DNA from: Candidatus Zhuqueibacterota bacterium
GTDB taxonomy: Bacteria; Zhuqueibacterota; Zhuqueibacteria; Thermofontimicrobiales; Thermofontimicrobiaceae
Direction: 5' to 3'
Assembly (NCBI GenBank): GCA_049322915.1
Contig: JBMOPW010000034.1
Location: forward strand, 188,858-252,857
Length of the DNA stretch: 64,000 nucleotides
How positions within the stretch are numbered: the stretch's first letter is position 1; the number at the start of each line of letters is the position of its first letter. A model generated the notes under the pieces. It did not search any database and was not told the origin of the DNA. It saw only the letters and a list, made by a program, of their open reading frames with translations. Made by a program: the position numbers and the translations under genes. This document shows, in pieces, positions 1 to 64,000 of the stretch.

Positions 1-865
1 TGCCACTGAGTGCAATGACATTGTGAGCTAACAAGCGATCCATGCCGGCAATCCCTATTGCCGGGAGCAATCCGCCGATGGTCGTTGGCATTAAACAGAC
101 CAGAAGCGCCGCCAGTACCGGCACCGAAATCATCACCCCGGAATAGCCTGCAAGATATTTCAGTGTAATCACCACCACTAAAAACAACACGGTAAGACCA
201 ACCAATAGTATCTCCAGCGCCTTCTCATTCGGAGTTTTCTGGCGTTTGGCATTCTCAACCATTTTAATCATCTGGTCGAGAAAAGTTTCGCCAGGATTGG
301 CTGTGATCCTAATCTTAATCTTGCCGGAGACAATCCGTGTTCCTCCGGTGACCCCTGTTTTATCGCCGCCGGCTTCCCGGACGACCGGCGCGGATTCGCC
401 TGTAATCGCTGATTCGTCGATCAAAGCGACCCCTTCGACGATATCGCCATCACAGGGAATGATTTCACCATCTTCGGCAGCGACCAGATCGCCCTTGACC
501 AGCATCATCGCATTGATCGGTTCAATCTTTCCATCGGCGTATATTTTTTTTGCAATCACATCTGTTCTGGACTGCTTGAGGGATTGCACCTGGGCCTTGC
601 TTTTTCCTTCTGCCAGCGCTTCGGCGAAATTGGCAAACAACACGGTAAACCACAGCCAGAGACTGATCTGGAGGTCGAAGCCATAGCTCTTACCTGCCAT
701 GATATTTTGAGCCATGATACAGGTTGTAATAATTGAGCCAAGCTCCACCACAAACATGACCGGATTGCTGAGCATATTCAGCGGGTTCAGCTTAAAAATT
801 GCATCGCGCATCGCCGCCAAAATTATTTTCGACTGCCAGATACTCTTTTGCCCACCTGTTGACAT
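1..865 (-). CDS. kdpB: Potassium-transporting P-type ATPase subunit B, N-terminal ~288 codons (gene runs off the left edge)
   Basis: Hand translation of the minus strand from ATG at ~865 gives MSTGGQKSIWQSKIILAAMRDAIFKLNPLNMLSNPVMFVVELGS...LIDESAITGESAPVVREAGGD...LLPAIGIAGMDRLL. The frame is open to position 1. It lies 15 nt downstream of kdpA, as in kdpFABC operons. It is absent from the ORF track because it is open-ended. Confidence 0.9.
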   Translation of the reverse strand, partial: MSTGGQKSIWQSKIILAAMRDAIFKLNPLNMLSNPVMFVVELGSIITTCIMAQNIMAGKSYGFDLQISLWLWFTVLFANFAEALAEGKSKAQVQSLKQSRTDVIAKKIYADGKIEPINAMMLVKGDLVAAEDGEIIPCDGDIVEGVALIDESAITGESAPVVREAGGDKTGVTGGTRIVSGKIKIRITANPGETFLDQMIKMVENAKRQKTPNEKALEILLVGLTVLFLVVVITLKYLAGYSGVMISVPVLAALLVCLMPTTIGGLLPAIGIAGMDRLLAHNVIALSG

Positions 866-880
866 AAATTTGGTCCCAAT

Positions 881-2566
881 TTAAAATACTTTTCCAGCGA
901 ATAGCGCTAAATGCTCAAGGATCGGCCCCAGAACCAGTACCGGGAAGAAAGTCAAAGCCCCGACAATAAGCACAGTGCTGATCAGGATAATCACGAATAA
1001 AGGGCTGTCGGTCGGAAATCGTGAGCTTTCATGCGTCATCTTTTTCTTTGCCAGCGAACCAGCGATCGCCAGCGCGGGAATGATGGTGCTGAAACGCCCA
1101 ACCAGCATGGCAAAAGCGAGAGTCAAATTATAAAAAATCGTATTCGCATTTAGTCCGGCAAATGCTGAACCGTTATTGCCAGCGCCCGATGCAAACGCAT
1201 AGAGGATTTCGGACAACCCATGAGGTCCGGCGTTATTCAGACTGGATAAGCCAAAGCTGCTCGAAGCCGCGATTGCCCCTGACAGAAGCTGTATGACGGA
1301 GGGCAAAACAATCGCTATCACCGCCATGATCATTTCGTAAGGCTCCAGTTTCTTCCCAAAAATTTCCGGAGTGCGGCCGATCATCAACCCGACGAGAAAC
1401 ATGGTGAGGATCGCGTACATCAACATGCTGATGAGGCCAACACCAACGCCGCCAAAGATCGCTTCGCCCACCATGATATTAAACAGCAGCACAAGTCCGG
1501 TGAGTGGCATGAAACTGTCGTGCATGGAATTCACTGCGCCGCAGGAAGTTGTCGTTGTTGATTGGGCAAACACAACGGAAGCGAGTCGGCCGAACCGCAC
1601 TTCTTTACCTTCCATATTGGCGCCGCGTTCTATCCCAAATTCTGCAAGTATTGGGTTGCTCTGAAATTCTGCCATAATGACGCCGGTGAGACCAACCAAA
1701 TAAAGAATGAGCATTGCTGCAAAAATCGCCCAACCCTGTTTTCGATTTTTGAGCATGGCTCCAAAGGTCAGTGGGAGCGCCGCCGCGATCAGCAACAGCC
1801 CGATGATCTCCAGATAATCGGTAAGGGGCGTCGGATTTTCATAGGGGTGCGATGCATTGGCATTGAAGAATCCCCCTCCATTGGTTCCCAGTTGTTTGAT
1901 TGCCTCCTGCGAAGCGACCGGACCCTGAGCGATAACCTGTTCGTGCCCTTCCAGCGTCTTTACAGTCAGATAGGGTTTAAAATTTTGAATCATTCCCTGT
2001 GAGACAAAAATGAGAGACAATAGAATCGACAGCGGCAGGAGCACATACAGAATCGAGCGAGTCAGGTCCACCCAAAAACTACCAACGGCCTCGCTTGTTT
2101 TTCTGATGAATCCTCTGATGAAAGCGATAGACGCTGCCATTCCAACCGCCGCGGATAAAAAATTCTGGACGGTCATGCCCAGCATCTGGGTGAAATAGCT
2201 CATGGTCGCCTCGCCGCTATAGGCCTGCCAATTGGTATTGGTCACGAACGAAATGGCCGTATTGAGCGCCGTGTCCCATCTCACTGCGCCAAACTTTTGA
2301 GGATTTAGCGGTAAAAGGGACTGCGCTAATTGGAGGACAAACATGGCGACAATGCCGATGACGTTGAAAACCAGCAGACTGAATGCATAGGTTTTCCAAC
2401 TCATTTCACGGGTTTCATCGATGCCCAACAGCCTGTAAAACCACTTTTCCAGGGAGCATTTCAAACTACCTGTGAAAACCTTTGTGAGATAGTGTCCAAC
2501 CGGAACGGCCAGGACAACGAGTGTACCAATCAGCAGCATCACCTGCAATACCGTGGTGATAACCAT
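881..2566 (-). CDS. kdpA: Potassium-transporting ATPase subunit A
   Basis: 561-aa polytopic ORF starting MVITTVLQVMLLIGTLVVLAVPVGHYLTKVF. Length and sequence are collinear with KdpA. It sits immediately upstream of kdpB. Confidence 0.93.
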   Translation of the reverse strand: MVITTVLQVMLLIGTLVVLAVPVGHYLTKVFTGSLKCSLEKWFYRLLGIDETREMSWKTYAFSLLVFNVIGIVAMFVLQLAQSLLPLNPQKFGAVRWDTALNTAISFVTNTNWQAYSGEATMSYFTQMLGMTVQNFLSAAVGMAASIAFIRGFIRKTSEAVGSFWVDLTRSILYVLLPLSILLSLIFVSQGMIQNFKPYLTVKTLEGHEQVIAQGPVASQEAIKQLGTNGGGFFNANASHPYENPTPLTDYLEIIGLLLIAAALPLTFGAMLKNRKQGWAIFAAMLILYLVGLTGVIMAEFQSNPILAEFGIERGANMEGKEVRFGRLASVVFAQSTTTTSCGAVNSMHDSFMPLTGLVLLFNIMVGEAIFGGVGVGLISMLMYAILTMFLVGLMIGRTPEIFGKKLEPYEMIMAVIAIVLPSVIQLLSGAIAASSSFGLSSLNNAGPHGLSEILYAFASGAGNNGSAFAGLNANTIFYNLTLAFAMLVGRFSTIIPALAIAGSLAKKKMTHESSRFPTDSPLFVIILISTVLIVGALTFFPVLVLGPILEHLALFAGKVF

Positions 2567-2694
2567 GATCTATCTTTCTGTTTTGATAATGAAAATGCTG
2601 TAACCGATATTAAATAAAGTCTGTCCGAAAACTGCTATCATTGACCTAACCACAACCCTCTCCGAAAAGGCTTACCCTGACCCATATCTTTTCT

Positions 2695-2907
2695 AACGCA
2701 GAGGTCGCAGAGACCGCAGAGGTACGCAGCGTTTTGGTACTGAAAAAAAACTGTTTGCAATCTTATGAAGCCAGGTATTTTCCTGGTTATTCTGGTCTTC
2801 TGTGACTATGGGTGAACATGACTTTCATTGATTGATTGAAAATTTTAAAATCACTCAGGCCAATTCAAAGCGGGTCATGTCTCTGCGCCCTTCGCGACCT
2901 CTGCGTT
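2695..2907. repeat. 213-bp inner sub-element X of copy A, with ~27-nt terminal inverted repeats made of CGCAGAG iterons
   Basis: Left end is AACGCAGAGGTCGCAGAGACCGCAGAGG. Right end is CTCTGCGCCCTTCGCGACCTCTGCGTT, the reverse complement of AACGCAGAGGTCGCGAAGGGCGCAGAG. The same 213-bp unit occurs reverse-complemented at 21809-22021. Confidence 0.65.
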
Positions 2908-3008
2908 TCATTTGATTTGTTAACCCTACTACGTCACATAGATTTTTTATCGTTGTATATTGTATTTTTGATAGATGAAATACTCAACATATTGTGATAA
3001 ATTTACTA

Positions 3009-3171
3009 ACCTGAATTATTCATGAACTTGCTCAGAATTTGAGTCAACATTCAGATTTTCAATTAGCTAAAGGCTAAGCTATTTTGAAACTCAGTTTTTA
3101 TACGTTTATTCCAAAAAGAGCACCATTCAGGTTAGCCAGCCTCCTCTAAAAATACTATGAATAATGCAGGC
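3009..3171. mobile_element. ~163-bp MITE-like insertion Y, nested in copy A only
   Basis: Ends are TAACCTGAATTATTCAT (3007-3023) and ATGAATAATGCAGGCTA (3157-3173), an inverted match of 15/17 nt. It is flanked by TA on both sides. Copy B has the uninterrupted site ...ATTTACTAAATGACGTTG. Confidence 0.55.
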
Positions 3172-3396
3172 TAAATGACGTTGTAGGGTTAATATCCCCC
3201 AACGTATGGGCAAGGATTAGCCTACAAGGAGAGGGAGAACAGATATTCCCCTTCTTGCCCGCAAGGTAAGAACGGGTTCAGGGGATAAGGTCTGACGGAA
3301 TGAGGTCTAAAAATATCACCCCAATAGCTAATTCAGGTGTTTTCGGACAGACACCAAATAGTTACAAAATCACGTGTAAAAGAAAATGAACATCTA

Positions 3397-4701
3397 TTAA
3401 ATTAAAATCCCGGCAATGCACGCCGTTGTCGCAGTTGCCATGGCGCCGGCAAACATAGCGCGCAAACCCAATCGCGCCAGGTCCGAACGTCGTGAGGGAG
3501 CCATCCCGCCAATGCCGCCGATTTGAATAGCGATGGATGAAAAATTGGCAAATCCGCACAACGCATAGGTGGCAATGAGAACCGTGCGCTGGGAGATAAC
3601 GCCCTGTTGAATCATCTGGCCCAAATCCACGTACGCGACAAATTCATTCAGGGTGATTTTTGTCCCCAACAGCGTGGCGAATTCAGGGACATCGCTCCAG
3701 GGCACGCCCATGACAAAAGCGATGGGAGCAAACACCCAACTGAAAACCTGTTTCAGGCTCGATGGGAAAAATGGGACGACATTATTCAATGCCTGGAAGC
3801 CGAAGTTGACCATAGCGATAAGGGCGATGAACGCCAGCAGCATGGCCCCGACATTGAGCGCCAGCTTCAATCCGTCAGCAGCGCCAGTCGCAGCCGCATC
3901 GATGACATTGGCCGTCTCCCGCTCGACCTTCATTTTGACCGTGCCTTTGGTGAGCGGCTCTTCTGTCTCCGGCAGAAAAGTTTTGGCCATGACAAAAGCG
4001 GCTGGCGCGGACATGACGCTGGCAGCCATCATGTGCCCGGGATCGATTCCGAAACGGGCGTAGGCAGCCATCACACCGCCGGCGATGTTCGAGAAACCAC
4101 TGACCATAATCGCCATCAACTCGCTCTTGGTCATGGTCGGCACATAAGGCCGAACGACCAGCGGCGCTTCCGTTTGCCCGACAAAAATATCGAAGGCTAC
4201 CGAGAGCGACTCCGCGCCCGAGGTTCGCATTGTCTTTTGCATGACCCAAGCCATGAGCTGGACAATGCGCTGCATGACGCCGAGATGATAGAGAATCCCC
4301 ATTAACGAAGCGAAGAAGATGATCGTCGGCAGGATATGAAACGCGAAGATGATCCCCAGATCGACGAAGGAACCGCTGGCCGCATCCCAGACCTGAATGG
4401 GTCCGGCGCCCCCCGGGCCAAGATTCTTCACAACGCCTGGATCGCCGCGGTAGATATTGCCGAACAAAAAACTGGCGCCGGCATCGGTGAAGCTGAGCAG
4501 ATGCATAAAAATATCCCGGAAGACGAAGAAAATGCGTTTCCCGATGGGCGTTTTCAAAATGAACAATGCGAACAGCAATTGCAGTCCAATGCCCCAGAGG
4601 ATAACGCGCAGTTGAATCGCTTTCCTGTTCTTGGAGAAAAGTACAGCAATACCGATCAGCACGACGATGCCGACGGCGCTCATGACTCGCTCAAAAATCA
4701 T
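3397..4701 (-). CDS. nupC: NupC/CNT-family nucleoside:cation symporter
   Basis: ORF 3397..4761. The sequence from M21 (MIFERVMSAVGIVVLIGIAVLFSKNRKAIQLRVILWGIGLQLLFALFIL...) matches the typical NupC N-terminus, so I place the start at ~4701. The ORF-track start is 4761. Confidence 0.85.
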   Translation of the reverse strand: MIFERVMSAVGIVVLIGIAVLFSKNRKAIQLRVILWGIGLQLLFALFILKTPIGKRIFFVFRDIFMHLLSFTDAGASFLFGNIYRGDPGVVKNLGPGGAGPIQVWDAASGSFVDLGIIFAFHILPTIIFFASLMGILYHLGVMQRIVQLMAWVMQKTMRTSGAESLSVAFDIFVGQTEAPLVVRPYVPTMTKSELMAIMVSGFSNIAGGVMAAYARFGIDPGHMMAASVMSAPAAFVMAKTFLPETEEPLTKGTVKMKVERETANVIDAAATGAADGLKLALNVGAMLLAFIALIAMVNFGFQALNNVVPFFPSSLKQVFSWVFAPIAFVMGVPWSDVPEFATLLGTKITLNEFVAYVDLGQMIQQGVISQRTVLIATYALCGFANFSSIAIQIGGIGGMAPSRRSDLARLGLRAMFAGAMATATTACIAGILI

Positions 4702-4833
4702 ACTTTGATTCCTTGTAAAAATAAACTGCCTGATATTCGGACATCCATCACGAAGTATCAAGCATGGGTTAGGGATTAACGGTCACACACCGAATTGAAC
4801 CTTTCGAATTGCAACCTGTTCGGAATTGCGTAT

Positions 4834-4890
4834 TCCAAAAATATGAAATTCCGTTGTTTTAACTCACCCGCTATTATTAAACGCAACGGA
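4834..4890 (-). terminator. Possible terminator of the dcm-vsr operon
   Basis: 7-bp stem TCCGTTG / CAACGGA (4850-4856 / 4884-4890), 24 nt after the vsr stop. On the minus strand it is followed by ATTTCATATTTTT. The 27-nt loop is large, so this is weak. Confidence 0.25.
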
Positions 4891-4914
4891 GGAAAAATCA
4901 GGTGTAGTGATTTG

Positions 4915-5331
4915 TTAGGCCACAGTCTTATCTATAAATTCTTTCAATTTATTCATGATTACGGGATCATGATCTCTTAGCTCGCACTCCCAGATGATGA
5001 AATAGCTCCATCCGCTTGCTACTAAAAGCTGATAATTTTCCTGATCACGTCTGACATTATCATGTATCTTTCCTTCCCAGAAATCTTTATTTGACCGTGG
5101 CCACTTGAAATACTTGCAACAATGCTTATGCCAGAAACAACCATGCACAAAGACAGCCTTTTTTCGACGGGAGAAAACTATATCAGGTTTGCCTGGCAGG
5201 TCTTTCCGATGAAGTCGATATCTGTATCCCCGAGACCACAGCCATTTACGAACAAACAACTCCGGTTTTGTGTCCTTGCCTTTTATCCGGGACATGTTGT
5301 AGCTACGTCGTTCCAGCGAGTGAACATCCAT
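4915..5331 (-). CDS. vsr: Very short patch repair (T:G mismatch) endonuclease
   Basis: 138 aa with MSRIKGKDTKPELFVRKWLWSRGYRYRLH...PDIVFSRRKKAVFVHGCFWHKH, the Vsr signature. Its start overlaps the upstream stop as TAATG. Confidence 0.9.
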   Translation of the reverse strand: MDVHSLERRSYNMSRIKGKDTKPELFVRKWLWSRGYRYRLHRKDLPGKPDIVFSRRKKAVFVHGCFWHKHCCKYFKWPRSNKDFWEGKIHDNVRRDQENYQLLVASGWSYFIIWECELRDHDPVIMNKLKEFIDKTVA

Positions 5332-6443
5332 TATTCTGTCTCCCCGGATGTGGCAATCACCTCTCTTATTATTTTGTTTCGATCGATTTCAGGTTGACCT
5401 TGACGGGCATAATAGGAAGAAAAACGTGACAAAATATCTTTCACGAAGTGCGGAGATATCTGAATGTGCGGCTGATTATAAGCGTTCTCGAATTGATCTA
5501 TTGTACATGTTGATATTTTTCTGAAATTAATAAATCCACCATAGAAGTAATCTGTCTCAGGCAACCAGTGAAAATAATCCGTGTAATTATTGCCAAATAA
5601 GTTGTTGAGCTTATTCTTTTTCTTGTCTTTTTGAGTAATGCCATTCAAAGCGACCTCAATAATCGAATTCCTTTCTTCAACTTCTACGAGAAGGATACGG
5701 TCGGTTTTAAAATTGCCATCGCTTCTGACAACCAGATCACAAGCCGGACTTAATAGCACATAAAGGTCATTCCCCTCCCTTTTCCTTACAATGCTTCCAG
5801 TCTTTGGGCCATCCGATAGTGGCGGATAAATATAGACTTCCTCCGGGTAACATTGATTTTCATCTTCATCAAGAATCTGTACAAGATGATTAAGCGTGAA
5901 ACGAAGTAATGCTTTTTCGGTTCTTGTAGGATTTTCTCTCCCATAAATTTCCCACACCCTTAGCTGGGGCAACAGATTCTTCACAAACACCTTATTTAAT
6001 GCCTCCTCTATCTTTCCCCTTCCCCCCATTATTTTCGTCAGTCCTGTATTATAAATTTCAAAAAACACATCCAGTATGTCTTTTTGGTAATCTGCCTCTC
6101 CTTTTTTAAGTACTTTTACCAATTCAGATTTTTCTTCCTCACCTATACTGTCCGGCGTCCCCGTTAGAATAATCACAGGTATTCTGAAAAAAGAATCTTT
6201 GATTTTTTCCAACACATCTTTTCCTCTGTTATCGCCATCAGAAAATTTCAGATCTACAATTGCACCATCAAACGAACCGTCTATTTCATTAAGAGCGTCA
6301 TCTACTGATTTGCATTCTATCAGTTTAAAAACCAGACCAATGCCTTCGTCATTTCTCTTCTTTTGGTAGATCTCAATAGAATCCCTACAAACTTTTAAAT
6401 CCGATTCGTCGTCTTCAATAATCATCAGTTTGATCTCATGCAT
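5331..6443 (-). CDS. Receiver (REC) domain protein with an unrecognised ~240-aa C-terminal domain (REC-X)
   Basis: The N-terminus MHEIKLMIIEDDESD...AIVDLKF...IPVIILTGT...KKGE has the receiver acidic pair, a putative phospho-acceptor D64, and the T and K positions. Residues ~130-370 match no family I recognise. A GGAG Shine-Dalgarno (SD) motif lies 8 nt upstream of the ATG. Confidence 0.8.
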   Translation of the reverse strand: MHEIKLMIIEDDESDLKVCRDSIEIYQKKRNDEGIGLVFKLIECKSVDDALNEIDGSFDGAIVDLKFSDGDNRGKDVLEKIKDSFFRIPVIILTGTPDSIGEEEKSELVKVLKKGEADYQKDILDVFFEIYNTGLTKIMGGRGKIEEALNKVFVKNLLPQLRVWEIYGRENPTRTEKALLRFTLNHLVQILDEDENQCYPEEVYIYPPLSDGPKTGSIVRKREGNDLYVLLSPACDLVVRSDGNFKTDRILLVEVEERNSIIEVALNGITQKDKKKNKLNNLFGNNYTDYFHWLPETDYFYGGFINFRKISTCTIDQFENAYNQPHIQISPHFVKDILSRFSSYYARQGQPEIDRNKIIREVIATSGETE

Positions 6444-6454
6444 GATTAATTCTC

Positions 6455-8626
6455 CTACTTTGGTTGCAATCTGAAAAATGCACCGTTTTCAGATTCAAAT
6501 GCCTTCAGCTCAAGTCCATTCCGGGTGGCTGCTTCACCTGCGATAGACAAGCCGAGTCCTGTACCCTCTGGTTTGGTGGAAAACTGAGGCTCAAATATTA
6601 CTTCGCTGGCTATAAGCTGAGGTTCTATACCTGGGCCGGTATCCCGATAATCAATGTATTGGAGTTCATTTCCGTCTGTTACAATATCGATTGTGATTTC
6701 CTTTTTGGGGGATTTTTTTTCATTTATCCAGTAAATACTATTATCTGCCAAGTTGGTAAAAATCGCATAGATATCCTGATGCCAACCCGTAAATCTGAAG
6801 TCACCGGAACCGTTAACCTTCACAATAATACCGCCTTTTTTCATTTCCTCGCTGAAGACTTTAAATATTTCCTCAATAATTCTTTTGAGTGGCAGTTGTT
6901 CTCTTTTGCTTCTTTTCCCGGCAGCAAGAGGATCAAGACGGCTGAAAAGTTTCACAAACACATCTGCGTTTTTACTGATACCTTCGGTAATTGGAATAAT
7001 CCTTGCCAATGTTTCAGGATCTTGCTTCTCCTTGAAGGAATTCGACCAATACTCCAGATTTGGAATTTGATTCCTGAAGTAATGCAGAGGCCTCCTGCCT
7101 TCATGCAAAATAACGTTAATTATTTTCCCTAAGGTAGCCTGTCCCTGATAAACTGCGACAGCCTGTCTTATCTCTTCAGCGATACTATTCTTGTCTTCTT
7201 CCTCTTTACTTAGAATTTGGATAATTTCATCTGTAGTTTGTAGATCCACTCCGACCTTTTCTAACTTGGCACGAATACCCCGCTTCAATTCGTCGAAAGC
7301 AAACAATCTTTCCAACTCCCGTTCCACCTTAAGAGCAGGTCTGCTCAGTCCGGCACTTTTCCGGTAGTCAAAACGGCGCTCTTCAAGACGGGCAATTACC
7401 TCGCGGGAAATTGCTTTCAGTTTTTCAAAGGCAACGTTCTCCCGCAGTCCGTCTCTGGCACTTTTTTCTATAATGGTGGATTGTTCTTCGGATTGAATCT
7501 GCACATAGCCTATAACCTGATTACTACCTATTCTCAGAGATGGGTTCTGGACGCGCTGTTCATTCAGCTTTAACCAGTCAAAGTCTGCATCGCCAAGAGG
7601 CCTGATCCGGAAGCCATTCCTGTAAACTCCGATTCCATTGTATTCGTTCAGAAGCTCTCTGGCCTGAAGCTTACCGACATAATTCCCGGATTCATCTTTC
7701 AGTCCTCGTCCAATCAAAGACTCTATGGCCTCCTTTTCCCGATCATAAACCCGGATATCAAAAAATAGCTCACCACATCCTGTCGTGCTCCCGAAATCAA
7801 ACGGAATATTTTCCTCTGTGGTGTTTCTGGCTTTTTGCAGGGAGTAGGTCAGACTTCCCTTCCCATCTGCACCGATCCTGCCGGCAATCCTGTAATCAAA
7901 CAGGTCAACAATCGGATATGGCTCCACGTCCTCGTCGATTAATTCTTCCTGACCTTCAAAGAAGTTTTCGAGTCTCAGGTGAATTCTGAAAGTATCTTTG
8001 GCTTCATCACCAGACAAAATACTGCTAACCGGCGACATTAGTTTTTTTAGCTCAAATTTAAGTTTGTCTATTTGTGTCTTATTTTTGATGTCCTTTTTTA
8101 CCCATTCGTTAATGTGTTCACCATTTCCGGTAATTGTCAGGCGTGTCCCAGACGGAAGGTCTGTTTTCTCACTTTCTACAAGTATCTCCACCTCGTCGAG
8201 ATACTGCACTTTTTCAAAACTGGACCACTCAATATAAACCGTTGTTTTTTCACTATCCGCAACGGTTTCAAGGAAGATGTCGTCGCCTAGAATAGATGCA
8301 GCGTAACGGCCAACACCTTTTCGTCCCTGCATTATCCGTCCGTTCGGGCTTTTTCTCCTTTTCAGCTTGTCATCGGTGGATGGGACCATCCATTGATTGA
8401 TTACGGTATCACTGGACATTCCGTGTCCATGATCCTCGATCGTTATTGAGTACTGATTTCGGCTTTCTGAAGCTTTAAATGTTATATATACATCGGGTGA
8501 GTCTGCATCGTACGCATTTTTTACAAGCTCAACTATAGCCGCATACCTGTCTTGTATGAGGTCCCGACCTATGGTAAGTATATGTCTGCCTGCAGGCCTA
8601 ATCAAATACGATTTTCTTGATTCCAC
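6455..8626 (-). CDS. MORC/MutL-like GHKL ATPase (HATPase_c_3-type) fused to a histidine-kinase core (DHp + CA)
   Basis: N-terminal GHKL boxes: IVELVKNAYDAD (N box), ITIEDHGHGM (G1), GRKGVGRYAAS (G2), plus a MORC-like GIGVYRNGFRIRPLG. The H-box is ILHEGRRPLHYF (H508). The C-terminal kinase ATPase has FTNLADNSIYW, YRDTGPGIEP and FSTKPEGTGLGLSIA. The GTG start overlaps the dcm TAG as TAGTG, with AAGGAGG 8 nt upstream. Confidence 0.8.
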   Translation of the reverse strand: MESRKSYLIRPAGRHILTIGRDLIQDRYAAIVELVKNAYDADSPDVYITFKASESRNQYSITIEDHGHGMSSDTVINQWMVPSTDDKLKRRKSPNGRIMQGRKGVGRYAASILGDDIFLETVADSEKTTVYIEWSSFEKVQYLDEVEILVESEKTDLPSGTRLTITGNGEHINEWVKKDIKNKTQIDKLKFELKKLMSPVSSILSGDEAKDTFRIHLRLENFFEGQEELIDEDVEPYPIVDLFDYRIAGRIGADGKGSLTYSLQKARNTTEENIPFDFGSTTGCGELFFDIRVYDREKEAIESLIGRGLKDESGNYVGKLQARELLNEYNGIGVYRNGFRIRPLGDADFDWLKLNEQRVQNPSLRIGSNQVIGYVQIQSEEQSTIIEKSARDGLRENVAFEKLKAISREVIARLEERRFDYRKSAGLSRPALKVERELERLFAFDELKRGIRAKLEKVGVDLQTTDEIIQILSKEEEDKNSIAEEIRQAVAVYQGQATLGKIINVILHEGRRPLHYFRNQIPNLEYWSNSFKEKQDPETLARIIPITEGISKNADVFVKLFSRLDPLAAGKRSKREQLPLKRIIEEIFKVFSEEMKKGGIIVKVNGSGDFRFTGWHQDIYAIFTNLADNSIYWINEKKSPKKEITIDIVTDGNELQYIDYRDTGPGIEPQLIASEVIFEPQFSTKPEGTGLGLSIAGEAATRNGLELKAFESENGAFFRLQPK

Positions 8627-9891
8627 TACAAAACCTCCTTTAATTTTTCCGCTATTCTCTGAGCAAGCAAAACAGGCACAGCGTTACCAATTTGACGGAA
8701 GGCAGGGGTTCTATGTGGAATACCGGATACACTTTCAAAAAAGTAGTCATCAGGGAATGTCTGAATTCTGGCTACTTCCCTTGGTGTCAGAGAACGGTTT
8801 TGTTCAATATCAGGGTGAATATAGTAGTGCCCGTCCTTGGCTATATGGGCGACAACAGTGTGTGAAAATTGCAGATCGCCGGCGACGACCTTAAACCTGT
8901 CCAGAAATGAATTTCTGTGCCGGTGCGTCTTCAGCCTGTCAGGGAGTTGGTTGTAGTTAAGCCTGTTCTTTTTTTTATTCCAGAGTTCAACAACGATCCT
9001 GTAAATTTCAAGGTCATGGTCTCTATTCGGTCGCGCCTGATGCCATGTAACAGATAGTGAATCATTTCTGATACAGGCATCATAGAGATATGATCCGGTG
9101 TATTTTTTGGTTCTGCAGGGACCGAAATCTCCTTGTCCGGCTTGTAATGGAGGAAGGTCCCTGAAAACCTCATAAACCATTACGTTGGTGTGCCATTTAA
9201 CAGGTTCAGGAAAAAAACCTGTACCTTTCCCCAGCTTTCCGACCAAGATGATCCTTTGCCTGCTTTGCAAAACACCATATTCTTCTGCTGCCAGTGTCAT
9301 AAACTCAGTTTCATAACCTGCATCGCGGAATAGACGCCTCATACTGTCAAAATAAAGATTACCGTTTTCATCCTTAGCTGATAGTAGACCAGTAACATTT
9401 TCAAAGACAAACCACAAAGGGCGGTAACGATTAAGAAATTCCGCGTAGTAGACGTATAGATAGTTTCTCCTGTCGCCCTTCATACGGTTTTTGTCTCTTG
9501 AGCGGCCGACGATTGAATATGCTTGGCAGGGCGGCCCTCCGATAATCAGATCAAGCTTGGCACCATTCAGTAATTCATCTGTCTTTCTGAATAGTTCAGG
9601 AAGAGATTCTTTACTGATTTCGGAATTGATGACAGAATTAATGCAATGAACAGGAACGAGGCTGTAAAGAAAGGAACGTGAAACGTTCCCCAACAAATAA
9701 TCATCATATTGCTCAACGCGGCCATGTGTCTTCAACCAGTGATAAGCCATCCGGGTTCGCAGCGTGAAGCATGCAGCCTGATCAGCTTCAATATGCGCTA
9801 TGGGACAGAATCCGGCCCGAATAAATCCTTCGGATAAACCACCAGCCCCTGCAAAAAGGTCAAGAAATATAGGATTATTGTCACTTCTCAT
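8626..9891 (-). CDS. dcm: DNA (cytosine-5)-methyltransferase
   Basis: C5-MTase motifs: DLFAGAGGLSEGF (I), GGPPCQAYS (IV), FVFENVTGL (VI), QSRQRIILVG (VIII), REVARIQTFPDDY and GNAVPVLLA (X). Confidence 0.93.
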   Translation of the reverse strand: MRSDNNPIFLDLFAGAGGLSEGFIRAGFCPIAHIEADQAACFTLRTRMAYHWLKTHGRVEQYDDYLLGNVSRSFLYSLVPVHCINSVINSEISKESLPELFRKTDELLNGAKLDLIIGGPPCQAYSIVGRSRDKNRMKGDRRNYLYVYYAEFLNRYRPLWFVFENVTGLLSAKDENGNLYFDSMRRLFRDAGYETEFMTLAAEEYGVLQSRQRIILVGKLGKGTGFFPEPVKWHTNVMVYEVFRDLPPLQAGQGDFGPCRTKKYTGSYLYDACIRNDSLSVTWHQARPNRDHDLEIYRIVVELWNKKKNRLNYNQLPDRLKTHRHRNSFLDRFKVVAGDLQFSHTVVAHIAKDGHYYIHPDIEQNRSLTPREVARIQTFPDDYFFESVSGIPHRTPAFRQIGNAVPVLLAQRIAEKLKEVL

Positions 9892-9987
9892 TAGATACTT
9901 TTATTTTTTTTTGGCATAACAGGTTAATAAGATAGCGCGCCAGTTGTTGACCCTATCTCTTCGAAAGACAGTCTGGCAGGTTTCGTC

Positions 9988-11475
9988 TCATTGCTGCTGA
10001 GCGGATTGCGATCGCGATGAGAAATATTTCCAGAGAAAATACACAGGAATGCCCAGCAGAACAATGCCCACTCCCGGCACGGTATATTTCGGCTTGAAAA
10101 CGAGAAGATCAATCGAGATCAATGCAATCGCCACCATATAGACCACCGGAAGGATGGGATAACCAAATGCTTTATACGGGCGCTCCGCGTCCGGACGCTT
10201 TTTCCTTAAAATGAACAGGCCAATGACGGTCAGAATGTAAAAAAAGAGAACAGCAAACATGACATAATCGAGCAGGTCGCTGTAGGTGCCGGACAGACAC
10301 AACACACTCGCCCACACGCCCTGAACCACCAGCGCAGCGCCGGGCACGGCCTTTTTATTGAGGACGCCGGCGCCTTTGAAAAACAGCCCATCCTGAGCCA
10401 TGGCATAATACACCCGCGCGCCTGCAAGAATGAGTCCGTTATTACAGCCGAAGGTCGAAATCATGATCAACACCGCCATAATCACAACGGCCGGATCGCC
10501 GAATATCATCGACGCGACGGCCGTGCCAACGCGATCATCCGTGGCGAACTGCAAACCGCGTCCCATGACAGTCGCTTCGGTCGGGCTCCCCTGCACTGGC
10601 AGCACGAGGATGTAAGCGAGATTGGCCAAAATGTACAGCAGCGTGACCGAGATCGTTCCCAGCGCCAGACTCAGCGGCATGTTTCTCTTCGGATTGATGA
10701 TTTCGCCGGCGGTGAACGTCACATTGTTCCAGGCGTCACTGGAGAAAAGCGAACCGACCATGGCTGCCCCGATCGCAGCGACAATCATCATTCCGGCGAG
10801 CGGTTCGATGGAAGCAATGGCGCCGCCGTCAATGTGAGTCCAACTCGCTCTCCAGAAATTGGAAAAATTTGCTGTAATGGCGTCGGCGTTTCTTCCAATC
10901 AAAAGGCCCAGCGCAATCAATCCGAGCAGAGCGACCGTTTTGGTGATGGTGAAGAGATCCTGCACAATCTTGCCCTGCCGCAATCCGCGGGTATTGATGA
11001 AGGTCAGAACGACAATGCTGAGGATAGCGAGCAATCGGGCTGCTGAAATTTTCAATCCCAGGATGGTGAACAGCACGTTTTTCTCGCCCAACGCTGGCAC
11101 GAACACAGCGGTGAACTTCGCGAAGGCGACCGCAACCGCCGCGATCATCCCTGTCTGAATGACCATAAACAGGGTCCAGCCGTAAAGAAAACCGACCAGC
11201 GGATTATAGGCTTCGCGAAGATAGACATATTGCCCCCCGGCTCTGGGCATCATCCCGGCGAGTTCGCCGTAACTGAGCGCGCCGAGGATGGTGATCACGC
11301 CGGTTATCAGCCAGACAAGCAGGAGGTAGCCAGGCCCTCCCACTGTCCGGGAAATATCTGCACTGACGATGAAAATGCCCGAGCCGATCATGGAGCCAAT
11401 CACAATCATGGTGCAATCAAGCAGACGTAATTCTTTTTTAAACTCAGAATGTGATGCTTTGGATGATTGGGTCAT
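9988..11475 (-). CDS. APC-superfamily amino acid permease (LAT/SteT-like)
   Basis: 495 aa, about 12 TM. MIVIGSMIGSGIFIVSADI...GALSYGELAGMMPRAGGQYVYLREAY is typical of APC amino acid transporters. Confidence 0.85.
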   Translation of the reverse strand: MTQSSKASHSEFKKELRLLDCTMIVIGSMIGSGIFIVSADISRTVGGPGYLLLVWLITGVITILGALSYGELAGMMPRAGGQYVYLREAYNPLVGFLYGWTLFMVIQTGMIAAVAVAFAKFTAVFVPALGEKNVLFTILGLKISAARLLAILSIVVLTFINTRGLRQGKIVQDLFTITKTVALLGLIALGLLIGRNADAITANFSNFWRASWTHIDGGAIASIEPLAGMMIVAAIGAAMVGSLFSSDAWNNVTFTAGEIINPKRNMPLSLALGTISVTLLYILANLAYILVLPVQGSPTEATVMGRGLQFATDDRVGTAVASMIFGDPAVVIMAVLIMISTFGCNNGLILAGARVYYAMAQDGLFFKGAGVLNKKAVPGAALVVQGVWASVLCLSGTYSDLLDYVMFAVLFFYILTVIGLFILRKKRPDAERPYKAFGYPILPVVYMVAIALISIDLLVFKPKYTVPGVGIVLLGIPVYFLWKYFSSRSQSAQQQ

Positions 11476-11500
11476 TTATATGTTCCGATTTGGCTTTCCA

Positions 11501-11638
11501 TTATTTTTCAGAGGATTGCTCTGCATTTTTTTTGCCGAATAAAACTTTATAAAAACAATAGAAAGTAAAATAGAGAATCGCTCCCCATGCAGCAATGAGG
11601 AAAATCCACCCCCCGGCATTTAGACCGAATTGGTTCAT
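11501..11638 (-). CDS. 45-aa single-TM micro-protein, MetS-like small subunit of the adjacent NSS transporter
   Basis: Hand translation gives MNQFGLNAGGWIFLIAAWGAILYFTFYCFYKVLFGKKNAEQSSEK*. It is 83 nt downstream of the NSS gene on the same strand. That position matches the small subunit of MetPS-type NSS importers. It is below the ORF-track length cutoff. Confidence 0.5.
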   Translation of the reverse strand: MNQFGLNAGGWIFLIAAWGAILYFTFYCFYKVLFGKKNAEQSSEK

Positions 11639-11721
11639 TTCATGAACTCCATATTAGTGATGAATGCACAGAATGCGCAGATCAGGCGACAGGCGTGGCG
11701 TTCTGCGCCATATCCCGTGCT

Positions 11722-13335
11722 TTACGAATTTTCCACCTCGTGATGAATTGTGCCTTTCTTGTACGCGTAAGCAATGAGCAGAATACAGACGACGATCAGA
11801 CCGACAATCATGAACCGGGCGCCCCACAAATATGGGATGTGAGCCGCGTCTTTTCCACTCATCAACAAAATGGGAATACCATCCTGAACGCCCCAGAATA
11901 CCAGCAGGCCGATAAGGTAAACAGGAGTGATAAATTGAATGATGAATTTAAATATTTTAGGAACGCGAATATCGGCCCCTTCATTGATTTCAGCCCATGC
12001 CCGTTTCATGCCAAAGATCCATGCGAACAGGATCACTTCGATCATTGCAAAGACCACCAGGCCAAACGTGCCGGCCCAGAAATCCAATTCATCCAGAAAG
12101 CCATGACCGAGGAACATGACGACAGGGAGACCGCACAGCAATAGCACAGCGCCGATGACGAGCGCTGCCTTCTGCCGCTTCATTTTCAGTTGATCCTGCA
12201 AAAAAGCCATGGCCGGCGAGCACAGCGCCACCGATGAGGTGATGCCGGCAAAGAACAGCAGGATGAACCACATCGCGCCAAACATCTGTCCCAAAGGCAG
12301 TTTCTGAAAAATAATTGGCATCGCCGCAAAGCCAAGATTGAACGCGCCGCCGTCCGCGATGGCTCTGGTTTCAGTCAAACCGAAGAACGCCACAGCTACC
12401 GGGATAGCAATCGATCCGCCGAGGATTACTTCAGTAAATTCATTGGTCACGGAAGTGCTCAGGCCGGTCAGGGCAATGTCATCGCGACGCTTCATATAGC
12501 TGGCATAGGTGAGAATCGAACCGGTGCCGATGCTCAGCGTGAAGAAAATTTGTCCGGCCGCCGCCAACCAGGGCTTCGCTTTGGTGATCTGACTGAAGTC
12601 GGGATTCCACAAATACCCGAAGCCATTCATGACGCTGTTTTCCGGCTGAGCTGGATCTGGTGTGCCCAGGGTGAAAACCCGAATCACTAAAATGATGGCG
12701 AAAATGAACAGCGTGGGCATGGCAATTTTAGCCAGCCGCTCGATGCCTTCGGCTACGCCACGTGAGAGAACCCAGACATTTATAGAAATGGTGATGAAAA
12801 AGAAGATCAAAGCGACGAAGGGGATCGCAAGGACTTCTCCCGTGATTCCTGAGAAGTGTGCGCTGGATGTGATGCCTTGAAAGCTCTGCAGAAAAGTCAG
12901 CATGCTGTCGCGATCCAGGATACCAAAGTATTTGCCAGTGATGGAAAAGGAGCTATACGCCAGGGTCCATGATTCAATATAGTTGTAATAAATTGCAAAG
13001 GATATTGGGATGGCAATGCCCAGCGCTCCCAGGTAGTTGGCAATCCTGGAGCCAACCCGCGACCTGGCTAGCGTACCAAAAGCGCCGGCTGCTGAGCCGT
13101 AATGGAATTGTCCGCCACGACGACCAATCGACCATTCCACCCACATCAATGGGATACCCAGCAAAAGAAGGGCGACAAAATAAGGGATCATAAAAGCGCC
13201 GCCGCCGTTCTTGGCCGCCTGGACCGGGAAGCGAAGAAAATTGCCCAATCCGATGGCGTTTCCCGCCATAGCCAGAATGAGTCCGATTCGAGAAGCCCAG
13301 AGTTCACGGGACTGAGATTTCTCAAGGTCTTTCAT
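11722..13335 (-). CDS. Neurotransmitter:sodium symporter (NSS/SNF) family transporter
   Basis: 537 aa. WASRIGLILAMAGNAIGLGNFLRFPVQAAKNGGGAFMIPYFVALLLLGIPLMWVEWSIGR is the NSS signature. Confidence 0.9.
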   Translation of the reverse strand: MKDLEKSQSRELWASRIGLILAMAGNAIGLGNFLRFPVQAAKNGGGAFMIPYFVALLLLGIPLMWVEWSIGRRGGQFHYGSAAGAFGTLARSRVGSRIANYLGALGIAIPISFAIYYNYIESWTLAYSSFSITGKYFGILDRDSMLTFLQSFQGITSSAHFSGITGEVLAIPFVALIFFFITISINVWVLSRGVAEGIERLAKIAMPTLFIFAIILVIRVFTLGTPDPAQPENSVMNGFGYLWNPDFSQITKAKPWLAAAGQIFFTLSIGTGSILTYASYMKRRDDIALTGLSTSVTNEFTEVILGGSIAIPVAVAFFGLTETRAIADGGAFNLGFAAMPIIFQKLPLGQMFGAMWFILLFFAGITSSVALCSPAMAFLQDQLKMKRQKAALVIGAVLLLCGLPVVMFLGHGFLDELDFWAGTFGLVVFAMIEVILFAWIFGMKRAWAEINEGADIRVPKIFKFIIQFITPVYLIGLLVFWGVQDGIPILLMSGKDAAHIPYLWGARFMIVGLIVVCILLIAYAYKKGTIHHEVENS

Positions 13336-13338
13336 AAA

Positions 13339-14736
13339 CTAATTTTCCTTCCTCGATTTGAAGTTCCAGAATAAATAAACCGGCACTCCCAATGCTACGA
13401 TGATCAAGCCGAATAAGGAGTCTCGCGGATCCGTGATTAGCGTGTTTATGACAAACAAGATAGAGACTAAAATGAATGCGATGGGAATCCAGGGATAGCC
13501 CCAGGTTTTGTAGGGTCGTTCGACGTTCGGCCATTTCTTCCGCAGCACCAAAACAGCGCTGGTTGTGAGGCCGTAAAATAACCAGGCGGCGAAGATGACG
13601 TACGTGAATAGCTGATCGAAGCGCCCGGAGAGCGTCAGTATCGCGGCCCAGATGCCTTGAACAGTCACTGAAACGTGCGGCGTTCTGAATCGGGGATGCA
13701 CATCGCCCATGCTCCTGAAGAATACTCTATCATCCGCCATGGCGTAGGTAACGCGCGCGCCCGAAAGGATCATGCCATTGACTGTGCCGAAGGTGGAGAT
13801 CATCACTGCGGCGGAAATGAGAGCGCCACCGATGGGTCCTAAAAATGTTTTCATGGCATCGGCGGCCACCAGCGTGGACGTGCTGATGTCCTTGATTGGG
13901 AGGACGTAAGCGTACGCCCAGTTGGCGGCAAGGTAGACGATAATGACGACAGAAGTTCCCAAAAATAAGGCGCGCGGGATTGTCCGTTGAGGCTCTTTCA
14001 CCTCAGCGGCGACATAGGTGGTGTTATTCCAGCCATCATACGCCCACAACGCGGCAACCATGGCCACGCCAAACGCGCTGAGCAGGTTGAAAGAAAATTC
14101 TGCCGGTAATAGCGGTTTGAACGCCTCCGGCGAAGCATGGCCAGCAATGAAAGTCAGCACGATCAACCCGGCCAGAGCGGCGACCTTCAAAAATGTGAAG
14201 ATATTTTGAATCCACGCGGCCAATTTCACGCCCAGATAGTTGACAATGGACAGCACGATAATGCAGAGAATAGCCACTGCTTTAACGCCAATATCTTCGA
14301 TGCGAAATTGAAATCCGAGGTCGAGAACGATGGTCTTGTGGAAAAGCGCCTGGAAGGATTCGGGGATGAAATAGCCGACGTACAACGCGAAGGCAACGGC
14401 GACAGCGGCTACGGAGCCAGCCTTGATGACAAGAAACTCGGTCCAGCCGAATAAAAATGCAGGAAAAATACCATACGCCTCGCGCAGATAAACATATTGT
14501 CCGCCGGCATGGGGTATCATGCCACCTAATTCCGCGTACGAGAGCGCGCCAAAAAGAGACAGTAACCCGGCAAAAAACCAAACAAAGATCATGAGTCCAA
14601 AGCTGCCAACCTGAGTAGCGATCGTATTGGGCACCAGGAAAATACCGCTTCCAATAACGGAGCCAATTAGAATCGCTGTCGTGTCCAAAGGGCCAAGCAC
14701 ACGAAGAAGTTTCGGCTCCGAAAGCTCATTGCTCAT
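13339..14736 (-). CDS. APC-superfamily amino acid permease (paralogue of 9988..11475)
   Basis: 465 aa with ILIGSVIGSGIFLVPNTIA...GALSYAELGGMIPHAGGQYVYLREAYG. Its stop is 3 nt before the NSS start. Confidence 0.85.
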   Translation of the reverse strand: MSNELSEPKLLRVLGPLDTTAILIGSVIGSGIFLVPNTIATQVGSFGLMIFVWFFAGLLSLFGALSYAELGGMIPHAGGQYVYLREAYGIFPAFLFGWTEFLVIKAGSVAAVAVAFALYVGYFIPESFQALFHKTIVLDLGFQFRIEDIGVKAVAILCIIVLSIVNYLGVKLAAWIQNIFTFLKVAALAGLIVLTFIAGHASPEAFKPLLPAEFSFNLLSAFGVAMVAALWAYDGWNNTTYVAAEVKEPQRTIPRALFLGTSVVIIVYLAANWAYAYVLPIKDISTSTLVAADAMKTFLGPIGGALISAAVMISTFGTVNGMILSGARVTYAMADDRVFFRSMGDVHPRFRTPHVSVTVQGIWAAILTLSGRFDQLFTYVIFAAWLFYGLTTSAVLVLRKKWPNVERPYKTWGYPWIPIAFILVSILFVINTLITDPRDSLFGLIIVALGVPVYLFWNFKSRKEN

Positions 14737-14847
14737 TTACTCTCCAGATTTTTCAAAAAAGGACAGTGAAACAAAGAACGATTTTCGTGAATGCGTACAC
14801 CATGTGGAATGACGCACGAAGTGAATTTCGACACAGCCTCAATGGGT

Positions 14848-15711
14848 CTATGCGGTCGCATTGGTCTTATCTGCATTTTTCAGCAGCATCATCTGCCGTT
14901 TTTTCACGATGATGGATAACAAAATTGAGCCCACCAGAATGACCAGAATCAGAATGAGCGCGAGACTGGTGGGAATTTTCATATTGAACAACGGCAGAAT
15001 CAGCTTGAGTCCGGCTAAAAACAGGATAGCGCCCACACCATGCTTGACGAATATAAATAAGTCCTGCATCCGCTCCAGGAAGAAATACAGGGAGCGTAAT
15101 CCCAATATCGCGAGGATATTGGACGAGTACACAATGAACGTATCCGTGGTCACGGCGAAAATTGCCGGAATGGAGTCCATGGCAAAGATCAGATCTGTGC
15201 TTTCGACTAAAATTAAAATCACGAACAGCGGTGTCGCATGGAGTCGTCCTTTAATTTTTACGAAGAAATGCTCTTTGTGCAACTGGTCGGTGATTGGAAT
15301 GACCTTTCGAACATACTTCAGCATCGTGCTCTGTGACGGATCGATTTTCCGTTCCTTGCCGAAGACGATTTTTGAAGATGAATAGACAAGCGTCAATCCA
15401 ACGATATACAAAATCCAATGAAACTCGTGAACAATGGTGATGCCGACGATGATCAGAACGAATCTCAGAACGATGGCGGCTGCAATGCCAAAGTTCAGCA
15501 CCCGTCTCTGATACTTGGATTCGATTCCAAAATATGAAAAGATCATCAGGAAGATAAATAAATTATCGATGCTCAATGACTTTTCGATGACATACCCGGC
15601 TAAAAACTCCATCGCTTTAGCCGGGCCCATCATTACATAAATCCCTGCATTAAATAGCAGCGAAATTGCAATCCAAAAAACTGTCCAAAATGTAATTCTT
15701 CTTAGTGACAT
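14848..15711 (-). CDS. TerC-family integral membrane protein
   Basis: 287 aa. EFLAGYVIEKSLSIDNLFIFLMIF and a second LVESTDLIFAMDSIPAIFAVT repeat are typical of TerC/Alx. Confidence 0.8.
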   Translation of the reverse strand: MSLRRITFWTVFWIAISLLFNAGIYVMMGPAKAMEFLAGYVIEKSLSIDNLFIFLMIFSYFGIESKYQRRVLNFGIAAAIVLRFVLIIVGITIVHEFHWILYIVGLTLVYSSSKIVFGKERKIDPSQSTMLKYVRKVIPITDQLHKEHFFVKIKGRLHATPLFVILILVESTDLIFAMDSIPAIFAVTTDTFIVYSSNILAILGLRSLYFFLERMQDLFIFVKHGVGAILFLAGLKLILPLFNMKIPTSLALILILVILVGSILLSIIVKKRQMMLLKNADKTNATA

Positions 15712-15767
15712 GGTACATCAACTCTCTAATCTGAAAAAAACCAGTAAACCTCATTGTGAAAAGAATG

Positions 15768-17906
15768 TTAAATAAACAGCGGTGCGGCCACCAGAGTTAT
15801 CGTGCTCAATAATTTGATGACCACATGCAATGAAGGTCCAGCCGTGTCTTTGAACGGATCGCCTACAGTATCGCCGACGACCGTTGCCTTGTGCGTGTCC
15901 GAACCCTTGCCCCCCAACATACCGGATTCGATATACTTTTTAGCATTGTCCCAGGCGCCACCTCCATTATTAAATAACGTCGCCATGAGAATGCCGGCGA
16001 TAGTGCCTACCATCAATAATGCTGCGACAGCCTCTGCGCCGATGTTCAAATATTTGAATCCGATTCCGACGGCCAGCGGTAATCCTACTGTCAACAGACC
16101 GGGCAAAACCATAAGTTTGAGGGCGCCGCCGGTGACGATATTGACGCATACGCCGTAATCCGGTTTGTCTGTGCCGGCTAGAATGCCCGGCTTCTCTCTG
16201 AACTGCCGTCGGACTTCATTGATCACATAATAGGCGGCTTTTCCCACCGCTCGGATTGCCAACGCCGAAAACAGGAAAATCAACATAGCGCCCAGCAATC
16301 CCCCAACGAAAACTTCCGGTTTCGAAATGTCCACAGAGAGCAGTTCAACTCCGTAGTTGCGCACTTCTTCCAGATAAGCAGAGAATAGCAAAAATGCAGC
16401 CAATGCTGCACTACCAATGGCATAGCCTTTGGTGAGGGCTTTTGTGGTATTGCCGACGGCGTCGAGTCGGTCGGTCTTACGCCGAATGTCTTCCGGCTGC
16501 TGGCTCATTTCGATTATTCCACCTGCATTATCGGCAATAGGACCAAATGTATCCATCGCTAAAATATAGGCGCAGGTTCCCAACATGCCCATCGTGGCGA
16601 CAGCGGTTCCGAACAATCCAGCGCCGGAGTGTCCTCCACCCACTACCAGTCCACTCATATTGCCCAGATAATAGGACGCCAGAATGGCAATGGAAATGAC
16701 GATGATGGGCAATGCCGTGCATTCCAGGGCAACAGAAAAACCAGTGATAATATTGGTTGCCGGCCCGGTCTGGGAAGCAGTGGCGATGGATAGTACCGGA
16801 CGGTATTTGTATTCTGTATAATATTGAGTGATATAGACAAATGCGATACTCGTGACGATTCCGATCAGACCACAGGCGAAGAAATACAGCCATGCGTACG
16901 TGGCCGTTTGTGTCTGCAACAACCAATAGGAACCAAATCCGAAACCGATTGCAGCCAGAATCGATGCGATGTAATAGCCGCGATTGAGCGCCTGCATCGG
17001 ATCGCCATCTTCCTTGGTACGAACGGCCATGATACCGACGATGGACGCGATGAGCCCAAAGGCGCGAACGACCAACGGGAACAGAATGCCTTTCAATCCG
17101 AAAAAGGGATACAGCGCCACGCCAAGAATCATAGCGCCAATATTTTCAGCCGCTGTGGATTCGAATAAGTCTGCGCCACGGCCGGCGCAGTCGCCGACAT
17201 TGTCTCCAACGAGATCAGCGATAACGGCCGGATTGCGCGGGTCATCCTCTGGAATTCCAGCTTCGACTTTACCGACGAGGTCCGCGCCCACGTCAGCAGC
17301 TTTGGTGTAAATACCGCCGCCCAATTGCGCAAATAGCGCTACAAAGCTCGCGCCAAATCCATAGCCGACAATCATGTATGGAATTTTTGTCGCTTCGATA
17401 CCCAGTGTTGTGATAATGGCAAATAATCCGCCCACGCCAAGAAGACTCATGGCCACTACAAACAATCCGGAAACGGCGCCGCCGCGCAAGGCAATCTGCA
17501 GGGCTGTGTTCAGGCTCGATCGCACTGCGGCTGCGGTCCGAATATTGGCTCGAATGGACACGAACATGCCCACGTACCCGGCGATGCCGGAACACAGGGC
17601 TCCCAGCGCAAAGGATGATGCTATGTATCCCGCCAAATCGATTGCCTGAGGGACTGGATCATAGGGAGTATGCGGTCGGACGAACGCGTATAAAATAAAA
17701 ATCACAGCGGCGACCGGCAGACTGAGCAGAGCGATTGTCTTGTACTGACGCGCCAAAAATGCTTCTGCGCCTTCTTTAATGGCGTCAGAGATGTATTGCA
17801 TCGCTGGTGTTCCGGTATCGTGACGCAAAACCCATCTCGCTAAATAAAGAGCAAAAGCCAGTGCAAAAATGCTGATTCCCAGGACAAGAGTCATTTCCAG
17901 AATCAT
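15768..17906 (-). CDS. hppA: Membrane-bound proton-translocating pyrophosphatase, K+-independent type
   Basis: 712 aa, polytopic, with DLVGDNVGDCAGRGADLFES and VGDTVGDPFKDTAGPSL motifs. DAVGNTTKALTKGYAIGSA has Lys/Thr at the positions that distinguish K+-independent H+-PPases. Confidence 0.92.
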   Translation of the reverse strand: MILEMTLVLGISIFALAFALYLARWVLRHDTGTPAMQYISDAIKEGAEAFLARQYKTIALLSLPVAAVIFILYAFVRPHTPYDPVPQAIDLAGYIASSFALGALCSGIAGYVGMFVSIRANIRTAAAVRSSLNTALQIALRGGAVSGLFVVAMSLLGVGGLFAIITTLGIEATKIPYMIVGYGFGASFVALFAQLGGGIYTKAADVGADLVGKVEAGIPEDDPRNPAVIADLVGDNVGDCAGRGADLFESTAAENIGAMILGVALYPFFGLKGILFPLVVRAFGLIASIVGIMAVRTKEDGDPMQALNRGYYIASILAAIGFGFGSYWLLQTQTATYAWLYFFACGLIGIVTSIAFVYITQYYTEYKYRPVLSIATASQTGPATNIITGFSVALECTALPIIVISIAILASYYLGNMSGLVVGGGHSGAGLFGTAVATMGMLGTCAYILAMDTFGPIADNAGGIIEMSQQPEDIRRKTDRLDAVGNTTKALTKGYAIGSAALAAFLLFSAYLEEVRNYGVELLSVDISKPEVFVGGLLGAMLIFLFSALAIRAVGKAAYYVINEVRRQFREKPGILAGTDKPDYGVCVNIVTGGALKLMVLPGLLTVGLPLAVGIGFKYLNIGAEAVAALLMVGTIAGILMATLFNNGGGAWDNAKKYIESGMLGGKGSDTHKATVVGDTVGDPFKDTAGPSLHVVIKLLSTITLVAAPLFI

Positions 17907-18034
17907 TGTAAATTCTCCTCTACATGATGAGTTACACCGATTTATTATATCGACTGATTATTATCGGATGTAGTACCGCGAATAAGAATTACAATACAGT
18001 GGCAATCAAGAGTCTTCTTTAACAATGAAGTGAC

Positions 18035-19294
18035 TTACGTTGCTATATTATCGATAATTTCCCTTTCTGCGGAATATTTTTTTTCGGTTCGGGCGATGAA
18101 CAAAGCGCAACTGGCATCACCAGTCATATTGACTGTTGTGCGGCACATATCCAGAATGCGATCCACACCCAGAATGAGGGCGATGCCTTCCAGAGGAATG
18201 CCGATCGTCTGCAGCACCAGGGTCAAAGTCACAATCCCCGCGCCAGGAACGCCGGCAGCGCCGATGGACGCCAATGTCGCGGTTAATACAATCATCAACT
18301 GGTCGATCATGGTCAATGACAGGCCGTAAACCTGGGCGATGAAAACGGCAGCGACACCCTGATAAAGTGATGTCCCGTCCATGTTAATCGTCGCTCCCAG
18401 CGGCAGAACAAAGCTGCATATTTCCTTTGGTACGCCAAGGTTTTCCTGACAGCATTTCATATTGAAGGGCAACGCCGCATTGCTGGAACTGGTGCTGAAT
18501 GCAACCAGTTGCGCCTCACGCATGCCTTTGAAAAATTTCAACGGATTCATCTGCCCAACAATGCGGACCGATGTACTATAAACGACGCCGATATGAATGG
18601 CCAGACCGATGAGCACAACCAGTGAGTATTTAATGAGTGTGATTAATATCGGCAATCCAAACCGCCCGGTCACTGCGGCAATCAAGGCAAAGACGCCGTA
18701 GGGCGCCACGTTCATGATGAGATGAACCAACTGAATAATGGCTTCATTCAATCCATCAAGGAAATTGACAACAGGCAAAGATCGGGACGATGGCAGATAG
18801 GTCAGTGCGATCCCCAGCGCAAGGGAAAAGAAAATCAATCCCAGCATATCGCCCTCAGCCATCGCCCGGATGGGATTGGTTGGGATGATTTCAAGAATAA
18901 CGTCCACCACCTTTGGCTTGTTCGCCATGGCTTTCGCCAGTTGCTCTTGGGAGCTGTCCTGATAGTCCTGCATCAATTTGGCTTTAACAGATTCATTTAG
19001 CCCGGAACCAGGTTGAATGACATTGGCTAACATTAAACCAATTGTGACAGCGATGGCGGTCGTGATAATATAATAACTGATTGTCTTCACGCCGATTCGA
19101 CCCAATTTTTTGAGACTGCCGAGACTGGCAGCGCCAACCACCAGCGAGGCGAATACCAATGGCACGACGACCATGGTGATGAGTCGAATGAAGGCTTTTC
19201 CCACCGGTTCCAGCCACACAGCCTTGGGTCCGAGAATTAGGCCGACGACGACGCCAGCGAACAGACCGATGGAAATTTTGGTGTAGATCTTCAT
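18035..19294 (-). CDS. Dicarboxylate/amino acid:cation symporter (DAACS, GltP-like)
   Basis: 419 aa with MVVVPLVFASLVVGAASLG...SSSNAALPFNM...GATINMDGTSLYQGVAAVFIAQ motifs of the sodium:dicarboxylate symporter family. Confidence 0.88.
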   Translation of the reverse strand: MKIYTKISIGLFAGVVVGLILGPKAVWLEPVGKAFIRLITMVVVPLVFASLVVGAASLGSLKKLGRIGVKTISYYIITTAIAVTIGLMLANVIQPGSGLNESVKAKLMQDYQDSSQEQLAKAMANKPKVVDVILEIIPTNPIRAMAEGDMLGLIFFSLALGIALTYLPSSRSLPVVNFLDGLNEAIIQLVHLIMNVAPYGVFALIAAVTGRFGLPILITLIKYSLVVLIGLAIHIGVVYSTSVRIVGQMNPLKFFKGMREAQLVAFSTSSSNAALPFNMKCCQENLGVPKEICSFVLPLGATINMDGTSLYQGVAAVFIAQVYGLSLTMIDQLMIVLTATLASIGAAGVPGAGIVTLTLVLQTIGIPLEGIALILGVDRILDMCRTTVNMTGDASCALFIARTEKKYSAEREIIDNIAT

Positions 19295-21114
19295 TTTTCC
19301 CCAGTAATTTTGACTTCGGTAGACAGATGGCGGAACCAGCTAAAGTACAAAATGACGGACATGACGACCAATGCAATCAACAGATATGTAAATTGATCCC
19401 ATCGACGCATAATGAATAACATCCAAATCATGAATAAAGACAATTGCCAGGGCACTGCAATGATCGTTGAAAATATATCGCGGCGATTTTCTTTGTTCAC
19501 TTCTTTAATTAAATACTGGGGAAATTTATTTCGGATTCGCGACCACCAGCCAAACGGTCGGGTAATTTTGTAGAATTCAGACAGCACTACATCGTCGGTC
19601 GGTTTTGTCAGGAATGTCCCAATGATCATGGCAATGAGGGAAACAACGGTCGCGAAACTGAAAGCGACATATTCGGGCACGTGCGGGAAAAACAGCCGTT
19701 GAATAATGGCGGCGACCATGCCGGCGGCCATGCCGATGGAGAAACCATAACCGTTCAACCGCCACCAGTACCAGCGCACCAACAGCGGCACAATCATACC
19801 GGCGCCGATGCTCATGGTGATCCAACCCCAAATATCATTGATATTTTTAATGACAACACTGAAAGCCAATCCCAGAATGACGATGAGCACTGAAGACAAT
19901 CGGCTCTGGAATAGAAGCTCTTTTTCGCTGGCCCTGGGCTTAATGAACGCTTGATAAATATCCTTGACCCAATAGGCAGCGCCGGCATTGACAGTGGGCG
20001 CAAAGGTGGACATGGCGGCAGCCATCAGCCCGGTGACCAGCAGCCCTTTCATGCCCACGTGGAACGATTCGTTGATGACAACAGGAATGACCATTTCCGG
20101 ATCGGAAATCGTGTGATGCGCCTGGCCATAGGCCACGGCCAACCAGGCAATCGCGGCGATGAACATCCAGCGGAACGAGAGAAGAAACGTCCAGAAAAGC
20201 GAGAGCAAGCCGGCTTCGCGGTCGCTCTTGGCGGCGAAGTAGCGCTGAATCATGTAGCCGCCTGTGCCGCCGCTGCCTTCGATGGTCACTTTGATCAAGT
20301 AAAAAACAATGGCAACAATGAAAAAGTTATATATCGAATAGAGCGATTCCTGAGGGAAATTCAAATTCCACGAGGGGATCATGCTGGTCCATGCTTCTTT
20401 GGTCATGGGGATCGTCTGAAATTCGTGATTCGGAAGAGGGATGGAGACGTTAAATGAATCAGGGATTGTCTTTCCAAAGGCGAGCACAGAAACGTAGACG
20501 ATAGCCACAAAGATGAGAACAGCCTGCATTACGTCTGTCCAGACCACGCCGTACAGGCCGCTCGCTGAAGCGTAAATGACGCAGAGCAGGATCATTAAAA
20601 TACTTGCCCAGAACTCAGATGACAGACCAAGAAAGGCCGGGATGCCTAAAAACTCGCCGATGAATTTGCCGGAGCCTACAGCAAAATAGGTGATCATTGC
20701 AATCGTCATGATGATGGATGCAATGGCGGAAATGAATCGCGCCAGGTCGCCCTGCTTATCCGTGCCAAATCGGAAGCGCATCCATTCTGCCATGGTCATC
20801 ACCTGGGCGCGTCGATTCCATTTGCCCATGAAGATCATGAGAAACGCCATGATCAGCGTGATGCCGCCGCGAATTTCAATGAACATCCCGGCTGCGCCGA
20901 TGGCAAAAATCCACGCGGTGTTGATCATCGTACCGCTGACATCCAGATTGGACGCCATGCCTGAAGCGCCCAGCGCCCACCAGGGGATTTTACGGTCGCC
21001 CAGGAAAAAAGAATCGATGCCAGCGGACGCCTTCTTCTGAAGCATCATTCCCAGGAACATAGTGAAGACAAGATAGAGACCGACAATACCGTAGTCGATT
21101 AAACTCATACTCAC
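19291..21114 (-). CDS. Sodium:solute symporter (SSS) family transporter
   Basis: 607 aa, ~13-14 TM. The N-terminus IDYGIVGLYLVFTMFLGMMLQKKASAGIDSFFLGDRKIPWWALGASGMASN is typical of SSS. There is a 4-nt overlap with the downstream DAACS start. Confidence 0.85.
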   Translation of the reverse strand: MSMSLIDYGIVGLYLVFTMFLGMMLQKKASAGIDSFFLGDRKIPWWALGASGMASNLDVSGTMINTAWIFAIGAAGMFIEIRGGITLIMAFLMIFMGKWNRRAQVMTMAEWMRFRFGTDKQGDLARFISAIASIIMTIAMITYFAVGSGKFIGEFLGIPAFLGLSSEFWASILMILLCVIYASASGLYGVVWTDVMQAVLIFVAIVYVSVLAFGKTIPDSFNVSIPLPNHEFQTIPMTKEAWTSMIPSWNLNFPQESLYSIYNFFIVAIVFYLIKVTIEGSGGTGGYMIQRYFAAKSDREAGLLSLFWTFLLSFRWMFIAAIAWLAVAYGQAHHTISDPEMVIPVVINESFHVGMKGLLVTGLMAAAMSTFAPTVNAGAAYWVKDIYQAFIKPRASEKELLFQSRLSSVLIVILGLAFSVVIKNINDIWGWITMSIGAGMIVPLLVRWYWWRLNGYGFSIGMAAGMVAAIIQRLFFPHVPEYVAFSFATVVSLIAMIIGTFLTKPTDDVVLSEFYKITRPFGWWSRIRNKFPQYLIKEVNKENRRDIFSTIIAVPWQLSLFMIWMLFIMRRWDQFTYLLIALVVMSVILYFSWFRHLSTEVKITGEK

Positions 21115-21613
21115 TCCCTCGAAAGTTCAGTGTTAAGCCAGCCTGTCGTTACCAAAAGCGAATTAACTATGTGAATTCCGGTGTGACAATTCCCTGTTAA
21201 TTGAATACGTGGAACTGAGAGTTACTTGACATACAACTCAAACTTGCCGCGGCCGAAATGGAGAACCCAATCCCCCATTATGAAAATTAGCCCCATCCTT
21301 CGGGGCTAAGGTCGTGAATAACAATGTGTACAGCCTGCGCGTTCCTTGAAGTGGCCTTCTCCTTTTTCCATTCAAGATTTTTTTTGATGAGAGGAATATA
21401 AATAATTTACACGACGTATACAAGAGTTTTTTTTATAGATGAGAAGTTTCTCAAATATTTTCAGGTTCGAATCCCGGAATTTTTCCAGAAATGTGACGCT
21501 CCTGTAAGTATTACCGTGAGCAATGGCTGAAGAATGCGGCAACCGAATAAATATCCCGGACGCGAATCGATGATGCATCGTCCGAAGGGTGCGATCGCGG
21601 TTGACATTAAATA

Positions 21614-22168
21614 GTCTGTCCGGAAACTGCTACTATTGACCTCACCCCAACCCTGCCCTCATGAGGCTAATCCACACCCATACGTTGGGGGATATTAACC
21701 CTACAACGTCATTTAGTAAATATATATGTTGAGTTTTTCATCTATCAAAAATACAATATACAACGATAAAAAATCTATGTGACGTAGTAGGGTTAACAAA
21801 TCAAATGAAACGCAGAGGTCGCGAAGGGCGCAGAGAAAAGACCCGCTTAGCATTGGCCAGAGTGATTTTAAAATTTTCAATCAAACAATGAAAATCATAT
21901 TCACCCATAGTAACAGAAGACCAAAATAACCAGGAGAATATCTGGTTTCATCAGTTTGCAAACAGCTTTTTTTCAGTACCAAAACTCTGCGTACCTCTGC
22001 GGTCTCTGCGACCTCTGCGTTTGAAAAGATATGGGCCTAATCAGGAGAGGGAGAACAGATATTCACCTTTTTGCCCGCAGGGTAGGAAAGGGTTTAGTGG
22101 ATGAGGTCTGACGGAATGAAGTTTGAAAATATCACCCTCACAGCTAATCTTTTTATATTCGGACAGAC
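21614..22168. mobile_element. Composite nested MITE-like repeat, copy B (~555 bp), core inverted relative to copy A
   Basis: Ends are GTCTGTCCGGAAAC (21614-) and TTCGGACAGAC (-22168). The arms are collinear with copy A. The interior ~21724-22021 is the reverse complement of 2695-2992. It lacks insertion Y. Confidence 0.7.
21809..22021. repeat. Sub-element X, copy B (reverse-complemented relative to 2695-2907)
   Basis: AACGCAGAGGTCGCGAAGGGCGCAGAG ... CCTCTGCGGTCTCTGCGACCTCTGCGTT. Same 213-bp length as in copy A. Confidence 0.65.
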
Positions 22169-22277
22169 TTCAAATAAACTCATAACGACCATCAATTCAT
22201 GGTCAATGTATCAGCAAAATAACAGAACTTTTTCCGACGCCTTCAGTAAAAAACAAGAGTTGTTGGGAGACACGCGC

Positions 22278-23867
22278 ATGGTTTTTCATGGACAAAAAAA
22301 CATGGATATCACGGAAATCCGCATCGACAGCGGAGAAATCATTGGGCCGTTTCGTCCGATCTGGCGCTCTTTCGGATACGACGAAATCAACTGGACATAC
22401 ACGCCCCGCGGCAAGCGGCTATTCGACGAAATTTCACGTCTCTCCCCTGAGCCTTATTTCATCCGATGCCACAACGCTTTCACCAGCGGGAATGGTCTGT
22501 CCACACCGTCGGCTGGCTCGTGCAACGTCTATTCCGTGACGGAACAGGGCGAGGTAATTTATGATTTCTCTCTGCTGGATCAGGTCGTTGAAACCATCCT
22601 GTCGCATCACGCGAAACCGATTGTCGAGTTGGGATTCATGCCGGATACGCTCTCTTCCGGGCCGGCGCCGAAACCGACCTACAATTACGATCGGTCGAAG
22701 CTATGGACTTATCCGCCCCGAAATTACGCCGCATGGCAGCAGCTTGTCTTCAGCACAGTTCGCCATTTTGTTGAGAAATACGGTGCGAAGGAGATTGAAA
22801 CCTGGTACTGGGAAGTCTGGAATGAGCCTGACTTTTCAGGATTCTTCAGGGGAACGGTGAAAGACTATTGCCGGCTTTACGATCATTCCGTTGCCGGCGC
22901 TGTAGCGGCGCTGCCGACAATACGCATCGGCGGACCAGCCCTCGCTGCCAGTTCGGCTTTTTTAGAAAAATTTCTCGCCCATTGCGCGCGCGGCAAAAAT
23001 GCTGCCTCGCGACAACGCGGCACACGCCTCGACTTCATCTCATTTCATGCCAAAGGTAATGGCTGGCCCATCACAGGCGTTCCCTTTGAAATGCCTTCTC
23101 TGGCAGCCATCCTCGCTGCTGTGAAGAAATACCGGCAGGTGATCGCTAAGTTTCCTCAGTATCAGGCAACAGAATGTCTATTCGATGAATGCGACATGGC
23201 CGTGGCGACCAATTATGGGATGTACGATTTTCCCGAACTTGAATTCAACAACACCGCTTACTATCCGGCATTTCTCGTGCGCATGGTGAAATATCTTTCT
23301 GATTTTATTGAGCGCGAGAACCTGCCCATCTCTTGCTTCACCACGTGGGCGTTTTATTTCGAGGGGAAACGGTTCTTCGAAGGGAATCGTTCCCTGGTCA
23401 CCAATGAGAACATTAAATTGCCAGTGTTCAACGCTTTTCCGCTTTTAGAGAAATTGGGGCGCACGCGAATCCAGCTTGATGCTGCGGGATTCCCGATCAC
23501 CGATGGCCTGGCCACGAAGAGCGCGCCCGATCGAATTGAAGTGGCGCTTTGGAATTTCGATGAGACTCAGGCCAATTCATCCCCTGCCGGAATTCTGTTG
23601 CGCGTTGTCCGGCTTCCGCAGCATCTGAAGCGCGCGGCGATTCGCCGCTATCAGATCGATGCGCAGCACAGCAACGCCTATTCCGCCTGGAAGGAGATGG
23701 GATCCCCCCAGTACCCAACGGACAGTGAACTGGCGGCTCTCCGGAGCCGGCAGAATTTAGAGCTGATTGAAGAAGTGCATTCAGTAGAAGTGCGTCAGGG
23801 GAATTTGGAGTATTCGCTGACGCTGCCGGCGTGCAGCGTTTGTGTCGTGCAGATTGAATGTCAGTGA
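22278..23867 (+). CDS. Clan GH-A glycoside hydrolase, GH39-like (beta-xylosidase/iduronidase-like); no signal peptide
   Basis: ORF 22101..23867. IETWYWEVWNEPDF is the clan GH-A/GH39-type acid-base motif. The first 59 codons lie in or next to the repeat arm, so I place the start at M60 (MVFHGQKNMDITEIRI). Confidence 0.65.
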   Translation: MVFHGQKNMDITEIRIDSGEIIGPFRPIWRSFGYDEINWTYTPRGKRLFDEISRLSPEPYFIRCHNAFTSGNGLSTPSAGSCNVYSVTEQGEVIYDFSLLDQVVETILSHHAKPIVELGFMPDTLSSGPAPKPTYNYDRSKLWTYPPRNYAAWQQLVFSTVRHFVEKYGAKEIETWYWEVWNEPDFSGFFRGTVKDYCRLYDHSVAGAVAALPTIRIGGPALAASSAFLEKFLAHCARGKNAASRQRGTRLDFISFHAKGNGWPITGVPFEMPSLAAILAAVKKYRQVIAKFPQYQATECLFDECDMAVATNYGMYDFPELEFNNTAYYPAFLVRMVKYLSDFIERENLPISCFTTWAFYFEGKRFFEGNRSLVTNENIKLPVFNAFPLLEKLGRTRIQLDAAGFPITDGLATKSAPDRIEVALWNFDETQANSSPAGILLRVVRLPQHLKRAAIRRYQIDAQHSNAYSAWKEMGSPQYPTDSELAALRSRQNLELIEEVHSVEVRQGNLEYSLTLPACSVCVVQIECQ

Positions 23868-23907
23868 AGAGAATTGCTTTCAATCCGACTATCGCAGAGC
23901 GCGAATT

Positions 23908-25053
23908 TCATTCATCGAGAATCACCGCAAAATTGCTGTCAATCCAACCAGTCTTATCCCGGTCGTATTCGATTTTCAACCAGCGAAGCTTCTGCTCCTT
24001 GATCTCGAATTTCTGCCCCATGTACAATTCGGTGATTTTTTCAGTGTGGGTTCCCGGGCCGGACCGCACATTCAGCGTCGAACAGGTGATCTGAACCAGG
24101 CGAACCGCACGGAATTTGGTGAAGGGAAATGAGACGCTGATTTCCGACAGATTTGTCAATTCATGGCTCAACTTGTTGCTCGCAATGGAATAGTTGAATG
24201 AGAAGTCCACGTTGTTGAACGCAACATCAAGCCCAGTCCCCAGAGAGAAACGCCGATCCTGCCAGCCGGCGCGCACTGCCAGCGCATTCAGCAGAATGTA
24301 TTCCGCGCCAAGGGACAACTCCTGCATGCGCTGTTCGTACCCTTCCAGAGCCAGCGACACGACCAGCGGCTGGTAAATCTGATAGGCAATGCCAATGCGA
24401 TTCATTCGCTCGTATTCATCCCTATGATCGGTTTTCCAATGCAGCGCTGAACCGATGTCGTAGACAACCACTCCCAGTTTCAGGTTTGAGGTCAATTGCG
24501 CCAGCAACCCAATATCCAGTCCCACTCCATTGGCGCCGACGCCGTCCATGGCCTGGTGCAGATATTTCAGATTAATCCCCAGGCTGACCGGCGAGAAAAT
24601 GCGCCGCGCATAGGTCAACCAGATGGCTTCTTCGACATTGTAAAAATAATAATCCGGCGTGGCAGAATTGCTCGATCGGGCTTCGATCTGGTCGATGGTG
24701 AATCCCTGCCAGCTCAGTCCCAGCCAGTCCCCCTGGCTGACAGGCATGGAAAACGATACGAAATTATTTTCTCTGCTGAGCGGCATTTGTGAATGCATTC
24801 CACCAAAATTGTAGCGGCTCGAAGCGGTGAGACCGGCCGGATTCCAATGAGTTGCCGAATAGTCGTCGGCAATGCTCACGAACGCTGCGTTGAGCACCGA
24901 CGCCCGCGCGCCGATGCCGTAATAATTCAGGCTGCTGCGCTTTTTCTGCGTCTGGCTAAATCCGGATTCGGTCGCGCCAAGACAGGCGACGAGAGATAGG
25001 ATGATTACTGTACGATGAAGTGCCATAATGATGCGTCGTTGATTTTCAATCAT
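23908..25053 (-). CDS. Outer-membrane beta-barrel-like protein with a C-terminal bacterial SH3 domain
   Basis: Signal peptide MALHRTVIILSLVACLGA (alternative start ~25026), then alternating beta-strand-like sequence. The C-terminus LNVRSGPGTHTEKITELYMGQKFEIKEQKLRWLKIEYDRDKTGWI is SH3_3-like. Confidence 0.55.
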   Translation of the reverse strand: MIENQRRIIMALHRTVIILSLVACLGATESGFSQTQKKRSSLNYYGIGARASVLNAAFVSIADDYSATHWNPAGLTASSRYNFGGMHSQMPLSRENNFVSFSMPVSQGDWLGLSWQGFTIDQIEARSSNSATPDYYFYNVEEAIWLTYARRIFSPVSLGINLKYLHQAMDGVGANGVGLDIGLLAQLTSNLKLGVVVYDIGSALHWKTDHRDEYERMNRIGIAYQIYQPLVVSLALEGYEQRMQELSLGAEYILLNALAVRAGWQDRRFSLGTGLDVAFNNVDFSFNYSIASNKLSHELTNLSEISVSFPFTKFRAVRLVQITCSTLNVRSGPGTHTEKITELYMGQKFEIKEQKLRWLKIEYDRDKTGWIDSNFAVILDE

Positions 25054-25057
25054 TCAA

Positions 25058-25687
25058 TTATTTTAAAACCGCTATTTTGATTATGTGGCGTTCTTCGCCG
25101 GTTTCGATGAGGCCGAAATAAATGCCATTAGGCACATCCGCGCCGGAGTCATTCTTTCCGTCCCAGACACTTTCCGTGTGTTCACCGGCCGATTTCAGGT
25201 TTTTCTCAATCAGCGTCCGAACCAGGTTTTCGTTCGCGTCCATGATTTTTATTGTGACCGGCAATGGCAATTCCAGATCGTAGCGAATTCGAGTGACCTC
25301 AAGGTTCGGATTGAACGGATTGGGAAAATTGTAGCATTGGGAGATGAACGAAGAATTTTCTGAAGCCGCCGGCGGTTCAATATAAAACGTGACTTCTTCG
25401 GAATAGTGGCTCTCGTTCCCGGCGTGGTCATACGAGGTTGCGGCGATGTAATAGTGGTATCCGGGCTGCAAATTGCTCACTGTGTAGCTGGTGTCCTGAC
25501 CGACATTGGCGACAGATTTGTATTTGCGCGACTCGGTGCCCCAGTAAACTTTGTACCCGGCCAGATCCGATTCATTGTTCGCTTTCCACTGAAGCAAAAG
25601 CGATGTGGGAGTCAAAGCGCCTAAAAGAGACACGGCGACACATAGTTGCTGCACGACTTTCTTCATAAATTGCCTACGCCCTATCAC
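25058..25687 (-). CDS. Secreted fibronectin-III domain protein with a FlgD-Ig/T9SS-like C-terminal sorting domain
   Basis: Signal peptide, then an FN3-like WKANNESDLAGYKVYWGTESRKY...YYIAATSYDHAGNES. The C-terminus FPNPFNPNLEVTRIRYDL...VTIKIMDANENLVRTL...ESVWDGKNDSGADVPNGIYF is FlgD-Ig-like. It ends 4 nt before the next gene. Confidence 0.65.
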   Translation of the reverse strand: MIGRRQFMKKVVQQLCVAVSLLGALTPTSLLLQWKANNESDLAGYKVYWGTESRKYKSVANVGQDTSYTVSNLQPGYHYYIAATSYDHAGNESHYSEEVTFYIEPPAASENSSFISQCYNFPNPFNPNLEVTRIRYDLELPLPVTIKIMDANENLVRTLIEKNLKSAGEHTESVWDGKNDSGADVPNGIYFGLIETGEERHIIKIAVLK

Positions 25688-25750
25688 TGGTCTCGGGTGT
25701 TTCTCTCATTTTCATTGATTACTATCATTGGTGAGTTTACAGGACGTATA

Positions 25751-25765
25751 ACAAATTTAGTGCCA
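25751..25765 (-). promoter_or_regulatory. Candidate sigma-54 (-24/-12) promoter for the FN3/beta-barrel pair
   Basis: The minus strand reads TGGCAC-TAAAT-TTGT (consensus TGGCAC-N5-TTGC). It is ~65-85 nt upstream of the start codon and directly downstream of an NtrC-type activator gene. Confidence 0.55.
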
Positions 25766-25910
25766 TGAAAATGAAACAGCGGTAAATTCTGTTATTCCTC
25801 AAATTGTCAGATTTTTCTACCGTAACATTTTCAGTGAAGGCTGTGCCGTGATGAAAATATTACGCGCTTTTGTTTCATTCTCGAACAGCAGCTACCATTT
25901 TTTACATGGC

Positions 25911-27266
25911 TTAATTCTTGAATTTGGCAAGCTTATTGTGCAATGTTTTCAAACTGATCCCCAGCACCCGGGCGGTTCGCGTCTTGTTATTGTTCTGAGA
26001 TTCCAGGGTTCGGACCAGCAGTTCTTTTTCGGCCTCTTCCCAGGTGGAACCGACAGGGATGGTAATCACTCTGGTTTCAGAATCGTAATTCAAAATACGC
26101 TCCGGTAAAACAGACGCTGAAATTTTATCGCTGGTGCTGAGTATGACAGCTCTCTCGATCAGGTTTTTCAGTTCCCGCACATTGCCCGGCCAGGGGTATT
26201 GCAGAAGAATCTGGTAGCAGGAGGCAGTGAATCCTTTCACTTTCTTGTTATTTTTCCGATTGAATAAAGCGAGAAATTCCTCGATGAGCAACGCAATATC
26301 TTCAAGTCGGTCGCGCAGCGGCGGCATATCGATTTCGACCACAGCAAGCCGGTAATACAAATCCTCACGCAACTGCCTGGCATCAAGCGCCTGTTTCAGA
26401 TTGCGGTTGGTCGCTGCAACCACGCGCACATCGACTTCGATTTCCTTCTTGCCGCCCAGCCGACGGAATCGACGCTCCTCCAGCGCGCGCAAAATCTTCG
26501 CCTGGGTCTCCAATTGCATCTCGCCGATCTCGTCCAGAAACAGGGTGCCGCGGTGCGCTAATTCGAAGCAGCCCGGCTTTTCTGCGAGGGCGCCGGTGAA
26601 CGCCCCTCTTTCATGCCCGAATAATTCATTCTCCAGTATCTGTTCCGGAAATGCGGAGCAATTCACCGCTATGAACGGCTCATGCCTTCGCGCGCTCTTC
26701 CGGTGGATCGCGCGTGCTACCAGTTCTTTGCCGGTGCCGCTCTCGCCGGTGATGATGATATTGGCGGTGGAATCAGCCACCGCGTCGATCATGCGGAATA
26801 TTTCCAGCATCCGGGGACTCTGCCCGATCATATCCTCATACGAGGTGAGATGTTTGATTTTCAGTTCGAGGAGGCGATGCGAGACCAGCAATCGATAATG
26901 CTCCAGCGCCTTGGGGATGATGGTGCGCAGCCGGTCCGGCTCCACCGGCTTGGTCAGATAATCGTACGCGCCCATTTTCATGGCGTCGACGGCAGTGTCG
27001 ATGCTGCCCTTGCCGGTGATGATAATGACGGCCGTCTCGATGTTCTTCTTTTTCATCCGCTCCAGAATTTGCAGACCATCCATTCCGGGCATTTTCAAAT
27101 CCGCCAGCAGCAGCCCGTAATTGCCATCTCCGAGCAGCTTCAACGCTTCCAAACCATCGCTTGCAGCGTCAACGGCGAAGCCTTCTTCCTCCAGCAATGC
27201 CGACAGGCCAATGCGAATGGATTCCTCGTCATCGGCTATTAAAATTTTATCGTGTTTCGTCTCCAT
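25911..27266 (-). CDS. Sigma-54-dependent response regulator (NtrC family: REC + AAA+ + Fis-type HTH)
   Basis: 451 aa with KILIADDEESIR...LLLADLKMPGMDG, Walker A GESGTGKELVARAIH, the GAFTGA loop ERGAFTGA, and a C-terminal HTH TRTARVLGISLKTLHNKL. Confidence 0.93.
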   Translation of the reverse strand: METKHDKILIADDEESIRIGLSALLEEEGFAVDAASDGLEALKLLGDGNYGLLLADLKMPGMDGLQILERMKKKNIETAVIIITGKGSIDTAVDAMKMGAYDYLTKPVEPDRLRTIIPKALEHYRLLVSHRLLELKIKHLTSYEDMIGQSPRMLEIFRMIDAVADSTANIIITGESGTGKELVARAIHRKSARRHEPFIAVNCSAFPEQILENELFGHERGAFTGALAEKPGCFELAHRGTLFLDEIGEMQLETQAKILRALEERRFRRLGGKKEIEVDVRVVAATNRNLKQALDARQLREDLYYRLAVVEIDMPPLRDRLEDIALLIEEFLALFNRKNNKKVKGFTASCYQILLQYPWPGNVRELKNLIERAVILSTSDKISASVLPERILNYDSETRVITIPVGSTWEEAEKELLVRTLESQNNNKTRTARVLGISLKTLHNKLAKFKN

Positions 27267-27275
27267 GAAAAATCC

Positions 27276-27536
27276 TCAGCTTAACAATGATCGCAGATCT
27301 GTCTTTGCTTTTTGCTTATCGCTCATCTTCATGTACTTGAAATAGGCGTTAACCAGATCCCGGACGCGCTCAATCTCTTTGGCCACAATCTCCACATGTT
27401 TCATGGTCTGATCGTCCATCGACGCTTTTTTGAGTTTCACCTTCAGCACATCCAGATTGAGCACGGCTGCGTGCACCGGATTCTTTAATTTATGGGCAAA
27501 TAGGTCCAGACTTTCCAGCAATTCCTTTTCAGTCAT
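27276..27536 (-). CDS. Stand-alone DHp (HisKA-like) domain protein lacking a catalytic ATPase domain
   Basis: ORF 27276..27554. H-box-like LFAHKLKNPVHAAVLNLDVL followed by a second helix. The likely start M7 (MTEKELL) at ~27536 forms an ATGA overlap with the stop of the hybrid kinase. Confidence 0.55.
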   Translation of the reverse strand: MTEKELLESLDLFAHKLKNPVHAAVLNLDVLKVKLKKASMDDQTMKHVEIVAKEIERVRDLVNAYFKYMKMSDKQKAKTDLRSLLS

Positions 27537-30500
27537 TTTGATCCTTTCAGCCATTTATCGACTTTCCGGGTCATCTCATCCAGGTTGAACGGTTTGGTGA
27601 GATATTCGTTACACCCCGATTTAATCGCCTGTTGTTTATCTTCCATAATCGTCTTCGCGGTCATGGCGATGATCGGTACATTTTTCAATGCGGGTACAGC
27701 GCGGATTTTTCTCGTCGCCTGATAGCCATCCACTCCCGGCATCATCATATCCATGAGGATTAAATCCGGTGCCGTCTGGATCGCCTTTTCAACGCCTTCT
27801 CCCCCATCCCGCGCAAAGACGACGCGGTAGCCCCTGTCTTCCAGGATGAATTTCGCCGCGTATTGATTGTCCGGATTATCGTCCACCAGCAGCACGGTCT
27901 TCTTTCGCGACGACGGCGACGCTTTCTCATGTCCGCCATTCGCTCTGGCAGCGCTGCCCTGAGCCGGGAGTCGCGATTCCATTTTTTCAGGGTGTTTCTG
28001 CACCGGCAAATCCAGCATCACCTCGGTGCCCTTGCCCTTCTTGCTCTCCACCGAAATCGCGCCGCCCAATAACTCCCAGATCTGTTTGGAAATGGAAAGA
28101 CCCAAACCGGTACCACCGGTGTTCTTTTTCTCGGAATGATCGATCTGCCGGTACGGTTCAAAAATGCTGTCGACCTCCGGCTGCGTCATGCCGATGCCGG
28201 TGTCGGCAATGGTGAAAGCAATGTTCGCGCCGCGTTTTTCGGTCTTTGCCGTGAAAGTGATCCTGCCTTTTTCTGTGAATTTGACCGCATTGTTCAACAC
28301 GTTGATGAATACCTGCTGTATTTTATCTTCATCGCTGAACAGGTACTCCGGCAGGTTTTTATCCAATCGGAGCTCCAATTTAATTTTCTTGCGCTGGCAT
28401 AACGGGTGAATGGATTCCAGGGTGGATCGAATCATTTTTCGGAGTGAAAAATAGGTTGGATTAGGTTCCATCCGGCCGGCTTCAATTTTGGAGAGATCGA
28501 GTAAATTATTGATCAGCCGAAGCAGATTGTCCCCGTTCTTTTTGATGATGCGAAGCTGTTTCACCTGCTCTGCATTCAGCTCGCCGGACATTTTGCGCAG
28601 CAGAACGCTGGTCAGCGTGAGGATGGAGTTCAGCGGCGTGCGCAGTTCGTGGGACATGGTCGTGAAAAATTCGGACTGCATTTTATTGGCGCGCTCCAAC
28701 TCCCGGGAACGCGACTGAATTTCTTCGAACAACTGCCGGTTTTCAATGGCAACAGCCGCTTTGTGAACGAAAATTTCCAGCAACTGAATCTGCTGCTCGT
28801 CCGGGATTTTGGCGCTGAGGGGCTCGAATAGCATGATGAAACCAAGAATGCGGGATTTAATTTTGATGGGAATGATGAGCACATCCTGATTGCCCCAGTT
28901 CTCCCCGGCCGTGGACCCCTTTGTCGCAGAGGCTGTAGACTGCCTGACCAAATAAGATTGATTCACCCGCATCTCGTCTTTGAGGTGCTGGAAGGGATTA
29001 TCAAACAGCGCGTTCCATCGGTGCACGAAGGGATTGATCCCGGCTTTGGCGATGCCGGCGTAGGCGACGGCCTTGCACTCGGTCGTTTTCTCTTCCTTCA
29101 TGGCGAGAACAACCACCTTCCAGCCGAAGGTCTTCATTGTCTGGCAGATACTGGATAGCACCGTCGGTTGCTCGACGTCCAGCGTCATCGCTTCGCCGAT
29201 TTTCAGAATCTTGGAGAGCTGATCGATTCGCGCGCTGAGCTCCTCGGTGCGGGCAGCGACCAATTGCTCCAGATTCTTCGAGTGCTTCTGCAAATTGGAC
29301 TGGAGATGCTTGTACTCGGAGATGTCCCGGCCGACACACATGGCGCCGATATGATTGCCCTGAGCGTCGAACAAATAACGGACATTCCAACTGCACAGTA
29401 TCTCTTTGCCGTCTTTGGTCGTCAGGCTGGCTTCATAGTCGTGCAGTTCCACTTTCATGGCGTCGCCGTAGTTCTTTCGGAACTGCTCCAGGTCGCTGAG
29501 GAAATTGGGCAATTTGGCCCGCGTCAGTTCGCTGGCTTTGTAACCAATCAGTTCCCGCCCGTAGGTGTTGATGAAATTGCAATTGCCTTTTTTATCAATG
29601 ACCAGGAGGATATCCAGCATGCCGGAAATGAGCGTCTCGTAATAGGTCTTGGCATGCGTCAGTTCCTCTGTTTTTTTCTCCAGATCCGCCGACCGTTTAT
29701 CCACCATTTTCCGAAGCTTCTCCGATTCGTTCCGAAGGTTGCTTTCAATTTGCTTCCATTCGCCCATTTCGAAAATGGCAATCCGGCTGCCGGTGAATTT
29801 CCCGCGCAGATCAAATACCGGCACGCCGCTCATCATCACCGGAATGGCGCGGCGACTCTGGTGCACCATGTCAATCTCAAACTTGCTGCCGATGCCGGTC
29901 TTCCATTTGTCCAGTTCGAATCTGAATTTCACCATATTTTTCTGATTGAACAGATCCCGATCGCTCTGTCCAATCAAACGGCCGGTTGCATAGCCCAACA
30001 TCTCAGCCAGTTTCTGATTGCAGAAAATGATTTTGCCCTGTTCATCGAACGTGCAAATCCCCACGTCGACGCGATTCACCAGATTACTGTAATCCTGCAA
30101 ATTCTGTTCGCTCTGAAAAAGCGATTTCTCCAGCGTTTTGCGCAGCTTGATTTCCGACTCCATGAACCGGGTGTGCTCCAGAAACGGGATCCACATCAGC
30201 GTCACAAATCCGGCCAGGTTAAGAATGATAAAGCTCTGATTCCAGAAATCGCCGGCGCGAATCTGGAATGCAGAATATCCCAGGGAAGCAATGAAAAGCA
30301 GGATGGCCAGAATGAACCAGAAATAAATATCGAACCGGGTTCTGCGATAAAGCTGAAGGTATTTCACCCCACTCGCCAGGAGCAACAGACCGCAGAGAAT
30401 CTCAAGGCTGTGCGACAGCGGCAGGCCGCTATGCGCCAGACCGAGCGACGCATATCGCAACAGGTAGTTGATAAAAAACAGGATGAGAACGCTGACAAAT

Positions 30501-30952
30501 CCAGTCAGGCCCACGACGAGGTAATTTTTTTTTCGGGACGGCTGCGGCACAATGACGCCGCTGTTGAATGCTGCTGCGGTGAAAAAAATCAGGAAAAAGG
30601 ACAGCACTGCTAATTCCTGAAGGAGCGGCGCAAATCGAGCAGTGGCTTCACCGGCCGGCAACGGAGAGATGAGCAGTTTTGCCACAAGGCCCAACAGGAA
30701 GATGGCCACGCCCATGAGCAGGAGCAGATAGTCCCGGCTCACCAGAAGCAGATGGGTTTTCAGAAAGAAGAAAAAAAGAAAGACCAGAATGATATAATTG
30801 AGCGCGTTCAAATTGGCGATAAAACCGGGATCAAAACTGATGGGAATAGGCTGCATCCATTGCCAGAAAAGCAGCAGTCCCAGAAGCGGTAGCAGGGCGA
30901 CGAGCGTGACGATTTTAAATTTGCTAATGGTGTAAGGGTAGGGATCGTACAT
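27533..30952 (-). CDS. Hybrid sensor histidine kinase (multi-TM N-terminus, PAS x2-3, GAF-like, HisKA, HATPase_c, C-terminal REC)
   Basis: 1139 aa with ~8 N-terminal TM helices. H-box FFTTMSHELRTPLNSI, then ADTGIGM and GGTGLGLSISKQI. C-terminal receiver: VLLVDDNPDNQ...LILMDMMMPGVDG...TKPF. Confidence 0.9.
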   Translation of the reverse strand: MYDPYPYTISKFKIVTLVALLPLLGLLLFWQWMQPIPISFDPGFIANLNALNYIILVFLFFFFLKTHLLLVSRDYLLLLMGVAIFLLGLVAKLLISPLPAGEATARFAPLLQELAVLSFFLIFFTAAAFNSGVIVPQPSRKKNYLVVGLTGFVSVLILFFINYLLRYASLGLAHSGLPLSHSLEILCGLLLLASGVKYLQLYRRTRFDIYFWFILAILLFIASLGYSAFQIRAGDFWNQSFIILNLAGFVTLMWIPFLEHTRFMESEIKLRKTLEKSLFQSEQNLQDYSNLVNRVDVGICTFDEQGKIIFCNQKLAEMLGYATGRLIGQSDRDLFNQKNMVKFRFELDKWKTGIGSKFEIDMVHQSRRAIPVMMSGVPVFDLRGKFTGSRIAIFEMGEWKQIESNLRNESEKLRKMVDKRSADLEKKTEELTHAKTYYETLISGMLDILLVIDKKGNCNFINTYGRELIGYKASELTRAKLPNFLSDLEQFRKNYGDAMKVELHDYEASLTTKDGKEILCSWNVRYLFDAQGNHIGAMCVGRDISEYKHLQSNLQKHSKNLEQLVAARTEELSARIDQLSKILKIGEAMTLDVEQPTVLSSICQTMKTFGWKVVVLAMKEEKTTECKAVAYAGIAKAGINPFVHRWNALFDNPFQHLKDEMRVNQSYLVRQSTASATKGSTAGENWGNQDVLIIPIKIKSRILGFIMLFEPLSAKIPDEQQIQLLEIFVHKAAVAIENRQLFEEIQSRSRELERANKMQSEFFTTMSHELRTPLNSILTLTSVLLRKMSGELNAEQVKQLRIIKKNGDNLLRLINNLLDLSKIEAGRMEPNPTYFSLRKMIRSTLESIHPLCQRKKIKLELRLDKNLPEYLFSDEDKIQQVFINVLNNAVKFTEKGRITFTAKTEKRGANIAFTIADTGIGMTQPEVDSIFEPYRQIDHSEKKNTGGTGLGLSISKQIWELLGGAISVESKKGKGTEVMLDLPVQKHPEKMESRLPAQGSAARANGGHEKASPSSRKKTVLLVDDNPDNQYAAKFILEDRGYRVVFARDGGEGVEKAIQTAPDLILMDMMMPGVDGYQATRKIRAVPALKNVPIIAMTAKTIMEDKQQAIKSGCNEYLTKPFNLDEMTRKVDKWLKGSK

Positions 30953-31010
30953 ATTGGGAACGTTAATAGCCCTTATTTTTATAAAAGTTAGCTAATCGTA
31001 ACACGGCCTT

Positions 31011-31039
31011 AATATAGGTGAAAATAAATTAATTGTCAA
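31011..31039 (-). promoter_or_regulatory. Sigma-70-type promoter candidate for the hybrid-kinase operon
   Basis: The minus strand reads TTGACA - 17 nt (ATTAATTTATTTTCACC) - TATATT, about 60 nt upstream of the ATG at 30952. Confidence 0.5.
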
Positions 31040-31389
31040 TATATATTCATGGTTTTTACTGGCGCATGAAAGAAGCGATTGGCTTTTGGCTTTTGGCTGT
31101 TGGCTTATTGCTGTCAGCATTCAGCGACAGGAAAACAGCATGTTCAAATCGGATTATCCTGTTATCGAATGTGTGTAACCTTGCAAATGTTGCAATTCAT
31201 TGTTTTTGAAAGGCTGAATGCTGTTCGCGAATCGTTCAATTTAGGTGGAGAGAAACAGAAGCGGATTCCTGAACAGGCGAAAGTGCAGGCGCCCGGGAAC
31301 CGATGGGTGTCCGGTTTCGCAAATTGAGTCATGCCAGGCATCCTGACCGAAGGGCGGTCAGACGTGGAAATCAAAATGGATGGACAGGC

Positions 31390-32166
31390 TCATTGATCGT
31401 CTTCCCCTTCCGGCTTATTCGCAGAGTGGCTGCCCCAGAGATAATCTGTTTTCACATGCCGCAACGATTTGAAGATATTCTCTTTGAGCCCGCGATGCTG
31501 TTTCTCCATGTCCCGCAGCATGTTTTTGATGACCACCCGGCGCGACGTCTTTTCAGTCGGGCACTTATTCACAAAAATTGGAAAATTATTTTGAGCGACG
31601 TATTCTTTAATTTTTTTCTCCCAGATGTACACCAGCGGCCGAATGATGTGATACTTGCCTTTGAACAACTCCTGGTTGGGCATCATGGTTCCGATTTCCC
31701 GGCCGAACATGATGTTGATCAGCAGCGTTTCAATGACATCGTCCTTGTGGTGTCCCAGCGCGATTTTCTGGCATTTCAGTTCATCGGCCAGTTCAATCAT
31801 TCGCTTTCGCCGGAAGCGCGAGCAGAGAAAGCAGGGATTCTTTTTATTCTTCTCGCTATGGGCGTACAGACCAATTTCAGTGCGGTCGATGTAATATTCG
31901 AAATGCTGTTCTTCAAAATAGGCCTTCATCCGATCGAGATGCGCTGTGTCGCCGCCGTAAAATCCCAAATCGATATGAACAGGGACCACTGTGAAATCCT
32001 GTGGCAGGAATATCTTCCTGCCGGAGAGCACTTTGAGCAGCGTGAACGAATCGCCTCCTCCGGAAATGCCCACCAGAATGCGATCCCCGGACTGAATCAT
32101 GCCAAAGTCGTTGACAGCCAATTCGACATTTTTACGGATGAATTCATGGAGTTTGTACTTGGCCAT
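31390..32166 (-). CDS. ttcA: PP-loop ATPase, tRNA 2-thiocytidine synthase TtcA family
   Basis: 258 aa with PP-loop ILVGISGGGDSF, CFLCSRFRRKR, and LGHHKDDVIETLLINIMFG. Confidence 0.8.
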   Translation of the reverse strand: MAKYKLHEFIRKNVELAVNDFGMIQSGDRILVGISGGGDSFTLLKVLSGRKIFLPQDFTVVPVHIDLGFYGGDTAHLDRMKAYFEEQHFEYYIDRTEIGLYAHSEKNKKNPCFLCSRFRRKRMIELADELKCQKIALGHHKDDVIETLLINIMFGREIGTMMPNQELFKGKYHIIRPLVYIWEKKIKEYVAQNNFPIFVNKCPTEKTSRRVVIKNMLRDMEKQHRGLKENIFKSLRHVKTDYLWGSHSANKPEGEDDQ

Positions 32167-32178
32167 ATGTGCTCGTCG

Positions 32179-34278
32179 TCAGTTATTCGGCGCGCCCTCC
32201 AGGATGAGCTGGAGCTCTTTCAAAAATTCGCGTTCACCGCTGAGATTGTTGAATCCGTGTGAATCGTCCAGGTCAATGGCGCGTTTCATCAGCGCGTAGC
32301 CTTCGCCGTAGTCATTCTGTTTGAGCCGGATTAGCCCCATACTGTATAAAATCAGGGACAGACTTTCCAAATTGCCGGCCTGCTCGTACAGTTCCGCAGC
32401 TTGATCGTAATTGTCGAACGCCTCCATCAGCTCATTTTTGTTGTTGTGAATATCTCCCATGCGATCGTAAATCTGGGCGCTGAGCGATTTGATCTCACTG
32501 CCCGTGGCGATGGGAAGCGCGCGTTCATACAATTCCATAGCGTGGTCGAATTCTTTGCGCAGCGAATACGCCGACGCCAGATGCAGCATGGTGCGCACAA
32601 GCCCGCTGTTGTTGTCCAGTTCCGTCATGGCCATGATGCTCTGTTGATAGTAAAATTCAGAGCTATCCGGCTGTCCCAGTTTTTGATAGACCTGCCCCAG
32701 CCGATCGTAGGTATCAGCAATGCCCGGCTCATTGTGACATTGCTGATGCAAGTTCAATCCTTTCAGAAAAAAAGATCGGGCGGCCGGGTAATTTTCCAAC
32801 TCGTGATAGGTATTGCCCAGGTACGACAAGGTCATGGCCGCGCCGGCGTCATCGTGCATGGCCTGACGGAGTTCCAGAGCCTGCGTATAAAATTGAACCG
32901 CGCGACTGCGTTGCATGATCAATTGATAGATATTTCCCAAATTTTCATAGGTCAATGCCAGGGTGAGTGAATCATTGGCGGTTTTCATGTCTTCGACACT
33001 GGCCTGAAACGTATCCAGCGCCTGTTTCCACTTGCCACTGAGAAGCAGGATATTGCCGAAATTGCCGGACACGCGAAGCCGATCGGTCGGGTTGTTCAGA
33101 CAATGCACGCGGGCATGCGCGCTCGTATACTGAACCAGCGCGCTGTCCAGTTGGCCGATCAATTGATAGGCGACGCCCAGGTTATTGCTCAGGAAAACAG
33201 AATCAACGCAGCCAATGGGAAACCGGAGACACCGCTTCAAATGAAAAGCGGCGCTGTCCCAATCCGCCCGGGCAAACGCGACATCCTTTTCCCGTTCGAT
33301 GCCCCGGCTCAGATAGCTCTCGGCCAGAAGAAAAGCGCCGGCGTAAAAATCATTTTCCGACAGCAGTCGAATCGCCCGTTCATGATCGCCATGGTGCAGT
33401 GCAAAATAGGCTGTTAAAAAACCGGTCGCCGGTGTTAATTCCGCCAAACTCAACGGCGGAAGGGTCATTCGGGCCAACTGACACGTATTCCCTTTGATGG
33501 CATTGGATTCATTCCAAAATGAGGCATGCTCCGGTTCCTGACCCGCGCGAAAAAAGATAGGCGTGAAAGTGCGCTCTTCCTTCGCCTGCTGCTGGAATGT
33601 CCCGGTGAAAACGAACCATGCGTTGGCGTCCTTTGCAGCCCGGCGAAGCAGCGAATCGCTGTCCAGCAGAGCCGGGAAATCATCAGCCGGGCCATTTATA
33701 ATTTCAATGCGGAAGGATCTATCCGCCGCGTCAGCCAGGATTTTCGCAATGGCGTCTTTGTCACTATCGGTCTCTTCTTCCGGCAGAATCAGCAGGATGC
33801 GGATGGACGATTGTTGATCCTCTTTGTCACTGAGTCTGGAATTGATGTGCCGGGCCAGGTCGTTCACCCCTGCATTATAATTCCCGAAAGTGAATCGCGC
33901 CTGATAATTCAGCGTTTTAAATTGGCTATCCGAAAACACGGTCCGAATGGCCACGAACTGCGAATCGTTCTCTTCGAAGAATTGGCTGAACACGATGCCA
34001 TCGGCGCCGCGCTCTGTCGATTCGGCGACAAGCGCAGAGTCCAAAAGTCCTTCGATCAGCGGTGCTGTCCAATTGGAGTCCACGTGAATAATGTCGAATT
34101 GGGGAATCGCAGCCAGTGAACGGGTGAATGTTTCCAGAAAAAGTTGCCTCTTGTCATTCGGAAAGGATTGTACTATCACAGTTAATTTTATGGATTGTAA
34201 AGCGAAAAGGACAGGTGCAGTCGCAATGTGAAAAAAGATTAACAGCAAGAAAAGTGCATGTGCCTTGTGGTTATTCAT
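32179..34278 (-). CDS. Secreted tetratricopeptide-repeat (TPR) protein
   Basis: 699 aa. Signal peptide MNNHKAHALFLLLIFFHIATAPVLFA. The C-terminal half has many TPR-like A..Y...L repeats (e.g. LGNIYQLIMQRSRAVQFYTQALEL). It is 12 nt upstream of ttcA. Confidence 0.7.
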   Translation of the reverse strand: MNNHKAHALFLLLIFFHIATAPVLFALQSIKLTVIVQSFPNDKRQLFLETFTRSLAAIPQFDIIHVDSNWTAPLIEGLLDSALVAESTERGADGIVFSQFFEENDSQFVAIRTVFSDSQFKTLNYQARFTFGNYNAGVNDLARHINSRLSDKEDQQSSIRILLILPEEETDSDKDAIAKILADAADRSFRIEIINGPADDFPALLDSDSLLRRAAKDANAWFVFTGTFQQQAKEERTFTPIFFRAGQEPEHASFWNESNAIKGNTCQLARMTLPPLSLAELTPATGFLTAYFALHHGDHERAIRLLSENDFYAGAFLLAESYLSRGIEREKDVAFARADWDSAAFHLKRCLRFPIGCVDSVFLSNNLGVAYQLIGQLDSALVQYTSAHARVHCLNNPTDRLRVSGNFGNILLLSGKWKQALDTFQASVEDMKTANDSLTLALTYENLGNIYQLIMQRSRAVQFYTQALELRQAMHDDAGAAMTLSYLGNTYHELENYPAARSFFLKGLNLHQQCHNEPGIADTYDRLGQVYQKLGQPDSSEFYYQQSIMAMTELDNNSGLVRTMLHLASAYSLRKEFDHAMELYERALPIATGSEIKSLSAQIYDRMGDIHNNKNELMEAFDNYDQAAELYEQAGNLESLSLILYSMGLIRLKQNDYGEGYALMKRAIDLDDSHGFNNLSGEREFLKELQLILEGAPNN

Positions 34279-34429
34279 GGGAGTCGTCCTTGTTGAGAAA
34301 AGCGAACAGCTTGTACTAAGTTCTGACAGGTCTTGAAAATAAAATAATAAAGGCTAAAAGTCAAGTCAAATTTTTTAACAGCCTGGGGGAAGTTTTATCG
34401 GAAAGAGCTTTCAGGCCAATGCGAAGATC

Positions 34430-34485
34430 ACAAAAAAAACTCCTCGCAGATGGTTCGACAGGAATTAGCGACTGCGAGGAGTTTT
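34430..34485 (-). terminator. Rho-independent terminator after the PDZ gene (bidirectional shape)
   Basis: Perfect 12-bp stem AACTCCTCGCAG / CTGCGAGGAGTT (34438-34449 / 34472-34483). It is flanked by an A-run on the plus strand, which is a run of 8 T after the stem on the minus strand. Confidence 0.75.
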
Positions 34486-34551
34486 CCATTAAGGGAGGAA
34501 TTATGTCAAAATTATGAATTACACCGCGAGGACGGCCTTGGGGCCATGCCA

Positions 34552-35475
34552 TCAAATCGTATCAGTGATAATGACCGTCTTCCTTTTTTCAGTTTTAATT
34601 TCAGGGATTGTTTTAGGGCTTTTCTGATTCAACTCTTTATGGAATTTCTGAATTGCATCATGGTACGGTTCGAGTTTAATCTTGTCGATGAGGTTGTGCT
34701 TGCTCATATCGAAATATCTCATCGTCTCCTTCTTTTCGAGCGTCACTTTGACTTCCATGTTCGCTTTGTTTCTAAGAATAACCAGTTTCACCTCATCTCC
34801 GTCTTCAAATTCCCTCAGGATATCGCGGACATCTTCCTGGGATGTAACCTCTTCCCCATCGACTTTCAAAATCACATCGCCGGATTTCAAATTGGCCTTC
34901 TCCGCCGGGCTAGCTTCCTCAACGGAAAGGATGAGCGCCCCTTCCCCTTCTTTGGCGTTGAAGTATGACGCCAGGCCTTCCGTCATCCCGAACAAACTCA
35001 CGCCCAAATAACCGCCGCCGCCTTCGTAAATGCTGAACAGGTTTGGACCATCACTATTGAAAACGCGGAAGCTGCTCATATTTTTCATGCTGCCAATTTT
35101 AACGTTTATCGATTTCAGACTGCCATCCCGGATCACCTGAATTTTCGCTTCGTTGCCGGGTTTTATTTTCTTGATAGTCCTCGTTAATGTACTTGACCGA
35201 CGAATTTTAACATCATCGACGTATTGAATGACATCTTCCTCCATCAATCCATATTCATCTGCCGGGCTTTCTTCGCTGATGCTGGTGATGAACACTCCGA
35301 ATTCCGCTTTGAATTCTTTCTTCATGGAACGCGACAATTCTTCCACGGTGACGCCTAAAAATCCGGTCTTTTTCGGCTCTTTATCGGAAGCAAACGCGGA
35401 CATCTGGCTGGCAACCAATAGCGCCACTAATGCGACCATCGCAATGAAAATTGATTTTAAAATTATTTTGTTCAT
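34552..35475 (-). CDS. Secreted protein with two PDZ domains and no protease domain
   Basis: ORF 34552..35529. M19 (MNKIILKSIFIAMVALVALLVAS) is preceded by AAGGAGG at -7, so I place the start at ~35475. The two PDZ-like segments are GFLGVTVEEL...ISEESPADEYGL..DVI and GYLGVSLFGM...VEEASPAEKANLKSGDVILKVDG. Confidence 0.7.
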   Translation of the reverse strand: MNKIILKSIFIAMVALVALLVASQMSAFASDKEPKKTGFLGVTVEELSRSMKKEFKAEFGVFITSISEESPADEYGLMEEDVIQYVDDVKIRRSSTLTRTIKKIKPGNEAKIQVIRDGSLKSINVKIGSMKNMSSFRVFNSDGPNLFSIYEGGGGYLGVSLFGMTEGLASYFNAKEGEGALILSVEEASPAEKANLKSGDVILKVDGEEVTSQEDVRDILREFEDGDEVKLVILRNKANMEVKVTLEKKETMRYFDMSKHNLIDKIKLEPYHDAIQKFHKELNQKSPKTIPEIKTEKRKTVIITDTI

Positions 35476-35699
35476 GGCATACCTCCTTGACTGTTCTGAT
35501 TGGTGATACTCTCTTTTATTTTGATTCACGGCCGTTTTCTAATGTTAGGACGAACTGGCTGTCGAAAAAGTTTTAGCGGTCTGAAAATTTCTCCGCATTC
35601 ACCCCCAATTTTGAAATTGCATTTCGAAAAAAGAATTCGTATATTCTGCACCTGATAGATTTTTTAAACACAATGACATGATCGCGCTGGAAATTTATC

Positions 35700-35715
35700 T
35701 GGCGCAATTAATGTA
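35700..35715 (+). promoter_or_regulatory. Weak sigma-54 promoter candidate upstream of the DUF456-HK-NtrC operon
   Basis: TGGCGC-AATTA-ATGT. GG and the -12 G have correct spacing, but the -12 element is degenerate. It is 92 nt upstream of 35807. Confidence 0.25.
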
Positions 35716-35806
35716 AAGTAACGTATGTTCCCGAATCAGTGCATCGTTCGGGATCGAAACCCGGAACAACTGGTGTGAACCCAGTAACATTCTGGCCAAT
35801 CAGGGA

Positions 35807-36298
35807 ATGACCATGCTTCTGATCACTGTCGGCATCATCGGCACAATTCTCATCGTGTTAGGACTCATCGGCTGCCTTGTCCCGGCGCTGCCCGGCCCAC
35901 CTCTCAGCTATGCCGCGCTGCTGATTCTGGCGCTGGTTCAGAAATTCCAGCCGCCGCTCACCGGCGCCTTGATGCTCGTGATGCTGGGCGTGATGATCGT
36001 TATGGCGGTATTGGATTATTTCATTCCCGCGCTGGGCGCCAAAATGTACGGGTCATCGAAATGGGGCGTCTGGGGCGCGATGCTGGGGATGTTGTTCGGC
36101 GCTATTTCCTTTCCTCCGCTGGGATTGCTGGTCGGCGCGTTCGTCGGCGCCATCGTCGCTGAACTGGCAGCGGGCAAACCCGGCAAAGACGCGCTGCGCG
36201 CTGGCTGGGGTGTCTTTCTGGGGACCATGGCCGGATCTCTGCTGAAGCTGATTGTCACCGGCCTGATGGCCTATTATTTTTACGCTGCGCTATTTTAA
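35807..36298 (+). CDS. DUF456-family small membrane protein
   Basis: 163 aa, 4 TM. LIGCLVPALPGPPLSYAALLIL and a Gly-rich C-terminal half are as in DUF456. Confidence 0.6.
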   Translation: MTMLLITVGIIGTILIVLGLIGCLVPALPGPPLSYAALLILALVQKFQPPLTGALMLVMLGVMIVMAVLDYFIPALGAKMYGSSKWGVWGAMLGMLFGAISFPPLGLLVGAFVGAIVAELAAGKPGKDALRAGWGVFLGTMAGSLLKLIVTGLMAYYFYAALF

Positions 36299-36310
36299 TC
36301 CGGAGCAGGC

Positions 36311-38191
36311 ATGAAAAAACTATTGGCAGAAATTTTCAGCGAACACGAGGCAACCATTCGTGAGCAATGGGCGTTTCAGCTCAGCAAGAAGTATGAAAAA
36401 GTCGACGCAGGCTACAATCACGTCCTGTTCGAACTTCTGAAAGAAATCTTTGACCTGCCCGATTCGGAAGAGCCGCTTCGCCACGCCGAAACATTTTTAT
36501 CGCCCATCGACCCACTCGATGAAGGTGAAATCTCCAGCTTTTTGGAGGACCTGATCATCGGCAAAGTGATATTTTTCAATTCGCTCAAACTGACGACGCT
36601 GCCGTTGGCTGTGCTGGAAGCGCAGATGCGATTTTCGAACCAGTTCGACATGTTCCTGTTTCAACTCTGGAACCGGTTGCACAACAGACAAGCAGAGCAG
36701 TTGAGCCGCAAGCGAATCATCTTTGAACAGGCTGCCGACTTTCTGAAAACCACCATCAATTTCACGGACATCGGGTTGTTCATTCTGGATACCGCGCTCA
36801 GGATCGTCTACTGGGGCGATGGCATGAAACGCCTCTACAATATCGAGGAATCCGAGGTGCTGGAACATTTTGTCCTTGAAAAATTCCCTTCGCTGGAAAA
36901 AGAGGGCGTGCATAAAAAATTCATCGATGCGATTGAGAAGAACAAATCCAGCGATCTCACCGGCATCCCCCACAAAACGTGGCGCAAAGGCAAGCGCCTT
37001 ATCGATTTCAAAATTTCACCGCTTCGGGATTCTAATGACCGAACCATCGGCGTCAATGTGCTGGTTCATGATGTGACCCAGCGCGAAAAAGAGAAGAAGG
37101 CGCTGATTCAGTACGAGCAATTCATCTCCAATATTCTCAAAGACGCGGCCGAGGCCATTTTCGTCCTGGATAAAAATGACTGCGTCACCCTGTGGAACAA
37201 GCAAGCAGCGAAAATGTACGGCTACAATTCCGAAGAGATAATCGGGAAACCCATCTCCCTCATCGTGCCCAACGATGAAAAATCCCAGCAGGAGATTGAA
37301 CGGATCAACAAGCTGGTGAAGGAGAAAGGATTTGTCCGCGACTTCGAGACGGAGCGCGTCACCCGCGATGGCCGAAAAATGCTGCTCCAAATCACCCGGA
37401 CAGCCATCAGAAATGAAAAGGGAGAATATCTGGGCAGTTCGGTCATTGCGCGGGACATCACCGAGACCCGACGGCTGGAGCAGCAGCTCATTCAATCAGA
37501 AAAATTATCTGCCGTGGGGCAACTGGCTGCCGGCATCGCCCACGAAGTTGGGTCTCCGCTCACGGCTATTTCATCGCTGGCGCAATTGCTCTACGAGCAA
37601 AGCAGCGACGAATCGAATCGGGATAAACTGAAATTAATCAGGGAACAGATCGACCGCATCGCCCGAATTGTCCGCGAGTTGGTGAATTTCTCCAAACCAA
37701 TCACCACCACGGTGGGCAATGTCTCTGTGAATGCGGTGATTGAAGAGGCCGTTCGAATTGTGAAATACGACAAGCGGTTGAAATACATCAAAACGGCGAC
37801 AGAGCTGTTTCCGGCTCTGCCCTCGATCAAAATTTCGTTCGATCAACTGCTGCAGGTGCTGGTGAATATTTTGCTCAACGCCGGTGACGCGCTGGAGGGC
37901 AAGAAAAATGGCACCATCACCATCAACAGCCGGCTGGTGGGTGAAAAAATTATCATCACCATCATGGATAACGGCATTGGTATCGAGCCGGAAAATCTGG
38001 ATAAAATATTTGAACCATTTTTTACGACCAAAAAGCCCGGCAAAGGCACGGGACTGGGACTCTGGGTGTGCTACAATATCGTGAAAGGATTTTCCGGGGA
38101 TTTGCTGGTTGAAAGCGAACAGGGAAAAGGCACTGCCTTTCATGTTGTATTGCCGATTTTAACCAATCTGGACGAGAAGACCGATGAATGA
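36311..38191 (+). CDS. Cytoplasmic PAS-domain sensor histidine kinase (NtrB-like)
   Basis: 626 aa with two PAS segments, H-box [17 protein letters not shown] box LLNAGDAL, and G boxes MDNGIGI and [15 protein letters not shown]. Confidence 0.9.
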
Positions 38192-39536
38192 AAAACTGCT
38201 CATTGTGGACGATGATGAAATCCTCCGCGAATCTCTGACTGCCGTGCTGGAGAACCGCGGTTTTCGGGTCTCTCAGGCGCACGATGGCCAGCAGGGACTT
38301 GATCTGATTTCGCACAACGAATTCGACCTCGTCATTTCCGACATTGCCATGCCCAGGATGGACGGCATCGAGCTGATGGAAAAAGCGACTCAACTGAATC
38401 CGCGCATTCCATTTATCATCATCACCGCGCACGCCTCCATCGAGACAGCCATTTCTGCGCTGCGAAAGGGCGCGTTCGACTACCTGATCAAACCCATCAA
38501 TTTCGAGGATGTCTATCTCAAGATCGATAAATTGCTGAAGCATCGGGAGATCGTGTTCGAGAACCAGGTGCTGCGGACTGAACTGAACAATCAGTATAAT
38601 TTCAACAACATCGTCGGCAAGAGCGCGGTCATTCAGCAGGTGTTTCAAACAATTCGCCAGGTTTCCCAGACCGATAGCAACGTGCTGATCACCGGCAGAA
38701 GCGGAACAGGCAAAGAACTTGTCGCCCGGGCCATTCATTTCAACAGCCCGCGAACCAAGGGCCGATTCGTCCCCATCAACTGCGCCGCAATCTCAGAGAC
38801 GCTCTTCGAGAGCGAGCTTTTCGGCCACCGCAGAGGCGCATTCACAGGCGCGGTCTCGGACAAGGAAGGTATTTTCAAAGTTGCCGGCAAAGGCAGCCTG
38901 TTCCTGGATGAGATCAGCGAAATACCGATCAACATCCAGGCCAAGCTGCTTCGGGCCATTGAGATGAAGGAGGTGATTCCTGTGGGCGGCGTGACCCCGG
39001 AAAAAGTGGACATGCGAATCATTGCCGCTTCCAATCGCGACCTGGCTGAAGAAGTGAAAAAGGGTACGTTTCGGGAAGATTTATTTTACCGGCTGAATAT
39101 CATCCATATCAAGCTCCCTTCGCTGTCCGAACGCCCGGAAGACATACCGCTGCTGGTCAACCATTTCATTCAAAATTTTCGCGGACAGATGAACCGACAG
39201 GTCAAAAATGTGGATTATCAGGTCATGCAAATTCTCATGGCCCGACAATGGCAGGGCGAAATTCGGGAATTGCAGAATGTCATCGAGCGCGCCATGATTT
39301 TCTGCCAGGGCGAAACCATCACCCTGAACGACCTGCCGCAGGATTTTCTGCCGGCTGGCCAGACGCCCCGGCCGGTATCCGGCGGACTGACTTTGAAACA
39401 GGCCGTCGAGGCATTCGAGAAAAATTATATCGCTCAGGAATTATCGCGCAATCAATTTCATCGCGGCAAAACCGCCAGGGCGCTGGGCATTGGTGAAGCC
39501 ACGCTGTATCGGAAATTGGGCGATTCGAACCGCTGA
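38184..39536 (+). CDS. Sigma-54-dependent response regulator (NtrC family)
   Basis: 450 aa with LLIVDDDEILR...LVISDIAMPRMDG, GRSGTGKELVARAIH, RRGAFTGA, and a C-terminal HTH KTARALGIGEATLYRKL. There is an 8-nt overlap with the kinase gene. Confidence 0.93.
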   Translation: MNEKLLIVDDDEILRESLTAVLENRGFRVSQAHDGQQGLDLISHNEFDLVISDIAMPRMDGIELMEKATQLNPRIPFIIITAHASIETAISALRKGAFDYLIKPINFEDVYLKIDKLLKHREIVFENQVLRTELNNQYNFNNIVGKSAVIQQVFQTIRQVSQTDSNVLITGRSGTGKELVARAIHFNSPRTKGRFVPINCAAISETLFESELFGHRRGAFTGAVSDKEGIFKVAGKGSLFLDEISEIPINIQAKLLRAIEMKEVIPVGGVTPEKVDMRIIAASNRDLAEEVKKGTFREDLFYRLNIIHIKLPSLSERPEDIPLLVNHFIQNFRGQMNRQVKNVDYQVMQILMARQWQGEIRELQNVIERAMIFCQGETITLNDLPQDFLPAGQTPRPVSGGLTLKQAVEAFEKNYIAQELSRNQFHRGKTARALGIGEATLYRKLGDSNR

Positions 39537-39578
39537 GGTGTGCTGCATCCATCACACCGAAATCGACCGTTCATGAAA

Positions 39579-39594
39579 TGGCTGGTCTGATGCG
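39579..39594 (+). promoter_or_regulatory. Sigma-54 promoter candidate for the metal-binding SBP gene
   Basis: TGGCTG-GTCTG-ATGCG has GG-N10-GC spacing as in TGGCAC-N5-TTGC. It is 54 nt upstream of the ATG at 39648 and directly downstream of the NtrC gene. Confidence 0.35.
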
Positions 39595-39647
39595 CTCGTC
39601 GCAATTCACTCATCTTTATTACTCTATTGAAGTAGCAGGCTGGAATT

Positions 39648-40571
39648 ATGAAAAATCAAATTGCACTTCCCATCGCGTTGCTTCTGTCGCTCCTGTTTTC
39701 CTGCTCAAAAAACGAGACGTCCCGGGAGACGGATCTTCGATTGAATATCGTCGCCACCACCGGCATGATCGCCGATATGGTGAAAAATATCGGCGGTGAG
39801 GCGGTGAACGTGACTCAACTGATGGGGCCGGGAGTCGATCCCCATCTTTTCAAAGCTTCGCAGCGGGATATGGTGAAGCTGGCCAACGCGGATCTGATTT
39901 TTTACAACGGCCTGCACCTGGAAGGCAAGATGACTGATATTCTGAAAAAAATCAACAAGTGGAAGAAGACAATTCCGGTGTCCGACGGAGTGAATCCGGA
40001 CCGGCTCAAACGGCCGCCCGAATTCGAAGGGCAATACGATCCCCATATCTGGTTCGATGTGGCGCTGTGGGCAGACGCCGCCCGTTTTGTCCAGCGCGCG
40101 CTCACTGAATTTGATGCGCGCCATGATTCCGTGTATCAGGCCAATGGCGACGCCTATATTCACCAGTTGACTGAACTGCACGACTGGACGCTGGAGCAGA
40201 TTCATTCCATCCCGGAAAATCAACGCGTCCTTGTGACGGCGCACGATGCGTTCGGCTATTTCGGAATCGCCTACGGCATCGGCGTGACCGGATTGCAGGG
40301 CATCTCCACTGTGGCGGAATACGGCGTCAATGATGTCACGCGGATGGTGGATTTCATTGTTGAAAAAAAACTGCCTGCCATTTTTGTCGAATCGAGCATC
40401 CCGGCCCGATCCATTGAAGCCATCATCGCCGGGTGCAGGGCCAAAGGCGCTCACGTCAAAATCGGCGGCACACTCTACTCCGACGCCATGGGTGGTCCGG
40501 GCAGCGACGCGGATACCTACTTCGGCATGGTGAAATTCAACGTCAATACCATCGTCGCCGCCCTGAAATGA
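39648..40571 (+). CDS. Metal (Mn/Zn/Fe) ABC-transporter substrate-binding lipoprotein, TroA/ZnuA/MntC family; orphan
   Basis: 307 aa with lipobox LLFSC. IVATTGMIADMVKNIGG...GPGVDPHLFKASQRD...DPHIWFDV...VTAHDAFGYF is typical of cluster A-I SBPs. No permease or ATPase gene is adjacent. Confidence 0.8.
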   Translation: MKNQIALPIALLLSLLFSCSKNETSRETDLRLNIVATTGMIADMVKNIGGEAVNVTQLMGPGVDPHLFKASQRDMVKLANADLIFYNGLHLEGKMTDILKKINKWKKTIPVSDGVNPDRLKRPPEFEGQYDPHIWFDVALWADAARFVQRALTEFDARHDSVYQANGDAYIHQLTELHDWTLEQIHSIPENQRVLVTAHDAFGYFGIAYGIGVTGLQGISTVAEYGVNDVTRMVDFIVEKKLPAIFVESSIPARSIEAIIAGCRAKGAHVKIGGTLYSDAMGGPGSDADTYFGMVKFNVNTIVAALK

Positions 40572-40788
40572 ACCGAAACCAGTCTGAGTTGGGTGCGACT
40601 GTCCCCGGTTCGGAAGACTGTTTTGTCATGTAAAAATAGAATCAGACCGCTTTCTCCCTCCTGCATTGCAGAGCTTGCCGAATAAAATTCACATCCTGCC
40701 GTTTAAGATTTTGATGTAGCATGTCGATACAAATATCGCTCAATTCCCGTAACTATCAGAGAGCCGTTTCTCTCAAAATTTTATCGAC

Positions 40789-41439
40789 ATGGAGTACACC
40801 ATGAGACGACTTGCATTCATACCAATCGCGATGATGGTGCTGGCATCGTCTTCGCCGGCGCAGTGGTCAAGAAGCGCGATGACCGTTAAATTCGGCAATT
40901 TCAGTCCCAAAGACATTGGCCCCAGCTATGTGATCAGCGCAAATTTCATGTTTCATCTGTCGCTGTCCGATGAACTGGGCTTTGGTGTGGATTACTACGG
41001 CAAGCATGAAAAGGACATCATCACGCTGAAGGACAAATACCTGGTGGGGCCCATCCTCGAAAAAGAAGTCCAGACAATCGCCAGGACAAATGTCCACCTC
41101 ATCCCGGTGTATGCGCAGTATCTGTTTCGCATGCCAATCTCGCCCCGGAATACGGCATGCATCACAGGAACCGCCGGGTACAATTTTCTGATCAGCAAAT
41201 TTACCGACTATTACGACGAGAGCAAATCCATTATGAACCAGTACCAGGGGTTCCGATGGACGGTTGGCCTGGGCATCCTGTACCGATTGAATCACCACAT
41301 GCAGATTGCGTGTGATGCGGCCTACAATTATTCAAAAGTGAGTCGGGATATTTCAGCAACGGGCAGCGCACCCACAGAGGCAGTGGTGGATATTTCCGGG
41401 TTTTCCTTTTTGATCGGATTGCGACGCAGTCTTTTCTGA
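40789..41439 (+). CDS. Small outer-membrane beta-barrel protein (OmpW/OmpA-barrel-like)
   Basis: 216 aa. Signal peptide MRRLAFIPIAMMVLASSSPAQ, alternating hydrophobic strands, and a terminal aromatic residue (...LIGLRRSLF). Confidence 0.55.
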   Translation: MEYTMRRLAFIPIAMMVLASSSPAQWSRSAMTVKFGNFSPKDIGPSYVISANFMFHLSLSDELGFGVDYYGKHEKDIITLKDKYLVGPILEKEVQTIARTNVHLIPVYAQYLFRMPISPRNTACITGTAGYNFLISKFTDYYDESKSIMNQYQGFRWTVGLGILYRLNHHMQIACDAAYNYSKVSRDISATGSAPTEAVVDISGFSFLIGLRRSLF

Positions 41440-41682
41440 TCCCAATTTTCACTCACCCTGCTTCCGCAATCTCAACGCCTGTCTCTCTTTTCCGACTCAA
41501 TTCCGAGGGCGGTGAATTGAAACCGATTTTGCGCGCGACCGTTGCTTCGCCCCGGCTCTTTTTACTTTTCACAGTAAATAACTGTTGATTTTCATCTCCC
41601 GATTTCTTATATTTGCCGCCGAATAAATTACGTTGAATAACTCTCACATGGAGGGGTAATTCCCTGACATTCAGGAGGAACA

Positions 41683-41958
41683 ATGGAACCGCAAATAGCC
41701 AACCGAAGAATTGGCGTTGTCGCCATTATCGTTTACCAACCGGATGATGTATATAACCGGCTCAATGACATCCTTCATGAATTCTCTTCGATCATCATCG
41801 GAAGATTAGGCCTGCCCTACAGGGAGCGTCGCCTCTCAATCATCTCTCTCATCGTTGATGGCAGCACCGACGAAATCGGCGCCATGACCGGCAAAATCGG
41901 TCAGTTGCCTTTTGTCAGTGTGAAAGCGTCTTTTGCAAAGCAGCATTACGAGGGATGA
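41683..41958 (+). CDS. TM1266-like putative iron-only hydrogenase system regulator (small ACT-like protein)
   Basis: 91 aa. IGVVAIIVYQPDDVYNRLNDILHEFSSIIIGRLGLPYRERRLSIISLIVDGSTDEIGAMTGKIGQLPFVSVKA follows the pattern I recall for the TM1266 family (V..IV......N.LLH.FS..I..R.G.P........I.L.V.....IGAL.GK.GQ...V.VK). A strong AGGAGG SD motif is present. Confidence 0.6.
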   Translation: MEPQIANRRIGVVAIIVYQPDDVYNRLNDILHEFSSIIIGRLGLPYRERRLSIISLIVDGSTDEIGAMTGKIGQLPFVSVKASFAKQHYEG

Positions 41959-42047
41959 AACGGCTTTCTCCCGAAATGAATGCGATGAAATATTTAATTG
42001 CCTTCACGGCATTGAACGAGGAGATATTTTTACGGAGGATAGGTGCA

Positions 42048-44123
42048 ATGAAACTGAGAATTGGTACATGGCTCGTTGGTTTTCTTTTATTCGTAGGCGT
42101 CAATGGCTTCGGCCAGGAAGCGGACGTCTCATCCGACAGCGTGCGGTATCGGCTGAACCAGGTTGTCGTGACCGCCAATCGCTACGAGAAAGAAGCGTTT
42201 GAAACCCATATTCCTGTCACCACGATTCAACCGCATGAAGTCTGGCAATCCGGGCTGGACAATGTCGGTGAAATTTTGCAGCAAACGCCGGGCGTGGATT
42301 TCTCCAGCGCCGGTCCGTGGAGCCAGAAATTGGTGATCCGGGGATTGGTCAGTCCTCAGGTACTCACGTTAATCGACGGCATGCGGCTGGATATTTTACG
42401 CGGCTACGGCAATCACGCGCCGCTCATCGACGTCAATCAGGTGGAGCGCATCGAGGTAATTCGCGGGCCGGCGTCGACACTGTACGGCTCCGAAGCCATT
42501 GCCGGCGTTGTGAATTACATCACCCGACAACCGAGTTTCAATTCAACTCAGCGAGCATTTCACGGCAATGCCGGGCTTCACTATTCGAGCGTCAATAATC
42601 AGAGCACGGAGCACGCGCTCGTGACCAGCAATCACGCTCGTTGGTCTCTGCTCGTCGGCGTTTCCAACCGTAAGGCTGACGATATCCGCACACCCACGGG
42701 GACGCTCATCAATACAGCCTTCAACGGCTACACGCTCAACACCAAAATCGGCGCACGTCTTTCCGAGAACCATTCCGTGACTTTGTCCGGCCAGAGCAAC
42801 CGAATGAAGGACGTTGGCGTGCCCACGAATCCCTATTCCATTCGCGCCAAATTTCTGAAGTACAATCACGATGTCATTTCCTTGAATTATGCCTATCAAG
42901 CGAAGCAAAGAACCTGGACCGATTCGAAGCTGACGCTCTATTATCAGCAGGGTGAGCGGAACTTCGAAACATACATTTTTCAAAAGCCCAACGGCGCGCT
43001 GTTCGTGAATCAATTATTGAATGCCAATCGCCAGGTCAATTCCTTTGGCTCGAATTTTCAGAATTCTTTTTCGCTGATTCCAGGCAATGTCCTGGTTGCC
43101 GGCATCGACCTCTATTCCGAATTTGATGAAACCGATCGCATCGCCGATGCGGTCATCAACAACGCGGCAGGCGTCATTGTTAAAGATCCGCCGGCAGATC
43201 TCACGCCGCCGTCGCCGAAAGCCGAACGCAAGAGTCTGGGCGTGTACATCGAAGATGAACATACAGTGGCCACGCGGCTCACTATCACAGCCGGCGCCCG
43301 ATTCGATTACATGATCAGTCACGCGGACGGCACCCCGGCAACGCTCGCCGCGCAAAATATCGACAAGATGGATCAGGATTTCAGCGGCAATCTGGGCGCG
43401 CTGTATCGATTGACGCCGCGGCTGCATCTGATGGCCAATATCGGTCGCGCGTTCAAGGCGCCGACGCTGCAGGAGCGACTTTTCGCCGGCACGGCCCAGG
43501 TCGGCTATCTCTACGGCAATCCTGCGTTGAATTCGGAAAGAAGCCTGAATATGGATGGCGGATTCAAATGGCAGACAGTCAATTTCTCGGGCGAGTTCAA
43601 TCTATTCCATAACCGAATCACTGACTTCATCGTGATGAAACCCATCAGTGCGGCTGCGGACACTTTTCTGTACGACAATGTCGGCAAAGCAGCTCTGTTC
43701 GGGGGCGAGCTGCAAATTCGCTACAACTTAACGCGTCGGATATCACTGCTGGTGAGTTCCTCCTACACCCGGGGCGAGGATGAAACCAGCGGCGACGCCC
43801 TGCCAAAAGTGCCGCCGTTTCAGGGAATCGTGGGACTTCGGTTTGATGGAACCGGTCGCGCTTACTGGATCGAATTCAATGGGCGATTTGTCGCAGCGCA
43901 GGACCGTGTCGCGGATGATGAACCGGCGACGGATGGGTATAATCTGTTCAATTTCAGTTCCGGAATCAATGTGCAATCGGTCATTCGTTCTTCGTTTCCG
44001 CTGTACGTGACATTTCACGTCAGAAATTTATTTGACAAAAGCTATCGGGATCATCTGTCGTACGTGACGTGGTGGGACGCGCCAGGCCGGAATATCAGTA
44101 TCGGATTGAACAGCAGTTTTTGA
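42048..44123 (+). CDS. TonB-dependent outer-membrane receptor
   Basis: ORF 41955..44123. The signal peptide starts at M32 (MKLRIGTWLVGFLLFVGVNGFGQ). Plug motifs: VVVTANRYEKEAFE and IEVIRGPASTLYGSEAIAGVVNYIT. C-terminal barrel ends NISIGLNSSF. Confidence 0.9.
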   Translation: MKLRIGTWLVGFLLFVGVNGFGQEADVSSDSVRYRLNQVVVTANRYEKEAFETHIPVTTIQPHEVWQSGLDNVGEILQQTPGVDFSSAGPWSQKLVIRGLVSPQVLTLIDGMRLDILRGYGNHAPLIDVNQVERIEVIRGPASTLYGSEAIAGVVNYITRQPSFNSTQRAFHGNAGLHYSSVNNQSTEHALVTSNHARWSLLVGVSNRKADDIRTPTGTLINTAFNGYTLNTKIGARLSENHSVTLSGQSNRMKDVGVPTNPYSIRAKFLKYNHDVISLNYAYQAKQRTWTDSKLTLYYQQGERNFETYIFQKPNGALFVNQLLNANRQVNSFGSNFQNSFSLIPGNVLVAGIDLYSEFDETDRIADAVINNAAGVIVKDPPADLTPPSPKAERKSLGVYIEDEHTVATRLTITAGARFDYMISHADGTPATLAAQNIDKMDQDFSGNLGALYRLTPRLHLMANIGRAFKAPTLQERLFAGTAQVGYLYGNPALNSERSLNMDGGFKWQTVNFSGEFNLFHNRITDFIVMKPISAAADTFLYDNVGKAALFGGELQIRYNLTRRISLLVSSSYTRGEDETSGDALPKVPPFQGIVGLRFDGTGRAYWIEFNGRFVAAQDRVADDEPATDGYNLFNFSSGINVQSVIRSSFPLYVTFHVRNLFDKSYRDHLSYVTWWDAPGRNISIGLNSSF

Positions 44124-44146
44124 GGCGTACTGAGGTTGAGCAGCAG

Positions 44147-44575
44147 CTAATCCAAACATTGCCGGGATTGGGAGATGCGCGTCTTTCGGGCCTGCAGTCC
44201 ATTGTTGACAACAGCGCGCAATTCATCCGGGGTGAACGGCTTGGCTAAATATTCGAACGCGCCGTTTTTCATGGCGTCTTCAGCGACTTCCTTTGTTGCA
44301 TACCCGGTGATGACAATGGTCACGATGTCCGGATTCATTTTTTGAATCGTCTCCAGCACGTGCATGCCGCTCAACTGGGGCATCATCAAATCGATGAGAA
44401 CGACATCATACGGCTGGTCGTGAAGTTTTGCAATACCTAAAATTCCGTTTTCAACGCAATCGATGTTCACACCTTCCATTTGCAACGCTTTCTTGCAACT
44501 GAGGCGCATCACAGGTTCATCATCGATGACAAGGATGTGAATTTTCTCATTTGAGTTACTCATAATACAGATCAA
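44147..44575 (-). CDS. Single-domain response regulator (CheY-like receiver)
   Basis: 142 aa with KIHILVIDDEPVMR...VVLIDLMMPQLSG...IVITGYAT...AKPFTPDELR. It is a close paralogue of the REC domain of 49320..50810. Confidence 0.88.
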   Translation of the reverse strand: MICIMSNSNEKIHILVIDDEPVMRLSCKKALQMEGVNIDCVENGILGIAKLHDQPYDVVLIDLMMPQLSGMHVLETIQKMNPDIVTIVITGYATKEVAEDAMKNGAFEYLAKPFTPDELRAVVNNGLQARKTRISQSRQCLD

Positions 44576-44592
44576 TACTCAACTTTAATCGT

Positions 44593-45147
44593 ATGGGAAA
44601 TCATTCGAAAAATGTTTTCATCGCCAGACTGGCAATACTGGTATCGCTCACGGTGGGGATACAGCTTGCCGGCCTGCCGCAGCCAATCACCGGCCCAATG
44701 ATCAATGCCTTGCTGCTGCTGACCGCCGCTTTAGTTGGCGTCATCGCCGGCATCACATTGGGCTGCTTGACCCCGCTGTTAGCTTTGATTCGCGGCCAGC
44801 TCCCGGCGATTCTGGCGCCCATGGTGCCTTTCATCGCAGTGGGAAATGCCCTGCTGGTCCTCACCTTTTTCCTGATTTACCGGGCAAAATCATCCGGCCG
44901 GGCTGAATCAGATTGGCAGATGTATGCCGGCCTTATCGCCGCCGCCGTGGTCAAATTCGTTTTTTTATTATTATCGGCACGCCACCTGCTGCAATTGATT
45001 TTTGATTATGAAATACCCGACACGTTCATTGTCATGATGTCCACGCCACAATTGATCACAGCGTTGGCAGGCGGCGCCATTGCGGCCGCATTGCTGAAAA
45101 TCATAAAAAGATCGGATATGTTCAAATCGTTCTCCGCTCACTCTTAA
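44593..45147 (+). CDS. ECF-transporter S-component-like membrane protein (5-6 TM)
   Basis: 184 aa, hydrophobic. The start ARLAILVSLTVGIQLAGLPQPITGPMINALLLL resembles ECF S components. The family assignment is tentative. Confidence 0.4.
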   Translation: MGNHSKNVFIARLAILVSLTVGIQLAGLPQPITGPMINALLLLTAALVGVIAGITLGCLTPLLALIRGQLPAILAPMVPFIAVGNALLVLTFFLIYRAKSSGRAESDWQMYAGLIAAAVVKFVFLLLSARHLLQLIFDYEIPDTFIVMMSTPQLITALAGGAIAAALLKIIKRSDMFKSFSAHS

Positions 45148-45335
45148 AACGCCCGGGGGACTTCCGTTCGTATGGATAAAAAAAAGAGGTACCAGTTGTT
45201 CTATCCGTCCCAGAAATTACCCGATCCATTGAACAACTGATATCTCATTTTTATTCCAAAAAAAAGGAGTTTCGACAGAGATCGCTCACACCGCTGCATT
45301 GAGTCAACGCCATCTGGCGGCGTGACTCCCCGACA

Positions 45336-45710
45336 TTATTTGCCTGTATACCGTCTCACAACAGCCAGCAGCTCTTCCGATTTCAGCGGTTTCTGGAGAT
45401 ATTCTTTCACCGGCACAGCCGTGGTGTCGAACATCTGCTGCGCCGCATTGGCGAACGAGGACAGAATGACGACGGGAATTTTCAAATTCAATTTTTCAAT
45501 TTCGTCCGCCATTTTGCAGCCGGTATCCACTTCTTCCATCATCACATCGAGGAAGATGAAATTGGGTTTGATTGCCTTTATCGCTGCAAGCCCGCTGACG
45601 CCGTCTGCTGCTTCATGGACTTCGTAATTTTCAGACTCGAGCACGACCTTTGCCATTTCCCTGAAATCCATATCATCATCGATGATGAGGATTTTCGTTT
45701 TCTCAGCCAT
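45336..45710 (-). CDS. Single-domain response regulator (receiver), last gene of the hydrogenase operon
   Basis: 124 aa with KILIIDDDMDF...FIFLDVMMEEVDTG...VVILSS...QKPL. It starts 11 nt after the hydB stop. Confidence 0.88.
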   Translation of the reverse strand: MAEKTKILIIDDDMDFREMAKVVLESENYEVHEAADGVSGLAAIKAIKPNFIFLDVMMEEVDTGCKMADEIEKLNLKIPVVILSSFANAAQQMFDTTAVPVKEYLQKPLKSEELLAVVRRYTGK

Positions 45711-45721
45711 TTCTCCTCCAT

Positions 45722-46969
45722 TTATTCGGTTAAAGATTCAAATTCAGCGCGGAATTTATCAATCATGGCCTGAATGGCCACGGCGCCAGCCTCACCCAGA
45801 GGACACAGCGTGGTTCCTTTAATCGTCCTGGTTAATTTTTCGATGGTCGCCAGGTCGGTTGTGTCGCCCTCGCCGGCCAGCATATTGTTCAGGATTTGCT
45901 GGATTTTGGCAAGCCCTTCACGACATGGCGTGCATTGTCCGCAGGACTCATGGGTGAAGAAATTGATCGCCGTCAGCGCCACTTCCGGGATGGAGGTATC
46001 TTCATCCATCACCACAATGCCGCCGGAGCCCAACATGGTGCCCGCCTTGACGCAGGAGTCAAAATCCAAATTGACGTCAATTTCATCCGCTTTCAAAATG
46101 ACGGCTGAAAGTCCGCCGGGGATAACAGCCTTTAATTTTTTATGGTCTTTCACGCCCTGCGCGGCATACTCAATCAGGTCCTTCAAATTCGTACCCAACG
46201 GATATTCGTAAACGCCGGGTCGGTTGACATGGCCGGAGATGCCGTACAGTTTGGTGCCCGAGCTTTGAAACGATCCCATCAGCTTGAAGGTTTCGGCGTC
46301 GTATTTGGCAATGAAAGGGATGCAGGCCAGGGTTTCCACGTTATTCACAATTGTGGGGCAACCGTAAAGACCCACATTGGCCGGGAACGGCGGTTTTATC
46401 CGCGGCTCGCCCCGCTTCCCTTCGAGCGATTCGATCAACGCGGTTTCTTCGCCGCAGACATAAGCGCCGGCGCCTCGCATCACCACGATATCGAAATCAA
46501 AGCCTTTGCCCATGATATTCGCGCCCAACAGATTGGCTTTTCGCGCATTGACAATGGCCTTCTCCAGGATATCAGCAATCTTTTTAAATTCGCCCCGGAT
46601 GTAAATGAACCCTTTATCCGCGCGCAATGCGTACGCAGTGATGGTCATTCCCTCGATGAGCAACAGCGGATCGTGCTCCATTATTTCGCGATCCTTAAAT
46701 GTGCCGGGCTCGCCTTCATCGGCATTGCAGATGAGATAGAAAGGCTGCGTCTTTTCTTTGGGCAGAAACGACCATTTGAATCCGGTCGGAAAGCCGGCGC
46801 CGCCGCGTCCTCTGAGGAATGATTTCTTCACTTCGTCGATTATTTGCTGAGGCGTTTGATCCAACGCTTTTTTCAGGCCTTCATAACCGCCTGCTTTCAC
46901 ATAGTTCTCGACCTTCTCCATCCCGGCGATGCCAACGTGTCGCGTCAAAACTTTTTTCTCTTCTATCAT
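45722..46969 (-). CDS. hydB: NuoF-like FMN/NAD(H)-binding flavoprotein subunit of the [FeFe]-hydrogenase (short form)
   Basis: 415 aa with GRGGAGFPTGFKWSF, NADEGEPGTFKDREI, and the N3-type cluster motif ESCGQCTPCREG. It has no N- or C-terminal ferredoxin-like extensions. Confidence 0.9.
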   Translation of the reverse strand: MIEEKKVLTRHVGIAGMEKVENYVKAGGYEGLKKALDQTPQQIIDEVKKSFLRGRGGAGFPTGFKWSFLPKEKTQPFYLICNADEGEPGTFKDREIMEHDPLLLIEGMTITAYALRADKGFIYIRGEFKKIADILEKAIVNARKANLLGANIMGKGFDFDIVVMRGAGAYVCGEETALIESLEGKRGEPRIKPPFPANVGLYGCPTIVNNVETLACIPFIAKYDAETFKLMGSFQSSGTKLYGISGHVNRPGVYEYPLGTNLKDLIEYAAQGVKDHKKLKAVIPGGLSAVILKADEIDVNLDFDSCVKAGTMLGSGGIVVMDEDTSIPEVALTAINFFTHESCGQCTPCREGLAKIQQILNNMLAGEGDTTDLATIEKLTRTIKGTTLCPLGEAGAVAIQAMIDKFRAEFESLTE

Positions 46970-46981
46970 TAAATAAACTCC

Positions 46982-47491
46982 TTATTGTAGTGATTCCAGG
47001 ATACTGTCTACTTTTTCTTCAGTCAGATTTTCATAGTACGTATCATTCACCATCATGACCGGGGCGGTGCCGCACGCGCCTAAACATTCGACGAGACTCA
47101 ATGAATACGTGCCATTTTCCGTCGTCTCACCCGGCTCAATGTCCAGTTTTTCCGACACGTGCTCGATGATGTGCTTCGCGCCCATGAGCGAGCATGCGAT
47201 GTTGCGGCAGATTTGTATGTGGTATTTGCCGACAGGGCTGGTATTGAACATGGTATAAAAAGTGAGAACGCTGTAAATTTTATTGGGAGTCGTTTCCAGT
47301 ATGTCCGCAAGCTGCCTGACAACGGAATTGGATACCCAACCAAATTCATCCTGAATGATGTGAAGCGCTGGCAGGAGCGCCGAGTTTTTTTGTGGAAACT
47401 GTTTTACTACTTCATTGATCTTTTTTATCATCTTATCGGTCAATGTGTGTTCAATATCTTTTGTCAGATATTGGGAAGGCGATGATGTCAT
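46982..47491 (-). CDS. hydC: NuoE-like thioredoxin-fold [2Fe-2S] subunit of the hydrogenase
   Basis: ORF 46982..47512, with start probably at M8. SALLPALHIIQDEFGWV...HIQICRNIACSLMGA...VECLGACGTAPVMMVND is the NuoE/HydC signature. Confidence 0.88.
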   Translation of the reverse strand: MTSSPSQYLTKDIEHTLTDKMIKKINEVVKQFPQKNSALLPALHIIQDEFGWVSNSVVRQLADILETTPNKIYSVLTFYTMFNTSPVGKYHIQICRNIACSLMGAKHIIEHVSEKLDIEPGETTENGTYSLSLVECLGACGTAPVMMVNDTYYENLTEEKVDSILESLQ

Positions 47492-47551
47492 CGAACATAT
47501 CCTCCAATACAATTAATATTCTTCTGAACAATCAAATCATTTATTATCGAA

Positions 47552-49270
47552 TTACATCGGGCGTTCATGGTAATGCGTATGAAGCAGGTGGTGGCTCTTT
47601 TCGCCGCATGGTTCGCCCAGAAACTCCTTGTACAATCGCTGAACCCATTCATTGCTGTGTGAGGTTTTCACCGCTTCGGAGTCATCGATCTGGTAGAGCG
47701 CCTTGTTCCGGGCTTTAATACTGTCCAGATTGGTTCCAAACGGTTGGCCGCCGCCAGCGATACAGCCGCCGGGGCAGGTCATTATTTCAATGAAATGAAG
47801 GTCTTTTCGACCGGCGCGAACCTGATCCATCAAAATTTTCGCATTGGCCAGACTGCTGGTCACAGCGACGCCAACTTCCAGATCATTGATTTTGACTTTG
47901 GCTTCCCGAATGCCGGTATATCCGCGGACGGCCTCGACATGCAGGTCTTTCAATTCCTGGCCGGTAATCAGAAAATACGCCGATCGGATGGCAGCTTCCA
48001 TCACGCCGCCGCTCGCGCCGAAAATTTTGCCGGCTGTGGTGCGTTCACCGAATGGCGTATCCGCTGTGTCCGGCGTGAGCGTTTTAATATCCACGCCAAA
48101 AATGCGAATCAATCGCGCCAACTCACGGGTCGTCAGGACGGCGTCGACATCAGGAATTTCATTCTGGGTCATTTCCGGCCGTTTCGCCTCGAACTTTTTG
48201 GCTGTGCAGGGCATGATCGAAACGCTATAAATTTTCCTGGGGTCGATCCCTTCGCGTTCGGCAAAGAAGCTTTTGATGATTGCGCCCATCATTTGCTGGG
48301 GGCTTTTACACGTGGAAACATGTTCCAGTAAATCAGGATAAAATTGTTCGATGTATTTAATCCAGCCGGGAGAGCAGCTTGTGGTCATGGGCAATTTCCC
48401 GCCCTGTGTGATTCGATGCACCAGTTCGGTCCCTTCTTCCATGATGGTCAAATCGGCGGAAAAAGACGTATCGAACACGCGATCAAATCCCATCAATCGC
48501 ATGGCCGCCACCATTTTCCCATCGATATCAAATTCGCCCGGCGCAAATCCAAACTCTTCCGCCAACGTCACCGAAACGGCCGGCGCATGCTGGACAACAA
48601 CAAATTTGTCCGGATCATTCAGCGCATCGATGACATGCTGAATATCGCTCTTCTCGGACAGCGCCCCGGTGGGACAGGCGATGACGCACTGGCCGCAGTT
48701 AATGCAGCGCGACAGATTCAGTTCTTTGCCGTCTTCAATGCCAATGATGGATTCAAATCCGCGACCCATCAGTTCGATGGCGGCGACGCCCTGAATTTCT
48801 TCGCAGACGCGCACACAGCGACCACAGAGAATACATTTGTTCTGGTCTCTCACCAGCGATGGGCTCGACTCGTCCACCGCGTAATGATGTTCATTTTTAA
48901 TCAGAGCACGATTTCTCACGCCCAGATCTTCGGCCAGCTTCTGCAAATCGCAATTTCCATTGCGCACGCAAAAGAGGCAATCATCCGGGTGATTGGACAG
49001 CATCAATTCAACGAGATTTTTTCGCGTCTCCAGCACGCGCGGTGAATGCGTTTTAATTCGCATCCCCTCACTCACCGGGAACGAACAGGCCGGGACTAGG
49101 TCTTTTCTGCCTTCGACCTCAACAACGCATACGCGGCATCTTCCCACCGGCGCGAGTTTTTCGAAGTAGCACAATGTCGGGATAGTGATACCGGCTCGTT
49201 TCAAAGCTGATAGAATGGTCTCGCCTTTTTCAGCTTCAATTTTTTTGTTGTTCACATCGATCTGGATCAT
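47552..49270 (-). CDS. hydA: [FeFe]-hydrogenase catalytic subunit (M3 architecture: 2Fe-2S, His-ligated 4Fe-4S, 2x[4Fe-4S], H-domain)
   Basis: 572 aa. N-terminal cluster motifs: CRVCVVEV, HPDDCLFCVRNGNCDLQ, CILCGRCVRVCE, CINCGQCVIACP. H-cluster motifs: L1 TSCSPGW (variant, see findings), L2 MPCTAKKFE, L3 EIMTCPGGCIAGGGQP. Confidence 0.93.
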   Translation of the reverse strand: MIQIDVNNKKIEAEKGETILSALKRAGITIPTLCYFEKLAPVGRCRVCVVEVEGRKDLVPACSFPVSEGMRIKTHSPRVLETRKNLVELMLSNHPDDCLFCVRNGNCDLQKLAEDLGVRNRALIKNEHHYAVDESSPSLVRDQNKCILCGRCVRVCEEIQGVAAIELMGRGFESIIGIEDGKELNLSRCINCGQCVIACPTGALSEKSDIQHVIDALNDPDKFVVVQHAPAVSVTLAEEFGFAPGEFDIDGKMVAAMRLMGFDRVFDTSFSADLTIMEEGTELVHRITQGGKLPMTTSCSPGWIKYIEQFYPDLLEHVSTCKSPQQMMGAIIKSFFAEREGIDPRKIYSVSIMPCTAKKFEAKRPEMTQNEIPDVDAVLTTRELARLIRIFGVDIKTLTPDTADTPFGERTTAGKIFGASGGVMEAAIRSAYFLITGQELKDLHVEAVRGYTGIREAKVKINDLEVGVAVTSSLANAKILMDQVRAGRKDLHFIEIMTCPGGCIAGGGQPFGTNLDSIKARNKALYQIDDSEAVKTSHSNEWVQRLYKEFLGEPCGEKSHHLLHTHYHERPM

Positions 49271-49319
49271 GATAATTTCCTTTAACTCCTCATTTAATTC
49301 GGAAACCTTGTCTATTCAA

Positions 49320-50810
49320 TTATCTATGCAAGGGCAGTGTCACTCGGAATTGGCTGCCCTCCCCAATGTTACTTTTTACTTCGATACTCCCATTATGCAA
49401 CTCGGCAATGCGCTTGGCGATGTTCAATCCCAGGCCGGTGCCCGGTATTTTTTGGATTTCCTCGCGCCTGGATCTGAAAAATTCTGTGAAGATTTTGCGC
49501 TGATCCTCCTCGGAAATTCCCAGGCCGGTATCGCTGACCGAGACGAGAATCCGAGCGGCATCCGCTTCGAGAGTAATGGTCACCGAACCCTTGTGCCGGT
49601 TGTATTTAATGGCATTGCTGATTAAATTATTGAATAAATATGTCAATGCGTTATTGTCACCGTTCATGGGGGGAATCGACTCGTCCGCGTGCAGGATGAT
49701 CTGAATTTCCCTGGTTTCTGCTTCGTGCTCCATAAATGTGATGATTTCAGTGATCACTTTTTTGACATCCACCGGCACGCGTTCGCTGATGAATTTCCCG
49801 GATTCAATCGAAGTGATGCTTAACAGATCCTGCACCAGATTCCGCAGCGTCTCTGCTTTCTGACGCGACCGCGACAGGTATTCCAGCAGCTTCTCCGGCT
49901 TGTCATTGACATATCCTTTGATGATTAAATCCAGATAACCGTCAATAGCGTTGATGGGCGCTTTCAATTCATGGGCAACAACGGACACAAGCTTCTGGAA
50001 TTCCGCCTTCATCCGCTCGAGTTTTTTCTCTTCGGAGATGTCCATCAATACCAGAGCCAGGCCCGAAACCTCGTCATTCTTCTCTTTGATGGGCGCGCCC
50101 GTTATCAGATAAATAATATCCTTTTCTTTATCAAAAACAATCTCTTTGCTGATATTACCAGTCGGAAAATTATTAGCGCTCAACGAGGTGCAGATAAATT
50201 CTTCCAGATCCGAATTATTCAGAAATCCGCTTACATGCTTGCCGATTTTTTCCGGCGTTGTCAGATGTAACATGGCGCATGCGACCTGATTGACCAAAAT
50301 CAGATTCGCATCCTTATCCGTGGCGATAAGTCCTTCGCCCATGCAATTGATAATCGTGGTGAGCCGTGATTGTTCAGCCGCAATCCTGAGCAGATTTTGC
50401 TCGCGTTCCCGACGCAGACCGTCAGCTTCTTTGAGCAGGTGGCTTTTCTCCAGTCCCTTTCGAACGACATTCCGTAATTCTTCGGGAGTGAACGGCTTGG
50501 GAATATAATCGTAAACTCCCTTTTTCAGCGTCTCCACGGCAGACTCGATTGTGGCAAATCCGGTGATCACCACGATGATGATATTCGGATCAATTTCGCG
50601 GAGTACGTCGATGACATCGGTGCCGGACATTTCAGGCATCATCAGATCCAGCAGAACCAGATCGAACGGACCAGCCTTCAGCTTCCCGATGCCGATGCGA
50701 CCATTTTCAGCCGTTTCGATCACATAGCCTTCGTGGCGAAGCGTCATGTCACAGGCCAGCCGAATGACGTCGTCGTCGTCAATCACTAATATTTTGGGCG
50801 ATTCGCTCAT
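49320..50810 (-). CDS. REC-PAS-histidine kinase (N-terminal receiver, PAS, HisKA, HATPase_c)
   Basis: ORF 49320..50837. The start at M10 (MSESPKILVIDDDD) gives an ATGA overlap with the upstream stop. H-box VSVVAHELKAPINAI. G boxes SDTGLGI and GTGLGLNIAKRIA. Confidence 0.9.
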   Translation of the reverse strand: MSESPKILVIDDDDVIRLACDMTLRHEGYVIETAENGRIGIGKLKAGPFDLVLLDLMMPEMSGTDVIDVLREIDPNIIIVVITGFATIESAVETLKKGVYDYIPKPFTPEELRNVVRKGLEKSHLLKEADGLRREREQNLLRIAAEQSRLTTIINCMGEGLIATDKDANLILVNQVACAMLHLTTPEKIGKHVSGFLNNSDLEEFICTSLSANNFPTGNISKEIVFDKEKDIIYLITGAPIKEKNDEVSGLALVLMDISEEKKLERMKAEFQKLVSVVAHELKAPINAIDGYLDLIIKGYVNDKPEKLLEYLSRSRQKAETLRNLVQDLLSITSIESGKFISERVPVDVKKVITEIITFMEHEAETREIQIILHADESIPPMNGDNNALTYLFNNLISNAIKYNRHKGSVTITLEADAARILVSVSDTGLGISEEDQRKIFTEFFRSRREEIQKIPGTGLGLNIAKRIAELHNGSIEVKSNIGEGSQFRVTLPLHR

Positions 50811-51649
50811 TTCGTTTCCGGCATCCCCTGCACGCAATTGAGGCTCATTTGCAACAGCTTTTCAACTGCAGGAATCACATCTTCAATTTTGACAGGTTTG
50901 GTGAGATACGTCCAGGTCGGCAGTGTCGTCCTTACCTTGCTCATTATCATTTCTTCGGCGCTGCTATGTGTCGGTGAAACAAACAATAACATCGGTATTT
51001 CTATCATGTCATTTCTTTGAATAATCTTATCGACAAAATGGTATCCATCACTACCGACCTGGATATTTATATCGACCATCAATATATCCGGAGGATTTTT
51101 CGCGGCTTTCCCGAACGCTTCATCCGACTCGTAACTAATATCGACAATAAAATTATGGTTCTCTAAATTTATCCTGTGAATTTCCAGAAAGTCATCGTTT
51201 TCATCGACTATAAGTATGCTCTTTTTTTTTACCGGTTCAGTGGGCAACTCCATGCTTTTCTGGATTTCTGGTTTAACAGGTAGAGCGCTTTTAATAGCCA
51301 GCTTCAAATCATCGATGCCAAAGGAATCGAGATGGTAGTAATAAATTTTCTCACTCCGAATTTTGGCTTCGAATTCCTTTGAATTTGTATGCGCCTTCAC
51401 GATTATTTTGATCGACGGATTAATGTCTTTCAAAATTTGAATAGTCTTCTCAATGGGCATTCCCGGCACGGATGCATCCAATACGATGATATCGAACATT
51501 TTATTCTGCGCCTGAATGATGCCAGCTGCCAAATCATGCTCGACGACCAGGCTGCCATTGTGCTGCCCGATGAGCGCAGAAAGCTCGGCGTAGAGTTTTT
51601 CGTCCTGGCTGATGACGAACAAAATGTGAGTTGCCATCTGACTATTCAT
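50807..51649 (-). CDS. Tandem receiver-domain protein (degenerate REC + canonical REC), first gene of the hydrogenase operon
   Basis: ORF 50807..51688. I chose the start at M14 (MNSQMATHILFV) because the ATG at 51688 would lie too close to the predicted sigma-54 promoter. The first REC lacks the acidic pair (FVISQDE) but keeps IIVLDASVPGM. The second is canonical: ILIVDENDDF...ILMVDINIQ. Confidence 0.75.
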   Translation of the reverse strand: MNSQMATHILFVISQDEKLYAELSALIGQHNGSLVVEHDLAAGIIQAQNKMFDIIVLDASVPGMPIEKTIQILKDINPSIKIIVKAHTNSKEFEAKIRSEKIYYYHLDSFGIDDLKLAIKSALPVKPEIQKSMELPTEPVKKKSILIVDENDDFLEIHRINLENHNFIVDISYESDEAFGKAAKNPPDILMVDINIQVGSDGYHFVDKIIQRNDMIEIPMLLFVSPTHSSAEEMIMSKVRTTLPTWTYLTKPVKIEDVIPAVEKLLQMSLNCVQGMPETK

Positions 51650-51708
51650 GAAAAATACCTGTTTCATAAAATTGAACTGCTGACACAAGAAAAATAGGCA
51701 ATATTTTT

Positions 51709-51723
51709 ACAAACGACGTGCCA
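51709..51723 (-). promoter_or_regulatory. Candidate sigma-54 (-24/-12) promoter of the receiver/kinase/hydrogenase operon
   Basis: The minus strand reads TGGCAC-GTCGT-TTGT, the same variant -12 element as the site at 25751-25765. It is 20-70 nt upstream of the candidate start codons. Confidence 0.55.
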
Positions 51724-52152
51724 CAAAATCAAAATAATATTTCAGGACGTTAATGTTATCAGAATCCTGGTGTTACGCCCCGGTTCGGGTGAGCGATATT
51801 TTCATCGCGGAAAATTCCGGCGCACTTTTTTCGGGGCAAATTACCCCGACAAATTGATGGCGATTTTAGTCTTTTGATTTATAGCGAGTTATGCCTGGGG
51901 GAAAATGCCACAGGAATGAAATACCGTTCTCTCATTTTGGGGAGTATTCGTTAAGTTAGTCGCCTGCGGCGCCACTCAATTCAGCAATAATGACAATGGT
52001 ACAAAACGATATGCAAGCAGAATGACCGACAAAGGGAGGTTGAAAAACGGGTAACGTGGCAGGCGTTCAACCATAATTTTGGGAAGTGGGAACAACACCT
52101 TACCCGTTTTGATGGGGTCGAAAGAAACGTCAGTGGGACGATTCGGACAAAG

Positions 52153-52722
52153 CTATTTGGTGACATTCTCCATATTTGCGCCGTCCACGATGATATTTTC
52201 CATATTGGCGCCATTCAAAAAAGCGCCGGAGAGATTGGCATTTTTCAAATTGGCATCGCGAAGTTCGGCTCGTTCCATGTGTGCACAGGACAGATTTGCT
52301 CCGGTGAAATCAGCTCCAGGAAATTCAGCGCGCTTCATTCTGCCGGATTCGATTTTGGCGTTTTGAAAATTCGCTTTCGCCGCCTGAACGCCGAATAATT
52401 TAGCATGAAACAGGTTGGCGTTTTTAAAACTGGCGCCCTCCATATTTGTATCCTGAAAGTTGCCCTCGGCTGCGTCGCAATTATCAAAACGGGCATTCAA
52501 CAAATTTGCACCGAATAAAAATACATCCTTCAAATTCGCCCCGCTGAAATTAGCGTCTTCGAGATTCGCATTTTGCAAATGAGCGTCAATCAAAATGGAA
52601 TTGGAAAAATCCGCCCCTTTCAAATTTTCGTACGACAGGTCGATGCTGCTGAGGTCTAAATTTGATAACGATTCACCGCGTTGATATTTCGCCAGCACTT
52701 CATCGCGTGAGAGTTGTGGCAT
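52153..52722 (-). CDS. Pentapeptide-repeat protein
   Basis: 189 aa made almost entirely of A(D/N)LxX pentads (e.g. ANLEDANFSGANLKDVFLFGANLLNARF). Confidence 0.9.
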   Translation of the reverse strand: MPQLSRDEVLAKYQRGESLSNLDLSSIDLSYENLKGADFSNSILIDAHLQNANLEDANFSGANLKDVFLFGANLLNARFDNCDAAEGNFQDTNMEGASFKNANLFHAKLFGVQAAKANFQNAKIESGRMKRAEFPGADFTGANLSCAHMERAELRDANLKNANLSGAFLNGANMENIIVDGANMENVTK

Positions 52723-52733
52723 ATTGCTCCTCC

Positions 52734-53078
52734 CTATTTTCCTTGAAAGCTATTTACTGCTTCTTCAATTGAGTTATATGTTAAAAACACTGTTTCCAGT
52801 TTAGTGATTTCCAGAGGACGACGAATGCGCTCCGACAAATTGACCAGTCGCAAATCGCCGCCACTGCTTCGCGCCGTCGTGAGACCACTGATGAGCATAC
52901 CAAGTCCGGAACTGTTCATCCAGGTTGCTTTCGCCATATCCACGACAAAATTCACAACATCATCTTCTATCGAAGTGTACAAAGTATTCCTGAATTGCTC
53001 GGATTCAACGCCGCCCATGATTTCGCCTTCCATTTGTATCAGCAAGACGTCATTGTATTTCTGTGTGTGAAGTTTCAT
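52734..53078 (-). CDS. STAS-domain anti-sigma-factor antagonist (SpoIIAA-like)
   Basis: ORF 52734..53144. M23 (MKLHTQKYNDVLLIQMEGEIMGG) is preceded by AGGAGG at -8. MNSSGLGMLISGLTTARSSGGDLRLVNL is a typical STAS sequence. Confidence 0.8.
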   Translation of the reverse strand: MKLHTQKYNDVLLIQMEGEIMGGVESEQFRNTLYTSIEDDVVNFVVDMAKATWMNSSGLGMLISGLTTARSSGGDLRLVNLSERIRRPLEITKLETVFLTYNSIEEAVNSFQGK

Positions 53079-53358
53079 TGTGATTTCCTCCTGCGATATC
53101 GGATTTTTCTGATGCAATGCTGAGCCCTGAATCCCACAATTCACATCCCGACGGGCTGACGACGGTTTCAGGCGAACTGCATTCGTTTTCTCGAATTATA
53201 ACTGTTGTTAATAGTTCTTTGTTAGATCGATTGAATTTTTACACTTAAAAACAAATCAAAGATGGAGTGCATTCCCTTTCTGGCATGCAGTGACGCGATT
53301 CCAAAGGCATCGCACAATGGGTAATAACGAATGAATCAAAGCGTTAAACTGCCTCAAT

Positions 53359-54582
53359 TTATTCGTAACGCAACGCCACGATGGGATCCAGTCGCGCCGC
53401 TTTGCTCGCCGGGTATGCGCCGAAGAACAGTCCAACGAAACTACAAAAGCCAATTCCCAGGAAAATCGCCCAAATGGGAATATCGGTTGGCAACGGTGTC
53501 ACCGCTCCCACAATAACCCCGATGAGCACGCCGAACAGAATGCCAATGACGCCACCTAGATTTCCCAGAATAATGGATTCTATGATGAACTGGGTGAGAA
53601 TATCTAAACGTCGGGCGCCGATTGCTTTTCGGATGCCAATTTCTTTGGTGCGCTCAGTGACTGAAACGAGCATTATGTTCATGATGCCGATGCCGCCAAC
53701 GAGCAACGAGATGAGAGCGATACCGATCGCAGCGACTTTCACGTACAAGCTCATGTCATTGAAGGTATCAATGAGCGACTCGCTGGTGAAGACTTCGAAA
53801 TCGTTCGGTTTGTCGGGCGGCACTTTTCGCACAGCGCGCAAAATACCGGTAACCTGATCGATCGCTGCATCCATGTAAATCGGATCTTTGACCTGCACCG
53901 TAATATGCAGGCTTCGCCGATCGCCGTAAATTTTATGAAAACTGGTGATCGGCATGATCACCCGGTTATCCTCGCTCTGACCAAAGGTGCTTCCCTGTTT
54001 TTCGAGCGTCCCGATCACGCGCAGTTTATGCGGCCCAACGCGAATGTACTCGCCTATAGGATTTTTATGCGGGAAAAGCACTTCCACAATATCCATTCCG
54101 AGGACAATCACATTGCGATTGAATTCCACATCTGTTTCGCTGATAAACCGGCCCTGATCCACAAAGTAGCTATTGGCCACCTGAAATTCCTGAGTGGCGC
54201 CCAGAATGACCACATCAGGATTGGTTTTCTTGTCCTCATATTTAATGATCTGACCCCAGGTATAGGTTTCCGGGCCCACTGCTTTCACCAGCGTCCCATG
54301 CTCTTTAATCGCCCGGGCATGGTCCATGGTAATCGCTTTGCGGTTGCGATACTTTTCATCGAGATGCCCCATTTGAATGGGCGGGTCTTTCTGAATCTGA
54401 AAAGTATTCGTCCCCAAAACGCTCAGTTCACTCACCATGTAATTCTGTAGCCCCTGAATTATGGACATCATCCCAATGATCGTGGCGACGCCAATCACAA
54501 TGCCCAACGTGGTCAATGCTGACCGCATTTTGTTCGAGCGAAGGGCATCCACTGCTACTGATAGAGTTTCTCGTATATCCAT
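53359..54582 (-). CDS. ABC-transporter permease, MacB/FtsX-like (second of two)
   Basis: 407 aa with an N-terminal TM, a periplasmic MacB-type domain, and a C-terminal FtsX module: [28 protein letters not shown]...[11 protein letters not shown]. Confidence 0.9.
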
Positions 54583-54729
54583 AGTGATATTCTAATCTTC
54601 CGTCACTAAATTTAACTGTTCAAACGCGTGTATTTGGCTAAATTGCACCGTCGCGATTTCCGAAAAAAGCGATTCATTCAAAGCCAAACATTTCTGCATA
54701 CGATATGTATTTCGCTCGCAGAGAGCGGA

Positions 54730-55956
54730 TTACTCGTATCGCAGCGCTTCAATGGGATCCAGTCGTGCTGCTTTGTAAGCCGGAAATATCCCAAAGAATA
54801 TTCCCACCAATCCGATAAACACCAGTCCAATGGTGATGGATACCGGCGATACTGAAGCGGATAGGAATGTGGACGCCGCTACAGCCTTGGCCACAGCAAA
54901 TCCCAAAATTATACCGATGATTCCGCCGAATGCACTGACAGCGAGCGCCTCAATGAGGAATTGCGTGAGTATATTCCGGTTTTTCGCACCAATGGCCTTG
55001 CGGATGCCAATCTCGCGCGTCCGCTCAGTCACCGACACCAGCATGATGTTCATGATGCCAATCCCGCCGACAATCAGCGCTATGGAACCAACGCCAAACG
55101 CCACGGCATAGAGCGCCGTGGTGAGATTTTTATACATGTCCGCGATCATATCCTGTTGGTTGATGGCGAAATCATTTTCCTTCCAGGGCGGTACTTTGCG
55201 CACGCGACGCATGATGCCGGTGAGTTCGTCCTTGGCATCCTCGATCAGACTGGCATTGACGACTTTCACTTCAATCGTCACCCATCGTCGTGAACCATAC
55301 AGCTTTTGGAAAATGCCGATGGGGATGATGATCTCCGTATCCAGGTTATGGCCGAAGAGACTTCCCCGTTTTTCAATCACCCCGATGACGCGAAATTTAT
55401 GTGCCCCGATTGTGATCCTTCGGCCCAGGGGATTCGCCTTTTTGAACAGCTTATCGGCAACTTCCCAACCGATGACGCACACTGCGCGCCGATGCTCCAC
55501 GTCCGTAACAGACAAAGGGCGCCCAGACTCCGGAACGATATTGGCCGTCTCCCGGTAGTCTTCGGTCGTGCCGGTAATTTCAACATTGGTCAATTTTTCG
55601 CTTCCGTATTTCACTGCCCTGCGCGCGGAAACCGATGGCGCCACGGCTTTCACCAGAGTGGCGTGTTGCCGGATTGCGTCCGCTTCCTTCAGCGTGATAT
55701 CCTTTCGGTTTCGTGCTTCCAACCAATCGGAACGGGAGAACCAGGCGAATTTCTGGATGTACAACGTATCCGAACCCAGGGCTGAAATAGATGTATAAAA
55801 TGCGTCGTTCAATCCCTCGATGATGGAATGGATGCTGATGACAGTCGTAATGCCAATGACAATTCCCAGCGTGGTGAGAAACGTCCGCATTTTATTCGCT
55901 TTCAACGCCTGACCGGCTATTTTCAGGCTTTCGATGAATTCAATAAAAAATTTCAT
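54730..55956 (-). CDS. ABC-transporter permease, MacB/FtsX-like (first of two)
   Basis: 408 aa, paralogue of 53359..54582 ([18 protein letters not shown]...RLDPIEALRYE). Confidence 0.9.
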   Translation of the reverse strand: MKFFIEFIESLKIAGQALKANKMRTFLTTLGIVIGITTVISIHSIIEGLNDAFYTSISALGSDTLYIQKFAWFSRSDWLEARNRKDITLKEADAIRQHATLVKAVAPSVSARRAVKYGSEKLTNVEITGTTEDYRETANIVPESGRPLSVTDVEHRRAVCVIGWEVADKLFKKANPLGRRITIGAHKFRVIGVIEKRGSLFGHNLDTEIIIPIGIFQKLYGSRRWVTIEVKVVNASLIEDAKDELTGIMRRVRKVPPWKENDFAINQQDMIADMYKNLTTALYAVAFGVGSIALIVGGIGIMNIMLVSVTERTREIGIRKAIGAKNRNILTQFLIEALAVSAFGGIIGIILGFAVAKAVAASTFLSASVSPVSITIGLVFIGLVGIFFGIFPAYKAARLDPIEALRYE

Positions 55957-56074
55957 AGAATAATCTATTCCAAATATTTTAATATTTCAAGGAAAATTTT
56001 TTCCAGGCATCGGCAGTCAGTGGGTGGCAGCCTGGTCATACGATTTGACACTGTAAATCAGTCAGGTCTTGGTG

Positions 56075-56755
56075 TCAGGCAAGTGATTCATCGCGTTCAA
56101 TTTTACCATCGCGCAAACGAATGATGCGGTTGGTATGCTCGGCGATATATTCCTCATGCGTCACCAGAATGATCGTATTGCCCTGATCGTGCAGATTTTC
56201 GAAAATTTCCATGATCTCTTCCCCGGTCCGGGTATCCAGGTTGCCGGTGGGTTCGTCCGCTAAAATGATGCGCGGATTATTCACCAGGGCGCGGGCAATA
56301 GCCACACGCTGGCGCTGACCGCCGGAGAGTTCATTGGGGCGGTGATTCACACGCTCGCTAAGGCCGACGCGTTCCAACGCTTCCTGCGCGATCCTCCGAC
56401 GTTTTGTCGCAGGAGTACCATTGTAAATCAAGGGCAATTCCACATTATGCAACGCCGTCGCGCGAGGCAGCAGATTGAACGTCTGAAAGACAAAGCCGAT
56501 TTCTCTGTTGCGGATTTCCGCCAGTTGATCATCGTTCATTTCACTGACTAGCTCGTCCACGAAACGATACACACCGGAGGACGGCGTATCAAGGCAGCCT
56601 AAAATATTCATCAATGTCGATTTGCCAGAACCGGACGGTCCCATGATGGCCAGATATTCGTTCTCTTTGATGTTCAGCGAAACGCCCTGTAACGCATGCA
56701 CTTTCTCAGTCCCCACCTGGTACACCTTTTCGATATTTTCAATTGAAATTATCAT
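56075..56755 (-). CDS. ABC-transporter ATP-binding protein (MacB/LolD-type)
   Basis: 226 aa with Walker [10 protein letters not shown], signature [15 protein letters not shown], and Walker [12 protein letters not shown]. Confidence 0.95.
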
Positions 56756-56785
56756 TGTTCATTCCTCGAAGAAAAAAAATTTAAA

Positions 56786-58036
56786 TTAGGATTCGGACGG
56801 CGCTTTGGTTTTATCGGTTATTTTCACCGCATCGCCATTTTTCAGCGTCTTGGAAAGAACGCGATAACTGCCGGTAACAACCTGCTGTCCTTCATTCAAA
56901 CCGGATTTTATCTCAATGTCGGTGTCATTTCCAATACCGGTCTTGACAGGAATCGCTTTTACTTTGCCATCTTCAACCACAAATACGACCTCAATCAGGT
57001 TCTCATCTTTCTTGGCATCATCGGTTGTCTTCTCGCCCTCTGTCGCGGGTTTCGAGACTTCCCTGGTACTGGCTTTGGAAGTGTTTTTATTCGTCCCATC
57101 CAACTCGTTTTTATCGCGGACAGTGACTGCCTGGATGGGTACGTGAACCACATTGTAGCCGGTTTCTGTCCGGATATCGACTGTGGCGGACATCCCCGGT
57201 CGGATGGTCTCGACTGTGTCGATGATGGTGATCTTCACTTCGAAATTCGTGACTTCTTCCTGTGTGCCGCGGCCTCGCGTCGTTGCTGTGTAAGCGCGTT
57301 CTGTAACAACGCCCCGAAACGTGGTATCCGGAATAGCGTCCACTTCGATGTCCGTGGTATCGCCTTCGGTCACTAATACCACATCGTTTTCGTCCACTTC
57401 TGCCAATACTTCCATTCGCGACAGGTCGGACAGAACCATGATAACATCCGCCTGGAACATGGAGCCCAGCGCAATTTCTCCAACTTCTTTGTTGCGCAGG
57501 GTCACGGTGCCATTGATCGGCGAATACAGTTTCGTTTTAACCTGGTCATCTTCCGCCTGACTCACTCCGGCAGCGGCCTGATCCACTTGACTTTCCGACA
57601 ATTTCAAATTGGCTTCAGCGTCTTCAAGCTGGGCGCTGGAAGTGAGATTCTGATTGAACAGATCTTTGATGCGGTTGTAATCGTTCTGAGCTTTTTTCAA
57701 ACTCGCTTCAGCAGATTTTTTAGTGGAAAGCGCCCGCTCCACAGCAGCGCGGTATTTGGTTCCATCCAGTTCGACCAATAGCTGGCCCTTGCTGACGGCA
57801 TCACCTTCTTTCACGTATATGCCAATGATTTCAGCGCTGACATTCGCTGAGATATTCACTTCGGTCTGGGATTGTATTTTGCCAGACGCAGACACGACTT
57901 GCGTGATGTCCCCTTTTTTTACTTTGTCCACCTGTACCTGAATTTCATTGCCACTGCGTTTTTTCAAATTAATAATGATGAAAATGACGATGACAAGCAC
58001 GACTCCAAGCACAATAAACAGTTTCTTTTTCGACAT
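56786..58036 (-). CDS. Periplasmic adaptor (membrane-fusion protein, HlyD/MacA family)
   Basis: 416 aa with an N-terminal TM, a lipoyl-like segment, a coiled-coil hairpin (AEASLKKAQNDYNRIKDL...AEANLKLSESQVDQAAAG), and a beta-barrel region. Confidence 0.88.
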   Translation of the reverse strand: MSKKKLFIVLGVVLVIVIFIIINLKKRSGNEIQVQVDKVKKGDITQVVSASGKIQSQTEVNISANVSAEIIGIYVKEGDAVSKGQLLVELDGTKYRAAVERALSTKKSAEASLKKAQNDYNRIKDLFNQNLTSSAQLEDAEANLKLSESQVDQAAAGVSQAEDDQVKTKLYSPINGTVTLRNKEVGEIALGSMFQADVIMVLSDLSRMEVLAEVDENDVVLVTEGDTTDIEVDAIPDTTFRGVVTERAYTATTRGRGTQEEVTNFEVKITIIDTVETIRPGMSATVDIRTETGYNVVHVPIQAVTVRDKNELDGTNKNTSKASTREVSKPATEGEKTTDDAKKDENLIEVVFVVEDGKVKAIPVKTGIGNDTDIEIKSGLNEGQQVVTGSYRVLSKTLKNGDAVKITDKTKAPSES

Positions 58037-58072
58037 AAAACACTCCTGAAAGAATCGTTTGAATACCTGAAT

Positions 58073-59386
58073 TTACCATGATAATTCACCAGTGGCTAAA
58101 TCCAGAACAGCCACTGCATATTTATAATCGTAAATAGCCTGAATGCGATCTACTTTCGCGCGGTTCAGGGATGCGTGCGCGGTGTTTTGATCGAGCAATG
58201 TCCCGGCGCCGATTCGGAATCGTTCGCTGGCCAGCCGATAATCTTCTTCCGCGGATGTTACATTTTCCTGAGTGGCCTGGATCTTTTCAGCCGCTTTTTC
58301 AATTTCCAGTAACGCGCTCCGCACATCGAGCGTCACCTGGCGTTTTGCCTGCTCCAGATCAGCTTCCGCGGCAATCACTTCCGCTTTAGCGCTGCTCACC
58401 CCGGCTTTGGTCTGAAAGCCATTGAATAAATTCATGCTCATGCTCAGTCCGAGGCTGTAGGTATCGAACTCCGTGATGTCGCGTTGTTGTTCCGGCAATT
58501 GCACATCCCACCAGCTATAGGAAGCTGAGAAAGACACCGTCGGATAATACGAGCTCTGCTGCAACCTCACCCCGGCTTTGGCCTTGTCCAGTTTATTGGT
58601 GTATGATTTGTAATCAAGGCGGTTTGCCAGCGCTTTTTCCATGGCGCGATTGAAATCCACTTTCAGCGCTTCAATATCGCCGTCGATATCTTCCGGAACC
58701 ACTTCGATCTCATTGCTCACATCGACACCCAGAATGTGATTCAAATTGATTTTCGCTGTGATGACGCTGTTTTGCGCCTCGATGACTGCCAGTTTGTTTT
58801 CCCCGTATATGACCTTTTGCTGATAGACTTCTGCCCGGGAACTGGTGCCAATTTTTTCCATGGCCTCAATGCGCTTCAATTCATCCAGACTGGTCTGCAG
58901 CGCTTCATCGGCGACGAGCGCCAGTTGTTTCGCCTTGAGAACGTTGTAATAATACAGTTTTACATTGAGCACAACGGACTGCTTCGTCCAGCCCAGATTA
59001 TTCTCATATTGCTGCTTGTCGGCTTCGCCCTGGCGCAGACTGGCAACGTTGCGGAAGCCGGTGAAAATAGGCTGCGAGAGGCTGAATTGGTACGCATACG
59101 ATTCTTTTGAGGCCACCAGTTGATCGAACCGAATGGTGTACATCTCCTGTTCTCTGCGATTCCATTGGCCGTAAAAGTTCACCTCCGGCATGAAATTCCC
59201 CCGGGCGGATGTGAGTCCGGCGTCAGCCATTTTTTTATAACTCTCGGCAGACACAATGCTGGTGTTGTTTTCAAGAGCGATTTGAATGCAATCTTTCATT
59301 GTCAACGTTTTCTTCTCCTGCGCGTGCAATGAAAATGACAGGCCGAAGAAAAGAACTAGCAATAAAATCCAGCTAAAACGCTTCAT
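58073..59386 (-). CDS. TolC-family outer-membrane efflux channel
   Basis: 437 aa. Signal peptide, then LTMKDCIQIALENNTSIVSAE and two repeated coiled-coil/beta segments. Confidence 0.9.
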   Translation of the reverse strand: MKRFSWILLLVLFFGLSFSLHAQEKKTLTMKDCIQIALENNTSIVSAESYKKMADAGLTSARGNFMPEVNFYGQWNRREQEMYTIRFDQLVASKESYAYQFSLSQPIFTGFRNVASLRQGEADKQQYENNLGWTKQSVVLNVKLYYYNVLKAKQLALVADEALQTSLDELKRIEAMEKIGTSSRAEVYQQKVIYGENKLAVIEAQNSVITAKINLNHILGVDVSNEIEVVPEDIDGDIEALKVDFNRAMEKALANRLDYKSYTNKLDKAKAGVRLQQSSYYPTVSFSASYSWWDVQLPEQQRDITEFDTYSLGLSMSMNLFNGFQTKAGVSSAKAEVIAAEADLEQAKRQVTLDVRSALLEIEKAAEKIQATQENVTSAEEDYRLASERFRIGAGTLLDQNTAHASLNRAKVDRIQAIYDYKYAVAVLDLATGELSW

Positions 59387-59422
59387 GGTAACTCCTGTTC
59401 TTGTAATTTCTATTCAATTTTT

Positions 59423-60136
59423 TCATGCAAATATTTTCATCAGCGTGGCGGAAATCAGCACGTAAATGCCGAAAAGCACTACCATCACCCACGCCGATTT
59501 TTTCATGCTGAATTTGTACAGCACCGAAAAGGCGATTGCCAGCAATGCGAAATGCCATATCGAAAATATTTCAATTGATTTGAGAAGATAGTAGAGAAAT
59601 GATTTCGACGCATCGGCGGGCATCAGCATGGCCAGACTGAAGGAGATATCGGTTGTATTTTTGCTCAGAATGAGCGGCAACTTGACCAACATGCCCAGAA
59701 TGCCAATCAATGAAGTATACAGATAAACCGAAAACATTTTCAAAAATGTCGTCTGTCCGCCCAGGATGAAATTGCCAATGAAAAGGAAAATCGCCGACAT
59801 CAAAGCAAGGATGAGCCCGGTTCCGACGGCTGCGCCGATTGGGCCAATAATTTTTCCAAACTTCTCCCCCATGGCTAACGCCGCGTCAATTTGTTCCGCT
59901 GATTGGCCCTGCTCTTCGAGCTTTTCCCGCTGTTTCTGCATTTGCTCCGGCATGGAAATTGGCAGGGTGATCATCGTGAATGCGACCGTGATCAATACCA
60001 TCACTAACAACGGCATGACCCAGTCCGGTTTTCTGTTGATGCTCTCGTAGGTTTCCCGAGGTGAAAAAAAGATACCCATGAATCGCTGGAAAAAGTTGAG
60101 TTCACGGGTCGGTGTTGACGTACTCACTTCGTTCAT
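59423..60136 (-). CDS. Yip1-domain membrane protein
   Basis: 237 aa. FFQRFMGIFFSPRETYESINRKPDWVMPLLVMVLI followed by 5 TM is typical of the Yip1/DUF1282 family. Confidence 0.65.
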   Translation of the reverse strand: MNEVSTSTPTRELNFFQRFMGIFFSPRETYESINRKPDWVMPLLVMVLITVAFTMITLPISMPEQMQKQREKLEEQGQSAEQIDAALAMGEKFGKIIGPIGAAVGTGLILALMSAIFLFIGNFILGGQTTFLKMFSVYLYTSLIGILGMLVKLPLILSKNTTDISFSLAMLMPADASKSFLYYLLKSIEIFSIWHFALLAIAFSVLYKFSMKKSAWVMVVLFGIYVLISATLMKIFA

Positions 60137-60388
60137 TGAATCCTCCGCGTTTTTAAGTCCAATGCCTGTGACATCTGGTTATGAATTTTTACGATGTGCA
60201 GGCCTGGTTTCGCATCAAGGGAGTAATACCGATGTGCGCTCAAATATGCGAACCAATTTTTTTATGCTGAGTAATAACGGATCAATACTATAAAAGTTTC
60301 AAAATTGACTTTTCAAATCAGTTATATGCAACGAATTTACAGCGCACTCCCCCCCTGCATCTATGCGCTGTTAAAACACACGATGAGG

Positions 60389-61426
60389 TTAATTGTCCTC
60401 TGCGAACGCCTCGACCACAGCCACGGCGTTTTCAATCGGCGTGCCCGGCTGCAATGCTTTGGCAGGCGCAAGAATGAATCCACCGCCCTGTCCCAGATTT
60501 TGCCGGAGCTTGCGCACTTCGTCCCGAATGGAGGCCGGCGTTCCGAATGGGATGGTGCTCTGGCTGCCCAGGCAGCCCCAGAACGCGATCTTGTCACCCC
60601 ACTTTCTCTTCAATTCGTACGGATTCATCCCGGCGGCCTCTGGCTGCACGCTCTCCAGCAGATCAAGTTTTATCTCGATGATGTCAGGAAAAATGTCGGC
60701 GATGCTGCCGCAGCAATGAGAGAACACAAATTTTCCCCGGGCATGCACTGCTTCGTAAATCCTTGCATAGCGATGCTTGAACAAAGCGCGCCATCGATCC
60801 GGGCCGATGATGACGCCTCGCTGATCCCCCCAATCATCGCCGAAAATGATCGCATCCAGTTCCGGCATCACATCGCAGGTGTAGTTGATGTACGCCATGA
60901 ACTGTTGGGCAATTCGGTCGAGAAGCTCTTCGTAAAAGTGCGGCTCAGCGATGACGTCCATCAGCACATTCTCGAACCCCCGAATTCCCCAGCTCGTTTC
61001 GAATAATCCCCAACCGATCCAGGCCACTAAAAAATATTCATCTGAATTGCGCTGAAGGTTCTCCCGAATCTGTTTGATTTCTTCCTCGCTGGCGAAAAAT
61101 AATTCCGGCGCCGGCCAGTCGTAGCCGGCAAAAGAAGGCGTCGCCAACGCTGGCTGTTCCAGATGAAACGGCAGTTGATCCATCCGCCAGATCGACCCGT
61201 ACGGGTCCCGGTGATACCCCTCCCTGTGGGTCGGGATCTTTTTCATCGTGTGCACAATTTCGATTTCAGCAATATATTTTTTCAATCGCCGTTGCCATGT
61301 CCGGTTGCCGAAGTACGCGTTCAGCCTTTCCTCGATATCGCCCTCAAAGGGAAGCGTATAGGGAACAATTCCCGTTTCCCGATGTTGAACCTGATTCAGA
61401 ATTATTTCGCGAGGCGTCATCTCCAT
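60389..61426 (-). CDS. Uroporphyrinogen-decarboxylase (URO-D) family protein, MtaA/CmuA-like
   Basis: ORF 60389..61495, with start probably at M24 (MEMTPREIILNQ). DAIIFGDDWGDQRGVIIGPDRWRALFKHRYARIYEAVHARGKFVFSHCCGS...LESVQPEA is typical of the URO-D fold. Confidence 0.7.
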   Translation of the reverse strand: MEMTPREIILNQVQHRETGIVPYTLPFEGDIEERLNAYFGNRTWQRRLKKYIAEIEIVHTMKKIPTHREGYHRDPYGSIWRMDQLPFHLEQPALATPSFAGYDWPAPELFFASEEEIKQIRENLQRNSDEYFLVAWIGWGLFETSWGIRGFENVLMDVIAEPHFYEELLDRIAQQFMAYINYTCDVMPELDAIIFGDDWGDQRGVIIGPDRWRALFKHRYARIYEAVHARGKFVFSHCCGSIADIFPDIIEIKLDLLESVQPEAAGMNPYELKRKWGDKIAFWGCLGSQSTIPFGTPASIRDEVRKLRQNLGQGGGFILAPAKALQPGTPIENAVAVVEAFAEDN

Positions 61427-61725
61427 CTCTTTCGTTTTGAGCCTGGTGTATTTATTTTTCCTTCGACTTGCAGCCAGCGATTCGCTGATTACCAATGCCA
61501 GCGCACATGTGACATTATTTCACTGCCCGGCATGCGCATTGCCCATTCTCCAATTGCCCGGCTGCACAAACTGACAGCAGAATGTCCCTGCAAAACTAAT
61601 GAATCTAGTTAACTTTTGCAAGGTAAATTTATTTTTTTTGAATCCGATATGAATCTTTTCAATGGTACTGACATCTAAATACGTAAATTCAATTTTATCC
61701 CATTCACTTTTTTAACAAAGGCGCT

Positions 61726-61932
61726 ATGAGCAAATATATCTGGAAAATAGCAGTCGTTCTGGTTGGAGCTGGATTAGGTTATGCCTATTACCATTTCATC
61801 GGCTGCCGTTCCGGCGTTTGTCCCATTACCAGCAATCCCTGGATCAGTACCGGCTACGGTTCACTGATTGGACTGATCTTTGCGTCAGGCACAAAAAAGA
61901 GTCAGCCAAAAAAGGAACAGGAGAAACAATAA
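61726..61932 (+). CDS. Small 2-TM membrane protein with a GCxSGxCPITSNP motif (DUF6132-like)
   Basis: 68 aa: MSKYIWKIAVVLVGAGLGYAYYHFIGCRSGVCPITSNPWISTGYGSLIGLIFASG. Confidence 0.5.
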   Translation: MSKYIWKIAVVLVGAGLGYAYYHFIGCRSGVCPITSNPWISTGYGSLIGLIFASGTKKSQPKKEQEKQ

Positions 61933-62019
61933 ATGGATTCATTGACTCCTATCATTATCTTTGTAGTGTACTTTTTAGTCATGCGGTTCGTTCTCCCCAA
62001 AATGGGAATTCCTACCTGA
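61933..62019 (+). CDS. Possible 28-aa hydrophobic micro-ORF
   Basis: Its ATG directly abuts the upstream TAA (TAAATG). Translation is MDSLTPIIIFVVYFLVMRFVLPKMGIPT*. The only support is the tight coupling and the hydrophobic helix. Confidence 0.25.
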   Translation: MDSLTPIIIFVVYFLVMRFVLPKMGIPT

Positions 62020-62104
62020 ATGTCGAAATCGTGCGACCTTCCGGGAGAACGTCGAAAAGATGAAAACAAAAAAGAAACGAGTGACATTTAAGTGGAGATC
62101 AGCG

Positions 62105-62308
62105 ATGCCGATTTATGAGTATAGTTGCAAAAATTGTGGTTGTCAATTCGATGTGTTCCAGTCCATGGGCGCCACGAACGAAAATTTAACTTGTCCATCC
62201 TGCGGACAGCCAAAACCGGAGCGAATTTTCTCCACATTTGGTTCGGCCGGATCAGGTTCGTATTCCGGCAGCTCCGGCGGATGCAGTTCCAGTGGACCAT
62301 TTACCTGA
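62105..62308 (+). CDS. FmdB-family zinc-ribbon protein (CxxC...CxxC)
   Basis: Within ORF 62060..62308. The canonical start is MPIYEYSCKNCGCQFDVFQSM...LTCPSCGQ, with a Gly/Ser-rich tail. Confidence 0.8.
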   Translation: MPIYEYSCKNCGCQFDVFQSMGATNENLTCPSCGQPKPERIFSTFGSAGSGSYSGSSGGCSSSGPFT

Positions 62309-62372
62309 GGTTAAATAAAAAAGCAGTTAGCTTTTTTAGACATGAAGTAACCAAAATAATTCTGGAGGAGAA

Positions 62373-62972
62373 ATGAAAAAAATTAGTTATACAATGATAC
62401 TTATCATAGTTATGTTGCTGGCCGGATGTTCCGGAGAAACAGACGAGTCCATCGCTCAGAATAAAGTGCAAAAAGTTGATAAGGTGAATGTCGAGAACGT
62501 CGCTTCGAAAAATTTTGTGCTCACTTTTAACCAGGGTTTGGAGAAAGCGAAAAAAGAGAAGAAGAACATGCTCATCGACTTTTACACGGATTGGTGCCAT
62601 TGGTGCAAAGTGATGGATGAGAAAACTTTCAGCGAAAAAGCAGTGGCTGAAAAACTGAGCAATCGGTTTGTCACGGTTCGAATCGATGCGGAGGCCAATA
62701 CAGGGTCTAATTCATTTAAAGGACATACATTCAATAATATGGAAATGACGCGGGCGTTTGGGGTCACAGGATTCCCATCACTCATCTTCATCTCCCCTGA
62801 AGAAGAAGTCATCACGAAAATCCCGGGCTATGTCCCGGCTGAGCAGTTCGCCTACATCCTCGATTATATCGATCAGGAATGTTACAAAAAGCAGATGAGC
62901 CTTGAAGAGTTCATGAAGAAAAAGGGCGAATGCGACGACACAACTGAGAAGCCCAAGTCGGACAATATGTAA
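62373..62972 (+). CDS. Thioredoxin-fold lipoprotein (Thioredoxin_7/DsbD-gamma-like; WCHWC active site)
   Basis: 199 aa with lipobox LLAGC. LIDFYTDWCHWCKVMDEKTF...GVTGFPSLIF is a thioredoxin-like motif with a cis-Pro. Confidence 0.8.
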   Translation: MKKISYTMILIIVMLLAGCSGETDESIAQNKVQKVDKVNVENVASKNFVLTFNQGLEKAKKEKKNMLIDFYTDWCHWCKVMDEKTFSEKAVAEKLSNRFVTVRIDAEANTGSNSFKGHTFNNMEMTRAFGVTGFPSLIFISPEEEVITKIPGYVPAEQFAYILDYIDQECYKKQMSLEEFMKKKGECDDTTEKPKSDNM

Positions 62973-63035
62973 TTCAATGTCCGAATTCAATCCGGACAAT
63001 TCGCGGCTGACGAATCAGTGACCATAATGATTGCA

Positions 63036-63069
63036 GGGACTCCACCGAATAGGTGAGTCCCTTTTTTTA
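63036..63069 (+). terminator. Rho-independent terminator
   Basis: GGGACTCCACC-GAATA-GGTGAGTCCC followed by TTTTTTTA, 64 nt after the stop at 62972. Confidence 0.75.
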
Positions 63070-63471
63070 TCTGTGAAAAATCAGTGCGCTGAATTGCTCC
63101 GGCTCAGCGCTCGCAAAACCGCCCATTGATGGAGATGGGTTCACGCGAAGAAAATCAATTCTGTTTTTATCTGACATCGCTGCCTCAGAAAAACTCCCCT
63201 GCTGACCCTGTTTTTGCCGCCTTTTATGTTCTTCCTTGCTTCCGGCAAAAAAAAATCTTGCTTCATGAGAAATAATTTGTAAATTAATGCTGTGACTATT
63301 CAGGCTTTTATTCTTGCCTCAAAGGCGCCAGGTCACAGAGTTATAAGAAGTTTCCAACTTTTTATTCAATCTTTTAATCCAATAGCGCCGGGAATTGAGT
63401 TGTGGTGGCCGACACGATTTCACCAGGAATAACTTCAATAAAAGTTGACAAATAAATATAGGACATGAAAT

Positions 63472-64000
63472 ATGAATGCAAAACCCAGATTCATTTTTGA
63501 CTCTGACGTCGAAAACAAAGCGATTGAAAAATCTGAACACGAGGCAATTTATCCCCCTACTGAAAAAATTCCTGTCATCATGGTGCCAAACTTTCCCACG
63601 TTAGGAAAGCTAGCTGCCATTCGCTTTTTAGAGTGGGTCCAAAAAAATCCCGGCGGGGTCATTTCCCTGCCGACGGGAAAAACGCCGGAGCATTTCATCA
63701 AGTGGGTCAGATACTACCTCAAGAATTGGGACAAAGAAGCGGTAAAAAAGGACCTTGAGTCATGGGGAATAAAAACAGAAACCCTGCCGGATATGAAAAG
63801 CCTTCACTTTGTCCAGATCGACGAATTCTACCCGATCAATCCGCAGCAACACAATAGCTTTTACCACTACATCAACAAATTTTACATCAAGGGATTCGGC
63901 CTCGATCGGTCCAAGTCCCTGCTCATCGATTGCTATAAAGTTGGTGTGCCCCAGGGCATGGCCATTGAGAAAATTTTTCCGGAGCAGAAAGTCAATCTGG
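63472..64000 (+). CDS. Glucosamine-6-phosphate deaminase/isomerase-like (NagB/SugarP_isomerase superfamily), N-terminal part, runs off the right edge
   Basis: Hand translation gives MNAKPRFIFDSDVENKAIEKSEHEAIYPPTEKIPVIMVPNFPTLGKLAAIRFLEWVQKNPGGVISLPTGKTPEHFIKWV...HFVQIDEFYPI. The frame is open to 64000. LPTGKTP and QIDEF match the NagB motifs. Confidence 0.6.
   Translation, partial: MNAKPRFIFDSDVENKAIEKSEHEAIYPPTEKIPVIMVPNFPTLGKLAAIRFLEWVQKNPGGVISLPTGKTPEHFIKWVRYYLKNWDKEAVKKDLESWGIKTETLPDMKSLHFVQIDEFYPINPQQHNSFYHYINKFYIKGFGLDRSKSLLIDCYKVGVPQGMAIEKIFPEQKVNL

Follow-up and report, generated by a model that had tools for sequence, protein, structure and literature searches.

Pairs of a GHKL-histidine kinase and a response regulator-like protein have been described, by computation only, as the HEF_HK (PF19191)/Response_reg_2 (PF19192) "two-component-system-like elements," typically with a C5 methylase upstream and often with Vsr directly downstream (Bellieny-Rabelo, Pretorius, and Moleleki 2021; PMC8011034). 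That description defined only the receiver-like part of the partner protein, did not analyze its X domain, and proposed a regulatory role (PMC8011034). Ambrosia, validated as an anti-phage system in 2025, comprises the XRE protein AbrR, the N6 methylase AbrA, the HATPase kinase AbrB, the REC protein AbrC with a wHTH, and the HNH protein AbrD. The receiver mutation D60A abolishes defense, phage gained no protection from methylation by the Ambrosia methylase, and transcriptional control is the authors' preferred model (10.1101/2025.09.30.679545). Recurrent GHKL/Dcm/Vsr neighborhoods and a functional link between MutL and Vsr were reported by Iyer et al. in 2008 (PMC2292703), and VcSduA, a type I-D Shedu, is a GHKL-clamp-nuclease defense protein (PMC12137116).

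Here we analyze a cassette encoding a C5 methylase (Dcm), a GHKL-histidine kinase, a receiver fused to an output domain X (REC-X), and Vsr. It lies in a 64,000-nucleotide stretch of DNA from a Candidatus Zhuqueibacterota bacterium, referred to as a whole as the window. The cassette is an uncharacterized, very widespread variant of the recently recognized restriction-like His-to-Asp phage-defense modules. A first-pass annotation had placed the combination in no named system; the theme had in fact been described already (PMC8011034), and Ambrosia is a validated relative in logic (10.1101/2025.09.30.679545).

Results

The four genes form a translationally coupled operon. All four ORFs of the minus-strand operon proposed by the first-pass annotation (4915-9891) were found, packed tightly on one strand, and its account of their junctions was confirmed by direct reading. 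AAGGAGG is followed by a 7-nt spacer and TAGTG, in which the dcm stop overlaps the kinase GTG; the kinase TAG and the REC-X ATG are separated by 11 nt that include GGAG; and in TAATG the REC-X stop overlaps the vsr ATG. The cassette has a GC content of 0.422, compared with 0.49-0.51 in its flanks, and this low-GC insert is bordered by two transporter genes. Its proteins are 81-87% identical to those of a Bacteroidales MAG. The four-gene cassette is a conserved mobile unit, acquired horizontally.

Table 1 Features of the cassette, with positions in the window.
Feature	Position	Strand	Basis
dcm, C5 cytosine DNA methyltransferase, 421 aa	8626..9891	(-)	PF00145, TIGR00675
Shine-Dalgarno AAGGAGG and TAGTG stop/start overlap, dcm/kinase	8624..8640	(-)	direct reading
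Soluble GHKL-histidine kinase, 723 aa, GTG start	6455..8626	(-)	HATPase_c_3 and HATPase_c
N-terminal MORC/Hsp90/MutL-type GHKL ATPase domain, residues 29-141	8204..8542	(-)	PF13589 7.9e-18
Conserved middle domain, approximately residues 142-480, including GVYRNGFRIRPLGDxDFDWL	7186..8203	(-)	strong conservation
His508 codon, predicted phospho-acceptor, H-box HEGRRPL	7103..7105	(-)	invariant in 70 and in 19 homologs
C-terminal catalytic ATP-binding (CA) domain, residues 618-721	6464..6775	(-)	PF02518 1.1e-18
REC-X, receiver fused to X output domain, 370 aa	5331..6443	(-)	AlphaFold2 model pLDDT 87.3
Receiver (REC) domain, residues 1-125; Asp64 codon 6252-6254	6069..6443	(-)	CheY profile, Foldseek
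X domain, residues 128-355, candidate effector	5379..6062	(-)	conserved, without Pfam/NCBIfam/PDB match
vsr, very-short-patch repair T:G mismatch endonuclease, 138 aa	4915..5331	(-)	PF03852, TIGR00632

The identities first given to Dcm and Vsr are borne out by family models. Dcm matches PF00145 at 2.7e-53 and scores 150 bits against TIGR00675 (cut-off 100.6); Vsr matches PF03852 at 1.8e-32 and scores 148.6 bits against TIGR00632 (cut-off 97.9). Dcm retains the PPCQ motif with catalytic Cys122 (9526-9528) and the ENV motif at residues 164-166, and its target-recognition region is conserved as well as the catalytic core (0.72 versus 0.77-0.78). The PADLOC DrmMII model PDLC02649 also matches Dcm, at 2.8e-163. 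DISARM class 2 was rejected because the neighbors of Dcm are the kinase, REC-X, Vsr, and the two transporters, with no DrmA, DrmB, or DrmC/E; the protein is prone to be miscalled as DISARM DrmMII in genome annotation. Run on the whole cassette, PADLOC returned only the methylase, Vsr, and a weak GHKL match, with none for the kinase core or REC-X.

The GTG start of the kinase is supported by alignment of its N terminus, from residue 1, with 69 homologs, and no transmembrane segment was found in the protein (maximum KD19 = 1.15). Its GHKL domain (HATPase_c_3) contains the invariant Bergerat motifs N37, D40, and D65-G67-G69, and N-terminal profiles match HtpG (5.7e-7), MutL (2.8e-5), and MORC3 (5.6e-5). 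Residues 20-167 match the N terminus of the BbrUII/HgiDII restriction enzyme family (NF050001, 2.1e-15). The middle domain, for which Pfam, NCBIfam, and PDB sequence searches gave no match, is common to non-kinase ATP-binding proteins of restriction-modification (R-M) islands and is possibly a clamp or an S5-like transducer. Residues 494-719 align to solved histidine-kinase DHp/CA cores (3a0r, 2.6e-21). H508-E509 is conserved among the homologs, as are the N, G1, F, and G2 boxes of the CA domain, with N625/N629, D662-G-x-G666, and G688-x-G-x-G692 invariant. With its ATP-binding motifs intact and its DHp/CA core complete, the protein is the MORC-like GHKL kinase that the first reading had seen in it.

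The N-terminal profile of REC-X matches CheY at 2e-4, and Foldseek aligned the AlphaFold2 model with the receivers of PhoP, PhoB, and CpxR (TM up to 0.80 for PhoP/PhoB). The receiver residues E10/D11, D64, T94, and K113/114 are in place, and D64 is invariant in homologs down to 25% identity. Kinase and receiver together keep every residue needed for the His508-to-Asp64 transfer that had been proposed for the pair.

The X domain of REC-X (~240 residues) had no Pfam, NCBIfam, or PDB sequence match; every Foldseek match of REC-X fell on the receiver and none on X. The domain opens with two long conserved helices in the AlphaFold2 model and carries the invariant motifs Cys235-Asp236 (5736-5741) and R347-x-G349-x-P351 (5391-5405), its invariant polar residues being C235, D236, R181, Y204, S342, and R347. 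No HTH or winged-helix match was obtained in 119 plus 10 members of the REC-X family. By hhalign, X did not match nuclease profiles of Vsr, HsdR-N, or Type III Res, and no nuclease fold was detected in either the kinase or REC-X by Pfam, NCBIfam, PDB sequence, or hhalign searches. Weak matches of X to RE_XamI and YaeQ were not reproduced. The REC-X family comprises 1472 clusters at 90% identity and the X domain 1035 clusters at 50% identity; among the matches listed, X is joined to a receiver, save in fragments and one deletion chimera.

The cassette arrangement recurs at 80 loci in many phyla. The kinase adjoins REC-X in 71 of 72 related loci, and in 51 of 70 the gene immediately upstream of the kinase encodes an orthologous Dcm. 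Counting C5 methylases of any kind raises the latter number to 59; at the remaining 11 loci, which lie within Type I/III R-M islands that also carry TIR and AAA_21 genes, the pair is intact but no C5 methylase is in view. The homologs of the pair therefore sit with methylases or in R-M islands and not beside ordinary regulon genes, a setting that the first-pass annotation had named as contrary to its proposal. Vsr is more variable: it is the next gene downstream, in the same orientation, in 29 of 76 loci and is somewhere in view in 39, and at the other 37 neither Vsr nor another nuclease is in view. Dcm, the kinase, and REC-X co-diverge, as judged from their pairwise-identity matrices (r = 0.85 for Dcm and kinase, 0.82 for kinase and REC-X, 0.69 for Dcm and REC-X; maximum of 0.30 in 999 permutations).

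The cassette spans more than 15 phyla, plasmids, and one archaeon, and the X-domain receiver family ranges from Enterobacterales to Poribacteria, Chloroflexota, a Methanoperedens archaeon, and conjugative Campylobacter plasmids. At 25-33% REC-X identity, the trio of methylase, kinase, and receiver persists in Campylobacter conjugative plasmids, Fusobacterium, Hymenobacter, Acaryochloris, and Bacillus. Surroundings differ between lineages. An Enterobacter mori plasmid has the intact pair without a nearby C5 methylase; in Poribacteria the pair, again without a C5 methylase, lies inside Type I operons as hsdS-TIR-HK-RECX-(AAA_21)-hsdR; at locus L001 hsdM/S and hsdR are split by an insertion of the entire cassette; and non-C5 methylases also accompany the pair in some loci. 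Most cassette loci have no other R-M system. Among more distant variants, Bacillus AR4-2 has a short REC protein and a separate HNH nuclease in place of REC-X, the HNH occupying the gene slot that Vsr holds in the window, and a Rhizobium pair beside a complete dcm-vsr-REase system looks like an add-on.

Relation to described systems

The cassette shares with the HEF_HK elements a soluble kinase composed of HATPase_c_3, DHp (with a conserved His-Glu/Asp), and HATPase_c, an adjacent response regulator-like gene with the receiver Asp, a C5 methylase upstream, and Vsr downstream. Its kinase is a full-length homolog of a Devosia kinase that matches PF19191 (24.7% identity, E 8e-26). The REC-X core (residues 211-353) shares homology beyond the receiver with the 635-aa partner of that kinase (hhalign probability 94%, E 1.3e-7, against the response regulator-like family of that partner). 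REC-X is shorter, at 370 aa, than the 600-aa query of the earlier study (PMC8011034). The window proteins matched neither PF19191 nor PF19192 even at E<=10, nor did 12 homologs down to 25% identity; the PF19191 search recovered its control, the Devosia kinase, at 7e-5, and the PF19192 search had no positive control.

Like Ambrosia, the cassette clusters a DNA methylase with a receiver protein and a histidine kinase of the Hsp90-like HATPase type, a likeness of gene content. It differs in having a C5 rather than an N6 methylase, X instead of a wHTH, neither XRE nor HNH, and Vsr in addition. A Bacillus plasmid locus with Ambrosia-like content (kinase, 215-aa REC, HNH, and N6 methylase, no XRE) encodes a kinase related to that of the window over residues 10-720 (E 4e-29).

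With the BbrUII/HgiDII and paraMORC3/VcSduA proteins the cassette has in common an N-terminal HATPase_c_3-type GHKL domain followed by a middle domain, the association with C5 methylase/Vsr, and a proposed ATP-driven clamp that would license an effector (PMC12137116; PMC2292703). BbrUII/HgiDII and VcSduA-type proteins carry their nuclease on the same chain as the GHKL domain, whereas in the window the GHKL protein ends in a histidine-kinase transmitter and the putative effector resides on a separate receiver; the likeness to NF050001 is limited to the GHKL domain of the kinase.

EcoRII-type dcm-vsr Type II R-M systems likewise join a C5 methylase to Vsr in a single operon, as a mobile low-GC insert, but the cassette has no recognizable restriction endonuclease and no separate nuclease other than Vsr, and the conserved partner of its Dcm is the kinase/REC-X pair. 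Detocs consists of the kinase DtcA, the buffer receiver DtcB, and DtcC, a receiver-PNP effector (PNP-type ATP nucleosidase). The logic proposed for the cassette, with a phosphoryl group passing from a kinase to a receiver fused to a non-DNA-binding effector, is that of Detocs. The resemblance to Detocs drawn earlier does not extend to composition: the cassette is a methylase-linked set of four genes with no second, buffer receiver, no PNP Pfam match in X, and a GHKL sensor rather than TPR repeats.

Discussion

We judge the chances about even that the cassette serves immunity as a mobile module linked to methylation, with a phosphorelay-gated effector arm partnered with Dcm, as a member of a superfamily of GHKL-histidine kinase and receiver-effector pairs that travel with DNA methylases. 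In such a module Dcm would methylate one fixed motif in the host genome, and the GHKL ATPase and middle domain of the kinase would act as an ATP-driven sensor of DNA state (unmethylated or foreign) or of another infection cue. The kinase would autophosphorylate His508 and pass the phosphoryl group to Asp64 of REC-X, turning on X as a restriction or abortive effector in the slot that a restriction endonuclease holds in ordinary dcm/vsr systems. Vsr would be an optional accessory, repairing T:G mismatches that arise from 5-methylcytosine deamination. We infer the phosphotransfer, the thing sensed, the action of X as an enzyme on DNA or another target, and self-protection by methylation.

This immunity reading is favored by the coupled operon, the complete catalytic residues, the near-constant pairing of kinase with REC-X, and their co-divergence with Dcm. 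It is also favored by the low GC content, the spread across phyla and onto plasmids, and the persistence of the trio at low REC-X identity; by an X domain with invariant polar residues and no HTH; and by the REC plus HNH arrangement of Bacillus AR4-2 and the GHKL match to BbrUII/HgiDII. VcSduA (PMC12137116) and the D60A mutant of Ambrosia (10.1101/2025.09.30.679545) supply precedents. Against it stand the failure to assign X an enzymatic fold, including the negative nuclease-profile comparisons, the Rhizobium pair beside its complete system, and the lack of phage protection by methylation in Ambrosia. Pairs without a C5 methylase, at 11 of 70 loci and on the Enterobacter plasmid, make a strictly methylation-protected nuclease awkward; together with the unprotected phage of Ambrosia, they lead us to propose only provisionally that self is marked by methylation and that the pair stands in for the endonuclease.

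The majority of receiver output domains are DNA-binding, and REC-X could belong to a regulatory two-component system in which X binds DNA and turns on dcm/vsr or other R-M genes after a signal. We consider this unlikely, although regulation is the role favored for both the HEF_HK elements (PMC8011034) and Ambrosia (10.1101/2025.09.30.679545), X opens with two long helices, and some distant variants adjoin R-M systems complete with a nuclease of their own. The first-pass annotation had held that a plain DNA-binding regulator would count against its proposal, but the output domain has no HTH or other Pfam match, and an invariant Cys-Asp with several further invariant polar residues is atypical of a DNA-binding domain. 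The pair is moreover co-transcribed downstream of dcm, not divergent from it, and at the 37 loci with no nuclease in view a regulator would have nothing but a methylase to control.

A guard has a precedent in PrrC of the EcoprrI Type I operon: the kinase would monitor the R-M or methylation machinery or another cue, rather than methylation of target DNA, and trigger a toxic REC-X in abortive infection. The Poribacteria pairs inside Type I operons, the L001 insertion, and the existence of intact pairs without a methylase all fit. Such a guard is nonetheless rather improbable, given the translational coupling to dcm, the close co-divergence with a single Dcm lineage that conserves its target-recognition region, and most loci having no other R-M system to guard.

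Still less probable is a role in managing methylation damage, not defense, with a MutL-like GHKL domain and a phosphorelay that tunes very-short-patch repair or Dcm activity. MutL stimulates Vsr in E. coli, a link stressed by Iyer et al. (PMC2292703), the GHKL profile matches MutL, and Vsr takes the slot of the Bacillus AR4-2 HNH; however, Vsr is missing from about half of the loci, the pair accompanies non-C5 methylases too, and the defense-island and plasmid context and cross-phylum mobility point to a conflict system. That an orphan dcm-vsr came to lie beside an unrelated two-component system by chance, a reading backed only by the commonness of both gene types, is refuted by the recurrence of this gene order, together with co-divergence, at dozens of loci in different phyla.

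Should the pair be the effector arm of Dcm-marked immunity, His-Asp signaling would be a control principle for restriction-modification, with a switchable effector, and the cassette would offer a tractable bacterial model for the reading of epigenetic marks by MORC/MutL-type GHKL ATPases. A stronger version, which we advance tentatively and think doubtful, is a distinct restriction class in which a MORC-like GHKL domain reads DNA methylation or foreignness and licenses a Cys-Asp effector fold not seen before through His508-to-Asp64 transfer. This would amount to a "phosphorelay-gated restriction enzyme" in which the sensor and the nuclease, or another activity directed at DNA, are physically apart; the class would be spread over more than 15 phyla and missed by current defense-finder models. 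The X-domain receiver family is large, yet its output domain is absent from Pfam, NCBIfam, PADLOC, and PDB sequences, and the kinase/REC-X pair gets miscalled as an ordinary sensor kinase and response regulator.

Gene content of the cassette

ORF listing and translation agree with the first-pass annotation on four packed minus-strand genes, and curated profiles uphold its identification of the C5 methylase Dcm and the T:G mismatch endonuclease Vsr. Between them lie a soluble GHKL-histidine kinase and REC-X, a 370-aa protein in which a receiver is fused to an output domain, X.

Genes of the cassette and the evidence for each
Gene	Position	Strand	Evidence
Vsr	4915-5331	minus	PF03852 and TIGR00632, over curated cut-offs
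REC-X	5331-6443	minus	ORF listing and translation; receiver N-terminus plus X
Kinase, 723 aa, GTG start	6455-8626	minus	HATPase_c_3 (residues 29-141), HATPase_c (618-721)
Dcm	8626-9891	minus	PF00145 and TIGR00675, over curated cut-offs

The junctions, read from the sequence, are also as previously described: AAGGAGG, 7 nt, and TAGTG between Dcm and the kinase; TAG, 11 nt with GGAG inside, and ATG between the kinase and REC-X; and TAATG between REC-X and Vsr. The GTG start of the kinase is supported because its N-terminus aligns with those of 69 homologues from the first residues. All four proteins lack transmembrane segments. GC content is 0.422 in the cassette versus 0.49-0.51 in its flanks, where an amino-acid permease gene lies on one side and a nucleoside transporter gene on the other. 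A search for island boundaries at the cassette found no flanking direct repeats, integrase, tRNA, or Rfam matches. Clustered at 90% among 15 billion proteins, the housekeeping proteins of the flanks (among them those at 9991-11475 and 884-2566) stand alone or almost alone, so the window belongs to a lineage that has been little sampled.

Built from 19 kinase homologues, a profile aligns at residues 494-719 with histidine-kinase cores of solved structure (ThkA 3a0r, 2.6e-21) and at its N-terminus with HtpG, MutL, and MORC3. Invariant in the kinases are H508-E509, the N, G1, F, and G2 boxes, and the Bergerat motifs of the N-terminal GHKL domain. The REC-X N-terminus is a true receiver: its profile matches CheY (2e-4), it superposes on the PhoP, PhoB, and CpxR receivers in an AlphaFold2 model (pLDDT 87.3), and it has the receiver residues E10/D11, D64, T94, and K113/114. 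By its conserved residues (H508, D64, and the kinase boxes) the His-Asp phosphotransfer pair is complete, in keeping with the histidine kinase and receiver first proposed.

Conservation and neighborhoods

The cassette is very widespread. REC-X relatives number 1472 at 90% clustering, and a scan of one genome per species yielded 80 loci, onto which the four window proteins were mapped. Pairing of the kinase with REC-X is obligate: the two adjoin in 71 of the 72 loci with a visible position, the sole exception being a deletion remnant. In 51/70 loci the gene immediately upstream of the kinase is an orthologous Dcm. Vsr follows next to REC-X, downstream and in the same orientation, in 29/76 and occurs anywhere in the locus in 39/76. 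Across 41 complete loci, the pairwise identities of Dcm, of the kinase, and of REC-X give strongly correlated matrices (r = 0.85, 0.82, and 0.69; maximum over 999 permutations, 0.30); the three genes, including one Dcm lineage, are therefore inherited as a unit. The target-recognition region of Dcm is as conserved as its catalytic core, which predicts the same motif across the family, so that a single methylation motif probably serves the whole cassette family.

Hosts include Bacteroidales, Desulfobacterota, Nitrospirae, Poribacteria, Chloroflexota, Spirochaetes, Chlorobi, Verrucomicrobia, Pasteurellaceae, Yersinia, and a Methanoperedenaceae archaeon, a spread that implies frequent lateral transfer. 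A Bacteroidales cassette has 81-87% protein identity to that of the window. Megablast and blastn searches of 5,426 E. coli genomes with the cassette returned nothing.

The setting is that of a mobile defense island. Neighbors across loci are mostly conflict genes, namely Type I HsdM/S/R, Type III Mod/Res, TIR-domain proteins, and AAA_21 ATPases. Homologues of the pair thus stand mostly among such genes and with some C5 methylase (59/70 loci), the outcome of a neighborhood survey that the first-pass annotation had proposed. The 11 loci lacking a C5 methylase comprise 10 from Poribacteria and one from an uncultured bacterium. Five Poribacteria loci (L005, L006, L022, L066, and L069) carry the pair inside a Type I operon, (hsdS)-TIR-HK-RECX-(AAA_21)-hsdR, with the kinase at about 5800-8000 and one or two TIR-domain proteins directly upstream of the pair. 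This arrangement could be a composite defense operon.

Relation to known systems

A soluble HATPase_c_3-DHp-HATPase_c kinase (HEF_HK, PF19191) paired with a response-regulator-like partner (Response_reg_2, PF19192) was described by Bellieny-Rabelo et al. in 2021 (PMC8011034). In 91.6% of 644 regions the two genes are neighbors; C5 methylases lie upstream of them and Vsr in many cases downstream, and a regulatory link to restriction-modification (R-M) systems was proposed (PMC8011034). The anti-phage system Ambrosia, validated in Pseudomonas aeruginosa in a 2025 preprint, comprises an XRE regulator, an N6 methylase, a HATPase kinase, a REC protein with a wHTH, and an HNH nuclease; every gene is required, REC D60A abolishes defense, infection induces expression, and phage is not protected by the system's own methylation (10.1101/2025.09.30.679545). 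The general theme is therefore already known. The four-gene combination, initially not recognized as a named system, is of a kind described in 2021 (PMC8011034), of which another variant was the first to be validated, in 2025 (10.1101/2025.09.30.679545). What stands of the original interpretation, besides the observation itself, is that the cassette is a genuine phosphorelay module, conserved, mobile, and linked to R-M; its novelty as an unnamed system does not.

PF19191 and PF19192 gave no match to the window proteins or to 12 homologues sampled down to 25% identity. PF19191 matches a Devosia plasmid kinase that is 24.7% identical to the window kinase over residues 61-707, and PF19192 matched nothing, Devosia-type partners included. 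The partner of the Devosia kinase has 635 aa, near the 600-aa query of the 2021 study (PMC8011034). The core of X (REC-X 211-353), which bears the xxCDL and RxGxP motifs, shares homology with a part of this 635-aa family (profile-profile, 94% probability, E 1.3e-7). More distant still than the Devosia pair is a Bacillus plasmid locus that resembles Ambrosia in gene content (kinase, 215-aa REC protein, HNH, and N6 methylase). Judged by sequence, the branch in the window is separate from the PF19191/PF19192 pairs. The cassette is set apart by the pairing of a C5 methylase with Vsr and by its receiver-fused X.

PADLOC, another check proposed at the outset, recognized Dcm and Vsr and gave a weak REase_II match to the GHKL N-terminus; REC-X had no match. 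The window Dcm matches the PADLOC DrmMII model PDLC02649 over its full length (2.8e-163) with no DISARM gene nearby; this model will give false DISARM methylase calls for the cassette family.

The X domain and the proposed mechanism

X spans about residues 128-355 and is modeled confidently by AlphaFold2; an earlier model from 16 sequences (pLDDT 65) was too poor to use. Single sequences, a consensus, and a profile of X found no match in Pfam, NCBIfam, or PDB sequences, and among 50 matches listed by Foldseek for the REC-X model (PDB and BFVD) only the receiver domain was matched. An X-only profile recovered 1035 clusters (E<=1e-3) from 1.84 billion representative proteins; nearly all of the 150 matches listed are about 360 aa with X after a receiver, and the shorter ones look like fragments. 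REC-X homologues at 25-54% identity keep D64, R181, Y204, G216, P233, C235, D236, F307, S342, R347, G349, and P351 invariant and E202, K335, Y345, and Q348 nearly so, a pattern that looks catalytic rather than purely structural.

Two assignments of X were rejected. A PD-(D/E)XK reading is unsupported: weak RE_XamI and YaeQ matches (6 and 8 of 119 members, plus the consensus; E 0.02-0.17) could not be reproduced with ten diverse X-only sequences, distant homologues do not keep E254 and E256, and hhalign gave negative results with nuclease profiles of Vsr, HsdR-N, and Type III Res. For a papain-like Cys-His-Asn triad, close relatives all have H292 and N306, but Hymenobacter, Acaryochloris, Fusobacterium, and Campylobacter have other residues at these positions.

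The reading we find most likely, at roughly an even chance, is that the pair works alongside Dcm, with X as the effector arm. The GHKL and middle domains of the kinase would form an ATP-driven sensor whose output is autophosphorylation at H508, followed by transfer to D64; this transfer would switch on X, the effector partnered with Dcm, and Vsr would be an optional repair function. VcSduA is a validated GHKL-clamp-nuclease with such an ATP-driven sensor (PMC12137116), and the BbrUII/HgiDII enzymes have a GHKL N-terminus in common with the window kinase. That the genes form a transcription-regulatory two-component system, as proposed for Ambrosia (10.1101/2025.09.30.679545), is a minority possibility. 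That the pair is a guard or abortive module blind to methylation is improbable; the pairs inside Poribacteria Type I operons, and pairs lacking a methylase, suggest this reading. It is very unlikely that the pair is a MutL-like helper of Vsr repair; Iyer et al. 2008 emphasize that MutL and Vsr are functionally linked (PMC2292703). Accidental juxtaposition of the cassette genes is excluded.

Plasmids, viral genomes, and degenerate cassettes

A tblastn search of plasmids reached full-length relatives with REC-X identity as low as 25-33%, and these still keep the trio: Campylobacter conjugative plasmids and Fusobacterium have HK-RR (RR, the response-regulator-like partner) with a convergent Dcm, Acaryochloris has the order Dcm-HK-RR, and Bacillus sp. 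H8-1 keeps the trio. An Enterobacter mori plasmid (L081) carries an intact window-type kinase and REC-X (62% and 46% identity), and the genes around them include no C5 methylase. A Klebsiella variicola plasmid (L091) has a different variant, with an N6 methylase, a frameshifted GHKL kinase, and small ORFs, at the same site beside PTS glucitol/sorbitol genes, which looks like a swap hotspot. Agrobacterium (L087, 11026-13995) and Rhizobium (L090, 8929-11350) plasmids encode distant kinase/RR-like pairs adjoining separate dcm systems, one a Vsr-Dcm with a HATPase_c_3 ATP-binding protein and the other a dcm-vsr with a type II restriction endonuclease; on the Agrobacterium plasmid the two modules are separated by an AbiE toxin-antitoxin pair.

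Phages almost never carry the system. A search of 50,697 phage genomes gave no match to the cassette, and one of IMG/VR found a single cassette only, in two near-identical records (L092/L093, 2600-7472, contigs of 58 and 76 kb) with all four genes at 72%, 68%, 45%, and 56% identity.

Degenerate cassettes occur at three loci (L063, 6869-8681; L003, 232-1002; L019, 5071-5802) and in the 571-aa protein P0177, which was rejected as a new X architecture and is a Dcm-N/REC-X-C deletion chimera. In Desulfonema magnum, truncated copies of Dcm (residues 9-176) and REC-X (145-370) lie on either side of a small ORF of 189-256 aa; two other loci have a member of this ORF family inserted between the kinase and what is left of Dcm.

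Follow-up and report, generated by a model that had tools for sequence, protein, structure and literature searches.

A histidine kinase with two GHKL ATPase modules, encoded between a cytosine methyltransferase and a response regulator with a putative effector domain

The stretch of DNA analysed here (the window; 64,000 nucleotides of a Candidatus Zhuqueibacterota contig, JBMOPW010000034.1) encodes a 723-aa sensor kinase in which both GHKL ATP sites are intact and the H-box is of HisKA type, while domains for membrane insertion or small-molecule sensing are absent. Its gene is the second of four in a cassette with the order Dcm, kinase, response regulator and Vsr. We propose, with a probability of roughly 0.5, that this cassette acts in the manner of a restriction or addiction system and has a His-Asp phosphorelay as its gate. 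The estimate covers the explanation as a whole, including that the cassette is self-contained and horizontally mobile and that the double-GHKL protein is its sensor kinase. The architecture of the kinase is real but was described previously from sequence, and in the literature we found neither a functional study of the double-GHKL family nor any published experiment on it. The features of the cassette are the following:

8626..9891, minus strand: C5 cytosine DNA methyltransferase, Dcm-like, 421 aa, first gene (Pfam, TIGR00675, PADLOC)
6455..8626, minus strand: double-GHKL sensor kinase, 723 aa, GTG start, laid out as paraMORC-type ATPase module, helical linker/DHp and CA domain (ORF call, Pfam, AF2, Foldseek, homologue alignment)
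8099..8557, minus strand: N-terminal Bergerat-fold GHKL ATPase domain, kinase residues ~24-176 (HATPase_c_3, profile search, invariance)
7442..8074, minus strand: middle domain, candidate S5-like transducer, kinase residues ~185-395 (AF2, Foldseek, invariance)
6923..7435, minus strand: helical linker and DHp, kinase residues ~398-568 (AF2, invariance, 3a0r_A alignment)
6461..6901, minus strand: histidine-kinase catalytic (CA) GHKL domain, kinase residues ~576-722 (HATPase_c, PDB alignments, Foldseek, invariance)
5331..6443, minus strand: cognate response regulator, 370 aa (begins 11 nt past the kinase stop, AGGAG Shine-Dalgarno sequence upstream)
6090..6443, minus strand: receiver (REC) domain, regulator residues 1-118 (AF2, Foldseek, residue conservation)
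5871-6089, minus strand: two-helix linker, regulator residues 119-191
5349..5861, minus strand: C-terminal alpha/beta domain, putative effector, regulator residues ~195-365 (AF2, conservation)
4915..5331, minus strand: Vsr very-short-patch repair endonuclease, 138 aa, last gene (Pfam, TIGR00632, PADLOC)

The claim of an initial sequence-only reading that a single polypeptide carries two GHKL modules is borne out by Pfam, which places HATPase_c_3 at residues 29-141 and HATPase_c at 618-721. That reading missed the strand. A plus-strand reading of 6455..8626 is rejected, the frame being full of stops; in the translated minus-strand ORF all of the quoted motifs lie at the positions claimed, namely ELVKNAYDAD (residues 33-42), EDHGHGM (64-70), GRKGVGRY (101-108), GIGVYRNGFRIRPLG (331-345), ILHEGRRPLHYF (506-517, including H508), NLADNS (625-630), DTGPGI (662-667) and GTGLGLS (688-694). 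It also overlooked the partner response regulator, the operon and the prior description of the two-GHKL architecture (PMC2441816, PMC8011034). The concern that two genes might have been joined by an assembly error is refuted by full-length homologues in complete genomes and on plasmids. The same ~720-aa fusion occurs in more than 100 independent protein clusters, and 118 of the 119 other clusters listed combine a length of 712-772 aa with the presence of both Pfam domains; given these conserved full-length homologues, an assembly chimera is rejected. Conservation was assessed in 58 close and 6 distant homologues (37-69% identity), and the catalytic motifs are all invariant down to 37% identity. 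A 722-aa ORF elsewhere in the window (41955-44123) is not a paralogue of the kinase.

The usual sensor position is indeed taken by a GHKL ATPase module of MORC/MutL/Hsp90 type with intact ATP motifs (Pfam, alignments, Foldseek with the AF2 model). A failure of the N-terminal half to align to HATPase_c_3 had been considered; it aligns with ATP-binding motifs intact (PF13589; residues 29-141, E 7.9e-18, scoring 65 bits where the cut-off is 25). Bergerat-fold motifs I-IV are present in full, and the key residues (E33, N37, D65xGxG69, Q100-G-x-K103-G104-x-G106 and T121) are invariant in the 58 close and 6 distant homologues. A profile search against PDB sequences aligned the GHKL region only, to HtpG (E 4e-6), MORC3 (6e-5) and MutL (2.6e-4).

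The middle domain has a mixed beta/alpha fold in the AF2 model and two invariant motifs, GxGxYRxxFRIRPxGD (331-346) and EKSxRxG (387-393, with K388). Whether an S5-like transducer follows the first GHKL domain, a check suggested earlier, received a divided answer. In favour is the comparison of models: the top Foldseek matches of the N-terminal half are the ATPase modules of SMCHD1, MORC2, MORC3 and MORC4, aligned over 410-500 columns (E 4e-12 to 1e-9) at TM scores of 0.4-0.5 and with a medium-confidence model (pLDDT 69). The PDB profile search, however, gave no sequence-level match for residues 180-400 and none beyond residue ~220. The middle domain is accordingly presented as a candidate S5-like transducer. 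Judged by Foldseek with the AF2 model, the N-terminal half resembles MORC and SMCHD1 in structure more than it does MutL, and its matches include MORC2-DNA complexes. This half of the protein may clamp DNA, with nucleic-acid state as its input. The idea of a DNA-related input is strengthened because the kinase is coupled to a DNA methyltransferase and then to a cognate response regulator and Vsr.

The coiled-coil character ascribed earlier to residues 400-500 is upheld insofar as AF2 predicts long helices over 398-568 (398-425, 431-457, 462-508, 514-534 and 537-568) that run into the DHp, although model confidence is low there, with low pLDDT at 474-515. The histidine-kinase core is complete, as had been claimed, with the H508 H-box and the N, G1, F and G2 boxes all present. 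The H-box, H508-E-G-R-R-P513 (His codon at 7103-7105), reads as HisKA-like. Kinase homologues show little or no variation at H508, E509, R511 and P513, and H508, with an acidic E or D next to it at 509, is conserved in all 58 close homologues and in the 6 distant ones. In a phmmer comparison with PDB sequences, the sensor kinase chain 3a0r_A aligns with residues 509-719, the alignment starting at E509, directly after H508. At H+4, where T or N constitutes the HisKA phosphatase motif, the homologues have R or K, which suggests a kinase-only enzyme. The CA domain matches HATPase_c (PF02518; residues 618-721, E 1.1e-18), aligns to PDB sensor-kinase chains and carries the N box (N625, N629), G1 (D662xGxG666), F box (F678, F682, K685) and G2 (G688xGxG692); apart from K685, these residues are listed as invariant among kinase homologues. 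Foldseek matches of the C-terminal half are HK853, YF1 and CpxA. The view that the protein lacks both PAS or GAF domains and membrane segments also holds: Pfam detects no sensor domain of these or other kinds, and the maximum 19-residue Kyte-Doolittle mean of 1.15 makes a TM segment unlikely.

The partner of the kinase is a response regulator whose N-terminal domain adopts a (beta-alpha)5 receiver fold in the AF2 model (pLDDT about 90). The Pfam Response_reg match is weak (E 0.049); Foldseek retrieves receiver domains at TM 0.7-0.77, the second-ranked being RR468 in complex with HK853. The phospho-acceptor set is complete (E10-D11, D64 with its codon at 6252-6254, T94 and K114), and these residues are conserved in 77-79 of 79 homologues, position 114 being K or R in 79/79. 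The C-terminal domain is modelled mostly at pLDDT 80-93 and contains a P-A-C235-D236 motif and an acidic cluster. Sixteen of the regulator's positions are invariant in the 79 homologues (E176, R181, E202, Y204, C235, D236, N285, H292, N306, R308, K335, D336, R340, R347, Q348 and Q350), and E201, D248 and E256 are acidic in all 79. From this pattern the domain appears to be conserved and enzyme-like. It occurs in 1051 representative clusters (about 1000 at 50% identity); among the best 150 of these, most have a 340-390 aa REC-plus-domain architecture, the remainder being shorter, probably partial proteins and one methylase fusion, probably an artefact. The domain has no Pfam match and nothing at E<=10 in a profile search of PDB sequences, while Foldseek with the whole regulator model against PDB and BFVD returned receiver-domain matches only. 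PADLOC has no match for the regulator and no model for the kinase-regulator pair. Two specific assignments were tried and abandoned: a MazF/PemK-like reading of 'GSIV...VLLSPA' (hhalign probability 0.4%), and an HNH (beta-beta-alpha-Me) reading of H292 and N306, dropped since neither residue is conserved in the most distant homologues.

The two outer genes are assigned by several models each: Dcm by Pfam DNA_methylase (E 2.7e-53), TIGR00675 dcm (E 1.2e-43) and a DrmMII-type PADLOC model (E 2.8e-163), and Vsr by Pfam (E 1.8e-32), TIGR00632 (E 9e-44) and PADLOC (E 3e-29). All four genes are translationally coupled. The TAG stop of Dcm and the GTG start of the kinase overlap by 1 nt, as do the TAA stop of the regulator and the ATG of Vsr, and the 11-nt kinase-regulator spacer contains the Shine-Dalgarno sequence. 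The cassette lies in a low-GC island (37-45% vs 48-56% in the flanks). Promoter and terminator scans and a search for flanking repeats at the island boundaries were uninformative, and Rfam and tRNA scans of the window returned nothing. Domain calls identified no separate restriction enzyme gene in the cassette or in the loci of close relatives; beside the methyltransferase, Vsr, a repair nickase, is the one nuclease that was recognised.

The same gene order recurs across several phyla. Dcm-HK-RR(-Vsr) is kept in Desulfovibrio desulfuricans, Marispirochaeta, Thermodesulfobacteriota and other assemblies whose flanks are unrelated, and the cassette is also found on Hymenobacter, Bacillus and Campylobacter plasmids. 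Vsr lies immediately downstream in most close relatives; the Campylobacter plasmids have dcm and no annotated Vsr. In distant variants (23-28% identity), the kinase-REC pair is retained, the methylase is swapped for one of N6_N4 or N6 type and there is no Vsr. Behind the REC protein, some of them have a separate nuclease-type gene, for an MBL-fold hydrolase in Burkholderia aenigmatica and for HNH in Klebsiella variicola; it occupies the position of the fused C-terminal domain of the window regulator. Such swapping of methylases and nucleases is a modularity typical of restriction-modification (R-M) and defence systems. The genome-collection scan yielded only three loci, and DNA and protein searches found no relatives in E. 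coli or phages. Kinase and regulator are intact at locus L001, where only a 41-aa remnant of Dcm is left and an HNH_2 gene has taken its place, and at locus L007, which has no Dcm or Vsr within 5 kb. These two loci are awkward for a strict model in which unmethylated DNA is lethal, unless an unlinked methylase protects the cell or the copies are decaying.

According to the scheme that we favour, the N-terminal GHKL domain and the transducer-like middle domain would dimerise once ATP is bound, either around DNA without the linked methylase's mark or in response to such DNA. The movement would be relayed via the long helical linker to the DHp, where it would turn on phosphorylation of H508 by the protein's own C-terminal CA domain, and the phosphate would then pass to D64 of the regulator. 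Phosphorylation might free the regulator's C-terminal domain, whose likeliest identity is a metal-dependent nuclease or some other toxic enzyme, to act against unmodified (foreign) DNA or the cell itself. Self DNA would be protected by Dcm, with Vsr repairing the T:G mismatches that arise by deamination of 5-methylcytosine. In the fullest version of this scheme the cassette would be complete in itself for restriction or post-segregational killing, and a phosphorelay would decide between cutting and sparing in place of direct contact between protein and DNA: a MORC-like ATP-driven clamp would read the methylase mark, and phosphotransfer would release a nuclease or toxin of unclassified fold. 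We regard this version as tentative and somewhat less probable than even odds. The nuclease or toxin role of the regulator C-terminal domain is putative, as no known family of either kind matches it by sequence.

Of the alternatives, the one that survives best, although still unlikely, is an ordinary two-component system that controls transcription of the linked methylase or R-M genes in the manner of a controller protein, the regulator C-terminus being a DNA-binding output. The H-box and receiver residues are canonical, signalling that controls R-M is a published speculation (PMC8011034), and a domain that matches no known fold could be a new DNA-binding one. However, Pfam scans of the regulator, including 14 members of its family, detected no helix-turn-helix, winged-helix or other output domain and gave scattered chance matches only for the C-terminal part. 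A 250-aa domain in which about 20 polar or charged residues are invariant, among them a Cys-Asp pair and an acidic cluster, would suit an enzyme better than a protein that binds an operator. Moreover, this alternative leaves the kinase with no separate restriction enzyme in the cassette to regulate, and the HNH or MBL-fold hydrolase genes that follow the REC protein in distant variants also speak against it.

A role as a helper of very-short-patch repair, in which a MutL-like module would act with Vsr at T:G mismatches and the phosphorelay would tune repair, seems decidedly unlikely. It accords with the downstream Vsr here and in most close relatives, with the GHKL similarity of the N-terminal half to MutL and with a functional MutL-Vsr interaction, as in E. 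coli, cited in PMC2292703. Yet the kinase-REC pair also occurs with N6/N4 adenine/cytosine methylases and no Vsr, next to dcm with no annotated Vsr on Campylobacter plasmids and with neither gene at L007, and the module is structurally nearer to MORC/SMCHD1 than to MutL.

We assign a similarly low probability to the possibility that the 723-aa protein is itself a restriction enzyme, its kinase-like half transferring no phosphate and serving only as a scaffold, for dimerisation or as an ATPase. The REBASE-style name of R.EcoUTORF4938P, a published protein of like architecture, implies such an enzyme, related GHKL N-domains are found in genuine type II enzymes (the BbrUII/HgiDII model; R.HgiDII in PMC2441816), and PADLOC REase_II (type II REase) models match the kinase, at its N-terminus only. 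The match to the BbrUII/HgiDII model (NF050001) is, however, confined to the GHKL domain (residues 20-167, E 2e-15) and scores 56.3 bits against a cut-off of 550, and Pfam, Foldseek and the PDB profile search detect no nuclease motif or fold in residues 180-570. In addition, the strict invariance of H508 and of the receiver residues D64, T94 and K114 would be hard to explain without phosphotransfer. Finally, a cytoplasmic nucleotide-level sensor whose N-terminal GHKL domain reads NTP concentration rather than DNA (a speculation in PMC8011034) would agree with the intact N-domain ATP site and the predicted solubility of the protein, but it is very improbable, leaving unexplained both the near-obligatory linkage to several classes of DNA methyltransferase and the MORC/SMCHD1-like second domain.

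If the phosphorelay-gated restriction reading is true, the kinase would be a histidine kinase with DNA modification state as its signal, and two-component signalling would be joined to restriction-modification through a soluble kinase fed by a DNA-directed MORC-type ATPase. The regulator's C-terminal domain would represent a new family of nucleases or toxins, possibly with a new effector fold, and the cassette would offer a tractable bacterial model for the reading of DNA or its methylation by MORC/SMCHD1-type modules. Close relatives reside on conjugative Campylobacter plasmids, and there the system could have effects on how plasmids are maintained and DNA is taken up.

The closest described counterparts are the 'HK-like' (HATPase_c_3 + HEF_HK + HATPase_c) and 'RR-like' (Response_reg_2) pairs of Bellieny-Rabelo et al. 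2021, which adjoin C5 methylases and Vsr (PMC8011034). Like the window genes, they place a three-part soluble kinase beside a receiver-containing partner and have a C5 methylase upstream and Vsr downstream, and the published HK-like set includes delta-proteobacteria such as Desulfovibrio. That study gives no role to the regulator C-terminal domain and contains no experiments. In contrast to the published set, Pfam HEF_HK (PF19191) misses the window kinase (E<=1) and five relatives at 37-69% identity (E<=0.1). A sub-threshold match in an Acinetobacter baumannii relative (E 0.0023, 18.8 bits vs 24.1) confirms that the model is in the library. Response_reg_2 (PF19192) gives no match in any regulator tested, the presence of this model in the library being unconfirmed. 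The window clade therefore appears to fall outside the published Pfam models. Earlier, Orlowski and Bujnicki (2008) had noted R.EcoUTORF4938P in passing as a putative REase among R-M components (PMC2441816). Compared by description, it shares with the window kinase an N-terminal GHKL domain, a C-terminal histidine-kinase-like GHKL domain (with N, D (G1), F and G motifs conserved) and a middle region that has no assignment; a partner regulator or phosphorelay was never proposed there. This REBASE example did not turn up in UTI89 when the region near 4.92-4.97 Mb was browsed.

Other systems share parts of the design. The type II enzymes BbrUII and HgiDII have a homologous GHKL N-domain and a C5 methylase partner, as in the window, but nothing outside the GHKL domain of the kinase matches, and its score lies far under the curated cut-off. 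The prokaryotic MORC/paraMORC1-5 GHKL+S5 ATPases, described by Iyer et al. 2008 in R-M operons with Dcm and Vsr (PMC2292703), likewise have an intact-motif N-terminal GHKL domain followed by a second domain. Their partner, fused or adjacent, is a nuclease or helicase, whereas the window has a DHp-CA kinase core and a separate REC-effector; receiver domains are not mentioned in that work. In VcSduA (paraMORC3 = GHKL-Shedu), the GHKL domain has been shown experimentally to gate a nuclease in phage defence (PMC12137116). In the anti-phage system Detocs, the target that the kinase phosphorylates is a REC domain joined to an effector that does not bind DNA; the effectors are exchangeable modules, REase and TOPRIM types among them (10.1101/2023.01.24.525353). 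Detocs differs in having a TPR sensor (DtcA), a REC-only 'buffer' (DtcB), usually a PNP ATP-nucleosidase effector (DtcC) and no linked methylase, whereas Pfam and PADLOC detect no TPR, third REC gene or PNP domain in the window cassette. By analogy with the kinase-REC-effector relay of Detocs and the GHKL-controlled nuclease of VcSduA, phosphorelay gating would be plausible by precedent; if it is true, the cassette would be a second 'defensive two-component system' beside Detocs, mechanistically distinct from it.

The kinase, a 723-aa protein with two GHKL modules, is encoded by the second gene of a tightly packed minus-strand set of four, in an operon of methylase, regulator and Vsr that had not been seen in the sequence-only reading:

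8626-9891, minus strand: C5 cytosine methyltransferase (Dcm); its stop and the kinase start share 1 base
6455-8626, minus strand: kinase, 723 codons, GTG start
5331-6443, minus strand: 370-aa regulator, starting 11 nt downstream of the kinase with an AGGAG Shine-Dalgarno sequence
4915-5331, minus strand: Vsr, with a 1-base overlap with the regulator stop

The Dcm methylase and Vsr are clear members of their families. The cassette is a low-GC island (window 4500-9500; genes 37-45% GC, flanks 48-56%) inserted between transporter genes, namely a nucleoside transporter (3397-4761) and amino-acid permeases (9988-11475 and 13339-14736). No repeats, integrase or tRNA were found in its flanks, and no convincing signal sequences around it. 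When window 4915-9891 is compared with related loci in other assemblies (L002-L005), kinase identity between phyla is 66-87%, far above that of the partners overall (regulator 46-73%, Vsr 45-75%, Dcm 67-75%). In L002 the regulator match (9166-10437) is broken into residues 1-270 and 287-370, with ~210 extra bases between them, and in L003 Vsr (5135-5509) is found not downstream but upstream, and on the opposite strand.

The proposal that one polypeptide carries both GHKL ATPase modules is confirmed. There is a single ORF at 6455-8626, where the plus-strand frame is interrupted by many stops; all motifs quoted earlier occur at the residue numbers assigned to them, and Pfam places HATPase_c_3 at residues 29-141 (E 7.9e-18) and HATPase_c at residues 618-721 (E 1.1e-18). 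The claimed lack of PAS and GAF domains also stands, as the Pfam scan detected neither these nor any other sensor domain, and so does the lack of membrane segments, none being expected since the most hydrophobic 19-residue window reaches only 1.15. In a phmmer search of PDB sequences, residues 509-719 align to the sensor kinase chain 3a0r_A, starting one residue past H508; further solved kinases are aligned as well. Among the 119 further clusters listed, at 66-88% identity, 118 are 712-772 aa long and have both Pfam domains; their sources are numerous independent assemblies, a complete Desulfovibrio desulfuricans chromosome among them. An assembly artefact as the origin of the fusion is thus ruled out. 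Full-length relatives at 37-62% identity are borne on plasmids of Enterobacter, Hymenobacter, Bacillus and Campylobacter. In Campylobacter jejuni/coli, 41 records of plasmids, most of them conjugative and of 50-75 kb, include a 37%-identical kinase; at L008, the sole Campylobacter locus examined, a regulator and a convergent dcm adjoin the kinase, and VirB4, VapD and HicB genes are found in the same neighbourhood.

The AlphaFold2 model of the kinase (mean pLDDT 69) comprises four parts:

Residues ~24-176: GHKL domain
Residues ~185-395: middle domain, mixed alpha/beta
Residues 398-568: long helices with H508
Residues 576-722: CA domain of the histidine-kinase core

Among PDB structures, Foldseek ranks the SMCHD1 ATPase module first (E 3.8e-12), followed by MORC2 (DNA complexes included) and then by MORC3, MORC4 and Hsp90; all these matches span 410-500 aligned columns with modest TM scores of 0.4-0.5. 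The C-terminal half matches HK853, YF1 chimeras and CpxA. The sequence profile of the N-terminal half reaches solved Hsp90/HtpG, MORC3 and MutL within the GHKL domain only, and for this reason we consider it likely but not proven that the modelled middle domain is an S5-like transducer. Conservation was judged over 6 homologues (37-69% identity) and 58 closer ones. Invariant throughout are E33, N37, D65xGxG69, Q100/K103/G104/G106 and T121 in the N-terminal GHKL domain, the GxGxYRxxFRIRPxGD block (331-346) and E387-K388-S389 in the middle domain, H508, R511 and P513 in the H-box (E509 being E or D), and the N, G1, F and G2 boxes of the CA domain. In other words, strong constraint acts on the two ATP sites and on the phospho-accepting histidine. 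The HisKA phosphatase motif has T or N at H+4. The H-box here (window 7091-7105, residues 508-512) reads H-E-G-R-R/K-P across all homologues, and R or K in place of T/N at H+4 hints at a kinase-only (monofunctional) enzyme.

The receiver domain of the regulator is barely detected by Pfam (E 0.049). In the AlphaFold2 model (pLDDT 85) residues 1-118 form a (beta-alpha)5 receiver, and Foldseek matches the model to solved receivers, including RR468 in the HK853 complex, with TM scores of 0.7-0.77. D11, D64 and T94 are kept in all 79 homologues, position 114 is always K or R, and E10 is kept in 77, the other two having D. Two long helices (119-191) are followed by an alpha/beta domain (~195-365). 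Invariant in this C-terminal region are E176, R181, E202, Y204, C235-D236 (a P-A-C-D motif), N285, H292, N306, R308, K335-D336, R340, R347, Q348 and Q350, while positions E201, D248 and E256 are always acidic; R181, E202, C235, D236, K335, D336, R347 and Q348 are the polar invariants that survive in the most distant homologues. Such a pattern of polar invariants resembles that of an enzyme active site. Searches of Pfam, PADLOC and PDB sequences returned no match to the domain. Its representative clusters (50% identity) number 1051; among the best 150, the majority are proteins of 340-390 aa that join it to a receiver. One representative protein, P0284 (571 aa), combines an N-terminal portion of a C5 methylase (residues 105-244) with this domain (335-567) and probably results from a deletion or a gene-calling error in such a cassette.

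Distant relatives, at 23-28% identity, retain the two-GHKL layout. In Allorhizobium, an N6_N4 methylase and the kinase accompany a 409-aa partner with the shared C-terminal '...R(F/Y)xxYxxRxGxPxI' tail, and in Burkholderia glumae and Rhizobium gallicum a kinase-like protein occurs with a ~400-aa partner, Vsr and Dcm. On a Burkholderia aenigmatica plasmid (L016, 3128-8297), the two-GHKL kinase lies with an N6 methylase and a receiver protein of 228 aa, after which comes an MBL-fold hydrolase. On a Klebsiella variicola plasmid (L020, 3167-8036), the N6 methylase is accompanied by a fragmented kinase (three ORFs, probably a pseudogene) and a receiver-like protein of 168 aa, and the last gene encodes a borderline HNH protein. 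The kinase-receiver pair is therefore the constant element and the methylase class the variable one, a modularity typical of R-M and defence systems. After a short receiver protein, the next gene is of nuclease type and occupies the place of the fused C-terminal domain of the window regulator. This is our main argument, one of position and not of demonstrated homology, that the domain is the effector, probably a nuclease.

Based on these observations, the best-supported reading of the cassette is that a phosphorelay gates a restriction-like (or addiction-like) system. DNA without the mark of the linked methylase would cause the paraMORC module to dimerise on ATP, the helical linker would carry this signal to the DHp domain, H508 would be phosphorylated, and transfer of the phosphate to regulator D64 would release the effector domain. 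Self DNA would be protected by Dcm, and the mutagenic effect that 5-methylcytosine brings with it would be countered by Vsr repair. What the analysis shows is the set of parts, their intact catalytic residues, and the operon structure with its conservation; which signal is read, in which direction the switch works and what chemistry the effector performs are what we infer. Likewise, of the suggestion that the kinase senses DNA state, the architecture holds and the methylase/Vsr operon provides a DNA-related context, whereas DNA as the input is conjectural. The genes might alternatively constitute a two-component system regulating transcription, a helper for Vsr repair, a restriction enzyme working without phosphotransfer or an NTP sensor; the variable methylase class counts against most of these four, as does the enzyme-like output domain of the regulator.

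Two copies do not fit the phosphorelay-gated mechanism. In L001 (MAG Nitrospirae JALUUO010000061.1, 110-1002), the closest genome relative, whose kinase is 87% identical, Dcm is reduced to 41 aa that match window Dcm residues 159-199 at 97.6% identity and end in a stop; a 256-aa HNH_2 endonuclease ORF (PF13391, E 2e-12) overlapping the kinase start takes its place, and the other three genes (kinase, regulator, Vsr) are intact. In L007 (Enterobacter mori plasmid NZ_CP119171.1, 5001-8223), the kinase (62% identity) and regulator (46%) are both intact; a gap of 1.3 kb without annotation lies upstream of them, and there is no Dcm or Vsr homologue within 5 kb. This apparent orphan pair sits uneasily with a strict R-M model. 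The two copies might be explained by a methylase that is not linked to them, by a changed logic in which HNH_2 is the partner, or by decay that began recently.

The two-GHKL kinase family is widespread and mechanistically unusual; its architecture is not new, both existence and context having been published. The putative restriction enzyme R.EcoUTORF4938P begins with a GHKL domain and ends in a histidine-kinase-like part in which the N, D (G1), F and G motifs are conserved (Orlowski & Bujnicki 2008, PMC2441816). MORC/paraMORC ATPases were described in Dcm/Vsr-containing R-M operons, receiver domains being unmentioned (Iyer et al. 2008, PMC2292703). Proteins with HATPase_c_3, HEF_HK and HATPase_c, related to paraMORCs, adjoin 'Response_reg_2' partners (91.6% linkage over 644 regions, Desulfovibrio included), and have C5 methylases on the upstream side and Vsr on the downstream side; it was suggested, without experiments, that they act in regulation or as NTP sensors (Bellieny-Rabelo et al. 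2021, PMC8011034). Pfam HEF_HK (PF19191) matched none of 6 window-clade members; its sub-threshold match to an Acinetobacter relative indicates that the model was in the library searched. Response_reg_2 (PF19192), whose presence in the library is unconfirmed, matched no regulator tested. Both models seem narrower than the family for which they were built. HEF_HK detects only a fraction of the proteins with the two-GHKL architecture. Since it misses the window clade, the window kinase, judged by sequence, belongs to the described kind on a branch outside current models. Targeted literature searching found no functional study of the family. Two functional analogues have experimental support. One is Detocs (10.1101/2023.01.24.525353), an anti-phage kinase-REC-effector system, whose defining TPR sensor, buffer REC and PNP effector are absent from the window cassette. 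The other is VcSduA (PMC12137116), in which a paraMORC3 GHKL domain is fused to a Shedu nuclease.
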